Part shown: one piece after another, positions 1 through 64,000 of the stretch
Position numbering within the stretch: position 1 is the first letter of the stretch
How the letters are laid out: each line of letters begins with the position of its first letter
NCBI GenBank assembly: GCA_965221165.1
Contig: CBDCRP010000003.1
Span: forward strand, 1,376,001-1,440,000
DNA from: a bacterium
GTDB taxonomy: Bacteria > UBA8248
Direction of reading: 5' to 3'
Length of the DNA stretch: 64,000 nt
Notes under the pieces: model-generated
Database searches by the model: none
Seen by the model: the letters and a program-made list of their open reading frames with translations, nothing else
Told to the model about the DNA's origin: nothing
Position numbers and translations under genes: made by a program

Positions 1-505
1 GCGAGAGGCGCTTTTTGCCGAGGCGGTTGTTCAGATCGCGCGCCTCGGGCAGCAGCGATTCGATGAGTGCATCCGACGCCCCTGCGCCGAAGCCGCCGCC
101 GTGCGCGCCCATCCCGCCGGGCCTTAAAATCCGGTCCATCTCGGCGACGATCTCCTCCTGCCCCTCCCAGAAGAAGAGCCCGCCACGAAAGACGACCAGG
201 TCGAACGAGGCCGCCTCGAACGGCAGGCGGTACTTATCGAGCGGCGCCACGCGAACGCGCGAGGCCATGCCCGCCTCCGCTATCGTCTCGGCCAGGTAAT
301 CATTCAGGGTCTCGGAATCATCCCCGCATGTGAAGCGCATCTCGGGGCAGCGTGCAGCCAGGGCGAGCGCCACACCGGGGCCGTAGGGTCCGATTTCCAG
401 CACGTCGCCCGAGTCGCGCCCGTATTCGGCATGAATTTCTTCGGCCGCATAGGGGTAAAAGGGCTCAAAATGGGCGTTTACGGCGCGTATCAACTCAAAA
501 TCCAT
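1..505 (-). CDS. Class I SAM-dependent methyltransferase (partial, runs off window start)
   Basis: Manual translation from ATG at 505 (RBS AGAGGA): MDFELIRAVNAHFEPFYPY...DVLEIGPYGPG...LPFEAASFDLVVFRG...DRILRPGG, which are typical methyltransferase motifs. Not in the ORF track because it has no stop in the window. Confidence 0.8.
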   Translation of the reverse strand, partial: MDFELIRAVNAHFEPFYPYAAEEIHAEYGRDSGDVLEIGPYGPGVALALAARCPEMRFTCGDDSETLNDYLAETIAEAGMASRVRVAPLDKYRLPFEAASFDLVVFRGGLFFWEGQEEIVAEMDRILRPGGMGAHGGGFGAGASDALIESLLPEARDLNNRLGKKRLS

Positions 506-689
506 TTCGCGAAATCCTCTTCTAAAAAATGCGCCGCACGAATCGGCGGCACGAAAGCGAATGATATACCAACCCCGACGCGTTTATGAAACCGGGAGCC
601 GAGGACGCAAACTCTCATTTTCAAAACGACCCATCTGCGATATTCTGCGGCTCAATCAGAAAGAAGCCATCCCGAACACAGGAGACTCC

Positions 690-1724
690 ATGGAAGCGGT
701 GAGCGAAGCGGCGGATTTGTATGAAGCGATAGAGGTTTATCACGCGAACGGCTGGACGGACGGTTTGCCCGTCATTCCCCCGACGCCCGAACTCATAGAA
801 CGCTTCCTCACGGCCTCGGGCCTGGAGGCCGATGACGTCGTCTTTCATCTGGCGGAGCGAAAAAGAACCGTTCGGGCCGGAAAAGTGGCGCTCAACGCCA
901 TCATGGCGGGATGCCTGCCTTCCTACATGCCGCTCATCCTCGCCGCGCTCGAAGCCATGGCCGATCCGGCCTACAACATTCACTCGAGCGCCACGAGCAC
1001 GGGCGGCGCGGCGCCCTTCATGGTCGTCAACGGCCCCGTTCGCCACGAGATAGGCATGAACATGCAGGGGAACATCTACGGGCCGGGCAACCGCGCGGGC
1101 GCGACGATAGGCCGCGCCTTGAGGCTCATCATCATCAACTGCCTGGGCTCGAAGCCGGGCCTTCTGGATCGCTCCACCCAGGGGAATCCGGGCAAATACA
1201 GCTTCACCTTCGCCGAATGGGAGGAAACGAGCCCCTGGGAGGCGTTGAACGTCGAGCTTGGCTATACGGCCGAGGCGAGCACGGTGACGCTCCTCGCCGC
1301 AGAGGGTCCGCACAACATCCAGAACCACTACGGAAAAGGGCGGGGAATAGCTGAAACCGCCGCCGCCGCCATGGCGGGCCTTGGCAGCATGAGCGAAGGG
1401 CAATCCTTTTTCGTCTTCGCGCCCGAGCACGCGCACCTTTTGGCCGAGGAATTTCCCACGAAAAAAGAATTGAAAGAGTATTTCTTTGAAAACGCGACTC
1501 TTCCCCTGAACCAGCTTCTGCGCACCGGCAAGATCGACAAGCCCATCGCCGCCGATGAAAACGGCAACGTGCGCCACGCGCTCAAACCCGATGACATCTA
1601 CATCGTCGTCGCGGGTGGCGAGGCCGGCGGGCATTCCTCCTGGGTCCCCGCCTGGAGCAGGAGGCGAAACGGCGAGGTCGTCACCCGTCCGGTGCTGAGC
1701 GCGGCCCAGCGGCGAGGGTCTTAG
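690..1724 (+). CDS. Conserved protein of the family that accompanies UGSC (seleno)proteins (W-T-DGLPVIPPT family)
   Basis: Motifs GWTDGLPVIPPT, NAIMAGC, GPGNRAGATIGRALRL, GNPGKY, EETSPW. Start at ATG 690 after RBS AGGAG. Adjacent to the UGSC gene. Confidence 0.75.
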   Translation: MEAVSEAADLYEAIEVYHANGWTDGLPVIPPTPELIERFLTASGLEADDVVFHLAERKRTVRAGKVALNAIMAGCLPSYMPLILAALEAMADPAYNIHSSATSTGGAAPFMVVNGPVRHEIGMNMQGNIYGPGNRAGATIGRALRLIIINCLGSKPGLLDRSTQGNPGKYSFTFAEWEETSPWEALNVELGYTAEASTVTLLAAEGPHNIQNHYGKGRGIAETAAAAMAGLGSMSEGQSFFVFAPEHAHLLAEEFPTKKELKEYFFENATLPLNQLLRTGKIDKPIAADENGNVRHALKPDDIYIVVAGGEAGGHSSWVPAWSRRRNGEVVTRPVLSAAQRRGS

Positions 1725-1869
1725 GGCACAGGCGTTTGACGTATATGTGGAGTCTTTATCCGGACTATCTTATAGTTGAAAAAAGAGGCGCTCGAATAGG
1801 ATATCGGTTGATGGAATACACGACGAGAAATCATCTTGGCGGTGATGCACATACAGGAGGAAGCGTTCG

Positions 1870-2415
1870 ATGAACCCTATGGTAGATACAGCGATAGCGA
1901 TTTACGATCCTACCGTGGAGCCTGAAATCGAAACCGAAGAACGCCCGAACCGTGACGGCGCTCTATCGGGCAAGCGCATCGGTTTGCTCTGGAACTCCAA
2001 GGTGGGCGCGGATAAGCTCATGCGCTACATATTGGACGAATTGAAGGAGGACGGCGCGGACCCGGACCTCGCCGTCGAACTGTCCAAAGAATACGACACC
2101 CGCCCGGCGAAGCCGGAAGTCTATGCGGAAATGGCCCAGAAATGCGACCTCGCCATCACCGCGGTGGGCGACTGAGGCTCCTGCTCTTCGTGCAGTGTGC
2201 ACGATGGAATCGAGTTGGAGAAAAAAGGCGTCCCCACGGCCGTCATCTGCACCGAGCCCTTCCGGCCCACGGTCGAGATGGTCTCCAAGGTTCGCGGCAT
2301 ACCGGACTACCCGGTGGCTTATATCCCCCATCCCGTAGGCAGTCTCACGGATGAGCAACTCCGGGGGCGCGCGAAGGAGATCGCTCCAACGATCAGAGCG
2401 CTTCTCACCGGCTGA
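1870..2415 (+). CDS. UGSC-family selenoprotein (Sec at TGA 2173-2175)
   Basis: ORFs 1870-2175 and 2197-2415 are in the same frame. Readthrough gives AVGD-U-GSCSSCSVHDGIELEKKGVP. SECIS-like hairpin follows. RBS AGGAGG. Confidence 0.88.
2188..2204 (+). promoter_or_regulatory. Putative bacterial SECIS element
   Basis: TCGTGCA-GTG-TGCACGA perfect 7-bp stem. The G-starting loop lies 19 nt after the UGA. Confidence 0.7.
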
Positions 2416-2436
2416 GCCACGCCCGAAAGTAGCACG

Positions 2437-3318
2437 TTACATCGCTTTTAAGGCGATGATCGCCCCTCCCGCGACGACGCAGACCGTACCCAGCAATATA
2501 GGGAGCGTGATTCGCTCCATGTCGCGCAGGAATATCCACGAGAACAAGAGCGCAAAGAACGGCGCAGTGGACGAAAGCGGTGATACGACCGAAATATCCC
2601 CATACTTCAATGCGGCGAAATGACTTAAAAACGCCAGGGTGTTGATGAGCCCGCAGGGGCCATAGAAATGCCAGGCCTTTCCCCATTTGAGTGACGGTTG
2701 CTGGGGTTTGGGCAGGAACCAGAAGAGCGCGATCAGCGCCAGGAGTCCGAAAACGCTGGTGAGCGTGATGCCGAGCAGCGCGGAGGGAACCACCTCGATA
2801 CCGATTTTTCTGAAAATATTCGACGTGGAAAACCCCAATACGGCCATCAGGGGCAGCCAGATGTCGCGCCTGTTCCAGGGAACGTCGCTTTCGCGCTGAT
2901 AGGTGATCCCCACACAACCTAAAACGACCATGAAAATCCCCGCCCACACATAAGGCCCCGGTCGCTCACCAAGAAAGATATAGGCGAAACCGGCAGAGAA
3001 AAGCGGATTGGCCGCCAGAAGGGGAACCGCACGCGAAACGCCCAGTCGATGTATCGCCCGGAACATGAACACGCGGCCGAGCGAGGGCCCCGTTATGCCC
3101 GACAAGAAGAACCAGAACCAAGCCTCCGAACTCCAATATGCGGGCTCCCAGGTGAGGATGGTCAGAGCCACCAGCCAGGGGATGTTCACAATCAGGCCGA
3201 TGACAACACCCGTGATGGCCGTGCCATGCTGCTGCCCGCGTCTGGCGATGAGGCTGAAGGCCGAGGACATCGATGCGGTGCCCAGGGCGAAACCCGCCGC
3301 CAGCAGCGTATTAGTCAT
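2437..3318 (-). CDS. EamA/DMT family transporter
   Basis: About 10 TM helices with duplicated EamA halves (LGVSRAVPL, FLGERPG, VSPLSSTAPFF). Confidence 0.85.
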   Translation of the reverse strand: MTNTLLAAGFALGTASMSSAFSLIARRGQQHGTAITGVVIGLIVNIPWLVALTILTWEPAYWSSEAWFWFFLSGITGPSLGRVFMFRAIHRLGVSRAVPLLAANPLFSAGFAYIFLGERPGPYVWAGIFMVVLGCVGITYQRESDVPWNRRDIWLPLMAVLGFSTSNIFRKIGIEVVPSALLGITLTSVFGLLALIALFWFLPKPQQPSLKWGKAWHFYGPCGLINTLAFLSHFAALKYGDISVVSPLSSTAPFFALLFSWIFLRDMERITLPILLGTVCVVAGGAIIALKAM

Positions 3319-3622
3319 GGCGCTTCTCCCAGCCTGAAACACGAAAAAAATCTACGAAACTAAAAACGGCGCAAGGTTGATGTCTTATCAGAGGAGCGGG
3401 GTCAAAGCCATGTCGAGACGGGCATTTGAAGACGCAGGATGAGACCCATCTTCGGGGACGATGAAACGGCTTCGGGCAATGGAACCCGCAGAGAGGGCCT
3501 GCATTCTGGTTTGCCAATTCTTAGGGCGAACGCTTATCGCCGTAATTTCCTCGATTAATGCCCCTTCTCCGTTTCATGACCGTGGCGCGAAAAGCATAAA
3601 AGACAAACGCGCCCGCAAGTCC

Positions 3623-5074
3623 TCAGCCCCCGGTTATCGGCTGCGCGATAATCCACAAGCTCACTATGGTGTAGCCCACCATGAGAAGGAGCATCGGATA
3701 CTGGCTGCGCACGGCGGCGAAGCGATTCCCGAGTGCGCGCAGCGCCGTCACATGCGCCAGATAAACGGCGCATATATGGCCGATGACGATCGCGGCGATT
3801 GAAGCATACCAGGTCGTCCTGGCCCCGATGACCCCGATGTCGATCTTATACGCGGCGGTCCCCCACAGGTTCCAACCCATCCCGAGCGGGTCGGACAATA
3901 GGGGGATGATGCGTTGTCCCTGAATGAAGAGAAAGGAGAAATAGTGCGCCACGTGATACCCAATCGCAATGGGCACCAAAGAGAACACGAACAAGCGCGC
4001 GAATTCCCCCGTGGAGAGCGCACTCCCGCTCATGGTGCGCATCATCATGCAGAACAGGTAATACACGCCCAGGAACAGCCCCGGAACCGCGATGAGCGCG
4101 ATGGTATCCGCCACGAGCAGCGCATCACGCCCCACCCAGACGACCAGATTGTATATTCCCGCCCGGATGAAGTGCCAAAGCGGCGTTTCCGTAAAACCAT
4201 CGAAACTCACCGTCGCCAGCATCAACACCACCAGAAGCACCATGGAGCCGCTCATGCCGTCTGTTTTCAGAAGACCCGCCGCCGGTGGCCTCAGGCGCCA
4301 CTCTCTTCTCCCCTCCTCGCGCGTGCGCACCTCGGTGACGGAAAACCGGCTCATCACGCCGAATATGATGGAAAACGCCTCCCCGCGCCGGAGCCACACC
4401 TCTTTGCCATAGACGAACATGCCCGCCCAGGTGATGATGGAATACCCCAGGGCGGCGAGCGAGAGATTGCGGGGAATGTCATTGTATGGCCAGACGATCT
4501 CCGCCCAGGCGAACCACAAGAACAAACACAGGGCGGGCCACACGCCCAGGCGCCCGGAGCATGGTTGCTCGAGCGATAAGGAGTCGCCCCGTCCCATTTT
4601 CCGGTACAGCGCCTCCGCCCAGGAAAAGATGATCTCCCAAGGGTTCACCAGCGACCACAGATTCCCCATCAGCGCACACACATAGGCCAGCCCCACCCAC
4701 CAGATGATCCAGACCATGGTGGGCGCGATGTTTTTTTCCGGCTCATCGGTTCCCCAAAAACCCGCCGCCAGCGTCACGCAAAACAAAACGACGGAAAGCC
4801 CTCTTATCAGCGACAGGAAAACCGCACCGCCCATCCACCCGAAAAGGGGGGAATCGAGCAGGTTGTAGCCCGGATAATCCGCACTCCCCCGTTTGTCGCG
4901 CACGAAAAACCCCATCCCCAGAAACGAAAGAACCACGGATGCGCCTGCGCCTAGCATGAACAGGCCCAGCGGGACAGGCAGGTCATATCTCTGGCCGAAC
5001 CCATGGGCCGATGCGGAGGACGGGAGAAAAGCGACGGCGGCAGCGAGCGCAAGCCCCCGGATGTGAAAGTTCAT
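3623..5074 (-). CDS. Multi-pass membrane protein of the 'fenitrothion hydrolase FedB-like' annotated family, probably metal-related
   Basis: Signal peptide then HGFGQRYDLPVP. Motifs WWVGL, SFDGF, LVPIAIGYHVAHY, QYPMLLLMVGYT. Start ATG 5074 with RBS GAGGGTG. Confidence 0.65.
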   Translation of the reverse strand: MNFHIRGLALAAAVAFLPSSASAHGFGQRYDLPVPLGLFMLGAGASVVLSFLGMGFFVRDKRGSADYPGYNLLDSPLFGWMGGAVFLSLIRGLSVVLFCVTLAAGFWGTDEPEKNIAPTMVWIIWWVGLAYVCALMGNLWSLVNPWEIIFSWAEALYRKMGRGDSLSLEQPCSGRLGVWPALCLFLWFAWAEIVWPYNDIPRNLSLAALGYSIITWAGMFVYGKEVWLRRGEAFSIIFGVMSRFSVTEVRTREEGRREWRLRPPAAGLLKTDGMSGSMVLLVVLMLATVSFDGFTETPLWHFIRAGIYNLVVWVGRDALLVADTIALIAVPGLFLGVYYLFCMMMRTMSGSALSTGEFARLFVFSLVPIAIGYHVAHYFSFLFIQGQRIIPLLSDPLGMGWNLWGTAAYKIDIGVIGARTTWYASIAAIVIGHICAVYLAHVTALRALGNRFAAVRSQYPMLLLMVGYTIVSLWIIAQPITGG

Positions 5075-5087
5075 GAAATCACCCTCG

Positions 5088-5495
5088 TCATGGATGCACC
5101 TCCAGGTAGAACAACACCTTTTCGCCATGGCCACCGCTTTTTCTTTTTTTGCGTCCATGGGAGTGAGAGCCGTGCACCGTTACGGGGAACCGACCCGCAA
5201 CCCCGGCCTGAAACTCCATCACGGCCACCCGGCCCGGTGAAACGGTTTTTTCGATATCATAGCCGTGAAGATGGATTTCGGTGGTTTGATCGGCCGTCAG
5301 GTTGAGCTTCACCTTGTCGCCTTGTTTTAGGCGAACCACATTTTTGTCCCTTTTGAGCTTCCCACCGGCGATATGGAGCGTAATGCCGCTCATCTCCCCG
5401 TGGTGCGCGCCATCTTTATTCGCACTCTGGACGGGAACCGCCTGAAAAAGAGCAATCAGCGCAAAAACACAAAAAACCTTGAAAATGAATTTCAT
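5088..5495 (-). CDS. Exported His-rich cupredoxin-fold-like protein
   Basis: Signal peptide, VRLKQGDKVKL, EIHLHGYD, GRFPVTVH, HGSHSHG. RBS GGGGAGGAG. Confidence 0.7.
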   Translation of the reverse strand: MKFIFKVFCVFALIALFQAVPVQSANKDGAHHGEMSGITLHIAGGKLKRDKNVVRLKQGDKVKLNLTADQTTEIHLHGYDIEKTVSPGRVAVMEFQAGVAGRFPVTVHGSHSHGRKKRKSGGHGEKVLFYLEVHP

Positions 5496-5570
5496 ATCCA
5501 CTCCTCCCCGAAGCAATCCTGGCAAGGGCGCATCTTCTTTGCCTGCTGCGAAAAATGATGGGTGAACGAA

Positions 5571-5951
5571 CTAGAGGAGAATCGCAGGCGGGGCGCGTGG
5601 GGAGAGGCTGGAAAACAAAGAGTCGCGTATGAGTAAAACATCCTGAAAAGACCGGGGGTCAGCTTCGTTCGCTACATGGATGAAGACCAGGCCATCCGCC
5701 TCGCAGCCTTGCGTCCAACCTCCCGCCGCAGCCAGTGCGCAGGCGCCCTGCTCCTGCCGGGGGTCTTCTGGGTGATTTTCGTGAGGATCCCCCTCGTGAT
5801 GTTCATACTCGTGACGTTCATCCACCGAACCCTTCAGGAGGGCCTGAATCTCCTGGCCCAGGTGATGCGTCCGATGGGGGCCGGACGCGGCCAGAACGGC
5901 GAGAAAACTTAAACCCAGCCCTATCGATATGAATCTTCGTGAAACACCCAT
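5571..5951 (-). CDS. DUF2946-like His-rich leader peptide with C-terminal RAPP arrest motif
   Basis: N-terminal hydrophobic segment, HRTHH/HEYEHHEGDPHENH linker, two Cys, C-terminus SLSPRAPPAILL*. Confidence 0.7.
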   Translation of the reverse strand: MGVSRRFISIGLGLSFLAVLAASGPHRTHHLGQEIQALLKGSVDERHEYEHHEGDPHENHPEDPRQEQGACALAAAGGWTQGCEADGLVFIHVANEADPRSFQDVLLIRDSLFSSLSPRAPPAILL

Positions 5952-6033
5952 GTGGACACTCAAGGGTTGGCGGCGTAACGGAAAAAACCTGAAACCGGCT
6001 GCACTATAGCAGAACAGATCGGACCCCGCTTTG

Positions 6034-6913
6034 TCAGAGCGCGCGGCCGGCCACCAAGGCCCCGCCTATGACCACCGCCACCGTGCCTAGGAGAATCGGC
6101 CAGGTGATTCGCTCTATTTTCCGCAAAAATATGGCCGTGAGCAGCAGCGCCCACAAGGGCGCGGTGGCGGAGAGCGGAATGACGATGGTGAGGTCGCCGT
6201 AGCGGAGGCCATAGAGGTGCAATAGAACCGAAAGAGCGTTCAGCGAGCCGCCGATGCTGTACGCCACCCAGGCTTTTTTCACCATCAGGGAGGGCCTTAA
6301 GCCAGGAGGCAGATATTGCCCGAAAACATACAGGGATATCCCGCCCGAGACGCTCATGATCGATATGCCCAGAAACGGGTTGGGCGCCGGGCCGACGCCC
6401 AGCTTGCGCAGCATGTGCGAGACGGAGAAAAACCACGCTCCCGAGGGCGACGAGGAGGTATTCTTTCCGGATGGGCTGACTCTCTCCCCTTTTCGAGGTG
6501 ATTCCCACACACCCCAAAACGATGAGCACCGTACCGGCCAGGATGTACGGCCCCGGTCTTTCGCCCAGAATGAGGATGCCGATTATCGCCGAGAAAAGCG
6601 GCATGGTGGAATTGAGCGGCACCGCGCGCGCCACGCCTATCAGATGAATGGAATGGAAGAAACACACCCTTCCCACGGCGGGGCCCATAATTCCGGCCAG
6701 CGCGAAAAAAAGCCAGGCCATCGGCTGGTAGTGGGCGGGTTCCCACGTCCAGATCGCACCGGCGAGCAGCGGCGGAAACGATACGATAATCCCGATGAGA
6801 ACGCCCGATACCGCGTTCGCGTGACGCTGCCCGCTTCTCACAAACAGGGTGAAGGAGCCGACCACGACGGCGGTGGACAGCGAGAAGAGAACCGAGAGGG
6901 TGGTGATGGTCAT
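6034..6913 (-). pseudogene. EamA/DMT transporter with a frameshift
   Basis: The N-half (from 6913) and C-half (to 6034) are both EamA-like but in different frames. The shift is at the A5/T5 run 6428-6432 (…GSVV|FSVSHMLRK…). Confidence 0.75.
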
Positions 6914-7130
6914 TCAGAATTCGCCTTTGCACCAAAAAGCTAAAATCGCGAGGGTATCAGATACGTCTTTCAAAATCTCTTATGCGAGGCCACTGAAGAG
7001 TCCCCCGAAAAGAATATGTGGAATTTCCCGGGATGAGCGCATCGTTCCGCCTCTGAGAAAAGGGAGGACGTATGCGAGCCGGCCCTTAGGCTCTGATAAA
7101 TTCAGAAAATTTTTGCCGCAAGGAGAAAAT

Positions 7131-9170
7131 CTACACCCCCGCCATCTCACAGGGGGCGTAGTGTAAGAAGCGCATGGTGTAGGTGGCGCGGCCTTGGGTG
7201 GCGGAACGAAGGGCGGTGGCGTAACCGAACACCTTAGCGAGAGGCACGGCGGCCCGGACGACGCTCACCTGAGACGCGCCGCCACGTTCCTCCACGCCGG
7301 ACACCTTTCCGTCGCGCGCGTTGATGTCGCCGATGATCCCGCCCAGAAATTCGCCGGGCGTGGTGACCTCCATCGACATGATGGGTTCTAAAAGCTGCCC
7401 GCCCGCTGCGCGGCAGGCTTCCGTGAAGGCGTTCGCCGCCGCGATGGAAAAGGCGGCCTCCGTGGCGCGATCGGCGTCGTAGTTCGCCGCAAGCAGGGTA
7501 ACGCGGACATCGGTCATCTCATAGCCCGCCATGGCGCCGCTCGACGTGGACGCTTTGAGTGATCCCAGCGCAGCGGCGATTAAATTCTCAGGAATTGCGG
7601 GGTCATCCACCACGCTCTCGCACGAGACGCCGGCGCCGGGGCGAGGCGCCACGCCCACCCGCACCCGCGCGAACTGGGGCTCACCAGCCAACTCCCTGTC
7701 GAAGGTAAACTCCGCGTCCGCTCCTTTCGCGAGCGTTTCCCGGTAGACCACGCGAGGCGTACCCACCCGCACGCTCACGCCGAAATCCTCATCTATCCGG
7801 CGCGTGAGCACCTCCAAGTGGAGTTCGCCCATGCCGCTCATCACCGTCTGGCCGGATTCGGAATCCACCCGCACCTGAAACGTGGGGTCCTCCGCCTGGA
7901 GTTTCGCCAAGGTCTCGTTCAGCTTCTTGGTTCCCGTGGCGTCCCTCGGCTCAATCGCTACCGAGATGACGGGCTGGGGCGCGAGAATCGACTCGAAGGC
8001 TATCGGCTCTTTCGCGTCACAAAGGGTGTCGCCCGTACCGGCTTCCTTCAAGCCGGCCGCCGCGACGATATCGCCCGGCCCCACGTCGTTCAGTCGCTCG
8101 CGCTTGTGGGAATACATCCTGAACAGCCGGGCGAAGCGCTCGCTGCCTCCTCGCGCGGGGTTCCACAGGCTGTCGCCCACCTCCGCCGCGCCGCTATACA
8201 CCCTGAGATACGTGAGCCGCCTGCCCCCGTCGATTTGCACCTTGAAGACCAAAGCGGAAAAAGGCGCATCCTCAGCGGGCGGACGCGTAATGGGTTCTTC
8301 CTCTCCGGGAGGGAAACCGCTCGCGGGCGGCGCATCCACCGGAGACGGCAGATAATCCACCACGGCGTCCAGCAGGGACTGCACCCCTTTGTTCTTCAGG
8401 GATGAGCCGCAAAAAACAGGCACGAGTTCGCCTGCGAGCACGACGCGCCTCAAGGCCGCCTTGAGCGCTTGCGCGTCGATGGCGCTACCTTCCAGATACG
8501 CCTCCATCAAGGAGTCATCATAATCCGCCACCGCTTCGATGAGGGTTTCTCTCAACTCCGCCGCTTTTTCCTTTAGCGCTTCAGCGGGTTCGGACCGATG
8601 GGGTTCTCCCCCGTCCCAGGTGAGAAAATCGCCGCTCAACACCTCCACCTGGCCCGTGTACCCCTCGCCCTCCCCGTCTGGCCAGTGCATGAGCACGGGC
8701 TTGGCCCCCAATTTTTTGGTCATCATTCCTACGGTTCTCTCGAAATCGGCGCCCAGGCGATCCAGCTTGTTGATGAAGGCGAGACGCGGAACGCCGAATT
8801 TATCCGCCTGACGCCAGACCGTCTCGCTCTGGGGCTCGACGCCTTCCACCGCGCTGAATATGGCTACGGCGCCATCGAGTACGCGCAAACTCCTCTCCAC
8901 CTCGATCGTAAAATCCACGTGGCCGGGGGTGTCGATGATGGTGATCTCATGATCCGCCCAGGCCGTGGTGATGGCGGCGGAGGTGATGGTGATGCCACGC
9001 TCGCGCTCCTGACTCATCCAGTCCATGGTGGCCGAACCCTCGTCCACCTCGCCGATCCGGTGCACGGCTCCCGAGTAGAACAACATGCGCTCGGTGGTCG
9101 TCGTCTTTCCGGCGTCGATGTGAGAGATGATGCCGATGTTTCTTCTCATCTCGAGCGCTGGGCGCTTCAT
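7131..9170 (-). CDS. fusA: Elongation factor G paralog (stand-alone, EF-G2-like)
   Basis: NIGIISHIDAGKTT, ERERGITI, DTPGHVDF, NKLD, GMGELHL. Not in the str operon. Domain IV loops are diverged. Confidence 0.9.
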   Translation of the reverse strand: MKRPALEMRRNIGIISHIDAGKTTTTERMLFYSGAVHRIGEVDEGSATMDWMSQERERGITITSAAITTAWADHEITIIDTPGHVDFTIEVERSLRVLDGAVAIFSAVEGVEPQSETVWRQADKFGVPRLAFINKLDRLGADFERTVGMMTKKLGAKPVLMHWPDGEGEGYTGQVEVLSGDFLTWDGGEPHRSEPAEALKEKAAELRETLIEAVADYDDSLMEAYLEGSAIDAQALKAALRRVVLAGELVPVFCGSSLKNKGVQSLLDAVVDYLPSPVDAPPASGFPPGEEEPITRPPAEDAPFSALVFKVQIDGGRRLTYLRVYSGAAEVGDSLWNPARGGSERFARLFRMYSHKRERLNDVGPGDIVAAAGLKEAGTGDTLCDAKEPIAFESILAPQPVISVAIEPRDATGTKKLNETLAKLQAEDPTFQVRVDSESGQTVMSGMGELHLEVLTRRIDEDFGVSVRVGTPRVVYRETLAKGADAEFTFDRELAGEPQFARVRVGVAPRPGAGVSCESVVDDPAIPENLIAAALGSLKASTSSGAMAGYEMTDVRVTLLAANYDADRATEAAFSIAAANAFTEACRAAGGQLLEPIMSMEVTTPGEFLGGIIGDINARDGKVSGVEERGGASQVSVVRAAVPLAKVFGYATALRSATQGRATYTMRFLHYAPCEMAGV

Positions 9171-9246
9171 CGGGAAAACCCTCTTTTTGGGAAAAAAACC
9201 AGGCGCAGATTACCTTGGGAGGGAGAAGATGGGAAAGCCCGAGGCG

Positions 9247-9286
9247 AAAAAAAAAAAGCGGTGGCCGGAAACCGACCACCGCTTTT
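9247..9286 (-). terminator. Rho-independent terminator after the cold-shock gene
   Basis: GCGGTGG(C/T)CGG stem (9258-9282) followed by a T11 run on the minus strand. Confidence 0.85.
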
Positions 9287-9306
9287 CTTAAACGCCGGGT
9301 AACGTG

Positions 9307-9510
9307 CTAGAGCTTGACGACGTTTTGCGCCTGGAGCCCTTTGGGGCCCTGGGCGACTTCGAACGACACCTGATCGTCCTCGCTCAAGGATTTGAATCCT
9401 TCCGCCTGGATGGCCGTGTGGTGGACAAACAGATCCTCACCACCGTCCTCGGGCGTGATGAAACCATACCCTTTTGCATCGTTGAACCACTTCACTGTTC
9501 CTGTTGACAT
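9307..9510 (-). CDS. cspA: Cold-shock protein
   Basis: [18 protein letters not shown]...DLFVHH (RNP1/RNP2), 67 aa. Confidence 0.95.
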
Positions 9511-9904
9511 ACACTTCCTCAAAAAAAAGAGATTGACCTGGGGGAATGTAATGATGAATGGAGCGTCTCTTGGAAGGGAATCTTCATTCGTCCTGCATAC
9601 CCACAAACCTTTTTCCCACACCTATTGCGAGAAAAGACGACAAACTTTACCACCTACCGCCAACAAACGCAAGGGGTAAAAAAGAAATAAATACAACCGC
9701 CCGTATGATGAAATTACAGACTCTCTCCATATACCCGTTTTTCGCACGTGCTGAAAAGACGAATTTCAGGATCTCCCCATCCCTCATGCCGCCTACGGGC
9801 GATGCCCCGCTGCATAGCGGGACCGGGCGGAAAAAGCGGCGTAAGCGCATCAGGGAGAAGCGACGCGCTTGCTTGGGCCGTTTAAGCCCCAGCGAGGGAG
9901 CGAA

Positions 9905-10126
9905 TCAGGCGGCCTCGGGAGTCTTGGGTTCCCATGCCTCAAAGGGAAGCTCGGGCGCGGGAGTAAGTCTCGATTCGAGTTCCTCTTGTCGGCTTCGCCA
10001 ATCCTCATATGAGATTTGGCCTTGCAAATAGAGGGCGAGATTCCGCATGCAGGCTTCGTGAATGCGCTTCGAGGTTTGGCTCGTCCCATACGTCTTGTGT
10101 CCGGGTCTCTGAGTTGTCATCGCCAT
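9905..10126 (-). CDS. Small hypothetical protein (73 aa)
   Basis: Strong RBS AAAGGAGG 6 nt upstream of the ATG. AT-rich promoter region upstream. Confidence 0.55.
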   Translation of the reverse strand: MAMTTQRPGHKTYGTSQTSKRIHEACMRNLALYLQGQISYEDWRSRQEELESRLTPAPELPFEAWEPKTPEAA

Positions 10127-10184
10127 GACGGGCCTCCTTTCCTGCCCCCTATGGTAAAGAGGGGGGAATCCTTTAATAATCTAT

Positions 10185-10217
10185 ATATAGTGCATATCTT
10201 ATTTTTATGCACTATAT
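10185..10217. promoter_or_regulatory. Palindromic operator-like site in an AT-rich divergent promoter
   Basis: ATATAGTGCATA-N9-TATGCACTATAT perfect 12-bp inverted repeat. Confidence 0.55.
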
Positions 10218-10443
10218 TTTGTGTTAAAAGTACGTTAAAAACTTGTTACTAAATGAAGAATTTTTATATCCTCCGCATATACGAATATAATACGAAAATA
10301 TGAAAAATGCAACTTTTTTTGTTCCCGATATCCCCGGTACCATCATATCAGTATGTTAAGATGGTGTTTTTTATGTCTTCCATTCACTCTGGATGTGCAA
10401 AGACCTTTGCGGACATGACGCGCAAAGGCGAAAAGGGAATGTC

Positions 10444-11307
10444 GTGATCTTGAAGAAAATCCCAAAAAATATCCTGCCGAGCGTTTTTTTTCTCCTGGTG
10501 GCCATGTTTCTCGCCGGCTGCGTAGGGAACGATGAGACGAAAACCACCCGTGGCGAGGTGATTCGGGAATGGTTCATGGAATTCACCTGGGGGCGTGTGG
10601 AGTCTTACGCCATCCGGCCACCCGGCGGAGAGTATTCTCCCCAAAGGCTCTACCCGGCGATACTCCTCCTCCACGGAGCAGACGCCAGAGCCCAAAGATT
10701 CAGACGCGCCATGTTGGCTCACGTGCGAGACGATTTTTTCCTTATGAGTATCTCGCTGCCCGGTTTTGGCGCGTCCACGGGACCGGAGGATTTCGCCGGG
10801 CCGAGAAGCGTGAAAGCCGTACTGGGCGCCATTCGTTATTTAAGAACCAGGGAGAACGTCAAAAAAGACGGCATTTTCGTCTATGGCATCGGACAAGGGG
10901 CTTCAGTGGCAGCCCTTGCGGCCGCCAAGAGCGGGAACATTTCGGCCTTCATCCTCGAAAACGGATTTTATGACCTGGAGAAAACCTATGCCCTTTTGTC
11001 CGAAAAACAAAAGGCCCGAATACGCGCGGTGCTAGGCGGCCCACCCACCCAAAGAAGAGAGGCCTACCGAAAGCGCTCCCCCATCCGTGCGGTGGATAAA
11101 ATAAAAGCCCCGATTCTGCTTCTCCACAGCCAGGAAGGACCCTACCCACTCAGCGGAGCCGAGGCCTTTCTAAAAGTTTTCACGGAAAAAGGCGGAAGAG
11201 CGGAAATCAGAAAGGTGGACAACCCGAACCTCTTCGCATCACTCACACATCCCAACATCGGGAAGTGGGTCATCCCCTACATCGAGAAAATACGCAAAAC
11301 GCGCTAG
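10444..11307 (+). CDS. Alpha/beta-hydrolase fold (S9 peptidase-like) lipoprotein with degenerate nucleophile
   Basis: Lipobox FLAGC, PAILLLHG, SLPGFGAS, RSPI...IKAPILLLH. The nucleophile elbow is GIGQG instead of GxSxG. Confidence 0.75.
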   Translation: MILKKIPKNILPSVFFLLVAMFLAGCVGNDETKTTRGEVIREWFMEFTWGRVESYAIRPPGGEYSPQRLYPAILLLHGADARAQRFRRAMLAHVRDDFFLMSISLPGFGASTGPEDFAGPRSVKAVLGAIRYLRTRENVKKDGIFVYGIGQGASVAALAAAKSGNISAFILENGFYDLEKTYALLSEKQKARIRAVLGGPPTQRREAYRKRSPIRAVDKIKAPILLLHSQEGPYPLSGAEAFLKVFTEKGGRAEIRKVDNPNLFASLTHPNIGKWVIPYIEKIRKTR

Positions 11308-11316
11308 AAAGCCTGT

Positions 11317-12450
11317 TTACGCTCTCTCCCATGATTCGATTTTAGCCAGCCGCTCAGAAACCGATGGATGCGAATGGAAAAGCGCAACCACCCAGGCGGG
11401 CGGCTTTGGATCCGTCAGGTTCTGCTCACACAATTTCACCAAAGCGGAAGACAAACCGCCCCGCGTCCGCACATGCTCGGTGGAATACCGATCGCAGCGG
11501 TGCTCGAGGATGCGGGAAACCGCCAGAAACAAGGGAGAGGTCACCATTCCCATCAAGATCAACACAACCCATAAGACCACGATGTTCGCGGGTTCGCCCG
11601 GTTGCACGAGAGCGGGGTTCACCCATTCCTCCAGCCATGCCAGGGCGTAGCGGGAGAAATACATGCCGAAAGCCAGCATCATGCTCTTCATCGCGATCAG
11701 GAGCGCGATATGACGACCCACATGATGCGCGATTTCATGGGCCAGGATCGCCTCGATTTCATCGGGCGTAAAATCAAGCAGCGTATCCGAGAGAACCACC
11801 CGCCGGGATGGTCCCCAGCCGACCAGAGCGGCATTCGCCGTCTTGCTCTTGGAGCTCATATCCATCTCCCAAACACCGCCATATACTCTCGCTTTCGTCT
11901 TCTCCAACAAGGCGAGGAGCCGCTCTTTGAGGCCCTCATCCGCCAGGGGCTTGAAGCGGAAAAAAATGGGCGCGAGCAACACGGGAGCGATCAGGGAAAT
12001 GAAAACCAGCAACAGGACCGAAGCGAGTGTGGCTATCCACCACCAACGCTCCGGCCACGCGGCCATGATCATCAAGAAACCACCGCTGGCCGCGCCACCT
12101 AAAAACACCAAAAGCGCCAGGCCCTTGCATCTGTCCCATAGCCAGCCCGCCAGCGATTGGTTCGATAAATTTTCCCGGTGGGCGAGCGTGTAGCCGCTGT
12201 AGAGGTCGAAGGGTAAAGAGACCAGCGTTTTCGAGACGGCGATAAGGGAGAAGACCGCGAATCCGCTGAAGAACGCGCCGCCCGATGGATTTTCGGCATC
12301 AGCGCTCAGATACCAGAACAAAAACGAGAACAGCAGGCCGAATTCGAGGACAGAAGACAGCAGGCCCGCGTACAGACGCCGCATTTGATACGACCTCGCG
12401 CGCTTTAGAAAATCATCCTCGAAAATGGGATGCTCACCGGTATTCCGCAT
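11317..12450 (-). CDS. M48 family zinc metalloprotease (Ste24-like)
   Basis: HEIAH, ANAALVGWG, LSDTLL, SHPSVSERL, TM helices. Confidence 0.9.
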   Translation of the reverse strand: MRNTGEHPIFEDDFLKRARSYQMRRLYAGLLSSVLEFGLLFSFLFWYLSADAENPSGGAFFSGFAVFSLIAVSKTLVSLPFDLYSGYTLAHRENLSNQSLAGWLWDRCKGLALLVFLGGAASGGFLMIMAAWPERWWWIATLASVLLLVFISLIAPVLLAPIFFRFKPLADEGLKERLLALLEKTKARVYGGVWEMDMSSKSKTANAALVGWGPSRRVVLSDTLLDFTPDEIEAILAHEIAHHVGRHIALLIAMKSMMLAFGMYFSRYALAWLEEWVNPALVQPGEPANIVVLWVVLILMGMVTSPLFLAVSRILEHRCDRYSTEHVRTRGGLSSALVKLCEQNLTDPKPPAWVVALFHSHPSVSERLAKIESWERA

Positions 12451-12628
12451 ATCCGTTCAATATCCAGGCGTGCGTGAGGATTCCAAAAGCAGAAAAATGA
12501 CAGGGCGATAATTTGGCAAATCACTCACGATTATGCAAATATATTCTCCGCTCACTGGAGCAAAACAAACCGAATTCCTAAAACCCGACTCTTAGAGGCG
12601 GGAGCCGGAACCCCAGGAGGTCCAGTCT

Positions 12629-13663
12629 GTGTCCCGTCATCTCATCGATCTCAGAAGCGACACTGCAACGCGCCCCACAAAACCGATGCGCGAGGCCATC
12701 GCCGAGGCCCGGGTGGGCGATGATATGCTCGGAGAAGACCCGAGCGTCAACGAACTCATCCAAAAAGCGACTGCTCTGTTCGGGAAAGAAGACGGCCTTT
12801 TCGTGTCATCGGGCACACTCGCCAACCAGTTGGCCATCAAGGTCCAGACGAATCCGGGCGATGAAATCATCGCCGATTCCCATTGTCATCCCTTCCGGAA
12901 CGAACTGGGCGCAGGCCCCTTTTTGTCCGGGGTTCAATTCGCCCTGATCTCGGCGAACCGCGGGGTTTACGCCCGGGAAGACGCAGAAGGGTGGCTCCGC
13001 CCCAAGGGGGGGTATCCCAAAAGCACCCTCCTCTGGGTGGAGAACACGCACAACCAGGGCGGTGGCCATGTGTTCCCCCTTGAGCGTCTTGATGAATTGC
13101 AGACCTTCTCACAAGAGCAAAACATCCCCCTTCATATGGACGGCGCCCGCATCTTCAATGCCATCATCGCTTCCGGCGTCCCCCCGGAGGAATGGGGGCA
13201 GCGCTGCGATTCGATATGTTTTTGCCTCTCCAAGGGATTGGGCTGCCCCGTGGGTTCCATCCTGCTCGGGGAAGAAGCGTTCATCCAGGAGGCGCGCCGG
13301 TACCGGAGAATGTGGGGCGGCGGCTGGCGTCAGGCGGGTCTTCTCGCCGCTGCAGGGATCTACGCGCTGGACCACCATGTGGAGCGTCTCGCGGATGACC
13401 ACGCCAACGCCCAGCTTTTTTCCGAACTCACCGCCGGAATTCCGGGAATTCGGCCCGTCCATGACACGACGCCCACCAATCTCGTGTTCCTGAACATTTC
13501 AGAAACCGGAAAAACGGCGCACCAGATCAACGAGGTGACGATGGAAAAAGGTGTCGCCTTCTCTATTCCGAACGCGAAGATGCTTCGCGCCGTCACCCAT
13601 ATCGACATCTCAAGGGAAGATGCGCAAACCGCCGCTCAGGTTTTGGCGGATTCGGTGAAATGA
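12629..13663 (+). CDS. ltaE: Low-specificity L-threonine aldolase
   Basis: IDLRSDT, GDD..EDP, ENTHN, HMDGARIFNA, CLSKGLG (PLP Lys). Confidence 0.9.
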   Translation: MSRHLIDLRSDTATRPTKPMREAIAEARVGDDMLGEDPSVNELIQKATALFGKEDGLFVSSGTLANQLAIKVQTNPGDEIIADSHCHPFRNELGAGPFLSGVQFALISANRGVYAREDAEGWLRPKGGYPKSTLLWVENTHNQGGGHVFPLERLDELQTFSQEQNIPLHMDGARIFNAIIASGVPPEEWGQRCDSICFCLSKGLGCPVGSILLGEEAFIQEARRYRRMWGGGWRQAGLLAAAGIYALDHHVERLADDHANAQLFSELTAGIPGIRPVHDTTPTNLVFLNISETGKTAHQINEVTMEKGVAFSIPNAKMLRAVTHIDISREDAQTAAQVLADSVK

Positions 13664-14442
13664 GTTCGCGCGCGCGAGTCACCGTCCTGGGCTGCGGCAC
13701 CTCCACGGGCGTTCCCTCCATAGGGTGCGCCACCGCCGCATGCCTTTCGGACGATCCCAGGAACAAGCGGCTGCGCCCGAGCATCATCATCGAGCACGAG
13801 GGACGAAACCTGCTGGTGGATACGGGTCCCGATTTGCGCGAACAGGCGCTCAGGCACCAGATCACCCGCGTAGATGCCGTAGTCTACACCCACTATCATG
13901 CGGACCATACCCACGGTATCGATGATTTGCGCGCCTTTAATTTCCTGATGGGAAAACCGATTCCCTGCTATGCCTATCCCAACACGGTGAAGATTCTTCG
14001 CCAGAATTTCAGCTACATTTTCAACCAAGCGAGAAATTACAGCGGCTTCAAGCCACAACTCACGCTGGAGGAGATCGGGGACTCTGCTTTCGGGGTGGCC
14101 GGTATCGACGTCATCCCCTTTGAACTCGAACATGCGAGCATGAAGGTGATGGGCCTGCGGGTGGGTGACTTCGCCTACGCCACGGATTGCAACGCCATTC
14201 CGGAAAAATCCATGGAAATTCTGGAAGGAGTGCGCGTTCTCATCCTCGACGCTTTGCGCCACCGGGAACACCCCTCTCACTTCACGATCGCCCAGGCGCT
14301 GGAAATCGTCGAGGTGCTCAAGCCCGAGCAGACTTATTTCACCCACACCAATTTTGAACTCGAATACCACGAGACCAACAGAAACCTGCCCGGCGGCGTG
14401 GAACTCGCGTATGACGGGCTGAGTTTCGATGTATCCTTGTAG
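13660..14442 (+). CDS. MBL-fold metallo-hydrolase (PhnP-like phosphodiesterase)
   Basis: LGCGTSTGVP, DTGPDLR, THYHADHTHG, HPSHF. Confidence 0.9.
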   Translation: MSSRARVTVLGCGTSTGVPSIGCATAACLSDDPRNKRLRPSIIIEHEGRNLLVDTGPDLREQALRHQITRVDAVVYTHYHADHTHGIDDLRAFNFLMGKPIPCYAYPNTVKILRQNFSYIFNQARNYSGFKPQLTLEEIGDSAFGVAGIDVIPFELEHASMKVMGLRVGDFAYATDCNAIPEKSMEILEGVRVLILDALRHREHPSHFTIAQALEIVEVLKPEQTYFTHTNFELEYHETNRNLPGGVELAYDGLSFDVSL

Positions 14443-14450
14443 GGACTGAA

Positions 14451-15275
14451 CTACATATCGCCCGTGTCTTCCGGAATTTCTCCCACTTCATCCGTCCGGC
14501 TTGCGCTCGTTCTCTCGCAAAGGTCCGAAAACAAAAGATACCCCGCCAGATAATAGGAGATCGAGGTCACCATCACTCCCGTTTGCAGTAAGACCTGGCC
14601 CAGCAGCCCTCCGCCGAAAATACCCTGTATCACCTGCCAGAGGATGAACCAGACCAGCAGATAGGTCATCGCCAGGACGACGACCGTCCTTTCCCCGCCG
14701 CTTGAGATCATGCCGGCGCGACTGAAAGCCTGGGCAAACCCATCGCCATAGAGCAGCGCGGTCAAGGTGCAAAAATAATACCGCACGGCGGGCGTGAGAA
14801 CGAGAAAAATCGTCATGGCGAACGAGAACGGAAGCGCGATGGGCGAGTCTCCGAACAGGAAACCGAAGATGAACAACGCTACCGCAAAGCCGATGACGCC
14901 CAACAACTGCAAACCAAATGTATACGCCAAATCCACCTTGGCGACGGATTTCAGGCGATTCACCGCCTCGGCGATATCCCAAACGCCGCCATCGCCCTTG
15001 CGTTCGGACTCGACCCGCAAAATCAAAAGGATGAACAAAAACACCTGCAATACGCGCAAGAGCAACTGGGAGGCGATCATGAGGGGGAACAAGAATACGA
15101 GATTCGCTTCAGGGTCTATCAACGATTTGATCGAGGGATGAACCGAGAGCGCAACCACGGATATCGGCACATAAATCATTACGAAAAACCGGGTGATTTG
15201 CGCAAAATTCGCCACATGGTTGCGTACGCCATACTCGATGTATTTCGATAGTGGACCGATTGCTGTATTTTTCAT
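14451..15275 (-). CDS. Hypothetical membrane protein (about 6 TM)
   Basis: 274-aa ORF with multiple hydrophobic helices. Confidence 0.65.
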   Translation of the reverse strand: MKNTAIGPLSKYIEYGVRNHVANFAQITRFFVMIYVPISVVALSVHPSIKSLIDPEANLVFLFPLMIASQLLLRVLQVFLFILLILRVESERKGDGGVWDIAEAVNRLKSVAKVDLAYTFGLQLLGVIGFAVALFIFGFLFGDSPIALPFSFAMTIFLVLTPAVRYYFCTLTALLYGDGFAQAFSRAGMISSGGERTVVVLAMTYLLVWFILWQVIQGIFGGGLLGQVLLQTGVMVTSISYYLAGYLLFSDLCERTSASRTDEVGEIPEDTGDM

Positions 15276-15452
15276 ATAAAAACAAACCCTTAGAAGAATA
15301 TGGCCACTCTCGCAAGCGTTGATTTTCTACCACCGGGAACGATACACTAGAACAGGCTTCAGCCTAAGAATCGCACGACCGCCCCGGAAAACCGCACGGA
15401 ACCGACGAGCATCACTATACTTGCTCATGACGAGGAATAGAAGGCAGCCCCC

Positions 15453-16241
15453 ATGAGTTCCGCGACAATCGTGAAAGAAGGCATCCGGGCACTTGGCCGC
15501 CACGCGATGGAAACCATCGTCGGCATGGGAAGCGCCGCTATTTTCCTGCTCGAATCCGTTCGATGGATTTTCACCCCACCGTGGCGATTTTCACTTCTCA
15601 TACGCCAGATATACATCATCGGCACGGGTTCTCTCTCCATCGTCTTGCTGACCGGTCTGTTCACCGGGATGGTTCTGGCGCTCCAGGGAATTTACGTTTT
15701 CAGAAAATTCGGTTCCGAGGCTTTTTTGGGCCCCGCCGTCGCCTTCAGCCTCATCCGCGAACTCGGGCCCGTGCTCACCGCTCTCGTCGTCACCGGAAGA
15801 GCGGGCTCCGCCATGACGGCCGAAATCGGCATCATGCAAATTACCGAACAGGTGGACGCCTTGAAGAGCATGGCCGTGAATCCCTTGCAGCGCCTCGTCT
15901 CTCCCCGCCTGCTCGCGGGCGTGATAGTATTTCCCCTGCTTACGGCGCTTTGCGACATCATCGGCATAGTCGGTGCCTATCTCGTGGGCGTGGAGTTGAT
16001 GGGCCTGAGCTCGGGCACTTTTTTCGGGGAGATGCAGGACAAGATCGAGATGGTCGACATCACCGTAGGCTTGTGGAAATCCGTCGTCTTCGGCCTGATC
16101 GTCACATGGGTTTGCTGCTATAAGGGGTATCATTGCGGTCATGGGGCCGAGGGAGTGGGGAAAGCGACCACCTCGGCCGTGGTCTTATCTTCTGTCCTGA
16201 TACTGGTGGGCGATTATTTCCTCACCTCGATTCTTATATAA
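15453..16241 (+). CDS. mlaE: MlaE ABC permease
   Basis: RELGPVLTAL, GRAGSAMTAEIG, EQVDAL, GVGKATT. Confidence 0.92.
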   Translation: MSSATIVKEGIRALGRHAMETIVGMGSAAIFLLESVRWIFTPPWRFSLLIRQIYIIGTGSLSIVLLTGLFTGMVLALQGIYVFRKFGSEAFLGPAVAFSLIRELGPVLTALVVTGRAGSAMTAEIGIMQITEQVDALKSMAVNPLQRLVSPRLLAGVIVFPLLTALCDIIGIVGAYLVGVELMGLSSGTFFGEMQDKIEMVDITVGLWKSVVFGLIVTWVCCYKGYHCGHGAEGVGKATTSAVVLSSVLILVGDYFLTSILI

Positions 16242-16252
16242 AGGAACGAGCC

Positions 16253-16702
16253 TTGTACCGGAAAAATGTGGAATTCGGGGTCGGTATATTCGTTCTGGCG
16301 GGAATCCTTGCGCTCGCCTACTTATCCATCAAACTCGGCGGCCTGGATATTTTCGATGACGGCACCTATGAAGTTTCGGCGAAATTCACGAGCGCCACGG
16401 GCCTGAGGAGCGGCGCCTCCGTCGAAATGGCGGGCGTGAAAGTCGGACGGGTGAGCGGAATCTCTCTCGATGGGGAAGATGCGAAAATCACGCTGCGCAT
16501 CGATGAGAGCATCCAGCTCTCCCGGGATTCCATCGCCTCCATTCGCACGAAAGGGGTTTTGGGCGACAAATACGTGAGCCTCAGCCAGGGAGGATCGGAA
16601 AAAATCATCCCCCCGGACGGGCGGATTCGGGAGACGGAACCCCCGGTTGATATCGAAAAACTTATCGGCGACTATATTTTCGGCAATGTGAAGAAGAAAT
16701 AA
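16253..16702 (+). CDS. mlaD: MlaD (MCE domain)
   Basis: VGIFVLAG, F..ATGL..GA.V.MAGVKVGRV, GVLGDKYVSL. TTG start with RBS AAGGA. Confidence 0.9.
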   Translation: MYRKNVEFGVGIFVLAGILALAYLSIKLGGLDIFDDGTYEVSAKFTSATGLRSGASVEMAGVKVGRVSGISLDGEDAKITLRIDESIQLSRDSIASIRTKGVLGDKYVSLSQGGSEKIIPPDGRIRETEPPVDIEKLIGDYIFGNVKKK

Positions 16703-16873
16703 AGGGCCGGCCCCGCCTGAGACGACCCTTCAAGATGACCGAGAACCCCTTCGTCGATGAGGGCTTCGCATAGATGGATTCAGAATCAAGGGACCAGAGC
16801 ACATATTAAAATCATGGCATCGTCCCTGGTTTCGCTATTCCCCGATTCAGGACTTGCCGTACGAGGAGAACCC

Positions 16874-17479
16874 ATGTTTTTGAAAAAGCGTCAACCATTT
16901 CTCATCGCCGCCCTTCTCGCCTGTACGCTTCTCGCGCCGTCCGTCCAGGCGGGAGAGCCGACCGAGTTGGTGCGCACGGGAATATACGGGGTGCTGGAGG
17001 TTCTTCGGCAATCCGAGTTGAAGGTCCCCGAGAAAAAGATGGAGCGCAGAAACCGGATGCGCAAGGTCATTCACCGGTATTTCGATTTCGAGGAAATGTC
17101 CAGGCGAAGCCTCGCGAGGTATTGGAGAAAGCGCACGCCGCAGGAGAAGAGCGAATTCATCCAGCTTTTCAGCTATTTCATGGAACTCAACTACGCGAAT
17201 ACGCTGGAAAGCTATACGGATGAAAAGATCGTTTTCGGCAAGGAGACCAGCGACCCGGAATTCGCCCGGGTCAAGACCGCCATCATCACGACGGACAAGA
17301 AAGAGATCGACATCACCTACCGCATGCACAATGTGAACGGCGAATGGCGCGTCTACGACGTTCTCGTGGAGGGCGTGAGCCTCGTGAAAAACTACCGCGA
17401 CCAGTTCCGCTCCATCATCCGGAGAACTTCCTACGCCAACCTCGTGAAAATCCTCCGGGCCAAGCGAGACGAGGGCTAG
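16874..17479 (+). CDS. mlaC: MlaC/Ttg2D phospholipid-binding protein
   Basis: FDFEEMSRRSL, WRVYDVLVEGVSLVKNYRDQF. RBS GAGGAG. Confidence 0.9.
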   Translation: MFLKKRQPFLIAALLACTLLAPSVQAGEPTELVRTGIYGVLEVLRQSELKVPEKKMERRNRMRKVIHRYFDFEEMSRRSLARYWRKRTPQEKSEFIQLFSYFMELNYANTLESYTDEKIVFGKETSDPEFARVKTAIITTDKKEIDITYRMHNVNGEWRVYDVLVEGVSLVKNYRDQFRSIIRRTSYANLVKILRAKRDEG

Positions 17480-17807
17480 AAGGATCACCCGCCGCGGGCG
17501 GCCTGCCCGGCACCCGGGGCAGCGGATATTTGCGGTTTACCTCCGCATGGTTTCGAAGCCCCATCGCCTCTCTTTGCACGATGAGGAAATACCGGTAGCG
17601 CTCCGCCTCGTCCATCGCCTGGTGGAGGGCGTTCTCTATCCTTTCTCTCGTCTTATCGCCAAACCCTTGCCGCTTCTCCCAGGCGCGCCACGCATCCCAC
17701 GCCCTTTGGTGGCGCTTGGAGAACTCACTCCCGATGCGGCCGAGAGTGGAGGCCATCTCCTCGGCTATCTCGCGCTCCACGGCCAGGGGCTTGAATTTCT
17801 TGGACAT
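17415..17807 (-). CDS. Small conserved protein, DUF6665-like
   Basis: EIAEEMASTLGR...YFLIVQREAMGLRNH...KYPLP pattern, recognised from memory. Overlaps the 3' end of mlaC convergently. Confidence 0.55.
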   Translation of the reverse strand: MSKKFKPLAVEREIAEEMASTLGRIGSEFSKRHQRAWDAWRAWEKRQGFGDKTRERIENALHQAMDEAERYRYFLIVQREAMGLRNHAEVNRKYPLPRVPGRPPAAGDPSSPRLAWPGGFSRGWRRKFSG

Positions 17808-17811
17808 GCTT

Positions 17812-18993
17812 CTATCTCGTCTCTTTGGGCAAACCCAGAGAAATGAACGAACCCACGACGCCGAACGCCATGCAGACGAGGGGCAGGGCCTGTTCCACGC
17901 CGATGTAATCGGCCAGGCCGCCCACGGCGATCATCCCGATGCTCGCCACGAACCAGACCACACCGAGCATGAAACTGCTCACCAAAGCTGCGTGCTCGGG
18001 CGCTATCTCCTGGGCATACGTCACAGAAACCCCCATTTGCGCGTAAAAAGCGGCGCCCGAGAGTATGACGAAGACGGTCCGGAAAGGCTCGTCGAACAGA
18101 AAGACCAGGCCCAACGCGGGCGTGCCCACGCAGATGGCCATTATCGTCACGATCCGCCTGCCGAAGATGTCGGAGAGATGTCCGCCGTAGATGCCGCCCA
18201 CCGCCGCGGCAACCAGAAACAGGGTAATGGCCGTGCCGCCCGCAGCCAGTGAGCCGCCTTTGGCGATAATATATATCGGCAAAAAGACCTGCACGGTCAT
18301 CGTCACCGTGGTGCGGCACAAATTCACGAGCCACAGCAAGAAAAGCGGACGAAACACGAGCTTGAGCATGCGCACCGTTTGGGCGAAACTTTGCGAAGCG
18401 CCGTCCCCCACGTCCCGGATGGGTGGAGAGACGAAAAACAAGGGGAGTCCGATGATGATGCCGACGAGGCTCGCGTACGGTATGGCGTCGATGCCCCACC
18501 GCGTGACGATGAACGTCGCCATCCCTGCGCCCAGCCCCACGCCCAGACGGCCGCCCGCGACATAAAGCGACATTCCGAACCCCTTCCTCGCGCCTGCGGA
18601 CTGGCCGGCGATAACCGAGGCCACGGGATGGAAACAGGCCGAGCCCGAGCCCGCAATCAGCATGAGAAGCATAAGGAGCCAGAAATTCGGCATGTAGAAC
18701 ATGAATGCGAGCAGCGCGCCGCCCAACGGGCCGAGCGCCAAGAGCCATCCTTTCTTTATCCTGTCCGCGAAGTAGCCGAAAAAGGGCTGGCCCACGGCGC
18801 CGGTAATGGAAAGCGTGGTGGCCAGCAGACCCGCCAGACTCAAGGGCAGGTCCATGCGCTCCACGATGAGAGGGAGCAATGGCGGGAGAAAACCGAAATA
18901 ACTGTCGTTCGCAACGTGAGCGACGATGAGCAGGGATATTCTTCTCTTCTTGAGGCGCTCTGGAACCGCGCCGGCCACGGCCCTATCCGTCAA
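17812..18993 (-). CDS. MFS transporter (Fsr-like)
   Basis: HVAND, QPFFGYFADR, FHPVAS, GGHLSDIFGRR, 12 TM. Confidence 0.88.
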   Translation of the reverse strand: MTDRAVAGAVPERLKKRRISLLIVAHVANDSYFGFLPPLLPLIVERMDLPLSLAGLLATTLSITGAVGQPFFGYFADRIKKGWLLALGPLGGALLAFMFYMPNFWLLMLLMLIAGSGSACFHPVASVIAGQSAGARKGFGMSLYVAGGRLGVGLGAGMATFIVTRWGIDAIPYASLVGIIIGLPLFFVSPPIRDVGDGASQSFAQTVRMLKLVFRPLFLLWLVNLCRTTVTMTVQVFLPIYIIAKGGSLAAGGTAITLFLVAAAVGGIYGGHLSDIFGRRIVTIMAICVGTPALGLVFLFDEPFRTVFVILSGAAFYAQMGVSVTYAQEIAPEHAALVSSFMLGVVWFVASIGMIAVGGLADYIGVEQALPLVCMAFGVVGSFISLGLPKETR

Positions 18994-19054
18994 GACGTTC
19001 TCCGAAACGAAAAATGCTGCAGTGAGCCCACGTGAACCGGGAGCGGATGTGTAG

Positions 19055-21700
19055 CTATGTCATTTTTTCGATCAACCCGGGCACCGCGGCGAGGGCGTCG
19101 TCCACTTTTTCGACGTCCTTGCCGCCCGCTTGCGCGAAGTCCTGCCTGCCGCCGCCTCTGCCGCCGACGAGCGAGGCCACCTCTTTCACCAGATTTCCGG
19201 CATGAACGCGGGAGGTGAGGTCTTTGGTGACGCCGGCGGCGATGGCGACCTTCCCGTCCGTCACGGCGGCGACCACCGCGACGCCGCTTTGAAGCTTGCC
19301 CTTCGCCGCGTCGATGATCCCGCGCAAATCGCCCGCCTGGAGGCCGTCGCGCCTCACGGAGATGAACCTGATGCCTGAAATTTCTTTGGCCTCGGAAGCC
19401 AAATCGCCCATTTCATCGCGCGATTGCCTATCGCGCGAATCCTTCAGTTCGCGCTCCAGCGTCTTCACGCGTTCGAGCAGGCGCCTCACCCGCTCGGCCT
19501 CCTCGAGTGGCGCCGCCCTCGTGAGTTCCCCGATCTCGGAGAGGACGTTCTGCTCCTTGCGCGTCTGACGGAGTGCGCCCTCCCCCGTGAGGGCTTCGAT
19601 GCGCCTCACGCCCGAGGCCACGCTGCCCTCGTGCAGGATGCGGAATAAACCGATGTCTCCTGCGGCGCGCGCATGCGTGCCCCCGCAGAGCTCCATGCTG
19701 AAATCACCCACCGAAACGACCCGCACGTCCTCTCCGTAGCGCTCACCGAAGAGCGCCGTCGCGCCTGCGGACAGCGCGTCATCTATCGACATCTGGCGCG
19801 TATCCACGCTCGCGTTCTCGCGAATCCGCTCATTCACGATGTCCTCGACCCTCTCTCTCTCACGGGTCGTCATCGCCGCGAAATGGGTGTAGTCGAACCG
19901 GAGTCTTTCGGGCGAGAGATGAGAGCCCGCCTGTTTGACGTGATCTCCCAAAACCTGGCGCAGCGCGTATTGCAGCAAATGGGTGGCCGAATGGTTGCGC
20001 CTTAAGAGATCGCGTCTTTCCGCGTCGATTCGCGCGGTAAGACCCTGTCCTTTTTTGAGCGTTCCTTGCGTTACTTCGAGATGATGGACATACACGTCTG
20101 GAAGCGGCTTTTGCGTATCGAGCACGACCGCGGCGCCCTCCGGCCAGGAGAACCCGCCCCTGTCGCCTTCCTGCCCGCCCGATTCCCCGTAAAACGGCGT
20201 CTTATCCAGAACGACGCGCGCTTCCGCCCCCGCGCCGACTTCATCGCAGGGTGCGCCATCCACGATGAGGGCGCGTACATGGGCGTCCTGCTCATCTTGC
20301 TCAAAGCCCGTGAATTCGGTGGCGCCCGCCTCATCGCACACCTGGTGCCAGATTTCATCGACGGCGGCCTCGCCCGAGCCCTTCCAGTGGGCGCGGGCGC
20401 GTTCGCGTTGTTGCTCCATCGCCTCATCAAAACCGCTCTGGTCTATCTCGAGGCCATGAAACGCGGCTGTTTCCACCGCCAAGTCCCATGGATAGCCATA
20501 GGTGTCGAGCAGGGTGAACACCTCCCTGCCCGGAATGGTGGCGCTGCCCGATGACTTCACTTCTTCCGAGAGCGCATCCATGCGCGGCTGACCCTGCGCC
20601 AGGGTGTGGGCGAACCTCTCCTCCTCCGCCAGCGTAACGCGGGAGATGTAGCTCAAATTTTCCCTGAGTTCGGGGAACGCATCGCCCATCATGTCGGCCA
20701 CCTCGCCTGCGGTTTGATGCAAAAACGGCCCGTCGATTCCCAGCATCCTGCCGTGACGCAAGGCCCGCCTCGCCACGCGCCTCAACACGTAGCCCCGGCC
20801 CTCGTTGCTCGGCAGAACGCCGTCGGCCACCAGAAAGCTGACAGAGCGAACGTGGTCCGCGATGACGCGGAAAGAAACGTCGTTCGGCGCATCGCCGCCC
20901 GTATATTCCTTGCCGCAACGCTCCTCGACCGAATGAATCAGCGGCATCAAAAGGTCGGTGTGATAATTGCTGTCTTCTTTCTGCACCACCGCCGCGAGAC
21001 GCTCCAGGCCCATTCCCGTATCGACGGAGGGCTTGGGCAGCGGCTCCATCTTGCCCGAAGCCTCCCGGTTGAACTGCATGAAAACCAGATTCCAGAGTTC
21101 CAGATAACGATCCCCGTCCTCATCCTCGCCCCCGCTCCCCGGCGGCGCGCCGACGATGTGGTCGCCCTGGTCATAGATGAGCTCCGAGCAGGGGCCGCAG
21201 GGGCCGGTGTCCCCCATCGCCCAGAAGTTATCCTTCTCATCCATGCGGACGATGCGCTCGGGCGGAACGCCCACGAGGCGCTCCCAAAGCTCCGCCGCCT
21301 CGTCGTCTTCCCTGAAGACGGTGATCCACATGCGATCTCCATCGAGACCCACGCGATTCACCAGAAAATCCCAGCCGAACTCGACCGCTTTTTCCTTGAA
21401 ATACTGACCGAACGAGAAGTTGCCCAGCATCTCGAAAAACGTGTGGTGACGGGCCGTTCGACCGACATTTTCGAGGTCGTTGTGCTTGCCGCTCACCCGC
21501 AGGCATTTTTGAGAACTCACCGCCCGGGAGTAGTCGCGCTTCTCCAGGCCCGTGAACACGTCCTTGAACTGGACCATGCCGGCATTCGTGAACAACAAGG
21601 TGGGGTCGTTCATGGGCACCAGGCTTGAGCTGCGAACGATCCTGTGGGCTTTGCCGGCGAAGAATTCGAGAAATTTTTGGCGAACCTCATTGCCCTTCAT
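19055..21700 (-). CDS. alaS: Alanine--tRNA ligase
   Basis: DPTLLFTNAGM, HHTFFEMLGNFSFG, NHSATHLL, ELCGGTH, GGGRQDFAQAGG. Confidence 0.98.
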   Translation of the reverse strand: MKGNEVRQKFLEFFAGKAHRIVRSSSLVPMNDPTLLFTNAGMVQFKDVFTGLEKRDYSRAVSSQKCLRVSGKHNDLENVGRTARHHTFFEMLGNFSFGQYFKEKAVEFGWDFLVNRVGLDGDRMWITVFREDDEAAELWERLVGVPPERIVRMDEKDNFWAMGDTGPCGPCSELIYDQGDHIVGAPPGSGGEDEDGDRYLELWNLVFMQFNREASGKMEPLPKPSVDTGMGLERLAAVVQKEDSNYHTDLLMPLIHSVEERCGKEYTGGDAPNDVSFRVIADHVRSVSFLVADGVLPSNEGRGYVLRRVARRALRHGRMLGIDGPFLHQTAGEVADMMGDAFPELRENLSYISRVTLAEEERFAHTLAQGQPRMDALSEEVKSSGSATIPGREVFTLLDTYGYPWDLAVETAAFHGLEIDQSGFDEAMEQQRERARAHWKGSGEAAVDEIWHQVCDEAGATEFTGFEQDEQDAHVRALIVDGAPCDEVGAGAEARVVLDKTPFYGESGGQEGDRGGFSWPEGAAVVLDTQKPLPDVYVHHLEVTQGTLKKGQGLTARIDAERRDLLRRNHSATHLLQYALRQVLGDHVKQAGSHLSPERLRFDYTHFAAMTTRERERVEDIVNERIRENASVDTRQMSIDDALSAGATALFGERYGEDVRVVSVGDFSMELCGGTHARAAGDIGLFRILHEGSVASGVRRIEALTGEGALRQTRKEQNVLSEIGELTRAAPLEEAERVRRLLERVKTLERELKDSRDRQSRDEMGDLASEAKEISGIRFISVRRDGLQAGDLRGIIDAAKGKLQSGVAVVAAVTDGKVAIAAGVTKDLTSRVHAGNLVKEVASLVGGRGGGRQDFAQAGGKDVEKVDDALAAVPGLIEKMT

Positions 21701-21766
21701 ATGGCGATTTCTCCATGACGCATCTTGATCTCAAAGATTCAGCGGCAAGATGTATTCTGCTCCGCT

Positions 21767-23395
21767 CTAGATGGCGACGTCTTGTTGGTACAGGCCAAAT
21801 ACCTCGCGCATGACATCTGCGATTTCACCGACCGTAGCCAGGGCCTTCACCGCCCTGAGGATATAGGGCAAAAGATTGTCATCACTCACGGCCGCCCGGC
21901 GCAAGGATTCCAGCGCCTCGCTCGCCTCCGCGGCATGCCGCCTCCTCTTGAGCGAGGCGACGCGTTCTTTTTGCTCTCCCTCGACTTCCGGGCGAATCTG
22001 GAGCGTCGAGATGCCGGCCTCTTCTTCTTGCTGATACCGGTTTACGCCGACGACGACCATTTCCCCCTCATCCACGAGGCGCTGATAGGCGTAGGCGCTC
22101 TCCTGAATCTGGCGCTGCACCCACCCCGTTTCGATGGAGCGGAGCATGCCGCCGGAATCGTCGATTTGCCGAATTATCTCCTCCGCCCGGGAGACGATCT
22201 CCGACGTCAGCGCCTCGATGGCGTACGCCCCGCCGCACGGGTCCGCCACGTTCGCCACGTTCGATTCCTCGGCGACTATCTGCTGGGTTCTGAGCGCGAG
22301 CCTCGCCGCATCCTCCGTGGGCAGGGAGAGGGCCTCGTCCATGGAATTCGTGTGAAGCGACTGCGTGCCGCCCAGCACGGCGGCCATCGCCTGAAGAGCG
22401 ACGCGCACGACGTTGTTTTTCGGCTGCTGCGCGGTCAGCGCGCTGCCGGCGGTCTGGGAATGAAACCGCAGCATGCAGGCTTTCTCGGAGCGCGCCCCGA
22501 ACCGCTCGCGCATGATCCGCGCCCAAAGCCTCCGCGCGGCGCGGAACTTCGCAATCTCTTCTAAAAAATGATTGTGCACGTTGAAGAAAAAAGAAATTTG
22601 CGAGCCGAGTTCATCCACGTTCAGGCCCGCTTCCACCGCGGCCCCCACATAGGTGATGGCGTTCGAGAGCGTGAAGGCGACCTCCTGGACAGCGGTGGAG
22701 CCCGCCTCGCGGATGTGGTAGCCGCTGATCGATATGGCGTTCCACTTCGGGACACTGTCCTTGCAAAACTCCATGGTATCGGTGATCAGGCGCAGGCTCG
22801 CCCCGGGCGGATAAATGTAGGTCCCGCGCGAGATGTATTCCTTCAAAATGTCGTTCTGGACGGTTCCCCTGAGCGCCTCGGAGGGGATGCCGCGCTTCTC
22901 GGCCACCGCGACGTAGAGGGCCAGCAGAATGGGAGCGGTGGCGTTGATGGTCATCGACGTGGAAATTTTATCCAGAGGTATGTCCTCCAGCAGAATTTCC
23001 ATGTCCTCGATGGAGGCGATGGACACCCCCACGCGGCCCACTTCGCCGTACACCAGGGGATGATCCGGGTCATACCCAATCTGGGTGGGCAGATCGAACG
23101 CCACGGAAATCCCCATCTGCCCGTGATCGAGGAGGTAGCGGTAGCGGTGGTTGCTCTCCCGCGCGCTGCCGAAACCGGCGTATTGGCGCATCGTCCAAAG
23201 CCTGCCCCGATACATGTTCTCATAGATGCCGCGTGAGTAGGGATACGCGCCCGGTTTCTCATCGGGGTTTTGCGAAGCCACTTCTCCCGGACCGAAAAAC
23301 GCCGGAAGCGTGATTCCCGAGAGCGTGGTCCTGTCCCCTTCCTCCGCACGCTCGCTCCAGGCCCTCTGGGCCATGGCGATGCTCGGTTCGCTCAT
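21767..23395 (-). CDS. Methylmalonyl-CoA mutase, substrate-binding (large) subunit of a split enzyme
   Basis: [18 protein letters not shown] (Tyr typical of MCM), [27 protein letters not shown]. No C-terminal B12-binding DxHxxG domain. Confidence 0.9.
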
Positions 23396-23618
23396 CGTGA
23401 GAAATCTCCGCAAAACAAAGAAACCGAATGACGCACCTATCCCTAGAAAGAGCAAAATACCATATTCGCTCGCAATCAGGCCAGCTTGAGACGAATTGCC
23501 AGACTCTTGCAAGGAAGCGATATGCGCCGCGCAATGAGTGCGCCGAGCGTTGCGCCTCCCTGAGACTGAGAATTTCTCGCGAATTCCAAAATCGAATCAT
23601 TCAGGGTAAACTTTTTTC

Positions 23619-24227
23619 ATGGCTACCTACCGCTTGCCCCTGTTCCCGCTTCAGGTCGTACTCCTGCCCGGACAGCGCCTGCCCCTGCATATCTTCGAGG
23701 AGCGCTACAAAACCATGATCGGCGAGTGCATCGAGGATGACTCCCCCTTCGGGGTCGTGCTGGTGGAGAAAAGCGGCATCCATAAAATCGGCTGCGTGGC
23801 CCGCATCACCCGGGTGCTCGAAAAATTCCCCGATGGCAGGATGAACATCCTCACCCGGGGCGAGCAGCGCTTCGAGCTTTTCCGCATGTATGACAGCCGG
23901 CCCTATTTCGAGGGAGAGGTGAGCGATTTTCATGACGATGAGGGGGAGGACCCCACGAAATTATGCCGATTGGTGTGGAACGCTCTTAAAAAAAGCGGGG
24001 CGGGGCCCTTGAATTTGCCCGAGAAGTTGCAGGAAAACCCGTTCCGCCTCTCCTTCGCCGTAGCCGAGGTTCTCAGGCTGCCGCTTCGGGAAAAGCAGTC
24101 CTTCCTGAGGTCGCGCTCTCTCACATGGCGCCTGAAGCGGCTGCTTGCGTTCCTTCGAAAAGACAAACTTTCAGAATCCGCCATCAGCGACTACGAGAAG
24201 TCCACCCACACGAACGGACACCCCTGA
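23619..24227 (+). CDS. LON peptidase substrate-binding domain protein
   Basis: LPLFPLQVVLLPG..LPLHIFEERY, IGCVARI, GEQRF. Confidence 0.88.
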   Translation: MATYRLPLFPLQVVLLPGQRLPLHIFEERYKTMIGECIEDDSPFGVVLVEKSGIHKIGCVARITRVLEKFPDGRMNILTRGEQRFELFRMYDSRPYFEGEVSDFHDDEGEDPTKLCRLVWNALKKSGAGPLNLPEKLQENPFRLSFAVAEVLRLPLREKQSFLRSRSLTWRLKRLLAFLRKDKLSESAISDYEKSTHTNGHP

Positions 24228-24264
24228 AGCCTTCATCGGGATGAAGAGAAAGCGGGCGTAATCG

Positions 24265-25050
24265 CTAGCGGTCTCCCTCTAACACCTGAACGCGCTCGAT
24301 GGAGAGGGCCCTTCCGGTATCCGGGGCCATTTCGACGAGTACGCCGTTGATTTGCCCCTCTCCCCCGGCCACCTCGAAGCGGCGGGGAAGCCCCGATAGA
24401 AACTTGTCCAAAACGATTTCCGTTTTCATCCCGATGACGGAATTGCGCGGTCCCGTCATGCCGACATCCGAAATAAAAGCCGTGCCTTTGGGCAGCACCC
24501 GCTCGTCCGCCGTCTGAATATGGGTATGCGTACCGAAGACGGCGCTCACGCGACCGTCGAGATGCCAGCCCATCGCCACCTTCTCGCTCGTGGCCTCCGC
24601 GTGAAAATCGACCACGATCATTTTCGGCTCATGGCCCATTTGTCTGAGGATTTCATCGACTTCCCTGAATGGGCATTCGACGGGAGGCATGAAGACACGG
24701 CCCATGAGGTTTAAGACGGCGAGGCTCCCTTTTTCGGATTCCAGGACGAAGAAGCCTCTGCCCGGCGTTCGGGGGGGATAGTTCGCGGGCCTGAGCAAGC
24801 GCGGTTCGCGCAAGATGAAGTCCGCTGTCTCCTTGCGATTCCAGATGTGGTTCCCCGAGGTGATGACGTCCGCACCCGCATCGAGCAACTCATCGACCTG
24901 CGCGTTGTTGATCCCGAAGCCGCTGGCCGCGTTCTCCCCGTTGATGACGCACACATCCGCCCCGTGTTCTTCCTTGAGCGCGCCCAGATGGGCGCAGGCC
25001 ATCCGGCGGCCCACTTTTCCCGTGACGTCTCCGATGAAAAGCAGCTTCAA
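24265..25050 (-). CDS. ymdB: YmdB/TIGR00282 metallophosphoesterase
   Basis: LFIGDVTG, NGENAA, TSGNH, DFHAEATSEK, GTHTH. TTG start just after the rny stop. Confidence 0.92.
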   Translation of the reverse strand: MKLLFIGDVTGKVGRRMACAHLGALKEEHGADVCVINGENAASGFGINNAQVDELLDAGADVITSGNHIWNRKETADFILREPRLLRPANYPPRTPGRGFFVLESEKGSLAVLNLMGRVFMPPVECPFREVDEILRQMGHEPKMIVVDFHAEATSEKVAMGWHLDGRVSAVFGTHTHIQTADERVLPKGTAFISDVGMTGPRNSVIGMKTEIVLDKFLSGLPRRFEVAGGEGQINGVLVEMAPDTGRALSIERVQVLEGDR

Positions 25051-25057
25051 GGCAGCC

Positions 25058-26641
25058 TCAACGCGCGGTGGCCATATGGCGGGTCTCACGGATGACGGTG
25101 ACGAGAATTTCGCCCGGATACGTGCGCTCGCTCTCGATTCTCTTGGCGATGTCCCGCGCCAGGAAGGTGGCCTGCGAGTCGGTGATCTCATCGGGCAGGA
25201 CCGACACGCGAATCTCCCGGCCCGCCTGGATGGCGAAACACTTCTCCACACCCTTGAAGGATTCGGCGATCTTCTCCAGCGCCTCCAAGCGCTTGATGTA
25301 GCTCTCCACCATCTCGCGCCTTGCCCCCGGACGGGCGGCGGAAAGCGTATCGGCCGCCTTCACCAGAACGGATTCGATGCAATTCGCCTCCTCGTCCTCA
25401 TGGTGGGAGACGATGGCGTTCAAGACCTCGGAGGGCTCGTTGTAGCGCTTGGCGATGTCGTAGCCTATCTGGACGTGAGAACCCTCGACCTCATGCGTCG
25501 CCGCCTTGCCGATGTCATGAAACAAGCCGGCGCGCTTGGCCATCGTGGGGTCGATGCGCAGCTCATCCGCCAGCATCCCCGCGAGATAGGCTACCTCCTT
25601 GGAGTGCATCAGCGCGTTCTGGCTATAGCTCGTGCGGTATTTGAGACGCCCCAGCAGCTTCACCAGTTCGGGATGCACATCCCCTATCCCAAGCTCCATG
25701 ACGGCCTCCTCGCCCGCCTGGCGTATCTGCCCATCGATGTCTCTTTTCGTCTTGTTGACGATGTCCTCGATTCGGCCCGGATGGATTCTTCCGTCCTGCA
25801 CGAGCGCCTCGAGTGCCAGGCGCGCCGTCTCTCGGCGAACCTTGTCGAAGCCCGAGACGACGACGGCCTCGGGCGTATCGTCGATGATCACGTCCACGCC
25901 GGTCGCCATCTCCAGTGCGCGGATGTTTCTCCCCTCACGACCGATGATGCGGCCTTTCATCTCATCGGTCGGCAAATCCACCACGCTCACCAGGTTTTCC
26001 GCCACATGCTCGGAAGAGAACCGCTCCACCGCGAGGGCGAGCGCCTGCCTCGCATCGGAATCCACGGAATTCCTCGCCTGGCGCTCGAGACGCTGCACCT
26101 CCACGGCGATATCCTGTTTCGCCTCCTCCATGAAGCGATCCATGAGCTCTTTTTTCGCGTTCTCGACGCTGAGGCCGGAAATCTCCTCGAGCTTCCTGAT
26201 CTCCTCTTCCTGGAGTTGCCTGTAGCGCGCTTCCTCGCGCCTCAGTTCCTGCTCTTTTGCGCCCAGCTCGGCATCGCGGCGCTCGACGACCGCCTCCTTG
26301 CCGTCGAGGCTCTCGCGGCGCCTGTCGAGCATCTCTTCGCGCTGATTCACCCTTTGTTCGAGCCTTTGAAGCTCCTCCACGCGGGATTTGTTCTCCCGCT
26401 GAATGCGCTCTCGCTCCTGCAACAATTCCGCTTTGTGGGCTACCTGCGATTCCTGAATCTTTTGCGAGAGCTCCTTCGCCGCGCTCTCGTTGATCTGCTG
26501 AACCCGCTTGTCGGCATCCGCCTCCAACCGGGTGATCATCTCATCATACCGGCGCTTCATCGCCCGCATGATGAACAACACCGCCACACAAACAACGGCG
26601 ACTGCGACAACGACTATCTGCAACAAAACCACGTTATTCAT
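25058..26641 (-). CDS. rny: Ribonuclease Y
   Basis: N-terminal TM, coiled coil, KH ([13 protein letters not shown]), HD (HDIGK), SAARPGAR. Confidence 0.97.
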
Positions 26642-26650
26642 ATTCGCCTC

Positions 26651-27268
26651 CTAGGGCATATATTCACGTGGGAGGCAACGCAGCGCCCCCCAATCGGTTA
26701 TCACCCAATCAACGCCGACATCCCAGGCTTCTCGCCTCCAGGATGCACCTATAAGCAACTGAAACGCATAGCAAACGCCCGCCAACAAAGGCCCGGACCC
26801 GTCCCGGGCGCCACGGGAACTCCCAAACGTGCGATCATAGAATCCACCGCCGACCCCCAGCCGGCCGCCATACAAATCGAACGCAAGGCCGGGGGTGACG
26901 ACCACATCCAGTTCATTCGCATCCAGGGGTGGAATATCGCGGAGGGGTTCTGGAATCCGAAGCGTGCCCGGCTGAAGTTCCGTATCGGGACGACTCACCG
27001 GGCAGAAGTGCAAAACATCTTTTTCCACTCTGGGAAAATAAAATATCCTTTTCGCATCGCTACCTTCGTTCCAGAGCGACGAGAGGTCCATCTCACCGCG
27101 AACCGCTGCATATATTCCTACCCTGCGCGCGCCCATGAAGGTCAAAAAAGCATTCAGGCGCCGTCCCGCCCGGCGGCTCAACAAGCCGGCCTCGGCAGGG
27201 GGTAGTTGCGCTCTCATCCCCTTCATTTTCAGCCGAACATCTTGCTTCTCAATGTTCGATCCGGCCAT
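26651..27268 (-). CDS. ygfA: 5-formyltetrahydrofolate cyclo-ligase
   Basis: PGLAFD..GGRLG.GGGFYDR. Located downstream of 6S RNA. Confidence 0.92.
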   Translation of the reverse strand: MAGSNIEKQDVRLKMKGMRAQLPPAEAGLLSRRAGRRLNAFLTFMGARRVGIYAAVRGEMDLSSLWNEGSDAKRIFYFPRVEKDVLHFCPVSRPDTELQPGTLRIPEPLRDIPPLDANELDVVVTPGLAFDLYGGRLGVGGGFYDRTFGSSRGARDGSGPLLAGVCYAFQLLIGASWRREAWDVGVDWVITDWGALRCLPREYMP

Positions 27269-27350
27269 GAATCCACTTTCAACGCCACACCCGAGCCCCT
27301 CAACTCGGGAGCGGAAACCATGGGCGAGGACCCGAGGTCCATATCATAAT

Positions 27351-27531
27351 GACCCCGCCTTGTGCCGTGTGAAGTTCGCTTTGAACCCAGCTTTCGCCAG
27401 GTGGGCGCCCATGTCACGGCTTTAGGCCGAACTCCCCGAGAGGAATAGCTCACCACCGTAGGGCAGGACTCCCGAAAAAGTAGTACTGGGTCAAAATGCT
27501 TTCCCCCATCACGTACACGGCAGGGCCAAAG
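27351..27531 (-). ncRNA. ssrS: 6S RNA
   Basis: Canonical zapA-ssrS-ygfA position. The 5' CCCTGCCGTGT pairs with the 3' CACACGGCA. Internal TTGACC and CCCACCTG...GGGTTCAA motifs. Extended -10 TGnCATAAT at about 27541-27549. Ends approximate. Confidence 0.85.
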
Positions 27532-27602
27532 CAAAGACGCATTATGACACTAAAATCAAGGGATGAATACAGGAGAAGCACTGCATGAAGAGAAATTTCG
27601 CC

Positions 27603-27881
27603 TCAGTCCACTCTTTTCGCCATCTCCAGGAGAGAATCGGCGCGCTGCGAGAGGATTTCCTCACTCTCTTGGTTCGCCCTTTTCTCCTCGAACAATTCGT
27701 TGGCGATGTTCATCGAGGCCAGCAGAACGACTTTGAGCGGGTCGTTCGACTGGCGCGAGACCTTGTGGATTTGAGAGTCCACATATTCGGCGAGTTCCAA
27801 CGTATATTCGGCATTGGCCGAACTTTTCAGGTTCAGGGACTGGCCAAAAATTTCTACCATGAGTTTATTCCCCCCGGTCAT
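27603..27881 (-). CDS. zapA: Cell division protein ZapA
   Basis: VEIFGQ...LAEYVD...LASMNIANELF. RBS AAGGAGG. Confidence 0.9.
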   Translation of the reverse strand: MTGGNKLMVEIFGQSLNLKSSANAEYTLELAEYVDSQIHKVSRQSNDPLKVVLLASMNIANELFEEKRANQESEEILSQRADSLLEMAKRVD

Positions 27882-27922
27882 AAGCTGCCTCCTTATGCCG
27901 TCATCCTGCACCTTACGACGAA

Positions 27923-28198
27923 CTACTCGATGTGCGTCAGAATCTTCTCCACGCGCTCGCGAATCTCGGTATGCTCTTGTTGAAGCCGCGCGTTCTCTTG
28001 TTGAAGCCGCGCGTTTTCCGCTTGAGAATTCGTCAACTCATCGGCCTGGGCGCGCACGGACTCGGAATCGACCCGCGCCTCCTCCCTCGCGCTCTGGAGT
28101 TGCAATTCCAGTTCCTGCCGAGAGCGCCTGAGGGCGTTGCGTTCCTCCAAAAGATTCGAGAGCGCGGTTTCGAGCGCATTTAATTTGTCAATGACCAT
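27923..28198 (-). CDS. zapB: ZapB-like coiled-coil protein
   Basis: All-coiled-coil 91 aa ending IRERVEKIL. Upstream of zapA. Confidence 0.7.
   Translation of the reverse strand: MVIDKLNALETALSNLLEERNALRRSRQELELQLQSAREEARVDSESVRAQADELTNSQAENARLQQENARLQQEHTEIRERVEKILTHIE
27974..28015. repeat. Perfect 21-bp tandem duplication (one heptad, ENARLQQ x2) inside zapB
   Basis: CTCTTGTTGAAGCCGCGCGTT at 27974-27994 and 27995-28015. Confidence 0.9.
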
Positions 28199-28291
28199 TC
28201 GGACACTCTTTCCAAGGGCGTAGAAAATAAGGCCGCGATCAACGCATGTGGATAATTCTAAGTTCGCGAAAGAGCGGTGTCAAGGAAATCA

Positions 28292-30703
28292 TCACGAGCG
28301 AAGTCGCGCGCCCAGACGCGCGCCCAGAACCCCTACGATCCCCTCGAACGCCTCGCTGACCTGCTCGTCGGTGAGCGTCGCCTCCGGGTGGCGGAACACC
28401 AGCGAATACGCCAGGCTCTTCTCCCCCGAAGCCTCGAGGGCGGAATCCTGATAGACATCGAACAAATTCACCGACTCGAGCCAATCTCCTCCCGCTTGAC
28501 GGATCATTTCCTCCACCTGTCCATTGGTCCGCTCGGCATTCACCACCACCGCCAGATCGCGCAAAGAAGCCGGGTACTTCGGCAAGGGCTTCATCCGGCG
28601 GGGGGCGGACTCGATTTCGGCCAAAGCGGCGAGGGTTATCTCGAAAGCAGACACGCGGGCTTCGATATCCCACACGTCCAGCGCCTCGGGCGCCATCAAC
28701 CCGACGTGGCCGAGGGCCGTATCGCCGGCAAGAATCTTTGAAGCCGCGGATGCATCCCACCCCGGAGCAGCCTCGAGCGGCTCGAAGAGGAGGTCTTCCA
28801 CCCGCAGCGACCCGAAGAAGCGCTCGAGCACCCCTTTCAGCTCCGATAAAGCTTGTGGAAGCGGCGCATCACCCTCAGACGGCGCGCTCTCCACGACGAC
28901 GCCGGCCATGTGCAACACCTGATTCGGCAAGGCCTCTCCTTTCACGGGATGAAACGCGCGTCCCAGCTCGAACAGGCGAATCTCACCCACCGCCCGGCTC
29001 AGATTGTGCGCCACGTTCGCCAGCAGCCCCGCGAGCAGCGTGGTCCTGAGCACATCCATCTCGCCGCTCAGGGGATTGCGCAGCGCCACCATCTCCTCAT
29101 CGCGCCACCCCATGCTCCTGAGGGCCTCCCTGCTGACGAAACTGTAGTTGAGCGCCTCGCTGAATCCGCCGGCCAGCATCATCCGGCGCGCGCCCAACTC
29201 GAGGGAGCGGTTGCGCGTCGGCCTTGCGGCGGGGCTTGCCGAGGTCGGCAGCGTGGCGGGAATGTTCTCGTAGCCCACCCTTCTGCCCACCTCTTCGATC
29301 AGGTCGATCTCGCGTTCGATGTCCGGCCGGAATGTCGGGACCTCGACGTTGAAAACGCCGTCGCTCTTTTCGCTCACGAGAAGCCCCAGGGATTCGAGAC
29401 TCTCCCTCACGCGGGAAGCATCCAGGGATACACCGAGCAGGCTCGATGCGCGCGCCACCCGAATCGGCACCTGTTTGGGCGCGATGGGGGCGGGATGGGC
29501 ATCCACCGCCCCGTGGGCGATGTCGCCGCCCGCCGTCCGCCGAATGAGTTCGGCGGCCAAATCCGCCGCGCGAACGGTGCCCGAGGGGTCCACTCCGCGC
29601 TCGAAGCGATACGAGGCCTCCGTGGACATGCCCAGACGCCTGCGCGTGCGCCGGATGGTCTGGGGCGTGAAATAAGCGCTCTCCAAGAGAATATCCCGGG
29701 TGTCCTCGCTCACCTCGGATTCGAGGCCACCCATCACGCCGCCGATGGCGACGGGTTTTTCTCCGTCACAGATCATGAGGTCCCCATCGTCCATCTCGCG
29801 CGCCTGGCCATCGAGCGTGGTGAAGGGGCCATCGCTCCCGGCCCACCTTCTCACGATGATTTTCTGCTCGGCGAGGCGGTGCAGATCAAACGCGTGGAGC
29901 GGCTGCCCCAAAGAGAGCATCACATAGTTCGTCACGTCGACCACGTTGTTGATCGGCCGCATGCCGGCCGCCCGCAAGCGTCGCCCCATCCATCCGTGCG
30001 ATGGGCCGATTTCGACCCCCTGGATGATGCGGGCGGCATAGCGCGGGCATTTGTCCGGGTCCCATATCTCCACCGCGCAGGCCGAAGCCGCAGGCGTATT
30101 CCCATCCTCTTGCACGGACATGTCGGGCATGCGCAAGGATACGCCCAAAAGGGCCGCCGCCTCGCGCGCCACGCCCAGGACGGAGAGGCAATCCGCGCGG
30201 TTCGGGGTAATCGAGATGTCGAAAATCACATCCTTCAGCCCGAGAAGCTCCGCCGCGTCACTCCCGATGACGGACGCGCCCGAGAGCACCATGATGCCGC
30301 CATGATCCGCCCCCAGGCCGAGTTCGCGCTCCGAGCAGATCATCCCCTCGCTCCGCTCACCGCGAATCCGGGCGATTTCGACCTTCATCCCTCCCGGCAT
30401 CCGCACCCCAGGCTTCGCCAGTACGACGCGCCGGCCCGCCGCGACGTTGGGCGCGCCGCACACTACGGAGCGCTCCCCCGCGCCATCGGCTACGCGGCAG
30501 ACTTTCAGCCTATCCGCATTGGGGTGGGGCTCCACGGACAAGACCTCGGCCACCACCAGCCCGTCGAACGCTCCCTCGGGGCGCTCGAGCGCCTCGACCT
30601 CGAGACCCGCGAGCAGAAGCCCGTTCGCCAGGCGCTCGGGCAGTTCGGGGTCTTCTAAGTCCAAATCGATAAAATCGGCGAGCCACTCCAGGCTAATCCG
30701 CAT
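28292..30703 (-). CDS. pheT: Phenylalanine--tRNA ligase beta subunit
   Basis: HPNADRL, VVCGAPN, TPNRADCLS, RFERG, RDLAVV. Confidence 0.97.
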   Translation of the reverse strand: MRISLEWLADFIDLDLEDPELPERLANGLLLAGLEVEALERPEGAFDGLVVAEVLSVEPHPNADRLKVCRVADGAGERSVVCGAPNVAAGRRVVLAKPGVRMPGGMKVEIARIRGERSEGMICSERELGLGADHGGIMVLSGASVIGSDAAELLGLKDVIFDISITPNRADCLSVLGVAREAAALLGVSLRMPDMSVQEDGNTPAASACAVEIWDPDKCPRYAARIIQGVEIGPSHGWMGRRLRAAGMRPINNVVDVTNYVMLSLGQPLHAFDLHRLAEQKIIVRRWAGSDGPFTTLDGQAREMDDGDLMICDGEKPVAIGGVMGGLESEVSEDTRDILLESAYFTPQTIRRTRRRLGMSTEASYRFERGVDPSGTVRAADLAAELIRRTAGGDIAHGAVDAHPAPIAPKQVPIRVARASSLLGVSLDASRVRESLESLGLLVSEKSDGVFNVEVPTFRPDIEREIDLIEEVGRRVGYENIPATLPTSASPAARPTRNRSLELGARRMMLAGGFSEALNYSFVSREALRSMGWRDEEMVALRNPLSGEMDVLRTTLLAGLLANVAHNLSRAVGEIRLFELGRAFHPVKGEALPNQVLHMAGVVVESAPSEGDAPLPQALSELKGVLERFFGSLRVEDLLFEPLEAAPGWDASAASKILAGDTALGHVGLMAPEALDVWDIEARVSAFEITLAALAEIESAPRRMKPLPKYPASLRDLAVVVNAERTNGQVEEMIRQAGGDWLESVNLFDVYQDSALEASGEKSLAYSLVFRHPEATLTDEQVSEAFEGIVGVLGARLGARLRS

Positions 30704-30736
30704 CGGGGTTCCTCATCGCGCGCACCATTCGAAAAG

Positions 30737-31849
30737 TCAGAATTGCCGCAACATTCTCAAGTCGTTTTCAAAGAAAAGACGAATATCGCTGATCCCGTAA
30801 CGCAGCATGGTGATGCGCTCCACGCCCAGCCCCCAGGCGAATCCGCTCCACCTTTCGGGGTCATACCCCACGGCCTCGAAGACCGCCGGGTCCACCATCC
30901 CTGCGCCCAAAACCTCCATCCACTCGCCGCCCGCCAGATAATCGCTGGCGATGTCCACCTCGACGCTCGGCTCCGTGAAGGGGAAGAAACTCGGCCTGAG
31001 CCGCACCCGATACTCGGGTCCGAAGATTTCGCGCACGAAAGCCTCGAGCGTTCCCTTGAGGTCGGCGAAAGTCACGCCCTCGTCCACATACAAGCCCTCG
31101 ATCTGGTGGAACATGGGCGAATGCGTAATGTCGGCGTCGCAGCGGAACACCTTGCCGGGGGCGATGATCTTCACGGGAGGCGGCTGCTTTTCCATCACCC
31201 GGATCTGGACGGGCGAGGTGTGCGTGCGCAAAAGAGCGTCGCCGGTCAGATAAAACGTATCCTGCATGTCGCGAGCCGGATGGTCCTTCGGGATGTTCAG
31301 GGCTTCAAAATTGTAATAATCGAGTTCCGCCTCGGGACCCTCGGCCACGGAATAGCCCAGGCGCGTGAGCACCTCTATCAAATCCTCCATCGTCTGCACC
31401 AGCGGGTGCTCGTGGCCGATGAGGGGCGCGCGCCCGGGAATCGTGAGGTCGAGACGGGAGCGGGAGCTTGCGGCGGCATCCCCGGCGCCCAGACTCTCAT
31501 CCGCCATCCGCTCGAGTTCCTCGCCCAGCGCTCCGCACTTCTCCCTGCCCTTGAGACGTTCGCCGAGGGTGCGGTGCGCTTCGATGATCTTTTCCTTGTC
31601 ATCATCCTTGATGGCCGAAACGCTCGTCTCGATGTAGGCGCGGACCGAGTTTGCCAGCGGGCCGACGATGCGCTTCTCATCCGCGGACAAATCCTTCAGG
31701 CCCCGCATCACGTCATTGAGCGCACCGCCCTTGCGTCCCAGGTAGCGGATGCGCGCGCTCTCGGCCGCCTGCGCGTCGCGCGCGGCCCAGGCCTCGGACA
31801 ACGCGCTCGAGGATTCACGAATGATGTCGAGAAGTATGTTTTCACTCAT
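30737..31849 (-). CDS. pheS: Phenylalanine--tRNA ligase alpha subunit
   Basis: [35 protein letters not shown]. Confidence 0.97.
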
Positions 31850-31887
31850 GCTTTTTCCTCAATCCCCGACGTTGCGGGGCCGCCATG

Positions 31888-31917
31888 CAAAAAGGCCCCA
31901 CCCCGCAGGGTGGAGCC
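31888..31917 (-). terminator. Probable terminator between rplT and pheS
   Basis: GGCTCCACCC-TGCG-GGGTGGGGCC followed by TTTTT on the minus strand. Confidence 0.6.
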
Positions 31918-31941
31918 CGAAGCACTTCTTCCCGCCCGACT

Positions 31942-32295
31942 CTAGGCCTGCGCCCGGGCGATTTCCACGAGTTTGCCGAAAGCCTGGGGGTCTTCTATCG
32001 CCATTTCGGCCAGAATCTTGCGGTTCACTTCCACACCCGCCTGATTCAGACCCCAGATGAAGCGGCTGTAATTCAGGCCGTGCAGCCGGGCCGCCGCATT
32101 GATGCGGACGTTCCAAAGACGCCTGAACTCGCGCTTGCGCACCCGGCGATCACGATAGGCGTAAGCGAGGGCGCGATGCACGGACTCCCGGGCGGAGCGA
32201 AACCTCTTCGAGCGCGCGCCCCGATAGCCCTTCGCTTCCTTGAGAAGCCTGCGATGTCTCTCCCTGCCGGCCGGTTTTCCTGTCGAACGCGACAT
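31942..32295 (-). CDS. rplT: 50S ribosomal protein L20
   Basis: [32 protein letters not shown]. Confidence 0.97.
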
Positions 32296-32441
32296 GATTC
32301 GGATACTCCCTCAATCGATGCTTTTCGTCCATTCCCTCGGGGGCCGCCTCGGATTCCCTCAATCTCCCGACCGCCGACCGAGGGGAATATACCCGCACGG
32401 CCGGATGACCGCAAGCCCAAGGCGTCAGAAAAAAGAGCGCG

Positions 32442-32591
32442 TTACCTTCGCGCGCGCTTGATAGTGCGCCTGAGGACTATGACCAAAAAAAGGGCTAACC
32501 CTGCAGCGTAAGGATATTCAACTACAAATGACCCAATCCCGGCGAAGATCGACTTGATAAAGTCATTCACACCACCCACCGAATTGCTCAT
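32442..32591 (-). CDS. Small single-pass membrane protein inserted between rpmI and rplT
   Basis: 49 aa MSNSVGG...YAAGLALFLVIVLRRTIKRARR, a hydrophobic helix with a basic tail. Purine-rich RBS region. Confidence 0.45.
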   Translation of the reverse strand: MSNSVGGVNDFIKSIFAGIGSFVVEYPYAAGLALFLVIVLRRTIKRARR

Positions 32592-32672
32592 CTCTTCTCT
32601 ACTCCGGCGAAATGATGGCGCGCGCTCCATCTACGCGCTCATGGCAAAACCCGCACCATAGATACGAAAAGA

Positions 32673-32870
32673 CTACAAATAAGGTATCAGCCGCTTGATC
32701 ATCTTGGCATCCGTGGGATTCGCGATGATGCTGTGGCGGAGTTCTCTCTTTCTTTTCGTCGTCTTCTTGGTCAGGATATGACGGTGATGGGAGCGGTAGC
32801 GCTTCACCTTGCCCGTGGCCGTTAATTTGAAACGCTTGGCCGCTCCGCGGTTCGTCTTCATCTTAGGCAT
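32673..32870 (-). CDS. rpmI: 50S ribosomal protein L35
   Basis: [24 protein letters not shown]. Confidence 0.97.
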
Positions 32871-33594
32871 CTTCTGTCACTTCTCCTTCGGGTTTTTCAT
32901 CCCCCGCCCCGTCGGCAGGGGCGACTTCGATTTCCGCCTTGCGCAACGCGTCCGCGAGAGGACTCGTCAGTTTTTCCTCGTCTGTCGAGACGTCATCCGT
33001 TTTTCTCGGCGATTTCTTACGCGGCGTTGTATCTTTTCTGGGCGGTTTTGTCGATTTCGGCGCGAGAACCATCGTCATGTTGCGGCCCTCGAGGTTGGGG
33101 AACTGCTCCACCGTGCCGATTTCGATGAGTTCGGTCGCCATGCGCTCGAGGAGTTTTCGGCCCAGGTCGGGGTGCGTCACCTCGCGTCCGCGAAACATGA
33201 TGGTGACCTTCGCCTTGTTCCCGTCGTTCAGAAACCGCTGCGCGTGCTTTCTCTTGATCGCGTAGTCATGCTCCTCAATCTTGATGCGCAGCTTGACTTC
33301 CTTCACCTCGACCACGCGCTGTTTCTTCTTGGCTTCCTGCGCCTTTTTCTGCTGCGTATATTTGTAGCGTCCCAGGTCCATGATCTTGCAGACGGGCGGA
33401 TCCGCGTTGGGAGAAACTTCGACGAGGTCCAGATCCCTGTCCTCTGCGGCCTCCACCGCCTCTTCCACGGGAAGAACACCGAGCTGCTGGCCCTCCTCGT
33501 CGATGACCCGCACCATCGGAACGCGGATGTCCCGGTTGGCTCTGGGGCCTGTGGCCGTGGGATGGATGTCCCGCCCTCTGAATCGCGACGCCAT
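32863..33594 (-). CDS. infC: Translation initiation factor IF-3 with long C-terminal extension
   Basis: [33 protein letters not shown]. Start uncertain (ATG 33594, or ATC 33570 after GAGGG). Confidence 0.95.
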
Positions 33595-33595
33595 A

Positions 33596-35473
33596 TCAGA
33601 CCGTCCCTGCGGTGAGTGATTTGTTCTCGATGTCGCTTCGCATCTTCTCCATAAATTCCTCCAATGAGATGGACCCTACGTCGCCTTGCTCACGCAGCCT
33701 CAGGGAGACTTCGCCCGCCTCCGCCTCACGGGCGCCGACGATGAGCATGTACGGTATCTTGTCTCGCTGGGCTTCCCTGATTTTATACCCAATCTTCTCG
33801 TTTCGGAAATCCCCCTCCGCCCGGAAACCGGCGGCGAGCAGCTTCTTCTCCACCTCGCGGCCGTAGGGGATGTGATTGTCGGTGATCGTCATGATGCGCG
33901 CCTGCTCGGGCGCGAGCCATGTGGGAAACGCGCCCGCGTAGTGCTCGATCAGCCCGCCCACGAATCGCTCCATCGAACCCATGACGGTCCTGTGAATCAT
34001 GACGACCTTGTGGCGCGCACCGTCCGCGCCGACGTAGTTCAAATCGAAGCGCTTGGGCAGGTTGAAGTCGAACTGAATGGTGGGCCCCTGCCAGCCGCGG
34101 CCCAGGGCGTCGCGCATCTTGATGTCTATTTTCGGCCCGTAGAACGCCGCCTCGCCCTCGATGCGCTTATAGGAGATGCCGCGCTTTTCGAGCGCCCTCG
34201 TCAGCGCCTCCGCCGCCGCCTCCCAATCCTCGAGTACGCCGGCGTACTTGCTGAAATCAGAAGCGTCGTGCACGGAGAGTTCGGTCTCGAAATCCTCGTA
34301 GCCAAACGTCCTGAGCATGAAGTGCGCCAGATCGATGACGCCCAGCACCTCTTCCTCCGCCTGCTCGGGCGTACAGAAGATGTGCGCGTCGTCCTGGGTG
34401 AAGCCCCGCACCCGGAGCATCCCGTGCAGCGCGCCGCTGCGCTCGTAGCGATAGACCGTACCCAGTTCCGCCAGGCGGTAGGGCAGATCGCGGTAGCTGT
34501 GGATTTTCTGCTGGTACACCAGGATATGGCCCGGGCAGTTCATGGGTTTCAGGACGTATTCGTCCTCGTCGATGTTCAGGACATACATGTTTTCCCGATA
34601 AAAATCATAATGCCCGGAAGTCTTGAAGAGAACGTCGCGCGCGATGTGGGGGATGGAGACGAGCTGGTAGCCCCGCTTGACGTGCTCATCCTCCCAGAAG
34701 CGCTCGATCACCTTTTTGAGCGTAGTGCCCCTGGGCTGCCAATAGATAAGCCCGCCGCCCGCGTCCTCATCGACCAGGAAGATGCCGAGTTGCTTGCCGA
34801 TGACGCGATGGTCTCTCTTCCGGGCATCCTCGAGCCTCTGGATGTGGGCCGCCAGGTCTTCTTTGGTAGCGAAGGCGGTGCCGTAGATGCGCTGGAGCAT
34901 CTTGTTCTTCTCGTCGCCGCGCCAGTAGGCGCCCGCCACGCTCAGGAGCTTGAAATTGCGCAACACCCCCGTGCCGGGCACGTGCGGCCCCCGGCACAGG
35001 TCCACGAAATCGCCCTGGCGGTAGATGGAAAGCGCCTCGCCTTCGGGCAAATCATGGATCATCTCTATCTTGTAACTCTCGCCTCTTTCCCCGAATAGGG
35101 CCAAAGCGTCCGCGCGGGATATGTCCTCGCGCTCGATGGCGTATTTCTTCTTGGCGAGCTTTTTCATTCTCGCCTCGATTTTCTTCAAATCCTCGGGGGT
35201 GAAGGTGACGTCGACGTCGATGTCGTAATAAAACCCGTTTTCGATCGGGGGGCCGATGGTGAGTTGCGCGCCCGGGTAGAGCTCCTGCACCGCCTGGGCC
35301 ATGAGGTGCGCCGTGCTGTGGCGCAGAATTTCGAGGCCCTCCTCGGAGTCGAGGAGGATAACTTCCGGCTCGGCGTCGTCGGGAAGATCGCGATTCAAAT
35401 CAACGGGCGCGCCGCCAATCTTCAGCGCGATGACATCTTTGGGCAAGTCTTTTTGCTTGGTTTGTTGAGACAT
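33596..35473 (-). CDS. thrS: Threonine--tRNA ligase
   Basis: RHSTAHLMA, DLCRGPH, RDHR, KPMNCPGH, AFYGPKID. Confidence 0.98.
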   Translation of the reverse strand: MSQQTKQKDLPKDVIALKIGGAPVDLNRDLPDDAEPEVILLDSEEGLEILRHSTAHLMAQAVQELYPGAQLTIGPPIENGFYYDIDVDVTFTPEDLKKIEARMKKLAKKKYAIEREDISRADALALFGERGESYKIEMIHDLPEGEALSIYRQGDFVDLCRGPHVPGTGVLRNFKLLSVAGAYWRGDEKNKMLQRIYGTAFATKEDLAAHIQRLEDARKRDHRVIGKQLGIFLVDEDAGGGLIYWQPRGTTLKKVIERFWEDEHVKRGYQLVSIPHIARDVLFKTSGHYDFYRENMYVLNIDEDEYVLKPMNCPGHILVYQQKIHSYRDLPYRLAELGTVYRYERSGALHGMLRVRGFTQDDAHIFCTPEQAEEEVLGVIDLAHFMLRTFGYEDFETELSVHDASDFSKYAGVLEDWEAAAEALTRALEKRGISYKRIEGEAAFYGPKIDIKMRDALGRGWQGPTIQFDFNLPKRFDLNYVGADGARHKVVMIHRTVMGSMERFVGGLIEHYAGAFPTWLAPEQARIMTITDNHIPYGREVEKKLLAAGFRAEGDFRNEKIGYKIREAQRDKIPYMLIVGAREAEAGEVSLRLREQGDVGSISLEEFMEKMRSDIENKSLTAGTV

Positions 35474-35571
35474 AGACGGGCGTTGGCCGGCGCCGCAAGC
35501 TCCTCTTGAAAGTTCCTCGAATCATCATCCCCATGACGTGGCGGCGATTCGCCACATCGTCAATTCCATCA

Positions 35572-35646
35572 TGGTAGGCGCGGGCGGTTTTGAACCGCCG
35601 ACCTCTTGCGTGTCAAGCAAGCGCTCTCCCCCTGAGCTACGCGCCT
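35572..35646 (-). tRNA. tRNA-Val(GAC)
   Basis: AGGCGCGTAGCTCAG...CTTGC-TTGACAC-GCAAG...GGTTCAAAACC...CCTACCA cloverleaf with encoded CCA. Confidence 0.96.
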
Positions 35647-35852
35647 TCGTTCGGTATATCGAAATGATAGGGAAGCGCCGCGCGCATTGTCAACGCGCGT
35701 GTGCTCCACCCGAATGAAAAATAACGCCTTTGGTGAAAAAAACCAACCCTTCTTCGTCGACAAGGCGGACTCCCCCGAAACGGTGCGAGGCGGACGATGG
35801 AACCCGGACCCTCGAAACGCTCAACCGACGAAGAAATAGTGCGGAAGACGGC

Positions 35853-37094
<1,242 letters not shown>

Positions 37095-37146
37095 CGATCA
37101 TTCCCCCTCGGTGAAGAACGCTTCCCGAAACGAAACCGGCTCCCGG

Positions 37147-37797
37147 CTAGGAGCCGTTGTTCTCCTGGTTCAGGCCGTCATCACCGCCGACGTCCGGCCT
37201 CTCGTTCGATCCTTCCACACGCGCGATGATAACGTCGTCGAGCAGGCCGTAGTCCCTCGCCTGTTTGGCCGTCATGAAATTATCGCGATCGGTGTCTTGC
37301 TCGATTCTCTTGAGCGACTGGCCAGTGTGTTTCGAGAGAATCTCGTTGAGTTCCTCGCGCATGCGGAGAATCTCGCGCGCCTGGATGTCGATGTCGCTCG
37401 CCTGCCCCTGCACGCCGCCCAGGGGCTGGTGAATCAGGATGCGCGAGTTGGGCAGGGCGTAGCGCTTGCCTTTTGCGCCCGCCGCCAGCAAGAGCGCGCC
37501 CATGCTCGCCGCCTGGCCGATGCAGATGGTCGACACGTCGGGCCTGATGTACTGCATCGTGTCGTAAATGGCCAGACCCGCCGTGACGGTGCCGCCCGGG
37601 CTGTTCACGTACATGGCGATATCCCTGTCGGGCTCTTCCGCCTCCAGAAAAAGAAGCTGGGCCGTCACGAGGTTTGCGATGGTGTCGTCTATCGCCGTCC
37701 CCAGAAAGATGATTCTCTCCTTGAGCAGGCGGCTGTAGATGTCATACGCCCGCTCGCCTCGATTCGTCTGTTCCACCACCATGGGTACGAGAGCCAC
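37147..37797 (-). CDS. clpP: ATP-dependent Clp protease proteolytic subunit
   Basis: [29 protein letters not shown]. Confidence 0.98.
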
Positions 37798-37800
37798 TGT

Positions 37801-39171
37801 TTATCCATCCTCTTTCGAATCGCCGTCCGGGGAGCGCTCCCCACCCTCTTCATGGTCGTGGGAATGCGCTTCATGTTCGGCGGCGTCGTGAACGTCGAAT
37901 TCCACGTCGGCCCGATCGTAGAGCCAACTCACCGTTTTGTTGTAGTTGATGTTCGAAACGAGCGAGGACATCGCCCCGGTCGTCGTCATTCTCTCGCGAA
38001 GTTTGTCGGGCGTCATGCCGTAGCGCGCGGCCGACATGTTGATTTGCGCCTGAATCTCCTCGGCGCTCGCCTCGATTTCCTCGGCCTCGCGGATGCGCTC
38101 CACGATGATGAGCTGGCGCACCCGCTCCTCGGCCCGGGGCTTCAACTCCTCGCGCAACTTCTCGATTTTGGCTTCCGAGAGTTGAACGTCGGGGTTCTCC
38201 TGACGCATCCGCCGCTCGTATTCTCGAATCTGCTCATCCGCCTCCCCCTTCACCAGGGTGGAAGGCACCTCGAAGGGATGCGCCTCCAGCAGCGCGCCGA
38301 GAAGCTCGGAGATTCCGTGGCCGCGCGCATTCGCATCCTCCATGGATTCCATCTCCTTGGCGACGTCCGCCCGCAAATCCTCCGTGCTCGTATAGCCTCT
38401 TCCTAAGGATTTGACGAATTCCTCATCCACCTCGGGAGGATGCGCCTCTTTCACCTCCTTCAAGTGAAGCCGGAACTGGAGGCTCTTGCCCGCGATGTTG
38501 GGCGAGGCGTTCTCGGGAACGTCGATGTCGACCTCTTTTGACTCGCCGCCCTTCATGCCGAGGAGCGCATCGCTCAACTCCTTTTCGCCCTCATCGCCTC
38601 CTATCATGAGGGCCTGGTTCTCCCCCCGGGTGCCGGGTACGGCTTCGCCGTCCTCGAACCCCTCGATGTCGAAGAGAACATAGTCTCCCGCCCGGGCCTC
38701 CCTGTCCACGTCCTCGAACGCGGCGGCCCGCTGCCGGAGGGCCTCGATCTGCTTATCGACCATCTCGTCCGTCACCGTATGGCGATGGGCCTTCACCTGA
38801 AGCCCCGTATACCCGCCGAGTTCGAAGGGAGGGATGACCTCCACCGTCGCCTTATACGTCAACTCCGGCGCGTCGTCCTCCATATTGATGTCGGTCACGT
38901 TCGGCTCACCCACCGGGCGCATGCCCCTATCCTCCAGCAAACTGCGGTAGGAAGTCGATATCAGATGGTTCAGAACCTCCGCCTGCACCTCCTCGCCGTA
39001 GTAGCGCTCGAGCACGCTGCGCGGGATTTTCCCCTTCCTGAAGCCCTTGATCTTCACGCGCCCCGAGAGGCGCCTGTAGGCGCGCTCCATCTCGTCGGCG
39101 ACCTCGGCGCGCGGGACGGCGACTTCCAGACGCTTCGTGCAGGCGTCGATGTCGTTCACTGTACCGGCCAT
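37801..39171 (-). CDS. tig: Trigger factor
   Basis: GFRKGK ribosome-binding motif, FKBP-like middle domain, upstream of clpP. Confidence 0.95.
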   Translation of the reverse strand: MAGTVNDIDACTKRLEVAVPRAEVADEMERAYRRLSGRVKIKGFRKGKIPRSVLERYYGEEVQAEVLNHLISTSYRSLLEDRGMRPVGEPNVTDINMEDDAPELTYKATVEVIPPFELGGYTGLQVKAHRHTVTDEMVDKQIEALRQRAAAFEDVDREARAGDYVLFDIEGFEDGEAVPGTRGENQALMIGGDEGEKELSDALLGMKGGESKEVDIDVPENASPNIAGKSLQFRLHLKEVKEAHPPEVDEEFVKSLGRGYTSTEDLRADVAKEMESMEDANARGHGISELLGALLEAHPFEVPSTLVKGEADEQIREYERRMRQENPDVQLSEAKIEKLREELKPRAEERVRQLIIVERIREAEEIEASAEEIQAQINMSAARYGMTPDKLRERMTTTGAMSSLVSNINYNKTVSWLYDRADVEFDVHDAAEHEAHSHDHEEGGERSPDGDSKEDG

Positions 39172-39231
39172 TCCTCACTCTCCAGAATCAAAACGAAAAC
39201 AAAATCCAAAAAATAAAAAAGACTTGAACCC

Positions 39232-39316
39232 TGGTGCGAAGGGGGGGACTCGAACCCCCACGCCCGAAGGCACTGGAACCTAAATCCAGCGCGTCTACCA
39301 GTTCCGCCACCCTCGC
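39232..39316 (-). tRNA. tRNA-Leu(TAG)
   Basis: GCGAGGGTGGCGGAACTGGTAGACGCG-CTGGA-TTTAGGT-TCCAG, long variable arm, GGTTCGAGTCC, CCA. Confidence 0.96.
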
Positions 39317-39494
39317 ATCCCCTTGGCGAACAAAGGCTTATACTCCAAAACCACATGCGAATCCACCGCCCACCCAGAGCCCCTCGGGCCAGGATTTCGC
39401 GCCTCACAATCTAGTCGCACGAAGGCGGGCCGTCAATGGCGGGAATCGAACGCGGCCACCCGCTCGGGCGGAATGCGCGATGTGGAAACGAAAA

Positions 39495-43268
<3,774 letters not shown>

Positions 43269-43397
43269 AAGCCGCCCCGAATCAAATGCTTAAAGGTTCA
43301 AACCCAAACCAAAGGGTGGTTATAAGTGATTTTCAAGCGCGAGAAAAGCGCAAGATTTAGATGAGAGGATTTGGGGAACGCGAAAACCCGAAACGAA

Positions 43398-44207
43398 CTA
43401 CTCCTTGCGGCGCACCTCTTCCTCGATGAAGGCGTAGGCGTTGTGGTCGTGGATGGATTCGAAATTCTCCACCTCCACCTGGAACCACCTGATGCGCTTG
43501 TCGGTCCGGAGCAAAAGGGCCGCCTCGCGCACCACGTCCTCCACGAAGCGGGGATTGTCGAAAGCCGTCTCGGTGACGAACTTCTCATCCTCGCGCTTCA
43601 AGATCGGATACAGAGCGCAACTGCCCGCACTCTCGGCGACCTCGACGAGTTCCTCTATCCAGAACTCGCCGTCGAAGCGCACCTTGATGCGCACGTGCCC
43701 CCGCTGGTTGTGCGCGCCGCGCAGGCTGATCTCCTTCGAGCACGGGCACAGCGTGGCGATGCGCACCATGATGCTCAGGACGAAGTCGTCCACCGCGCCG
43801 GCCGAAGCGTCGAAGCCGCACTCGAGCGCCATCAGGCCCTCGGCGCCCGTCACCGGAGCGGCCTTGTGCATGAAGTAGGGAAAGGTTACGGAAAAATGCG
43901 CCGTCTGCGCGTCCAGGCGCTCGCGAATCGTCTGCAACAGCATGGGCACGCTGTCCACGCCGATGGCGTCGGTATGCTCGTTCAGCACTTCCAGGAAACG
44001 GCTCATGTGGGTGCCCTTGAAGTGGTGCGGCAAATCCACGTACATGTTGACGTTGCCGATGGTGTGCTGGGCTTCTTTGGCCCTGTCCTTCACCACGATG
44101 GGATAGCGGATGTTCTTGACACCCACCTTGTCTATCTTGACGTTGCGCTGATCGGAACCCGCCTGCACGTCGGCGAGGTCGGCAGGCTCGGTCGGGAGGC
44201 CTGACAT
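43398..44207 (-). CDS. folE2: GTP cyclohydrolase I type B
   Basis: KGTHMSRF, LCPCSKEIS..GAHNQR, NPRFVED, ESIH.HNA. Confidence 0.95.
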   Translation of the reverse strand: MSGLPTEPADLADVQAGSDQRNVKIDKVGVKNIRYPIVVKDRAKEAQHTIGNVNMYVDLPHHFKGTHMSRFLEVLNEHTDAIGVDSVPMLLQTIRERLDAQTAHFSVTFPYFMHKAAPVTGAEGLMALECGFDASAGAVDDFVLSIMVRIATLCPCSKEISLRGAHNQRGHVRIKVRFDGEFWIEELVEVAESAGSCALYPILKREDEKFVTETAFDNPRFVEDVVREAALLLRTDKRIRWFQVEVENFESIHDHNAYAFIEEEVRRKE

Positions 44208-44325
44208 CGAATCTCATCCTTTCCGCTCTGGTTTAGAGAACATTCATCCGGCGGCTTGTTTTGCTGTTCCCGCCCTTTTCGATACCGCCCAGACGCGGAA
44301 TCGAAAAATTACGAGGTTTCCCGGC

Positions 44326-44661
44326 TTATTTCTCCGGCGCTCGCCTTCTGATGCGCTCGATCCGGGCCATTTTCTCAGAAACCGCTTCGCCCAAATCTAT
44401 TCCCCGCGCATTGGCGTAGTTCATCACGGCGATCATGACATCCGCCGCCTCGTCTGTATAGGCCGCCATGTCGATTTCGCGGCCCTTCCATTCCTTTTTC
44501 TCCAGATTCGCGAGTTCGCCCGTCTCGCCCGCGAGTTCCAGGGCGAAAAACCGGGGCTCCCGCTCCGGAAACGCTTCTTCCTGATACCGCGCGAATTCGA
44601 CTTGTAAGGCGCGCAGGCCCTCATAGGAGCGCGGCAACCGTGGAGCGTCCTCGTGATCCAC
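44326..44661 (-). CDS. MazG-like nucleotide pyrophosphohydrolase
   Basis: LAGETGELAN..KK...DEAADV. GTG start with RBS AAAGGAG. Confidence 0.8.
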   Translation of the reverse strand: MDHEDAPRLPRSYEGLRALQVEFARYQEEAFPEREPRFFALELAGETGELANLEKKEWKGREIDMAAYTDEAADVMIAVMNYANARGIDLGEAVSEKMARIERIRRRAPEK

Positions 44662-44928
44662 CCGAACCACTCCTTTCGCGGAAGCCCGGGAGCCGGAAAA
44701 GTTCCCGCCGCCGAACCGGACGTAGCACCAGAACGAGTCAGCGCACTTCCGTGAAGCGCGCTGGTGCTTCAAGTTTCTCACTCAGAAACGAGGGCGTCAA
44801 TCGGCGGGCGCAAACCCGGATTGACGCCGAAAGCGCCAGATTCTACTCTCTCTCCAAGGTCATCATCATTTCGAGGACCAAACAGGCGCGAAGACGCCGC
44901 AAGAGAACCCAAACGGAGGGAAGTACCC

Positions 44929-45924
44929 TTGCCCAACATCGATTTGCACCACCACATCTACATCCCCGAGGCGGAAGCGCTCGCCGCCAAAGAGCGCGAA
45001 AGCCGCCCCCAGCACGCCGATAGCTTCGAGGGATTCTTCCCGCCGGAATCCTCCCGGTACAACGCGAAGATGACGGAGGAGAACTGGGCGGTGCAACTCG
45101 CCGACGCCGAGCGCAAGCTGAGCGACATGAAAGAGGATCGTCTCGACATGGCGCTGGCCTCCCCGCCGCCGCCCACTTTTTATTACTGGATAGGCGGGCG
45201 AGCGGGTGATGAGATCATCAGGGTCCAAAACGACGGCGTCGTCGATTTCTGCAACCAAAACGCCGCGCACTTCCGGGGCCTTTGCAACCTGCCCATGCAA
45301 AACGGAGGCGAGGCCGCCGCAGCCGAACTCGAACGCGCGATGGGCAAGGGGCTGCTCGGCTGCATCATCTCCGATCGCATCGGCGCGAACGCGCTGGACG
45401 AGCCCCAGTACGAGGAATTCTGGGCGGCGGCGGAGCGGCTCGGCGCCCTGGTGTTCATCCATCCCGATTTCGCGGACCTAAAAGCGCTGTTCCCCTACTA
45501 CATGGCGAACTGCATCGGCAACCCGCTGTCCACCACCGTGGCCGCCACAAGGCTCATCTTCTCGGGCCATTTCGAGCGCTACCCGAACCTCCAGCTACTA
45601 CTCGCCCACGCGGGCGGAAACCTCCCCTGGGCTATCGGACGCATCCAGCACTGCTGGGAGGCGCGGCCCGAGACGAAGGTGCACACGCCGCATCCCCCCC
45701 GGCACTATTTCAAGAATCTCTATTTCGACGTCATCACCTTCAACCCCTCCGCTCTCAAGTGGATGGTCGAGGAAGTGGGCGCCGATCGCGTCGTGTGCGG
45801 CACGGACTATCCCTACGACATGATGCAGCAGCGCGTCGTCGACTTCGTGGAGGGAGCGGGCCTCACCGAAGACGCACAGGATAAAATCCTGCGCGAGACG
45901 CCGGCGAGGCTCATGAAGATTTAG
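44929..45924 (+). CDS. Amidohydrolase family protein (ACMSD-like decarboxylase/hydrolase)
   Basis: IDLHHH, VFIHP, AHAGG, GTDYPYD. TTG start with RBS GGAGGG. Confidence 0.85.
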   Translation: MPNIDLHHHIYIPEAEALAAKERESRPQHADSFEGFFPPESSRYNAKMTEENWAVQLADAERKLSDMKEDRLDMALASPPPPTFYYWIGGRAGDEIIRVQNDGVVDFCNQNAAHFRGLCNLPMQNGGEAAAAELERAMGKGLLGCIISDRIGANALDEPQYEEFWAAAERLGALVFIHPDFADLKALFPYYMANCIGNPLSTTVAATRLIFSGHFERYPNLQLLLAHAGGNLPWAIGRIQHCWEARPETKVHTPHPPRHYFKNLYFDVITFNPSALKWMVEEVGADRVVCGTDYPYDMMQQRVVDFVEGAGLTEDAQDKILRETPARLMKI

Positions 45925-46018
45925 GCGCTCGCAGCGATGAGGAGGTAGTGATAGCAACATAGGCAGCCGTATCCGAACAAAACGATTCGCCGAAACCATT
46001 TCGAACGGAGGAATCGAC

Positions 46019-47191
46019 ATGTATATCGCCACGAAGGACGCCATACTTCCCACCACCATCACGGGCTCCCTGCCCCGGCCCGCCTGGTTTCGCCAGAACA
46101 TCGGGCGAAGGTCGTTTCGCGAAGCGATGATCGACGCGGAATTCCGCGAGCAGTATCTCGACAACGTCTCCTGCGTCATCCGGGATCAGGAACGCGCGGG
46201 GCTCGACATCGTGACGGACGGGGACGCGCGCTTCGACACCAACGTGGGCGGACGCGACTGGGTGGGCTACATCGTCGACAGGCTCGAGGGTTTTTCGGGC
46301 TATGAAACCTCGAGGAGCCACGCCACCTGGGGAGGGTCCGTGCCCGGCGAGATCATGTACGAGGTCCTGGAAGCCAGAATGCTCCCCAAGGTCACGGCCA
46401 AGGTGGGTGAAGGCCCCCTCGAATACGCACAGATGTGGCGCAGCGCGCAGGCGATGACCGATAAACCCCTCAAGTTCGGCTCCATCAGCGCTGATTGCGT
46501 GGAATCCATCATCTCGAACGAGTTTTATGACGACAGGCGCGAGCTTTGCCTCGATTTGTGCCGCATCATGGGCGCGGAATTTCACCGCCTCGCCGATGCG
46601 GGGTGCCAGATTTTCCAGGTGGAAGAACCCTGGGTGCACCGCTTTGATTTTCATTCGGAAGACTCCGAAATGTCGATGGAGTTCTACGTGGAAGCGTTCA
46701 ACAAGAGCGTGGCGGGCCTGCGGGACAAGCTCGAGCTTTGGTGCCACACCTGCTGGGGCAACCCGGCCCAGCAGAGATTCTATGAATCATCCAAAAGCTA
46801 CGCGCCCGCCCTCGAGTACATGAACGAACTGGACGTGGACGTGCTCACCTTCGAGTGCGCGAGCACGGGGGGCATGGACCTCGATGAAATCGGAAAGCGC
46901 ATCACCAAACCCAAGGTGGCTATCGGCGTCATCAACCACCGGGGGCTTCAGGTGGAGCGCCCCGAAGAAGTGGCCGCCCTCATCAGAAAGGCGCTCACGA
47001 CGATTCCCGCCGAGCGGCTTTGCATCTCCACGGACTGTGGTTTCGGCCGCGAGGGCATGAGCCGCCGCCATGCGTTCTACAAGATGGTGGCCCTCTCTCG
47101 GGGGACGAATCTGGTGAAAAAAGAACTCGGCCTGCCGGAAACCTACATACCGGCCAGCGACGGCGCGTTCACGCTGAGTGACGAGGATTAG
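46019..47191 (+). CDS. Cobalamin-independent methionine synthase II family (single-barrel, MetE C-terminal-like)
   Basis: TTITGSLPRP, GLDIVTDGD, Zn ligands HTC.GN, TFE and DCGFG. Confidence 0.85.
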   Translation: MYIATKDAILPTTITGSLPRPAWFRQNIGRRSFREAMIDAEFREQYLDNVSCVIRDQERAGLDIVTDGDARFDTNVGGRDWVGYIVDRLEGFSGYETSRSHATWGGSVPGEIMYEVLEARMLPKVTAKVGEGPLEYAQMWRSAQAMTDKPLKFGSISADCVESIISNEFYDDRRELCLDLCRIMGAEFHRLADAGCQIFQVEEPWVHRFDFHSEDSEMSMEFYVEAFNKSVAGLRDKLELWCHTCWGNPAQQRFYESSKSYAPALEYMNELDVDVLTFECASTGGMDLDEIGKRITKPKVAIGVINHRGLQVERPEEVAALIRKALTTIPAERLCISTDCGFGREGMSRRHAFYKMVALSRGTNLVKKELGLPETYIPASDGAFTLSDED

Positions 47192-47287
47192 AAGCCGGGA
47201 CCCCTTGACGAACGAGCCTGAGCGAGAGTTCAGAACCATGTGCATCGGCCAAAAGCGGCTGCTTTAAGGGAAAATCCGCTTCGCGCG

Positions 47288-49120
47288 TCATCCCTCGTTT
47301 CGCGCTTCCGCCACGCCCAAGGCCGTGCGCAACTCATCCCCGCCGAGGGTTTCCTGCTCGAGCAGGCGCGCGGTGAGCGCCTCGAGGTCGTCGCGCCTCT
47401 CGGTCAATATCCCCATCGCGCGCGCATAGGCGCCGCCCAGGATTTTTTCCACCTCCTCGTCCACCTCGCGCTGGGTCGCCTCGCTGATGTCCAACCCCGC
47501 CGCCGCGCCGTTCATCCCGTCGCCCAGAAACAGCGAGCGCGGCGCGCGGCCCAGGGCGTGCGGGCCGAAGCGATCGCTCATGCCGTACTCGGTCACCATG
47601 GAGCGCGCCATGTCGGTGGCGCGCTGCAAGTCGTTCTGCGCCCCGGTGGAGACTTCCTCGAAAACCACTTCTTCCGCCGCGCGGCCCGCGAGGAGCACGG
47701 CGATTCTTTCTTCGAGTTCTTTTTTCGAGAGTAGATACCGATCTTCCGTCGGGCGCTGCAGGGTATAGCCCAGGGCGGCCAGACCCCTGGGGATGATCGA
47801 GACCTTCTGCACCGGGTCCGCCGTGCCCACGAGTTCGGCCACCATGGCGTGGCCCAGTTCGTGATAGGCCACGCGGCGGCGCTCTTCGCTCGTCATGACG
47901 CGGGATTTCTTCTCGAGACCCGCCGCCACCCGCTCGAAGGCTTCCTCGAAATCGGCCATCGTCACCGCGTCCCTGTCATGGCGCGCCGCCAAGAGCGCGG
48001 CCTCGTTCGCCAGGTTGGCGAGGTCCGCCCCCGAGAGGCCGGGCGTCATCGCCGCGAGCCTGTCGACGTCCACGTCCTGGCCCAGCACCAGCACCTTCGT
48101 ATGCACTTCCAGGATGCGCCTTCTGCCGCTCAAGTCCGGCTTGTCCACCAGCACCTGCCTGTCGAAGCGTCCGGGGCGCAGCAGGGCCGCGTCGAGAATC
48201 TCCGGCCGGTTGGTCGCCGCCATGATGATGACCCCCTTGCGGGTGTCGAAGCCGTCCATCTCGACCAAGAGCTGGTTGAGCGTCTGCTCGCGCTCGTCGT
48301 GGCCGCCCGCGAGGTTCCCCATGCCGCGCGCCTTGCCCAGCGCGTCCAGCTCATCCACGAAGACGATGCAGGGGGCCTTCTCCATCGCCTGTTCGAACAA
48401 ATCGCGCACGCGCGCGGCGCCCAGACCCACGAACATCTCGACGAACTCGGACCCGCTGATGCTGAAGAAAAAGACCCCCGCCTCTCCCGCCACGGCCTTC
48501 GCCATGAGCGTCTTCCCGCAGCCGGGTGGACCCACCAGCAGTACGCCGCGCGGAATCTTGCCGCCCAGGCGCATGTAGCGATCCGGATTTTTGAGATAAT
48601 CCACCACCTCGGCGAGTTCTTCCTTGGCCTCGTCCACGCCCGCCACGTCGGAGAAGCGAACGCCTACCTCTTTTTCCGCATAAATCTTCGCCTTGTTCTT
48701 GCCGAAGGCCATCACCCCCTGGCCCGGCCCCATGCGCCGCAGCACGAAAGCGTAGATGGCGAAGAGAATCCCCAGGGGCAGCACCCAGCTCGTGAACACC
48801 TGCACCAGCCAGGGCGGCTCGAACTGGCCCTGAAAGATGACGCCCGCACCCTCCAGGAGCTTGATGAGTTCGGGGTCGGCCACCTTCGCGGTCTCGAAGA
48901 ATCTCTGCTGCCCGTTCTCGTCGCGTCTTTTGAGAATTCCCTGGAGGCGGTCTCCGCGAATATCGACCCGCTCCACGTCGCCTTCTTTCAACATGGCGCG
49001 AAACTGGTTGTAGGGGATGCGCTGGTAGCGCGCGCCCTGGAAGAACAGGGTGTGGATCAAGGACATGATAACGAATATGAAGAGAAAATAACCGATGGAA
49101 AACTGTGTTTTCTTGTTCAT
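47288..49120 (-). CDS. ftsH: ATP-dependent zinc metalloprotease FtsH
   Basis: Two [39 protein letters not shown]. Confidence 0.96.
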
Positions 49121-49303
49121 CATCCCCTCCTTCGGGGAGAAAAGCGGCTGGTTCGCTCATCCGGCGGGCGCCGCGCGGAACTCCAAGGGCGCCACGGCCC
49201 GAGCATACCAAATTCGAAGCCGTACGGAAATTTCATTTATCCGAGAGGCGCGGGCCGGCGCTCCCGGGCCGGGGAATCCTGAAACCCCGCGAATCGGCGC
49301 ATA

Positions 49304-49852
49304 TCAGGAAGCCACGCCGTTTTCACTCAACAAGCGTGGATTCGCGGTCAGAATGGATAATTCCGCATGCTTGAAATCGGCGTCATGCGTCACGAGCGTG
49401 AGGCCCTCTCTCTCGCACAACTGCGCGATCACCTGGTCGTTGAAATCGGAATGGCCCGCGCCGTAGGCGTTCAGCATGTCATCCACTTTCAGCGTATCGA
49501 AGCCGCTCGCCACCTGTGCGCACTGGCTCGTCACCAGCTTGACGTCATGGGCGATTTCCAAGGCGATCGACTCGAAATCCTCGCTCCTGCGGAAAAATTT
49601 AAAGTCCTTGATGTCGGGCCTGCGGTTTTTCCATTCCCGTCTGGCGTATGCGTTGATGAATTCCGAAACGACGAGCACGTCGATGTGGATGCGGCTCCTC
49701 GCCTCATGGATATCGCGAAGGGCTTGCGAATACACGTTCACCTGGCGGGTTGCCTTCGGTTTTTGCGGAACGTAGATGTACCACCAGACGTTGGTGTCCA
49801 GGAACAGGCGATCCTCAGGCGTGAATGTGTAGCCGCGCACGTCACGCGTCAT
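49304..49852 (-). CDS. PIN domain ribonuclease
   Basis: LFLDTNVW, SEFIN, DFND, VTHDADF. The acidic tetrad is intact. Overlaps the upstream gene. Confidence 0.85.
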   Translation of the reverse strand: MTRDVRGYTFTPEDRLFLDTNVWWYIYVPQKPKATRQVNVYSQALRDIHEARSRIHIDVLVVSEFINAYARREWKNRRPDIKDFKFFRRSEDFESIALEIAHDVKLVTSQCAQVASGFDTLKVDDMLNAYGAGHSDFNDQVIAQLCEREGLTLVTHDADFKHAELSILTANPRLLSENGVAS

Positions 49853-50207
49853 CGTCTTCGCCCTCCAGCGCCTCGCGGCTCGCCTGCTCGAATCTCTCCG
49901 GGTCCTTGAAGTAGCGCTTGGCCGTCTCGACGACGCGCTTCAAGAGCGCGATATCGTCGGGCTCCATGTCCGCCACGTTCAAGGAGCGGCGAATGCGCTC
50001 CTCATCGAATTTCCCGTACAACTGGCCGATCGCGGTGTTCAGGAAGGCCGAGGTCAGCATCGTGACGTTGTGGAACGAGAGCACCGCGCCGTGGCCCTGC
50101 GCGAGCACGGAGGCGAGGCGCTCATACACCTTCTGCCCATCGCCGGAAGCGACGCAAAGAGGACTGCCCACCACTTCAAAGATGGATATGGCGATATCTT
50201 TGCGCAT
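49842..50207 (-). CDS. STAS-like DUF4325 protein
   Basis: CVASGDGQKVY...VLSFHNVTMLTSAFLNTAIGQLY pattern. Confidence 0.8.
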   Translation of the reverse strand: MRKDIAISIFEVVGSPLCVASGDGQKVYERLASVLAQGHGAVLSFHNVTMLTSAFLNTAIGQLYGKFDEERIRRSLNVADMEPDDIALLKRVVETAKRYFKDPERFEQASREALEGEDDDA

Positions 50208-50221
50208 CCGCGTCCCCTTTC

Positions 50222-51094
50222 TCAAAAAATATCATCGGCGCTCACCTCGGAAGCAAGGCTGTAGGAACTCGCATCCGAAATGTTGACTTCGAGGCTGACC
50301 ACGGTGCCCGGAAAAGGGTGGCCCAAAGTCCCGGTGGAGAGGTCGCTTTTTTTCTTCTCCCAATACCCGCCGTCCGACACGATGCGAAGGCAGCCGCCGT
50401 TGAGCTCGATGAACTCGCCGAGCAATTTCAAACCCAATCCGCCCGGCACGCCGGCGCGCTTGGTGGTATTGTGCGCCTCCGTGGCCCAGATGATCGCATC
50501 CACCGACCCCAGATTGTGCCCCGTGCGATCCCTGATGTTCCGGCGCATGCCGACGCCCAAGTCGACCACCGTGAAATCGAGCCTGTCCTGCGCGGGAAAG
50601 AATTGCCCGCAACTGAATATCCCCAGGCGGGTGTCCGAATGCAGCACGGCGTTGCTGAATATCTCAAAGATGCTTTCGCGGAATTTTTTCGCCAATCCCG
50701 GCGACATCCCGGGCAGGTCGGAGCGGTGGATGAACTCCCTCTCGATATAGCCGGAAAAATAGTGGTCGTCCCGCACGTCGAACCGCCGGTAGGAAATGGC
50801 CGCTCCCCAAGAATCGGGAATCTTCTCCCGCCCGTAATGACTCAGAAAACCGTTTTTCGAGAGAATTTCCGCCACCTCGTCGGTGGCACCCAGCAGGCGC
50901 ACCGTGTTCAACTGGCGTCCCAGACGATAGAGAATCGCGCCGAGGGCCGCGCACATATCGGCCTGGAAGCGTTTCGTTTCGCTCAAGTCGATCTCTATTT
51001 CTTCCAGGAAACAATCCTTCGTCTGCGCATGGAGCAGCGTCAGCGCGTCGAAGCTCTCCTGGTCGTGGCGAATCTCCGGCAGGGGGTATCTCAC
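50222..51094 (-). CDS. GHKL/HATPase (anti-sigma kinase-like) protein with N-terminal STAS-like region
   Basis: N box EIFSNAVLHS, G1 DLGVGM, G2 GGLGL, G3 GTVV. No His-phosphoacceptor domain or TM. Confidence 0.8.
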   Translation of the reverse strand: MRYPLPEIRHDQESFDALTLLHAQTKDCFLEEIEIDLSETKRFQADMCAALGAILYRLGRQLNTVRLLGATDEVAEILSKNGFLSHYGREKIPDSWGAAISYRRFDVRDDHYFSGYIEREFIHRSDLPGMSPGLAKKFRESIFEIFSNAVLHSDTRLGIFSCGQFFPAQDRLDFTVVDLGVGMRRNIRDRTGHNLGSVDAIIWATEAHNTTKRAGVPGGLGLKLLGEFIELNGGCLRIVSDGGYWEKKKSDLSTGTLGHPFPGTVVSLEVNISDASSYSLASEVSADDIF

Positions 51095-51288
51095 ACCATC
51101 ACCTCGGCATCACGAATGCGTCGCCAAACGAAAGGCGCGAACAGCCCGACTCTATGGGCCCTGCACCGCCTTTCCCATGCGTTTTTCTTCTCAGGTGAAG
51201 GTAAAACACGGCTTTGCGTTTGTCCATGGTGTGTGGAGGGGGTGTGGCGGGAAAAATATAAGCAAAATCGTTTACATGCAAAAAAGAA

Positions 51289-51318
51289 ATTGTAACCCGA
51301 GAGGTGATAGGTTACAAT
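51289..51318 (+). promoter_or_regulatory. higBA promoter/operator
   Basis: TTGTAA-N17-TACAAT coincides with the inverted repeat ATTGTAACC-N12-GGTTACAAT. The ATG is 6 nt after the -10. Confidence 0.75.
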
Positions 51319-51324
51319 CTGCGA

Positions 51325-51603
51325 ATGATCGTCCACTTCCGACACAACGGTCTCAGGCGTCTCTATGAGAGGGGGGAGCGACGGCGGATGCCGGCAGTAT
51401 ATGCCGCCAAAATCGAGCGGATACTCTCCCGTCTCGATGAGGCCACGATGCCGGCGCACATGGACTTGCCAGGCTACCGGTTGCACCCTTTGAGAGGAGA
51501 ACTCGCCGGGTTCTGGGCGGTGAGCGTCTCCCGTAACTGGAGGATCGTGTTTCGCTTCGATGGCGAGAACGTCACTGATGTGGATTTAACGGATTATCAC
51601 TAG
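51325..51603 (+). CDS. higB: HigB toxin (RelE/ParE family)
   Basis: MIVHFRHNGLRRLYE, PGYRLHPLRG, WAVSVSRNWRIVFRF, DYH. Confidence 0.92.
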   Translation: MIVHFRHNGLRRLYERGERRRMPAVYAAKIERILSRLDEATMPAHMDLPGYRLHPLRGELAGFWAVSVSRNWRIVFRFDGENVTDVDLTDYH

Positions 51604-51617
51604 AGGAGGATTAAGAC

Positions 51618-51902
51618 ATGGCCATGAAGAACCCGCCCCATCCGGGTCTTTCCGTCCGTTACGATTGCCTGGAACCGCTGGATTTGAGCGTCACCGAAGC
51701 CGCGCGGAAGCTCGGCGTGAGCCGCAAGCACCTCTCTAGCCTCGTCAATTGCCGATCGGGAATCTCGCCCGAAATGGCGATTCGCCTGGACAAAGCCTTC
51801 GGCGGGGGCGCCGAGGTGTGGTATCGCCTCCAGACGGCCTACGACTTCGCCCAAGCGATGAAGCGCGCCGACGAGATCGAGGTCGAGCGGGTGGGGGGGT
51901 GA
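51618..51902 (+). CDS. higA: HigA antitoxin (HTH)
   Basis: [35 protein letters not shown]. Confidence 0.92.
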
Positions 51903-52012
51903 GTTGCAACCATGTGCGGATTACGTCGTCTTGAATCCATCATGCGGGTATCGTAGGCTGTGGACGCCGCGTCAGAAGTAGTGTCCGTTTACCGGGATGG
52001 AGAAGTAAGTAT

Positions 52013-53560
52013 ATGAGCGATTCACCCGCGCAAAATCCTCTCGAGCTTGAAGTAAAAAATTTTGGGCCTATCAACGAGGCCAAGATCGATCTGCGCCCTT
52101 TGACCGTGTTCGTGGGACCGAGCAACACGGGCAAATCCTATCTGGCGGTCCTGATCTATGCGCTGCATCAGTATTTCAGTGACCGCTTTAGTATCGACGC
52201 GCTTTCTGGCTACCAACCTTACCCGATAGATTACAACATCTTCTGGAACGACAAAGAGAATCCATTTCACGAAGAAATCCTCAATGAACTTGTTGAATGG
52301 GCAGAGCAAACATTTGTGGATAAAGAAGAGTCGTCGGACGAGAGAAGCATTCTAATACCCGAATCCGTTTCAAGTTTGGTTCGTTCCGCGTTTTGCCAGT
52401 TTGACGCGCAGGGCGGCAATCTCGACGCTGAAATTAGCAGGTGCTTCGGCCTTAGTAAAACGAAAGCGTTGATTCGTAAGAGAAGCCAAGGAGGCGCAAA
52501 GGTCATTTTAAGAAAGCATGTCTCTGAAGATTCAGAACCTATTGTGCACAAGCTGACGATCGATACTCGAAAAACTGTACCTACTACCTCTGTTCCCCTG
52601 AAGATTCCTACACGGACCAATTCACAAATTCATAGCACATATAGAGAATTACTTCGCTGGAAAGCAGAAACAAAATCCGAATATGAGCTAATTGTGGCTA
52701 AGAATTTAATAGGAGCTTTAGTCGCTAGTATCTTGTCTTCTCTCGTCGAGCCCTTGTATTTGCCCGCGTTCTATCTCCCCGCCGACCGCACAGGCATCAT
52801 GCACGCGCACACTGCGGTCACCAGCGCCTTAATCCGTAGGGCCCCAATGACGGGTCAGCGTCAGGCTCCCCCCACTCCGATGCTTTCGGGTGTTCTGGCG
52901 GATTTTCTCGAACAATTGATCAACCTTGACAGTCATACTTATCAAGGGCACTGGCCACACCGATGGAATGATCTTGGGGATCAGATCGAAAAATCCGTTC
53001 TCGATGGGACAGTTCATATCCAGAGATCAGAAACCGGTTACCCGCGCTTCACGTATCGACCGGAAGGATGGAAGGACGACCTCCCCTTGATGAACGCCTC
53101 CTCCATGGTGTCGGAACTCGCACCGGTGGTGCTGTATCTGCGGCATGTGGTAAGACCCGGCAACGTATTGATCGTCGAAGAGCCGGAATCGCACTTACAC
53201 CCAGCCATGCAAGTCGAGTTCACACGGCAGCTTGCGGTGCTCGTTCGTGCGGGCGTTCGAGTGATCATCACGACGCACAGCGAGTGGATTCTGGAGGAAC
53301 TCGCCAACATCGTGCGGCTATCCGGTCTGCCTAAGGCCAAAAGAAAGGGGATTGAAGGCGGCGACATCGCCCTGCGGCCAGACGAGGTGGGGGCATGGCT
53401 GTTCCAGCCGAAAAACCGCCCCAGGGGGTCGGTCGTCAAGGAAATCCCACTCGATGATGATTCGGGGCTTTTCCCGTCCGGTTTCGATGAGGTAGCCGTT
53501 GCGCTACACAACAACTGGGCCGAGATATCCAGCCGAGACCGAGGTGGTGCGAACGGGTGA
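52013..53560 (+). CDS. ABC-type (AAA_15/AAA_21-like) ATPase
   Basis: VKNFGPI, Walker A GPSNTGKS, signature ASSMVSEL, Walker B/D-loop IVEEPESHLHP, H-loop TTHS. Confidence 0.88.
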   Translation: MSDSPAQNPLELEVKNFGPINEAKIDLRPLTVFVGPSNTGKSYLAVLIYALHQYFSDRFSIDALSGYQPYPIDYNIFWNDKENPFHEEILNELVEWAEQTFVDKEESSDERSILIPESVSSLVRSAFCQFDAQGGNLDAEISRCFGLSKTKALIRKRSQGGAKVILRKHVSEDSEPIVHKLTIDTRKTVPTTSVPLKIPTRTNSQIHSTYRELLRWKAETKSEYELIVAKNLIGALVASILSSLVEPLYLPAFYLPADRTGIMHAHTAVTSALIRRAPMTGQRQAPPTPMLSGVLADFLEQLINLDSHTYQGHWPHRWNDLGDQIEKSVLDGTVHIQRSETGYPRFTYRPEGWKDDLPLMNASSMVSELAPVVLYLRHVVRPGNVLIVEEPESHLHPAMQVEFTRQLAVLVRAGVRVIITTHSEWILEELANIVRLSGLPKAKRKGIEGGDIALRPDEVGAWLFQPKNRPRGSVVKEIPLDDDSGLFPSGFDEVAVALHNNWAEISSRDRGGANG

Positions 53561-54021
53561 CGGGATTAGTGGATGCGGTCCGTGAAAAAGTTTCTCCCAA
53601 ATGCCTCTCAAGGAAATGTAGCAGGCCCGGGTGTAGTGTTCCCCTGAAAGATGCGCCTAACCCACGTTTGATTATCGACTTCGACAAACCGGACTCGCCG
53701 CTCGGCGAGCGTGATACGAGTTGCGACTTCCTGTTTATCGCCGAAGGAGATGACGAATCAGCCTGGGTCGCGCCGCTGGAGTTGAAAAGCGGTGGGATAG
53801 ACGCCAGCGAAGTCATCAAACAACTTCAAGCGGGCGCACGCGCCGCCGAGAAACTTGTTTGCAGAAACCTTCCGGTCAATTTCCGCCCAATTGTCGCCAG
53901 TGGAAACCTACCTAAAGCAGAAAGGACGGCGATAAAGCGGACGATAAGGTTTCATAGAGATTCCATGCCAGTCCGCCGAATCCGTTGCGGCGCTCCGCTA
54001 ACCCAAGCGCTTCGCCAATGA
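53557..54021 (+). CDS. Hypothetical protein, PD-(D/E)xK-like nuclease candidate
   Basis: GTGA overlap with the ATPase stop. CDFLFI...LELKSG...QLQAG resembles the D..ExK..Q restriction-like core. Confidence 0.6.
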   Translation: MTGLVDAVREKVSPKCLSRKCSRPGCSVPLKDAPNPRLIIDFDKPDSPLGERDTSCDFLFIAEGDDESAWVAPLELKSGGIDASEVIKQLQAGARAAEKLVCRNLPVNFRPIVASGNLPKAERTAIKRTIRFHRDSMPVRRIRCGAPLTQALRQ

Positions 54022-54100
54022 ATACCTAGAACTCGAAAAACGCTACCCTCTTCTCCCCTTCATCCCCTGAACCCCCATTCCCCCCCCACCCCCCTCCCCC

Positions 54101-54129
54101 TTGCGCTTCGCGTCTCGTTCGTCTTTAAT
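54101..54129 (+). promoter_or_regulatory. Putative sigma70 promoter of the deiodinase-like gene
   Basis: TTGCGC-N17-TTTAAT. Confidence 0.45.
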
Positions 54130-54176
54130 GGAACGGCATTTTTTCATACCCCCCGACACCGGATATAGGAGCGCAC

Positions 54177-54824
54177 ATGCGAGAAACGGACGAATTCGAC
54201 AGGCCGCCGGGCCCGTTGTTCGGGCTTTGGAGCGCGTTTTACATCGACAAGTGGAAATTTCTGAAACGAAACCTCATGGGAGCTCGAAAAGAGCGCAAAC
54301 AGGCGTTCCGCGACACCCTGCAGCCGGGCGACCCGATGCCGGACGTCCGCCTCAAGGCCACCGAGGACACCGCGTTCGACCTCGCAGATTTTTTCGGCAA
54401 AAAGAACATCGTCATCGAATTCGGGGCCATCACCTGACCCCCCTATCGCCGGCAGGTGGCCGGCGTCGAGAGTTTGCAGGAGAAATACCAGGGTGAGGAC
54501 GTGGTCTTCTTCGTCGTCTACTCGAAAGAACCCCACGCGGGCGAAACCCGCCATTTCAAGAAATACGCGCAGCACGAGACGTATGAGCACAAGAAAAAAT
54601 ATGCCGAAGAACTCGTGGCGGAATTCGGCATGAAGGCGCCCGTCCTGATCGACGACCTGGACGAGAGCGTCGTGCACGCATTCGGCCGCATGCCGAACAT
54701 GACGTTCATCGTCGATAAGGAAGGGAAGATCGCCTACAAGTCCGACTGGATGGAGGCTGCGCGCATCGAGGAGTTGCTCGACAAGTTGCTGGCCGAACAG
54801 ACGGCAGAGGCGGCGACCGCCTGA
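54177..54824 (+). CDS. Iodothyronine deiodinase-like / thioredoxin-fold selenoprotein (Sec at TGA 54435-54437)
   Basis: ORFs 54177-54437 and 54456-54824 are in frame. Readthrough gives EFGAIT-U-PPYR...VVYSKEPHAGE...LIDD...AFGRMPN..FIVDKEGKIAYK. RBS AGGAG. SECIS-like hairpin follows. Confidence 0.88.
54447..54465 (+). promoter_or_regulatory. Putative bacterial SECIS element
   Basis: CGCCGGC-AGGTG-GCCGGCG perfect 7-bp stem. The GG-containing loop lies 16 nt after the UGA. Confidence 0.75.
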
Positions 54825-54890
54825 CCGGAGGAGCCTGAGGATCAACTCCCGCAAGCAAGGGGCGCGCAGGAGTTCAAACGGAAACACACG

Positions 54891-54919
54891 GGGCGGCCCA
54901 CGCGGCGGGCCGCCCTTTT
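54891..54919 (+). terminator. Rho-independent terminator
   Basis: GGGCGGCCC-N7-GGGCCGCCC-TTTT. Confidence 0.65.
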
Positions 54920-54968
54920 CCGTCCGCATCGCGTATGAGCACCGACCGCTTGGAATGGTGAAAGAAGA

Positions 54969-55718
54969 ATGAATCGAACCGGAGAAAAGAATTCGCGGGG
55001 GCGGCATTGGACCAGGGACGAAGAAATACTGGCAATGGATGCCTATGTTTCTGGAGTGAAAGACAAAGAGAGCGATCCAAGATTCAAGGAATTGTGTGAA
55101 CTTCTGGATAAACCGTTTGATAGCGTCCGGATGAGGTTCGCGAATTATAACTACCTTAATCCTGAGCATCCCCGCAAAGGTCTTTCAGGCGGCAAAACTC
55201 CGAAGATTCAAAAGGTGTGGGATGAGTTTGCCGATGACCCGGACAGGCTAAACTCCACGGCCAACACCATAAAACAGCATATCGAAACGGATCAGAAGCC
55301 GGGAGAGTCGCAGAACACAGAATCGCTGGGGCCCATTGCTGAGGCTTCCGAAGGGGAAATTCTTACCAAATCTCATATAGTCCGTGAACGAAACCGTAAA
55401 CTCATCCAAAAGAAGAAAAAAAGCGTCCTTCAAAAAACTGGTCGGCTGGTTTGCGAGGCGTGCGGGTTCGACTTTACAAAAAAGTATGGTGAAAGAGGCG
55501 AGGGCTTCATCGAGTGCCATCACACCAAGCCGTTGCGCGACTTGAAGCCTGGAAGCGCGACTCGCTTGACTGACTTGGTTTTGCTGTGTTCGAACTGCCA
55601 CAGTATGGTACATGCGAAGGAGCCGTGGTTGGAGATGAAAGAACTCGTTCGTTTGATCAATTCGGCCAAGCGCGGGGGCCGCGCGCGTAAGAACGCCCCA
55701 AAGCGCCGTCAGGGATAG
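54969..55718 (+). CDS. HNH endonuclease (McrA-like, candidate modification-dependent restriction)
   Basis: WTRDEEILA N-terminus, ERNRKL, CEACGFDF..KYG..GFIECHH, LLCSNCHSMVH. Lower GC. Confidence 0.85.
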   Translation: MNRTGEKNSRGRHWTRDEEILAMDAYVSGVKDKESDPRFKELCELLDKPFDSVRMRFANYNYLNPEHPRKGLSGGKTPKIQKVWDEFADDPDRLNSTANTIKQHIETDQKPGESQNTESLGPIAEASEGEILTKSHIVRERNRKLIQKKKKSVLQKTGRLVCEACGFDFTKKYGERGEGFIECHHTKPLRDLKPGSATRLTDLVLLCSNCHSMVHAKEPWLEMKELVRLINSAKRGGRARKNAPKRRQG

Positions 55719-55726
55719 AAAACCCC

Positions 55727-56851
55727 ATGAGCACCGAATACGCATGGTTTCTGCCGACGGGAAGATACGGCGACGGCCACACCATCAACGCCAAGACTCC
55801 CGAGCGTCCCCCGACCGTGGAATATATCTCGGAAGTAGCGCGCGCGGCGGAGGAGGCGGGCTTCGTGAACCTGCTCGTGCCTACGGGCTCTCATTGCCTG
55901 GACGCATGGATGATCACGCTCGCCGTCGCGGGGCGCACAGAGCGCATCAAGTTCTGCGTGGCCTTCCGGCCCGGGCTTAGCAGTCCCGTGCTCACCGCCC
56001 AGCAGGCGAACACGTACGACGCCGTGACGGGCGGGCGGCTGACGGTGAACGTCGTGACGGGCTCGACGCCGCTTGATCAGAAACGATACGGCGATCATTT
56101 GGCCCATGCGGAGCGCTACGCGAGGACGGATGAGTTCCTGGACGTCGTGAAGGCGCTCTGGACGAGCGAGGAGCCCGTGAGTTATTCGGGGAAATACTAC
56201 AAGATAGAAAATGCATCGCTCTACGCAAAGCCTGTCTCGAAGCCCCACCCCACGATATTTCTGGGCGGCAGTTCGGAAGCGGGCCGTCGCGTGGGCGCGA
56301 AACACGCCGACGTGCACATGATGTGGGCGGTGGCGCCCGATCAGGTGGCCGAAGACGCCGCGGACATGCGCCGCCGCGCGGAGGAAGCGGGGCGTGATGA
56401 TCTGCGCTTCGGCCTCAGGCTCCACGTGATGTGCCGCGAGAGCAAAAAAGAGGCCCGCCGCGCCGCCGAGGCGCTTTTAGAAGACAGCGCGCTCGAGAAC
56501 ACGAGGATGTGGGCCGATCAGCGGAATCATTCGGAGAGCGAGGGCCAGCGCCGCATGAACGAACTCTACGAGGGCGGCTCCCCCTGGCTCACCGATACCC
56601 TCTGGATGGGGGTGAACAAGGTGCGCTCGGGCGCAGCCGCCATGCTCGTGGGCACGCCCGACATGCTGGCCGCAGCCTTAAGGGAATATGTGGACTTGGG
56701 CGTTCGCAACTTCATCCTCTCGGGCTGGCCGCATCTGGAAGAAGCCGAGATTTTCGGCCGCGAAGTCATGCCGCTCTTGGGAGACACCCACCCCGCGCGG
56801 CTCGAATCCCCGAATTTTACCGGTCAAGAAGGCCCGGCCCCCACCCTTTGA
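55727..56851 (+). CDS. LLM-class flavin-dependent monooxygenase (SsuD/SfnG-like)
   Basis: WFLPT..GD, AEEAGF..LL.PTG, RIKFCVAFRPG, GRLTVNVVTG, GGSSEAG, FILSG.PHLEEA. Confidence 0.88.
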   Translation: MSTEYAWFLPTGRYGDGHTINAKTPERPPTVEYISEVARAAEEAGFVNLLVPTGSHCLDAWMITLAVAGRTERIKFCVAFRPGLSSPVLTAQQANTYDAVTGGRLTVNVVTGSTPLDQKRYGDHLAHAERYARTDEFLDVVKALWTSEEPVSYSGKYYKIENASLYAKPVSKPHPTIFLGGSSEAGRRVGAKHADVHMMWAVAPDQVAEDAADMRRRAEEAGRDDLRFGLRLHVMCRESKKEARRAAEALLEDSALENTRMWADQRNHSESEGQRRMNELYEGGSPWLTDTLWMGVNKVRSGAAAMLVGTPDMLAAALREYVDLGVRNFILSGWPHLEEAEIFGREVMPLLGDTHPARLESPNFTGQEGPAPTL

Positions 56852-56865
56852 GTGAAAGGTGAACG

Positions 56866-57555
56866 ATGAACTACCACGTTTTCGATACCAGTGAGATGGA
56901 CCACCAGCAAACCTATCGCCTGCTCATCGGCTCCGTCGTCCCCCGGCCCATCGCCTGGGTGAGCACGATGAGCGCGCAGGGCGTGGCGAACCTCGCGCCT
57001 TTCAGCTTCTTCACCATGGTCTCCCACTATCCGCCCATGGCGGCGATTTCCGTCGGCGAACGCGAGAAGGCTCCCAAGGACACCGCGCGCAACATTCTGG
57101 ATACCAAGGGCTACGTCATCCACACGGTGGTGAACGGCTGGGAGGAGTCGATGAACGTATGCGCGGGAAATTTCGCGCCCGAGGAGAGCGAGTTCGAGGC
57201 GGCGGGCCTCGAAACCACACCCTCGGACCTCGTGGACGCCCCGCGCATCAAGGACGCGCCGGTGGCGATGGAGTGCCGCTTCGAGCGTATGATTCCCTTC
57301 GGGGATGAATGGGTGACGCACCTCGTCATCGGCGAGGTGCTGCGCTGGCACGTGCGCGAGGATATAATACTGAGCGATGGCGGCAAAATCTACATCGATC
57401 CGGCGAAACTCCAGCCCGTGGGCAGGCTGGGCGGCCCGAGATACTGCCGCACGCAGGACATCTTCGAGATGCAGGCCCCCTACATCCAGCCCGACAGGGT
57501 GCACCCCAACGACCCCGCGCAGAACGACGTCCAGCCGGTGAAAACGGATTCCTGA
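56866..57555 (+). CDS. Flavin reductase family protein (DIM6/NTAB-like)
   Basis: VVPRPIAWVST, NLAPFSFF, KDTARNI, GRLGG..Y. Confidence 0.88.
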   Translation: MNYHVFDTSEMDHQQTYRLLIGSVVPRPIAWVSTMSAQGVANLAPFSFFTMVSHYPPMAAISVGEREKAPKDTARNILDTKGYVIHTVVNGWEESMNVCAGNFAPEESEFEAAGLETTPSDLVDAPRIKDAPVAMECRFERMIPFGDEWVTHLVIGEVLRWHVREDIILSDGGKIYIDPAKLQPVGRLGGPRYCRTQDIFEMQAPYIQPDRVHPNDPAQNDVQPVKTDS

Positions 57556-57661
57556 GGGCGGAGCGGCGGCGCAGATTCACCCCCTTGCGCGGTCGTTTAC
57601 CGGCTTAGTATCATCTCGCGGAAAAACCCGCAGCGTTTGCGATGAATCATGGGGAGAACAG

Positions 57662-57962
57662 ATGAAGAAAACCATTTTGGCCGCCGTGGCCTTAAGTCTT
57701 TGCCTTATGTCGAACGGCGTGGCCCGAGCCGAGAAAAAAATGATGACTGCCGACGCCGTCTCGAAGCACATGGTCGCCCAAGCGACCCTGACGGCGCACC
57801 TCATCGCCGCGGCGATCAGGGCGGGAATGAGCAAAAAAGAGATCAACGCCGTCCTCGCCAGGGTGGCCGCGCAAACTGGACGGCAAGTCATTCAAATACG
57901 TGGGCGGGGCGGGCGTGGACGGCCCCCGGATCGTTCAGGTCGGCGTATCCGGGGCGAAATAA
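57662..57962 (+). pseudogene. Exported Cache-like sensor protein with internal deletion/frameshift
   Basis: Signal peptide and helical N-terminus (…AGMSKKEINAVL…AQT). At about 57877 another frame reads LDGKSFKYVGGAGVDGPRIVQVGVSGAK*, a Cache-type C-terminal strand pair. Confidence 0.55.
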
Positions 57963-58065
57963 CCATATCCCCACTCTGCCGCCGGAAAGAGTGTAATAAT
58001 ATGGGCAGGTTGAACGAAAATTTCTTAGAGGCCGACGCCCGCGATGATTCGGAGCCGCCAAGCCC

Positions 58066-58725
58066 ATGAGCGCAATGGATGAGAATTTAATCCAGGAGAT
58101 GGCGGCGGAAGCGCTCGATCCCAAGAGTGTCGCGGCCGATCCCATCACCCAGTTCCGCCGCTGGTACGCGCAGGCCCGGAGCGCTGCGATTCTGCGCGAG
58201 GACGCGATGACGCTCGCCACCGTGGGGCCGGACGGCGCGCCCGCAGCGCGGATTGTGCTTTACAAGGACCTCACGGACCTGGGCTATGCGGAGGCGGATT
58301 TTCCCTTTTTTACGAACTATGAGAGCGACAAGGGCGAGCAGCTTGCGCACGACGCGAGAGCCGCCCTCGTCTTCCACTGGAAGCCCCCCGCCCGGCAGGT
58401 GCGCGCGGAAGGCGTGGTGGAAAAACTACCCGAGCGCGTATCCGACGCCTATTTCGCCTCCCGCCCGCGCGCCAGCCAGATAGGCGCATGGGCCTCGCCC
58501 CAGAGCCGGGTGATTCCCTCCCGCGCTTTTATGGAGGAAAAAGAAAGAGCCCTGGAAGATGAATACAAAGGTTGCGACGTGCCGAGACCTCCCCACTGGG
58601 GCGGCTACGTCCTGAAACCCCGCTCGGTTGAATTCTGGCAGCACCGCGACAGCCGCCTACACGACCGCGTGCGCTACACGCTGGAAGCGGACGGTGCGTG
58701 GCGGGTGGAACTCCTGGGGCCGTAA
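58066..58725 (+). CDS. pdxH: Pyridoxamine 5'-phosphate oxidase
   Basis: AMTLAT, ARIVL.K, FFTNYES.KG, YF.SRP..SQIGAWAS.QS, EFWQ...RLHDR. Confidence 0.95.
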   Translation: MSAMDENLIQEMAAEALDPKSVAADPITQFRRWYAQARSAAILREDAMTLATVGPDGAPAARIVLYKDLTDLGYAEADFPFFTNYESDKGEQLAHDARAALVFHWKPPARQVRAEGVVEKLPERVSDAYFASRPRASQIGAWASPQSRVIPSRAFMEEKERALEDEYKGCDVPRPPHWGGYVLKPRSVEFWQHRDSRLHDRVRYTLEADGAWRVELLGP

Positions 58726-58736
58726 AAACATCCCGC

Positions 58737-59779
58737 TCAATCGTAGCGATAGGGCCTCCCCGCCTTCTTCATGGCCGCGTTGTAGGCGCGCAGAATCTCG
58801 ACCACGCGCGCGTTGCGCGGGCTTAAGCCCGAGACTTCGTCCCAGAACCTCGCCGCCTCGGCCTCGACTCGCGCCCACTGCGCATCCGGGATGGAGGTCA
58901 ATTTCAGCTTTTTACCCTCCACGCGCAGCTTCGCCTCGCCCGCCCAGTACCAGTGCTGCCGATAGTAGTGCGAGCCGTCCATCGAGAGCCGGAAGAGTTC
59001 CTGGAGATGACCGGGCAGGGCGTTCCATTTATCGGAGTTGGCGAAGTAGGACCCGCACCACGCGCCCGAGATGTTGTTGGTGAGAAAGTATTTGGCCGCG
59101 TCCGCCCAGCCGACCGCATACGCCTCGGTGATGCCCGACCACGCGACGCCGTCCAGCTTGCCGCTCCTGAGCGCGGGGACACCTCCTCGAAAGAAAGCGT
59201 CACCGGCAAGACGCCGAAGCGCGACAAGAACCGCCCCGCCGTGGGAAACGTGAACACTTTCATACCTCTCAGATCATCGAGGCTGCGAATGGGTTTGACG
59301 GTGGTGAAATGGCAGGGGTCCCACGCGCCGGCGCCCAGCCAGGCGACGCCCCCGGCCTCGGCGTAGGCTTCCGCCCATATCTCGTTCAGCCCCCACTGGT
59401 GGAACAGCGCGGGCACGTCGAGGCCGTAGCGGGTGGCGAACGGGAAGTAGCCCCCGAATACGGCGACGTCCACCGGAGACCCCATCGACTCGTCATCCGA
59501 CTGAACGGCGTCCACGACGCCTCGCTGCACCGCGCGGAACAATTCCCCGCCAGGCGCCAACTGATCCGCGAAGTAGAGCGCGATCTCCATCTCGCCGTTC
59601 GCCGCCTTGTTGAACGAATCGACCTGGGGCTTCACGACGTGCTCGGCGAGTGCGGGACTCGCATAGGTCTGGAGCCGCCATTTGATCCTGGTCTTCGATT
59701 CCGCCCGGACGGCAGGAGCCGCCATCGCCACAGCACCCGCCGCCACCGCCGTTTTCAGGAACTTGCGTCTGCTCGCCAT
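58737..59779 (-). pseudogene. dctP: TRAP transporter substrate-binding protein DctP (Tat signal) with one frameshift
   Basis: SRRKFLK Tat motif, WRLQ. A 1-nt loss at about 59180 (GAG GAG GT-GTC) joins to ...PALRSGKLDG...YYRQHWYWAGE...GRPYRYD*. No dctQM nearby. Confidence 0.8.
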
Positions 59780-59925
59780 TTTCCGGCTCCCTTCTTAGTC
59801 GCGTAATCAACGTCAATGTCGAACGCCCGAGATCTCGGGCCTCCAGAACGATGGGGATTATACGTGATCTCGCTCTCGACTGAAGAGGGTCAATCCCGAC
59901 TGAGGAAGGAGGGATTGTTGCGCCT

Positions 59926-60057
59926 TCACGAAGTGCCGATCTTCTCGGTCAACTGCGCACGCGCGTCCTTCCCGTCCACCATCTTCTCCACGATGATGAA
60001 CAGGCCGCCGGTTTCCCTCTCCCACAGCGTGCCGATGACGCGCTTCTCGGCGGTGTC
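59926..60057 (-). pseudogene. C-terminal remnant of a type III restriction Res-like helicase/nuclease
   Basis: Manual translation DTAEKRVIGTLWERETGGLFIIVEK...IGTS*. High GC with an abrupt junction to low-GC DNA at about 60057. Confidence 0.5.
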
Positions 60058-61344
60058 AGGGCAATTCGGGCAACTTTATAGTTTCGCGTTCCGATTCGGG
60101 GAATTGCCTGCGGTAGTCCTCCAGCAATTTACTCTTTTCTTCGTCGGTGATTTTTTCGCCGGCGAAGTAGGCGATAATGCTAGTCGGCAACTTGCGGTTT
60201 TTGGTGATAATTCTGCCGTCCGAAGCCCCGCCCGCCCAAAGAATGCCTTGCCACACCTTCTTGATATTTTCTCCGGTGATGCCCTAAGGCAGGGCGTTCA
60301 GCCTTTCGCACGCTTCTCGGTTGCTCATATTGGTGGGAGCACCCGTCAGGCGCAAAAAAGCGAGAACCAGACATTCTTGGGGCACTGGCTTGCCCAGCAG
60401 ATTCGTTTTACGTATTTCGCAGCGTTTTTCGTCACCCGATTCCTCGGGGTCGCTAAGCGCATCAGCGAATACATCGATCTGCTCCAGTAATATTTCCCAC
60501 ACTTCCCGTATTTTATGGCGATAGATTTTTTGCTTGTCGTCATCGGGCAGTTGGTTCGTGTCTAGTCTTCCATTAGGAAATGTCTCGATAATCGCCTTGT
60601 TGCAGTTGTAGATGGTGGAAAGAGTAGTGGATTCTGGGTTGCTCTGGCTCAAGGTGTTGCTTCTGTATCTGGCTAGTCGCCCGCCAATCAGTTCGTTGGC
60701 GATTTCACGCGACAGCACGGCGGCTATATCGTCATCGTCGGTAACGTAATTTTGCCCGGCCGTGGTCGGTTTGGCATATCGATTAACGCGCGTGAATATC
60801 TTGTGCGCCTTTTGCGGTTCGTAGGCAACTAGAATAACAGTGACATCTTCTTGGCCGAGTTTGATGCAGGGGCTGATGTTGGGAATGTCACGCTGTTTTT
60901 CATCACGTCCGGTAAAGGCAAACTCAATCGCTTTCAGTCGATGTTGACCATCCAACGGGACGAGTACTTCTCCACCAGTGAAAGTCAGAAAACCCATGCC
61001 GGAAGCCGCCGCGCGACACAAGTTGGGCAAGCCTCTCGTCGTCACGTCGGACAAAGGCTCTAATAAAACCTCGTCTTCATCTCCAAAATTTATCGCCGCG
61101 ACAATAATCGCGCCGAAAAAACGCGAATCATCGTTAGCTAAATATGGTGCGATTTGTTTTCTGAGGCGGTTGTAATTGATGTCTCGCTGGTAGCGTTCTT
61201 CAACGGATAGGTTTTCGTCCCATTCCTTGATTTTTCGCGGAAAGCGGAATTGATTGGCTAAATCCCATGCCTTCATTTTAAGAATAAAATAATTTTTCCT
61301 CCCATACGAGAGCGCATCGCTGGATAGAGGGAGGGGGTTCTCAT
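60056..61344 (-). pseudogene. DGQHR-domain / DndB-like protein, disrupted
   Basis: YQRDINYNR, RFFGAII, LDGQHRL, IFTRVNRYAKP. In-frame TAG at 60284-60286 (probably TGG). Frameshift in the A-run near 61293-61297 (YPAMRSRMGG|NYFILKM). Confidence 0.75.
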
Positions 61345-61348
61345 GGCG

Positions 61349-62110
61349 TCAGGGGGGATATTTTTGAGGTTCAATCATGAGCCAATTGCTTTCAAACGAA
61401 TTGTTTTTCGCGGTTTCAATTAGTGGCGCTATTGTGCGGATAAGCGCCTCCTTTTGTCTGTTTGGGTCAGTCAATTGTTCAGATGTGAGTTGCAAGTCAA
61501 CACGGTAAGCCTCTGTGATCTCTAAAACAACGCTGAAAATATCGATTCCAAGTCATTAGCGCCGTATGTTGCAACGCGACAAAACGCTGAAAGTATTGTT
61601 CGTGGGGGAGGCGGTCACGCTTTTGTGCATTTGCATCCTCAGTTGAGGGAATGACATTCCAAGATCGATTGTGCCCGATGAAACTCCACGGCACATAATG
61701 GTCGAGATGGAAGTCCCGTGGGTGAAGTGGATCGCCGCTGTAAATGCAACGAATGCCGCCTAGCGTTTTCTCCATAATCTCTCGCCAAAACTCCCGCTCT
61801 CCTTTCCATTGTCCGCGAGATTCTGGAAAACCGATCTTGTTGGCGACCGCAGGAATGTTTGGGTTCCGTGCTTGTAGATAGTTCGTCCAGTGCATAAAGC
61901 CCAACACCAGACGATTTTCATATTACGCTTAAAATAATCGCGCCAAAGCGGATGCAGGATAATGGTTTTATCTGTCAATTTATATGGTGGTGGGTTTTGA
62001 GTATAAAAAGATTCTTCGGCGAATCGCATCAATGCCTCGCGAGCCACTTTTTCCGCGCGCGTTGGGTTATGAACCCAACGGCCCCCTTGAATCTCTTTAT
62101 TTCCAACCTA
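61349..62110 (-). pseudogene. HNH endonuclease domain protein, 5'-truncated with two frameshifts
   Basis: LHPLWRDYF...WAL|HWTNYLQARNPNIPAVANKI...CIYSG...LDHYVPWSF...WNVIP...NAQKRD|...IAPLIETAKNNSF..W. Shifts near 61892 and 61535. Confidence 0.7.
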
Positions 62111-62888
62111 ATTCTCTGCTCTGTCCGTGAATTGTCCGCCTTCAAATCCAGGGGAAGGCACTCGGGGAGAGAGGGTGCGCAGGGGGGAGCGCTAGCACCG
62201 GTATCAGAAAACGAGTGTCGCGCCCCCTGCCCCTGTGCCCATGGGGGCCAGTATACGGATTATGTGACATGGGCCCGAGAAAAATATTGGGGAGAATAAT
62301 TCAAATGCCGAGAAACATTGCCTTGTAAGGGCAATGCAAGGGGTATGAGCCTGATTGAGCTTGTAGTGACCTGGAGCGATACGTTTCAAGGAGTTGAGCA
62401 ATTCCCGAAGTGAACCTGAGTGACTCCGGTTGGTACTGATACGCACCGGTTGTAGTCACCTATAAGGACACCACCCAGATGGTTCCGGTGGGTTCCTCAG
62501 GCCTGTGCAAATGCCCTCCCGGAAGTGGATCGGGTTTTAGGTCGTTTTTTCCTACTCCACGAATCCTGTGCATGGCGATTTACTAATTTGCCATGCACGG
62601 GGCAATCAGAACATGAAAAATGGCTTTGGCTTTGACCATAAGATGGATCATGGCACGCCTAAACCTGATCTGGCGACCTCGGCAAAGTATTCTTTTTATG
62701 GAGGATCCAATTTTTGCGGAGCACAGGAGTGGTACAACAACTGAGGGCAGGTCAACTGCCCATACTTCTGTTCAAAAGCTGCGTGCAATCCTCACATGAA
62801 AAGATTAGAATTGAGCTTTAAGCTTAGGTTATCTATCAATCCGTAGTCTCGTATTCAGGCTCCCCGGGCGGGATGACCCCACGTGGGA

Positions 62889-64000
62889 CTAAACGAATGG
62901 CTCAGCTGTGCGCTCTACTCGCTGTTTCAGCCACCTAATTGAGAGAAGCCCTAGGACAAGAAAAGCCCAAAGCACTAAATCGAGAGGCCTTTGGAAGAAT
63001 ATGAGGGGGTTCCCGTCTGAGCGTTGCAACGATAATACAATTCCTTGCTCAATCATCCCACCAAGAATAAACGGAAATACGATGGCCAGCCGCTCATACC
63101 CAGATTTTGCCATGAAATAGCCAAGCACCCCAAGGACTATCATCGTCACAATGTCGACTGCTGAATTGCGCGCAGCATAACTCCCGATGATCATGAACAG
63201 GACTAGAAATGGGACTAGATATGATATGGGAAGGCTCACCAAGCGGCCGAAATAATTGCACAATGTCAAGCCCACAATGCAAACTACGACAGCGCCCAAA
63301 AGAATTGACCACATCACAGCCCACACGAGCTCGCCTTTAAGTGTGAAAACATCAGGCCCCGGTACAATGCCGTGAATCATAAGCGCTGCAAGAACTACAG
63401 CAGCCATCCCGCTACCGGGGATACCAACTGTAAGCGCGAGAATCAACGAGCTGCCTTCCACTGCGCTGTTTGCGGCCTCTGGTCCGATAACGCCATCGAC
63501 TGTCCCTCTGCCAAATTGATCGGGGTTCTTGGATAAGGCATTCCCCGCGACGTATCCCAGAAAGTTGGCTATGCCAGTGCCAGCTCCAGGAATTGCGCCA
63601 ACTATGATACCCGCGATAGTGCCGGCAAGCACATGGATTGGTTTGTGTAAAACATCGGATATACCTAAATATACTTCTCTTATTCCCCTTCGGGTTTCCA
63701 CATCCCTCCTAACTACGCTCTGCCTCTCACAAAGGATCAGAACCTCAGAAAAGCAGAGGAAGCCAATAAGGGCTACAATAATCGATGGGCCCTCATATAA
63801 CGCGACTACGCCCAGAATCATCCTGGGGTATCCAAAGAAAGGGTCTGTCCCGATAGTAGCCAATAAAAGTCCTAAAAGAGCGGCCAGGAGTCCTTTAGTC
63901 ATCGACTTTTTGAAGGCTGCGAGGAAGATAAGGGCAAAGCAAGCAATAAGCACCAACTCCGGAAAGCTGAATGTGAGAGCGAAAACAGCGAGGAGGGGAG
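62889..64000 (-). CDS. tctA: Tripartite tricarboxylate transporter permease TctA (partial, 5' end outside window)
   Basis: GTDP...PR, GAIPGAG, FG.G..DGVIGPEAANSA, LTVGIPGS, HGIVPGP. Much lower GC than the core genes. Confidence 0.9.
   Translation of the reverse strand, partial: PLLAVFALTFSFPELVLIACFALIFLAAFKKSMTKGLLAALLGLLLATIGTDPFFGYPRMILGVVALYEGPSIIVALIGFLCFSEVLILCERQSVVRRDVETRRGIREVYLGISDVLHKPIHVLAGTIAGIIVGAIPGAGTGIANFLGYVAGNALSKNPDQFGRGTVDGVIGPEAANSAVEGSSLILALTVGIPGSGMAAVVLAALMIHGIVPGPDVFTLKGELVWAVMWSILLGAVVVCIVGLTLCNYFGRLVSLPISYLVPFLVLFMIIGSYAARNSAVDIVTMIVLGVLGYFMAKSGYERLAIVFPFILGGMIEQGIVLSLQRSDGNPLIFFQRPLDLVLWAFLVLGLLSIRWLKQRVERTAEPFV

Follow-up and report, generated by a model that had tools for sequence, protein, structure and literature searches.

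What does an operon do that joins a GHKL kinase-like protein, a STAS-like protein and a PIN nuclease? Such an operon lies at positions 49304 to 51094 of the stretch analysed here (the window), which comprises 64,000 nucleotides (1,376,001 to 1,440,000, forward strand) of contig CBDCRP010000003.1 from an uncultured bacterium (GTDB lineage Bacteria; UBA8248; GenBank assembly GCA_965221165.1). The initial annotation, made from the sequence alone, had read the three genes as a SpoIIAB/SpoIIAA-type pair rewired to a PIN nuclease, and had treated the triad as possibly new. Our analysis indicates that the locus is very probably a vapKSC operon, a toxin-antitoxin and anti-phage module that has three components and is controlled by a kinase. 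This module was described from Escherichia sp. E4736 by Chambers, Rani, Min, Villa and Corbett (EMBO J 2026; PDB 9z7o; PMC13373217), and the gene names used below are those of that system.

Results

According to the open reading frame list, all three genes are located on the minus strand. The first, vapK (50222..51094), starts with GTG and encodes 290 amino acids, in which a predicted N-terminal STAS domain (residues ~1-90) is followed by a SpoIIAB-like GHKL Ser/Thr kinase domain (~96-275). The second, vapS (49842..50207), starts with ATG and encodes a predicted DUF4325/STAS antitoxin of 121 amino acids with a C-terminal helix. The third, vapC (49304..49852), encodes a predicted PIN-domain toxin of 182 amino acids; Pfam supports both of the latter assignments. 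The coordinates agree with the close packing described initially, with a gap of 14 bases between vapK and the vapS ATG at 50207, and an overlap of 11 bases between vapS and vapC. AAAGGGGA is found upstream of the vapS ATG at 50207, GGAGGG ahead of the vapC ATG and GAGGTG ahead of the vapK GTG. An alternative vapS start, a TTG at 50225, would yield a protein of 127 amino acids (ORF 49842-50225).

The operon promoter is likely to be located in the divergent intergenic region between vapK (minus strand) and higB (plus strand; region 51095..51303). A promoter scan of this region gave three sites compared with 0.9 expected, and two minus-strand sigma-70-like sites were found, at 51317-51289 and 51282-51255; all of these are consensus matches only. 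At the other end, no terminator-like site was found in the interval between vapC and ftsH, which lies 180 bases downstream.

The operon is part of a lower-GC stretch that also contains HigBA, an AAA_15 ATPase (PD-T4-4_A, 2.5e-38) and an HNH protein, confirming the toxin-antitoxin, ATPase and HNH neighbours reported initially. A Pfam scan of nine ORFs (49304-55718) detected no gene for a sigma factor or a PP2C phosphatase, in agreement with the earlier statement that the operon encodes no sigma factor, phosphatase or classical VapB. The defence-system scan proposed at that time was run with PADLOC-DB v2.0.0 (2023), but this collection contained no model matching any of the three proteins, the sole match being a weak one to DrmA (0.0032). 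NCBIfam likewise placed none of the three, with weak VapC matches far under the cut-offs.

VapC matched the Pfam PIN family (7.8e-11). Its only match in the PDB at E<=1 was 9z7o_C, 'Escherichia VapC' (9.7e-6, a modest homology), and in this alignment Asp19 is opposite the catalytic D28 of Escherichia VapC. Among 63 distinct PIN proteins, D19 was present in 62, and E64, D136, D139, D157 and D159 were present in all 63. Family assignment and residue conservation thus agree with the proposed PIN RNase with a full set of acidic catalytic residues.

VapS matched DUF4325 (3.4e-15), and its only significant PDB match was 9z7o_A, 'Escherichia VapS' (5.4e-16), covering residues 7-114 of 121; counted from the printed alignment, about one third of the residues are identical. 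Ser53 of VapS is opposite S66 of the 9z7o_A chain, which corresponds to native S48 (18-residue tag, counted by hand), the published phosphorylation site. The surrounding residues T52-S53-A54-F55-L56-N57 were invariant in all 74 distinct proteins compared, and the stretch from L88 to F100 was also conserved. Apart from DUF4325/STAS, Pfam gave only a sub-threshold 'Scaffold' match, and no HTH or other DNA-binding domain was found. The DUF4325 and 9z7o_A matches, together with the invariant TSAFLN, corroborate the description of a stand-alone STAS-like protein with Thr-Ser at the phospho-Ser site.

For VapK, the HATPase_c score in Pfam (19.8 bits) was under the cut-off of 26.4, and the GHKL assignment therefore needed evidence from the fold. 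At the sequence level, VapK matched phrog_3364 (4.5e-36); a phmmer search of PDB sequences gave only chance thrombin matches, and a VapK profile found the ETR1 kinase domain as its sole match there (4e-4). A model built from only 21 close homologues had low confidence (pLDDT 68), and Foldseek returned nothing but generic GHKL matches for it. With an alignment of 64 sequences, AlphaFold2 produced a model with a pLDDT of 93.7 and a pTM of 0.91. In structural comparisons of this model, residues 96-275 resembled SpoIIAB (1l0o_A; Z 13.0, rmsd 2.8, 136 aligned) and residues 1-89 resembled RsbV (6m36_B; Z 10.4, rmsd 1.9, 86 aligned). As modelled, VapK consists of an N-terminal STAS domain and a SpoIIAB-like GHKL domain, as published for VapK; the earlier reading had overlooked that the first ~90 residues are a STAS domain.

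The GHKL motifs of VapK (E144/N148/H152, D178xG180 and G218-G219-x-G221) are conserved. Specifically, E144, N148, G180, G218, G219, G221 and G263 were invariant in 64 diverse homologues, H152 was kept in 63 of the 64, and D178 was also nearly invariant. By its N-box motif, N148 would be the counterpart of CapK N218. The initial call of a GHKL ATPase with intact N and G boxes is upheld by this conservation and by the SpoIIAB fold match. The STAS domains of VapS and VapK are linked by fold only, without a link at the sequence level (profile-profile comparison: probability 1.6%).

We also predicted the structure of VapC in complex with VapS. The prediction scored 0.86 compared with 0.06 for the best of three controls, passing a mark that 116 of 157 solved complexes also reached, against two of 215 mismatched pairs. 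Three runs shared at least 89% of contacts, with a partner pLDDT of at least 87. In the complex model, VapS residues 50, 52-55 (including S53) and 98-114 contact VapC. This modelled interface fits the published buried serine and C-terminal helix, which extends in the direction of the active site (PMC13373217). The prediction supports VapS-VapC binding as modelled; as the homologous complex 9z7o has already been solved, the pass may partly reflect likeness to it.

A search of contigs with a single protein found just two loci. The loci compared here were gathered by alignment-based scans of metagenome and viral sequences. Once three duplicates of places already included (L003, L004 and L005) had been removed, 92 loci were considered, and 72 of the 92 extended at least 950 nt past the kinase gene. 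The order kinase-STAS-PIN was whole in 70 of these 72, so that the synteny survey suggested with the initial annotation shows the triad to be conserved and not a chance arrangement. The commonest vapS-vapC junction was an 11-base overlap (38 times), and vapK was the best-conserved gene of the three. We read the two exceptions as decay rather than as alternative effectors: in L052 vapS is followed not by a VapC ORF but by a PIN ORF in convergent orientation and its small partner, and L048 has a vapC broken into two parts.

The triad is retained at kinase identities of 26-37%, namely in the viral contigs L091-L093, in a faecal phage scaffold, in Streptococcus phage Javan172 and on plasmid P5 of Deinococcus gobiensis I-0. 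On P5 the proteins are annotated as ATP-binding, STAS-like and PIN, and D. gobiensis I-0 is included in Dataset EV3 of PMC13373217. Among the phage records are triads in which vapC was left unannotated. One of these, Javan172, had by its annotation appeared to carry a kinase-STAS pair without PIN; we rejected this reading as an unannotated vapC ORF is present. The kinase profile matched 3033 clusters (50% identity) at E<=1e-3 and 562 at E<=1e-30. Judged by these profile matches, the vapKSC family is much larger than the 289 instances given in PMC13373217.

In the phylum of the window the distribution is patchy, with the operon in eight of 51 genomes, all of one genus, within which seven of 22 other genomes carry it. 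Throughout the genus (L001, L002, L006-L009) the triad is located directly upstream of ftsH. VapK of this genus also differs at one alignment position. Column 42 is Trp in 76 of 83 proteins from the loci, and Trp, Phe or Tyr in 59 of 64 diverse homologues; no other column in this part of the STAS domain is strongly aromatic. VapK of the window and of L001 has Arg here, and that of L006-L008 has Tyr. The published models predict an aromatic residue at the ssDNA site, F54 in Escherichia VapK and W68 in CapK (PMC13373217). Column 42 is probably the equivalent of F54, the published ssDNA-contact residue, as far as the alignment allows this assignment. If so, the Arg in the window VapK may mean a different trigger, or one of different strength.

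Discussion

Our findings place the three genes with the vapKSC system. In the model published for it, VapS inhibits VapC; VapK, once activated by DNA damage or by infection with a phage, phosphorylates VapS and thereby frees the nuclease. Escherichia VapC is toxic and VapS alone rescues this toxicity; the phosphomimetic VapS S48E abolishes both binding and rescue, and the operon confers about two logs of protection against phage Bas42. The crystal structure is that of a VapS2-VapC2 complex. VapK of Escherichia was insoluble, and its proposed kinase activity and activation by ssDNA rest on an AlphaFold 3 model and an F54A mutant (all PMC13373217).

For the copy in the window we infer every biochemical activity, and likewise the nature of the trigger. 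VapC would be a PIN nuclease that is toxic once free. VapS, in which a STAS domain is followed by a C-terminal helix, would bind and block it, with the conserved Ser53 within the interface. A damage or infection signal, which for the Escherichia system is proposed to be single-stranded DNA, would activate VapK, the fusion of a STAS domain and a SpoIIAB-like GHKL kinase. Active VapK would then phosphorylate VapS at Ser53, VapS would fall off, and the freed VapC would cut RNA, so that growth stops and the infection is aborted.

The likeness of the kinase to SpoIIAB raises the question of whether the operon is instead a genuine partner switch, with a kinase that sequesters the PIN nuclease and an unphosphorylated STAS protein that displaces it. 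This arrangement was among the topologies that the initial annotation proposed for testing; SpoIIAB is the best structural match of the kinase domain, and the STAS partner resembles SpoIIAB antagonists. We nevertheless consider it highly improbable. The published crystal joins VapS to VapC and VapS needs no kinase to rescue VapC toxicity (PMC13373217), the window proteins are homologous to the two 9z7o chains, and the complex model, scoring far above its controls, puts S53 in the VapS-VapC interface. The module is thus a kinase-controlled antitoxin and not a partner switch with a kinase that sequesters the output. Of the original proposal, the phosphorylation-gated nuclease and defence module stands, on the published vapKSC model and the homology of VapS and VapC, whereas the partner switch does not, since it is the STAS protein that holds the nuclease. 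An ordinary VapBC-type type II pair that happens to lie beside an unrelated kinase gene would explain the PIN toxin and the small upstream gene overlapping the toxin gene, as is common among antitoxin genes, and Matelska et al. (2017) put the DUF4325-coupled PIN.4 in the VapC group (PMC5499597). However, the same authors set PIN.4 apart from toxin-antitoxin contexts, and the kinase gene, the best conserved of the three, accompanies the pair in nearly all loci. The small protein, moreover, has a STAS fold with the invariant TSAFLN and lacks a DNA-binding domain. We regard such a pair as least probable of all.

A further explanation retains the vapKSC architecture and changes its trigger. VapK of this genus would not sense ssDNA through the aromatic residue, and the operon would respond more weakly or to another cue, or would serve chiefly as a stress or addiction module of the chromosome, not as a phage defence. 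The Arg or Tyr in place of the usual Trp in column 42 speaks for this, as does the position upstream of ftsH, which looks like a settled chromosomal one; taken together, they mean that this lineage may have retuned the kinase. On the other hand, the equivalence of column 42 and F54 is presumed, Arg and Tyr are also able to contact nucleic acid, and all catalytic motifs of VapK are intact. The neighbours are defence-like and toxin-antitoxin-like, and the patchy occurrence within the genus is expected of an accessory defence gene. We therefore consider a different or weakened trigger unlikely, and it is similarly doubtful that the genus has retuned VapK so that it answers to a signal other than ssDNA or at a changed threshold. 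Were this so, the VapK of this genus would offer a naturally occurring variant with which to map signal sensing by VapK and CapK kinases.

A phosphorylation-gated nuclease module had been deduced correctly from the sequence alone; as VapKSC, this module has been in the literature since 2026. The novelty of the triad falls with this match to a described system, which the initial annotation had itself listed among its refuting conditions; the mechanism is unaffected. Literature searches on modules combining DUF4325/STAS, PIN and GHKL proteins yielded only the EMBO J paper, its preprint and the 2017 PIN classification, which notes the coupling of PIN and DUF4325. To the published account the present data make modest additions: a larger family size, synteny down to 26% kinase identity, and one genus that varies the probable sensor residue.

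The closest known system is VapKSC of Escherichia sp. E4736, with which the window shares the gene order, the STAS-GHKL architecture of VapK, the conserved Ser and C-terminal helix of VapS, and the catalytic Asp of VapC. In contrast to it, the window copy is distant, chromosomal in an uncultured bacterium and adjacent to ftsH, and carries Arg at the probable ssDNA-contact site. The CapK-CapS regulators of immune operons are alike in that a STAS-GHKL kinase phosphorylates a conserved Ser of a STAS partner, and activation of CapK by ssDNA has been demonstrated in vitro (PMC13373217). They differ in the additional N-terminal HTH of CapK and in the C-terminal wHTH of CapS, which is a transcriptional repressor (PMC13373217). 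The window proteins lack these domains, as the STAS domain of VapK starts at residue 1 and VapS, with its 121 amino acids, contains DUF4325 only; the output of CapK-CapS is transcription, whereas that of the window would be a directly bound nuclease.

With SpoIIAB-SpoIIAA and RsbW-RsbV, the window shares the kinase fold, the STAS fold (RsbV, matched by VapK's own STAS domain) and, in the STAS substrate, a Ser where the second helix begins. In those systems the kinase is also the anti-sigma factor of a cognate sigma factor, and the STAS protein is reset by a PP2C phosphatase. In the window, by contrast, none of the nine scanned ORFs encodes a sigma factor or a PP2C, the kinase carries a fused STAS domain, and the STAS substrate rather than the kinase would hold the output protein. 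As in type II VapBC pairs, a PIN toxin would be neutralised by the small product of a gene that lies immediately upstream and overlaps the toxin gene. VapBC antitoxins carry a DNA-binding domain of the RHH, AbrB, HTH or Phd type, whereas the antitoxin in the window has a STAS fold and no such domain. Unlike many VapB proteins, VapS leaves the active-site Mg2+ in place (PMC13373217). The release of the toxin also differs, occurring by proteolysis in VapBC and by phosphorylation in VapKSC.

Gene organization and conservation of the triad

The three closely packed genes, all on the minus strand, encode a GHKL kinase (vapK, 50222-51094; 290 aa, GTG start), a DUF4325 STAS protein (vapS, 49842-50207; 121 aa, with AAAGGGGA ahead of its ATG start) and a PIN nuclease (vapC, 49304-49852; 182 aa). 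With this ATG as the vapS start, 14 bases separate vapK from vapS and vapS overlaps vapC by 11 bases, confirming the ORFs and spacing of the initial annotation; an alternative TTG start at 50225 would give a VapS of 127 aa. Pfam detected DUF4325 in VapS (3.4e-15) and PIN in VapC (7.8e-11), while HATPase_c in VapK reached 19.8 bits, under the cut-off of 26.4. In PHROGs, VapK matched phrog_3364 (4.5e-36, function unknown) and VapS matched phrog_9989. No model for the triad was found in PADLOC-DB v2.0.0 or NCBIfam.

A 90%-clustered collection contained 1443 VapK relatives; when 1.84 billion representatives were searched with a profile, 3033 clusters had E<=1e-3, of which 562 had E<=1e-30. Among the best 120 of the 1443 relatives, nearly all were exactly 290 aa long, at ~65% identity; where names were given in this set, they were "ATP-binding protein", "sensor histidine kinase" or hypothetical, and the named relatives came from Nitrotoga, Deltaproteobacteria and Desulfobulbaceae.

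We searched the ORFs of 80 metagenome, 5 viral, 2 genome and 8 own-phylum loci with the three window proteins. Removal of repeats (L003, which is the window itself, and L004 and L005, the same places as L002 and L001) left 92 loci, 72 of which, with 64 distinct kinase proteins, had 950 nt or more of downstream sequence after vapK; the other 20 ended too early for the gene order to be judged. The kinase-STAS-PIN order was intact in 70 of these 72 loci. In the two exceptions the PIN gene was split (L048) or vapC was absent after vapK-vapS (L052), and both look like decay. In place of vapC at L052, a PIN-like ORF (130 aa) and a partner ORF (78 aa), named by eye, lie convergent on the minus strand at 6405-7035.

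The triad persists at kinase identities of 26-37% in viral contigs (L091-L093), a faecal phage scaffold, plasmid P5 of Deinococcus gobiensis and Streptococcus phage Javan172. The plasmid triad (tblastn, 34% identity, 2e-39) is annotated as ATP-binding, STAS-like and PIN. In Javan172 (MK448860.1) an unannotated ORF at 4257-4787, homologous to VapC (4.7e-24 against the VapC profile), completes the triad. This triad is flanked by a cI-like repressor/ImmA-like peptidase pair and, next to vapC, an integrase; where vapC lies, the record shows just a 39-aa ORF.

Genomic neighbourhood

Within the phylum of the window, the kinase occurred in 8 of 51 genomes, all of one genus (the window's own genome and 7 of 22 others). 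Wherever flanks were present (window, L001, L002 and L006-L009), the triad was located directly upstream of ftsH, which in the window lies at 47288-49123 on the minus strand, 180 bases downstream of vapC; no terminator-like site was found between the two genes. Identities among these same-genus loci were 93-97% for FtsH and 72-96% for VapK.

On the other side, GC content dips to 52.5% compared with ~60% around, and is lowest for this neighbourhood at 52013-54021. This side carries, on the plus strand and thus divergently from vapK, a HigB-like toxin gene (5.5e-15) with an HTH_3 antitoxin gene, higA (51304-51902). At ~51290-51318, overlapping the start of higB, is an inverted repeat (TTGTAACC...GGTTACAA) that has a promoter-like score on both strands and may be an operator. 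Genes for a 515-aa AAA_15/AAA_21 ATPase and a 154-aa protein follow (52013-54021, plus strand, 4-base overlap). The ATPase matched PADLOC PD-T4-4_A (2.5e-38) as well as PDC-M47A, NsnB and AriA, the 154-aa partner had no match in Pfam, PADLOC, NCBIfam or PHROG, and the two may form a defence pair. A 249-aa HNH protein is encoded at 54969-55718 (plus strand; PADLOC 'HNH' 2.7e-8, mREase_IV 1.9e-6), and a 59% identical copy adjoins the triad at L009, in another genome of the genus. The stretch 60001-64000, with 49-50% GC compared with ~60% elsewhere, may be another acquired island.

Structure and conserved residues

The VapK fold was predicted from a 64-sequence alignment (pLDDT 93.7, pTM 0.91). 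In a structural search against representatives, residues 96-275 of the model resembled SpoIIAB (1l0o_A; Z 13.0, rmsd 2.8, 136 aligned) and residues 1-89 RsbV (6m36_B; Z 10.4, rmsd 1.9, 86 aligned), followed for the latter by other anti-sigma antagonists, MlaB and SLC26 STAS domains. Foldseek concurred, with matches to histidine-kinase CA domains and SpoIIAB. E144, N148, G180, G218, G219 and G221 were kept in all 64 homologues.

The single real PDB match of VapS was 9z7o_A, "Escherichia VapS" (5.4e-16, residues 7-114), and the single match of VapC at E<=1 was 9z7o_C, "Escherichia VapC" (9.7e-6). VapS S53 stands opposite S66 of the 9z7o_A chain, which by our own count is S48 once the 18-residue tag is subtracted; the surrounding T52-S53-A54-F55-L56-N57 was present in 74/74 proteins. 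VapC D19 aligned with D28 of 9z7o_C and was kept in 62 of 63 proteins, and E64, D136, D139, D157 and D159 in all 63.

Prediction of the VapC-VapS complex scored 0.86 (best control: 0.06), a level that 116 of 157 solved complexes attained, as did 2 of 215 mismatched pairs; contact agreement between runs was at least 89% and partner pLDDT at least 87. The predicted interface on VapS (residues 50, 52-55 and 98-114) fits the buried serine and C-terminal helix described in PMC13373217. The predicted complex, the like of which has now been solved, supports VapS-VapC binding.

Discussion

Our findings identify the window triad as an already described system, VapKSC (Chambers et al., EMBO J 2026, PMC13373217), a possibility that the initial annotation had left standing. 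Its reading as a phosphorylation-gated nuclease is supported by the homology of VapS and VapC to the 9z7o chains and by the STAS plus SpoIIAB-like fold of VapK. Folds, motifs, homology and synteny are established here for the window copy, whose biochemistry we infer, and the published mechanism is very probably the best reading of the operon. VapC would be masked by VapS; activated VapK would phosphorylate VapS at S53, VapS would dissociate, and the released PIN nuclease would arrest the cell.

STAS-domain column 42 of VapK was Trp in 76 of 83 locus proteins and Trp, Phe or Tyr in 59 of 64 diverse homologues, and is the obvious candidate for the counterpart of the ssDNA-stacking residue, F54 in Escherichia VapK and W68 in the related kinase CapK. 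Within the genus of the window it is Arg (window and L001) or Tyr (L006-L008). This variation is the sole basis for proposing that the VapK trigger was retuned in the lineage, which we consider improbable.

According to PMC13373217, vapKSC is an operon of three genes with 289 instances in IMG, 36% of them at most 10 kb from a PADLOC hit; strain D. gobiensis I-0 is listed in its Dataset EV3, a link to our plasmid triad at strain level. A coupling of PIN with DUF4325 had been noted earlier, in the PIN classification of Matelska et al. 2017 (PMC5499597). For the Escherichia operon, Chambers et al. report a crystal structure of VapS2-VapC2 and toxicity of VapC but not of its D28A variant. Toxicity was rescued by VapS, but not after deletion of its C terminus or by VapS S48E, which lost VapC binding. 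The operon protected against phage Bas42 by ~2 logs, an effect abolished by D28A, S48A or VapK F54A. Escherichia VapK was insoluble, and its kinase activity and activation by ssDNA were proposed there from an AlphaFold 3 model and from the analogous kinase CapK, whose ssDNA-dependent phosphorylation activity was demonstrated.
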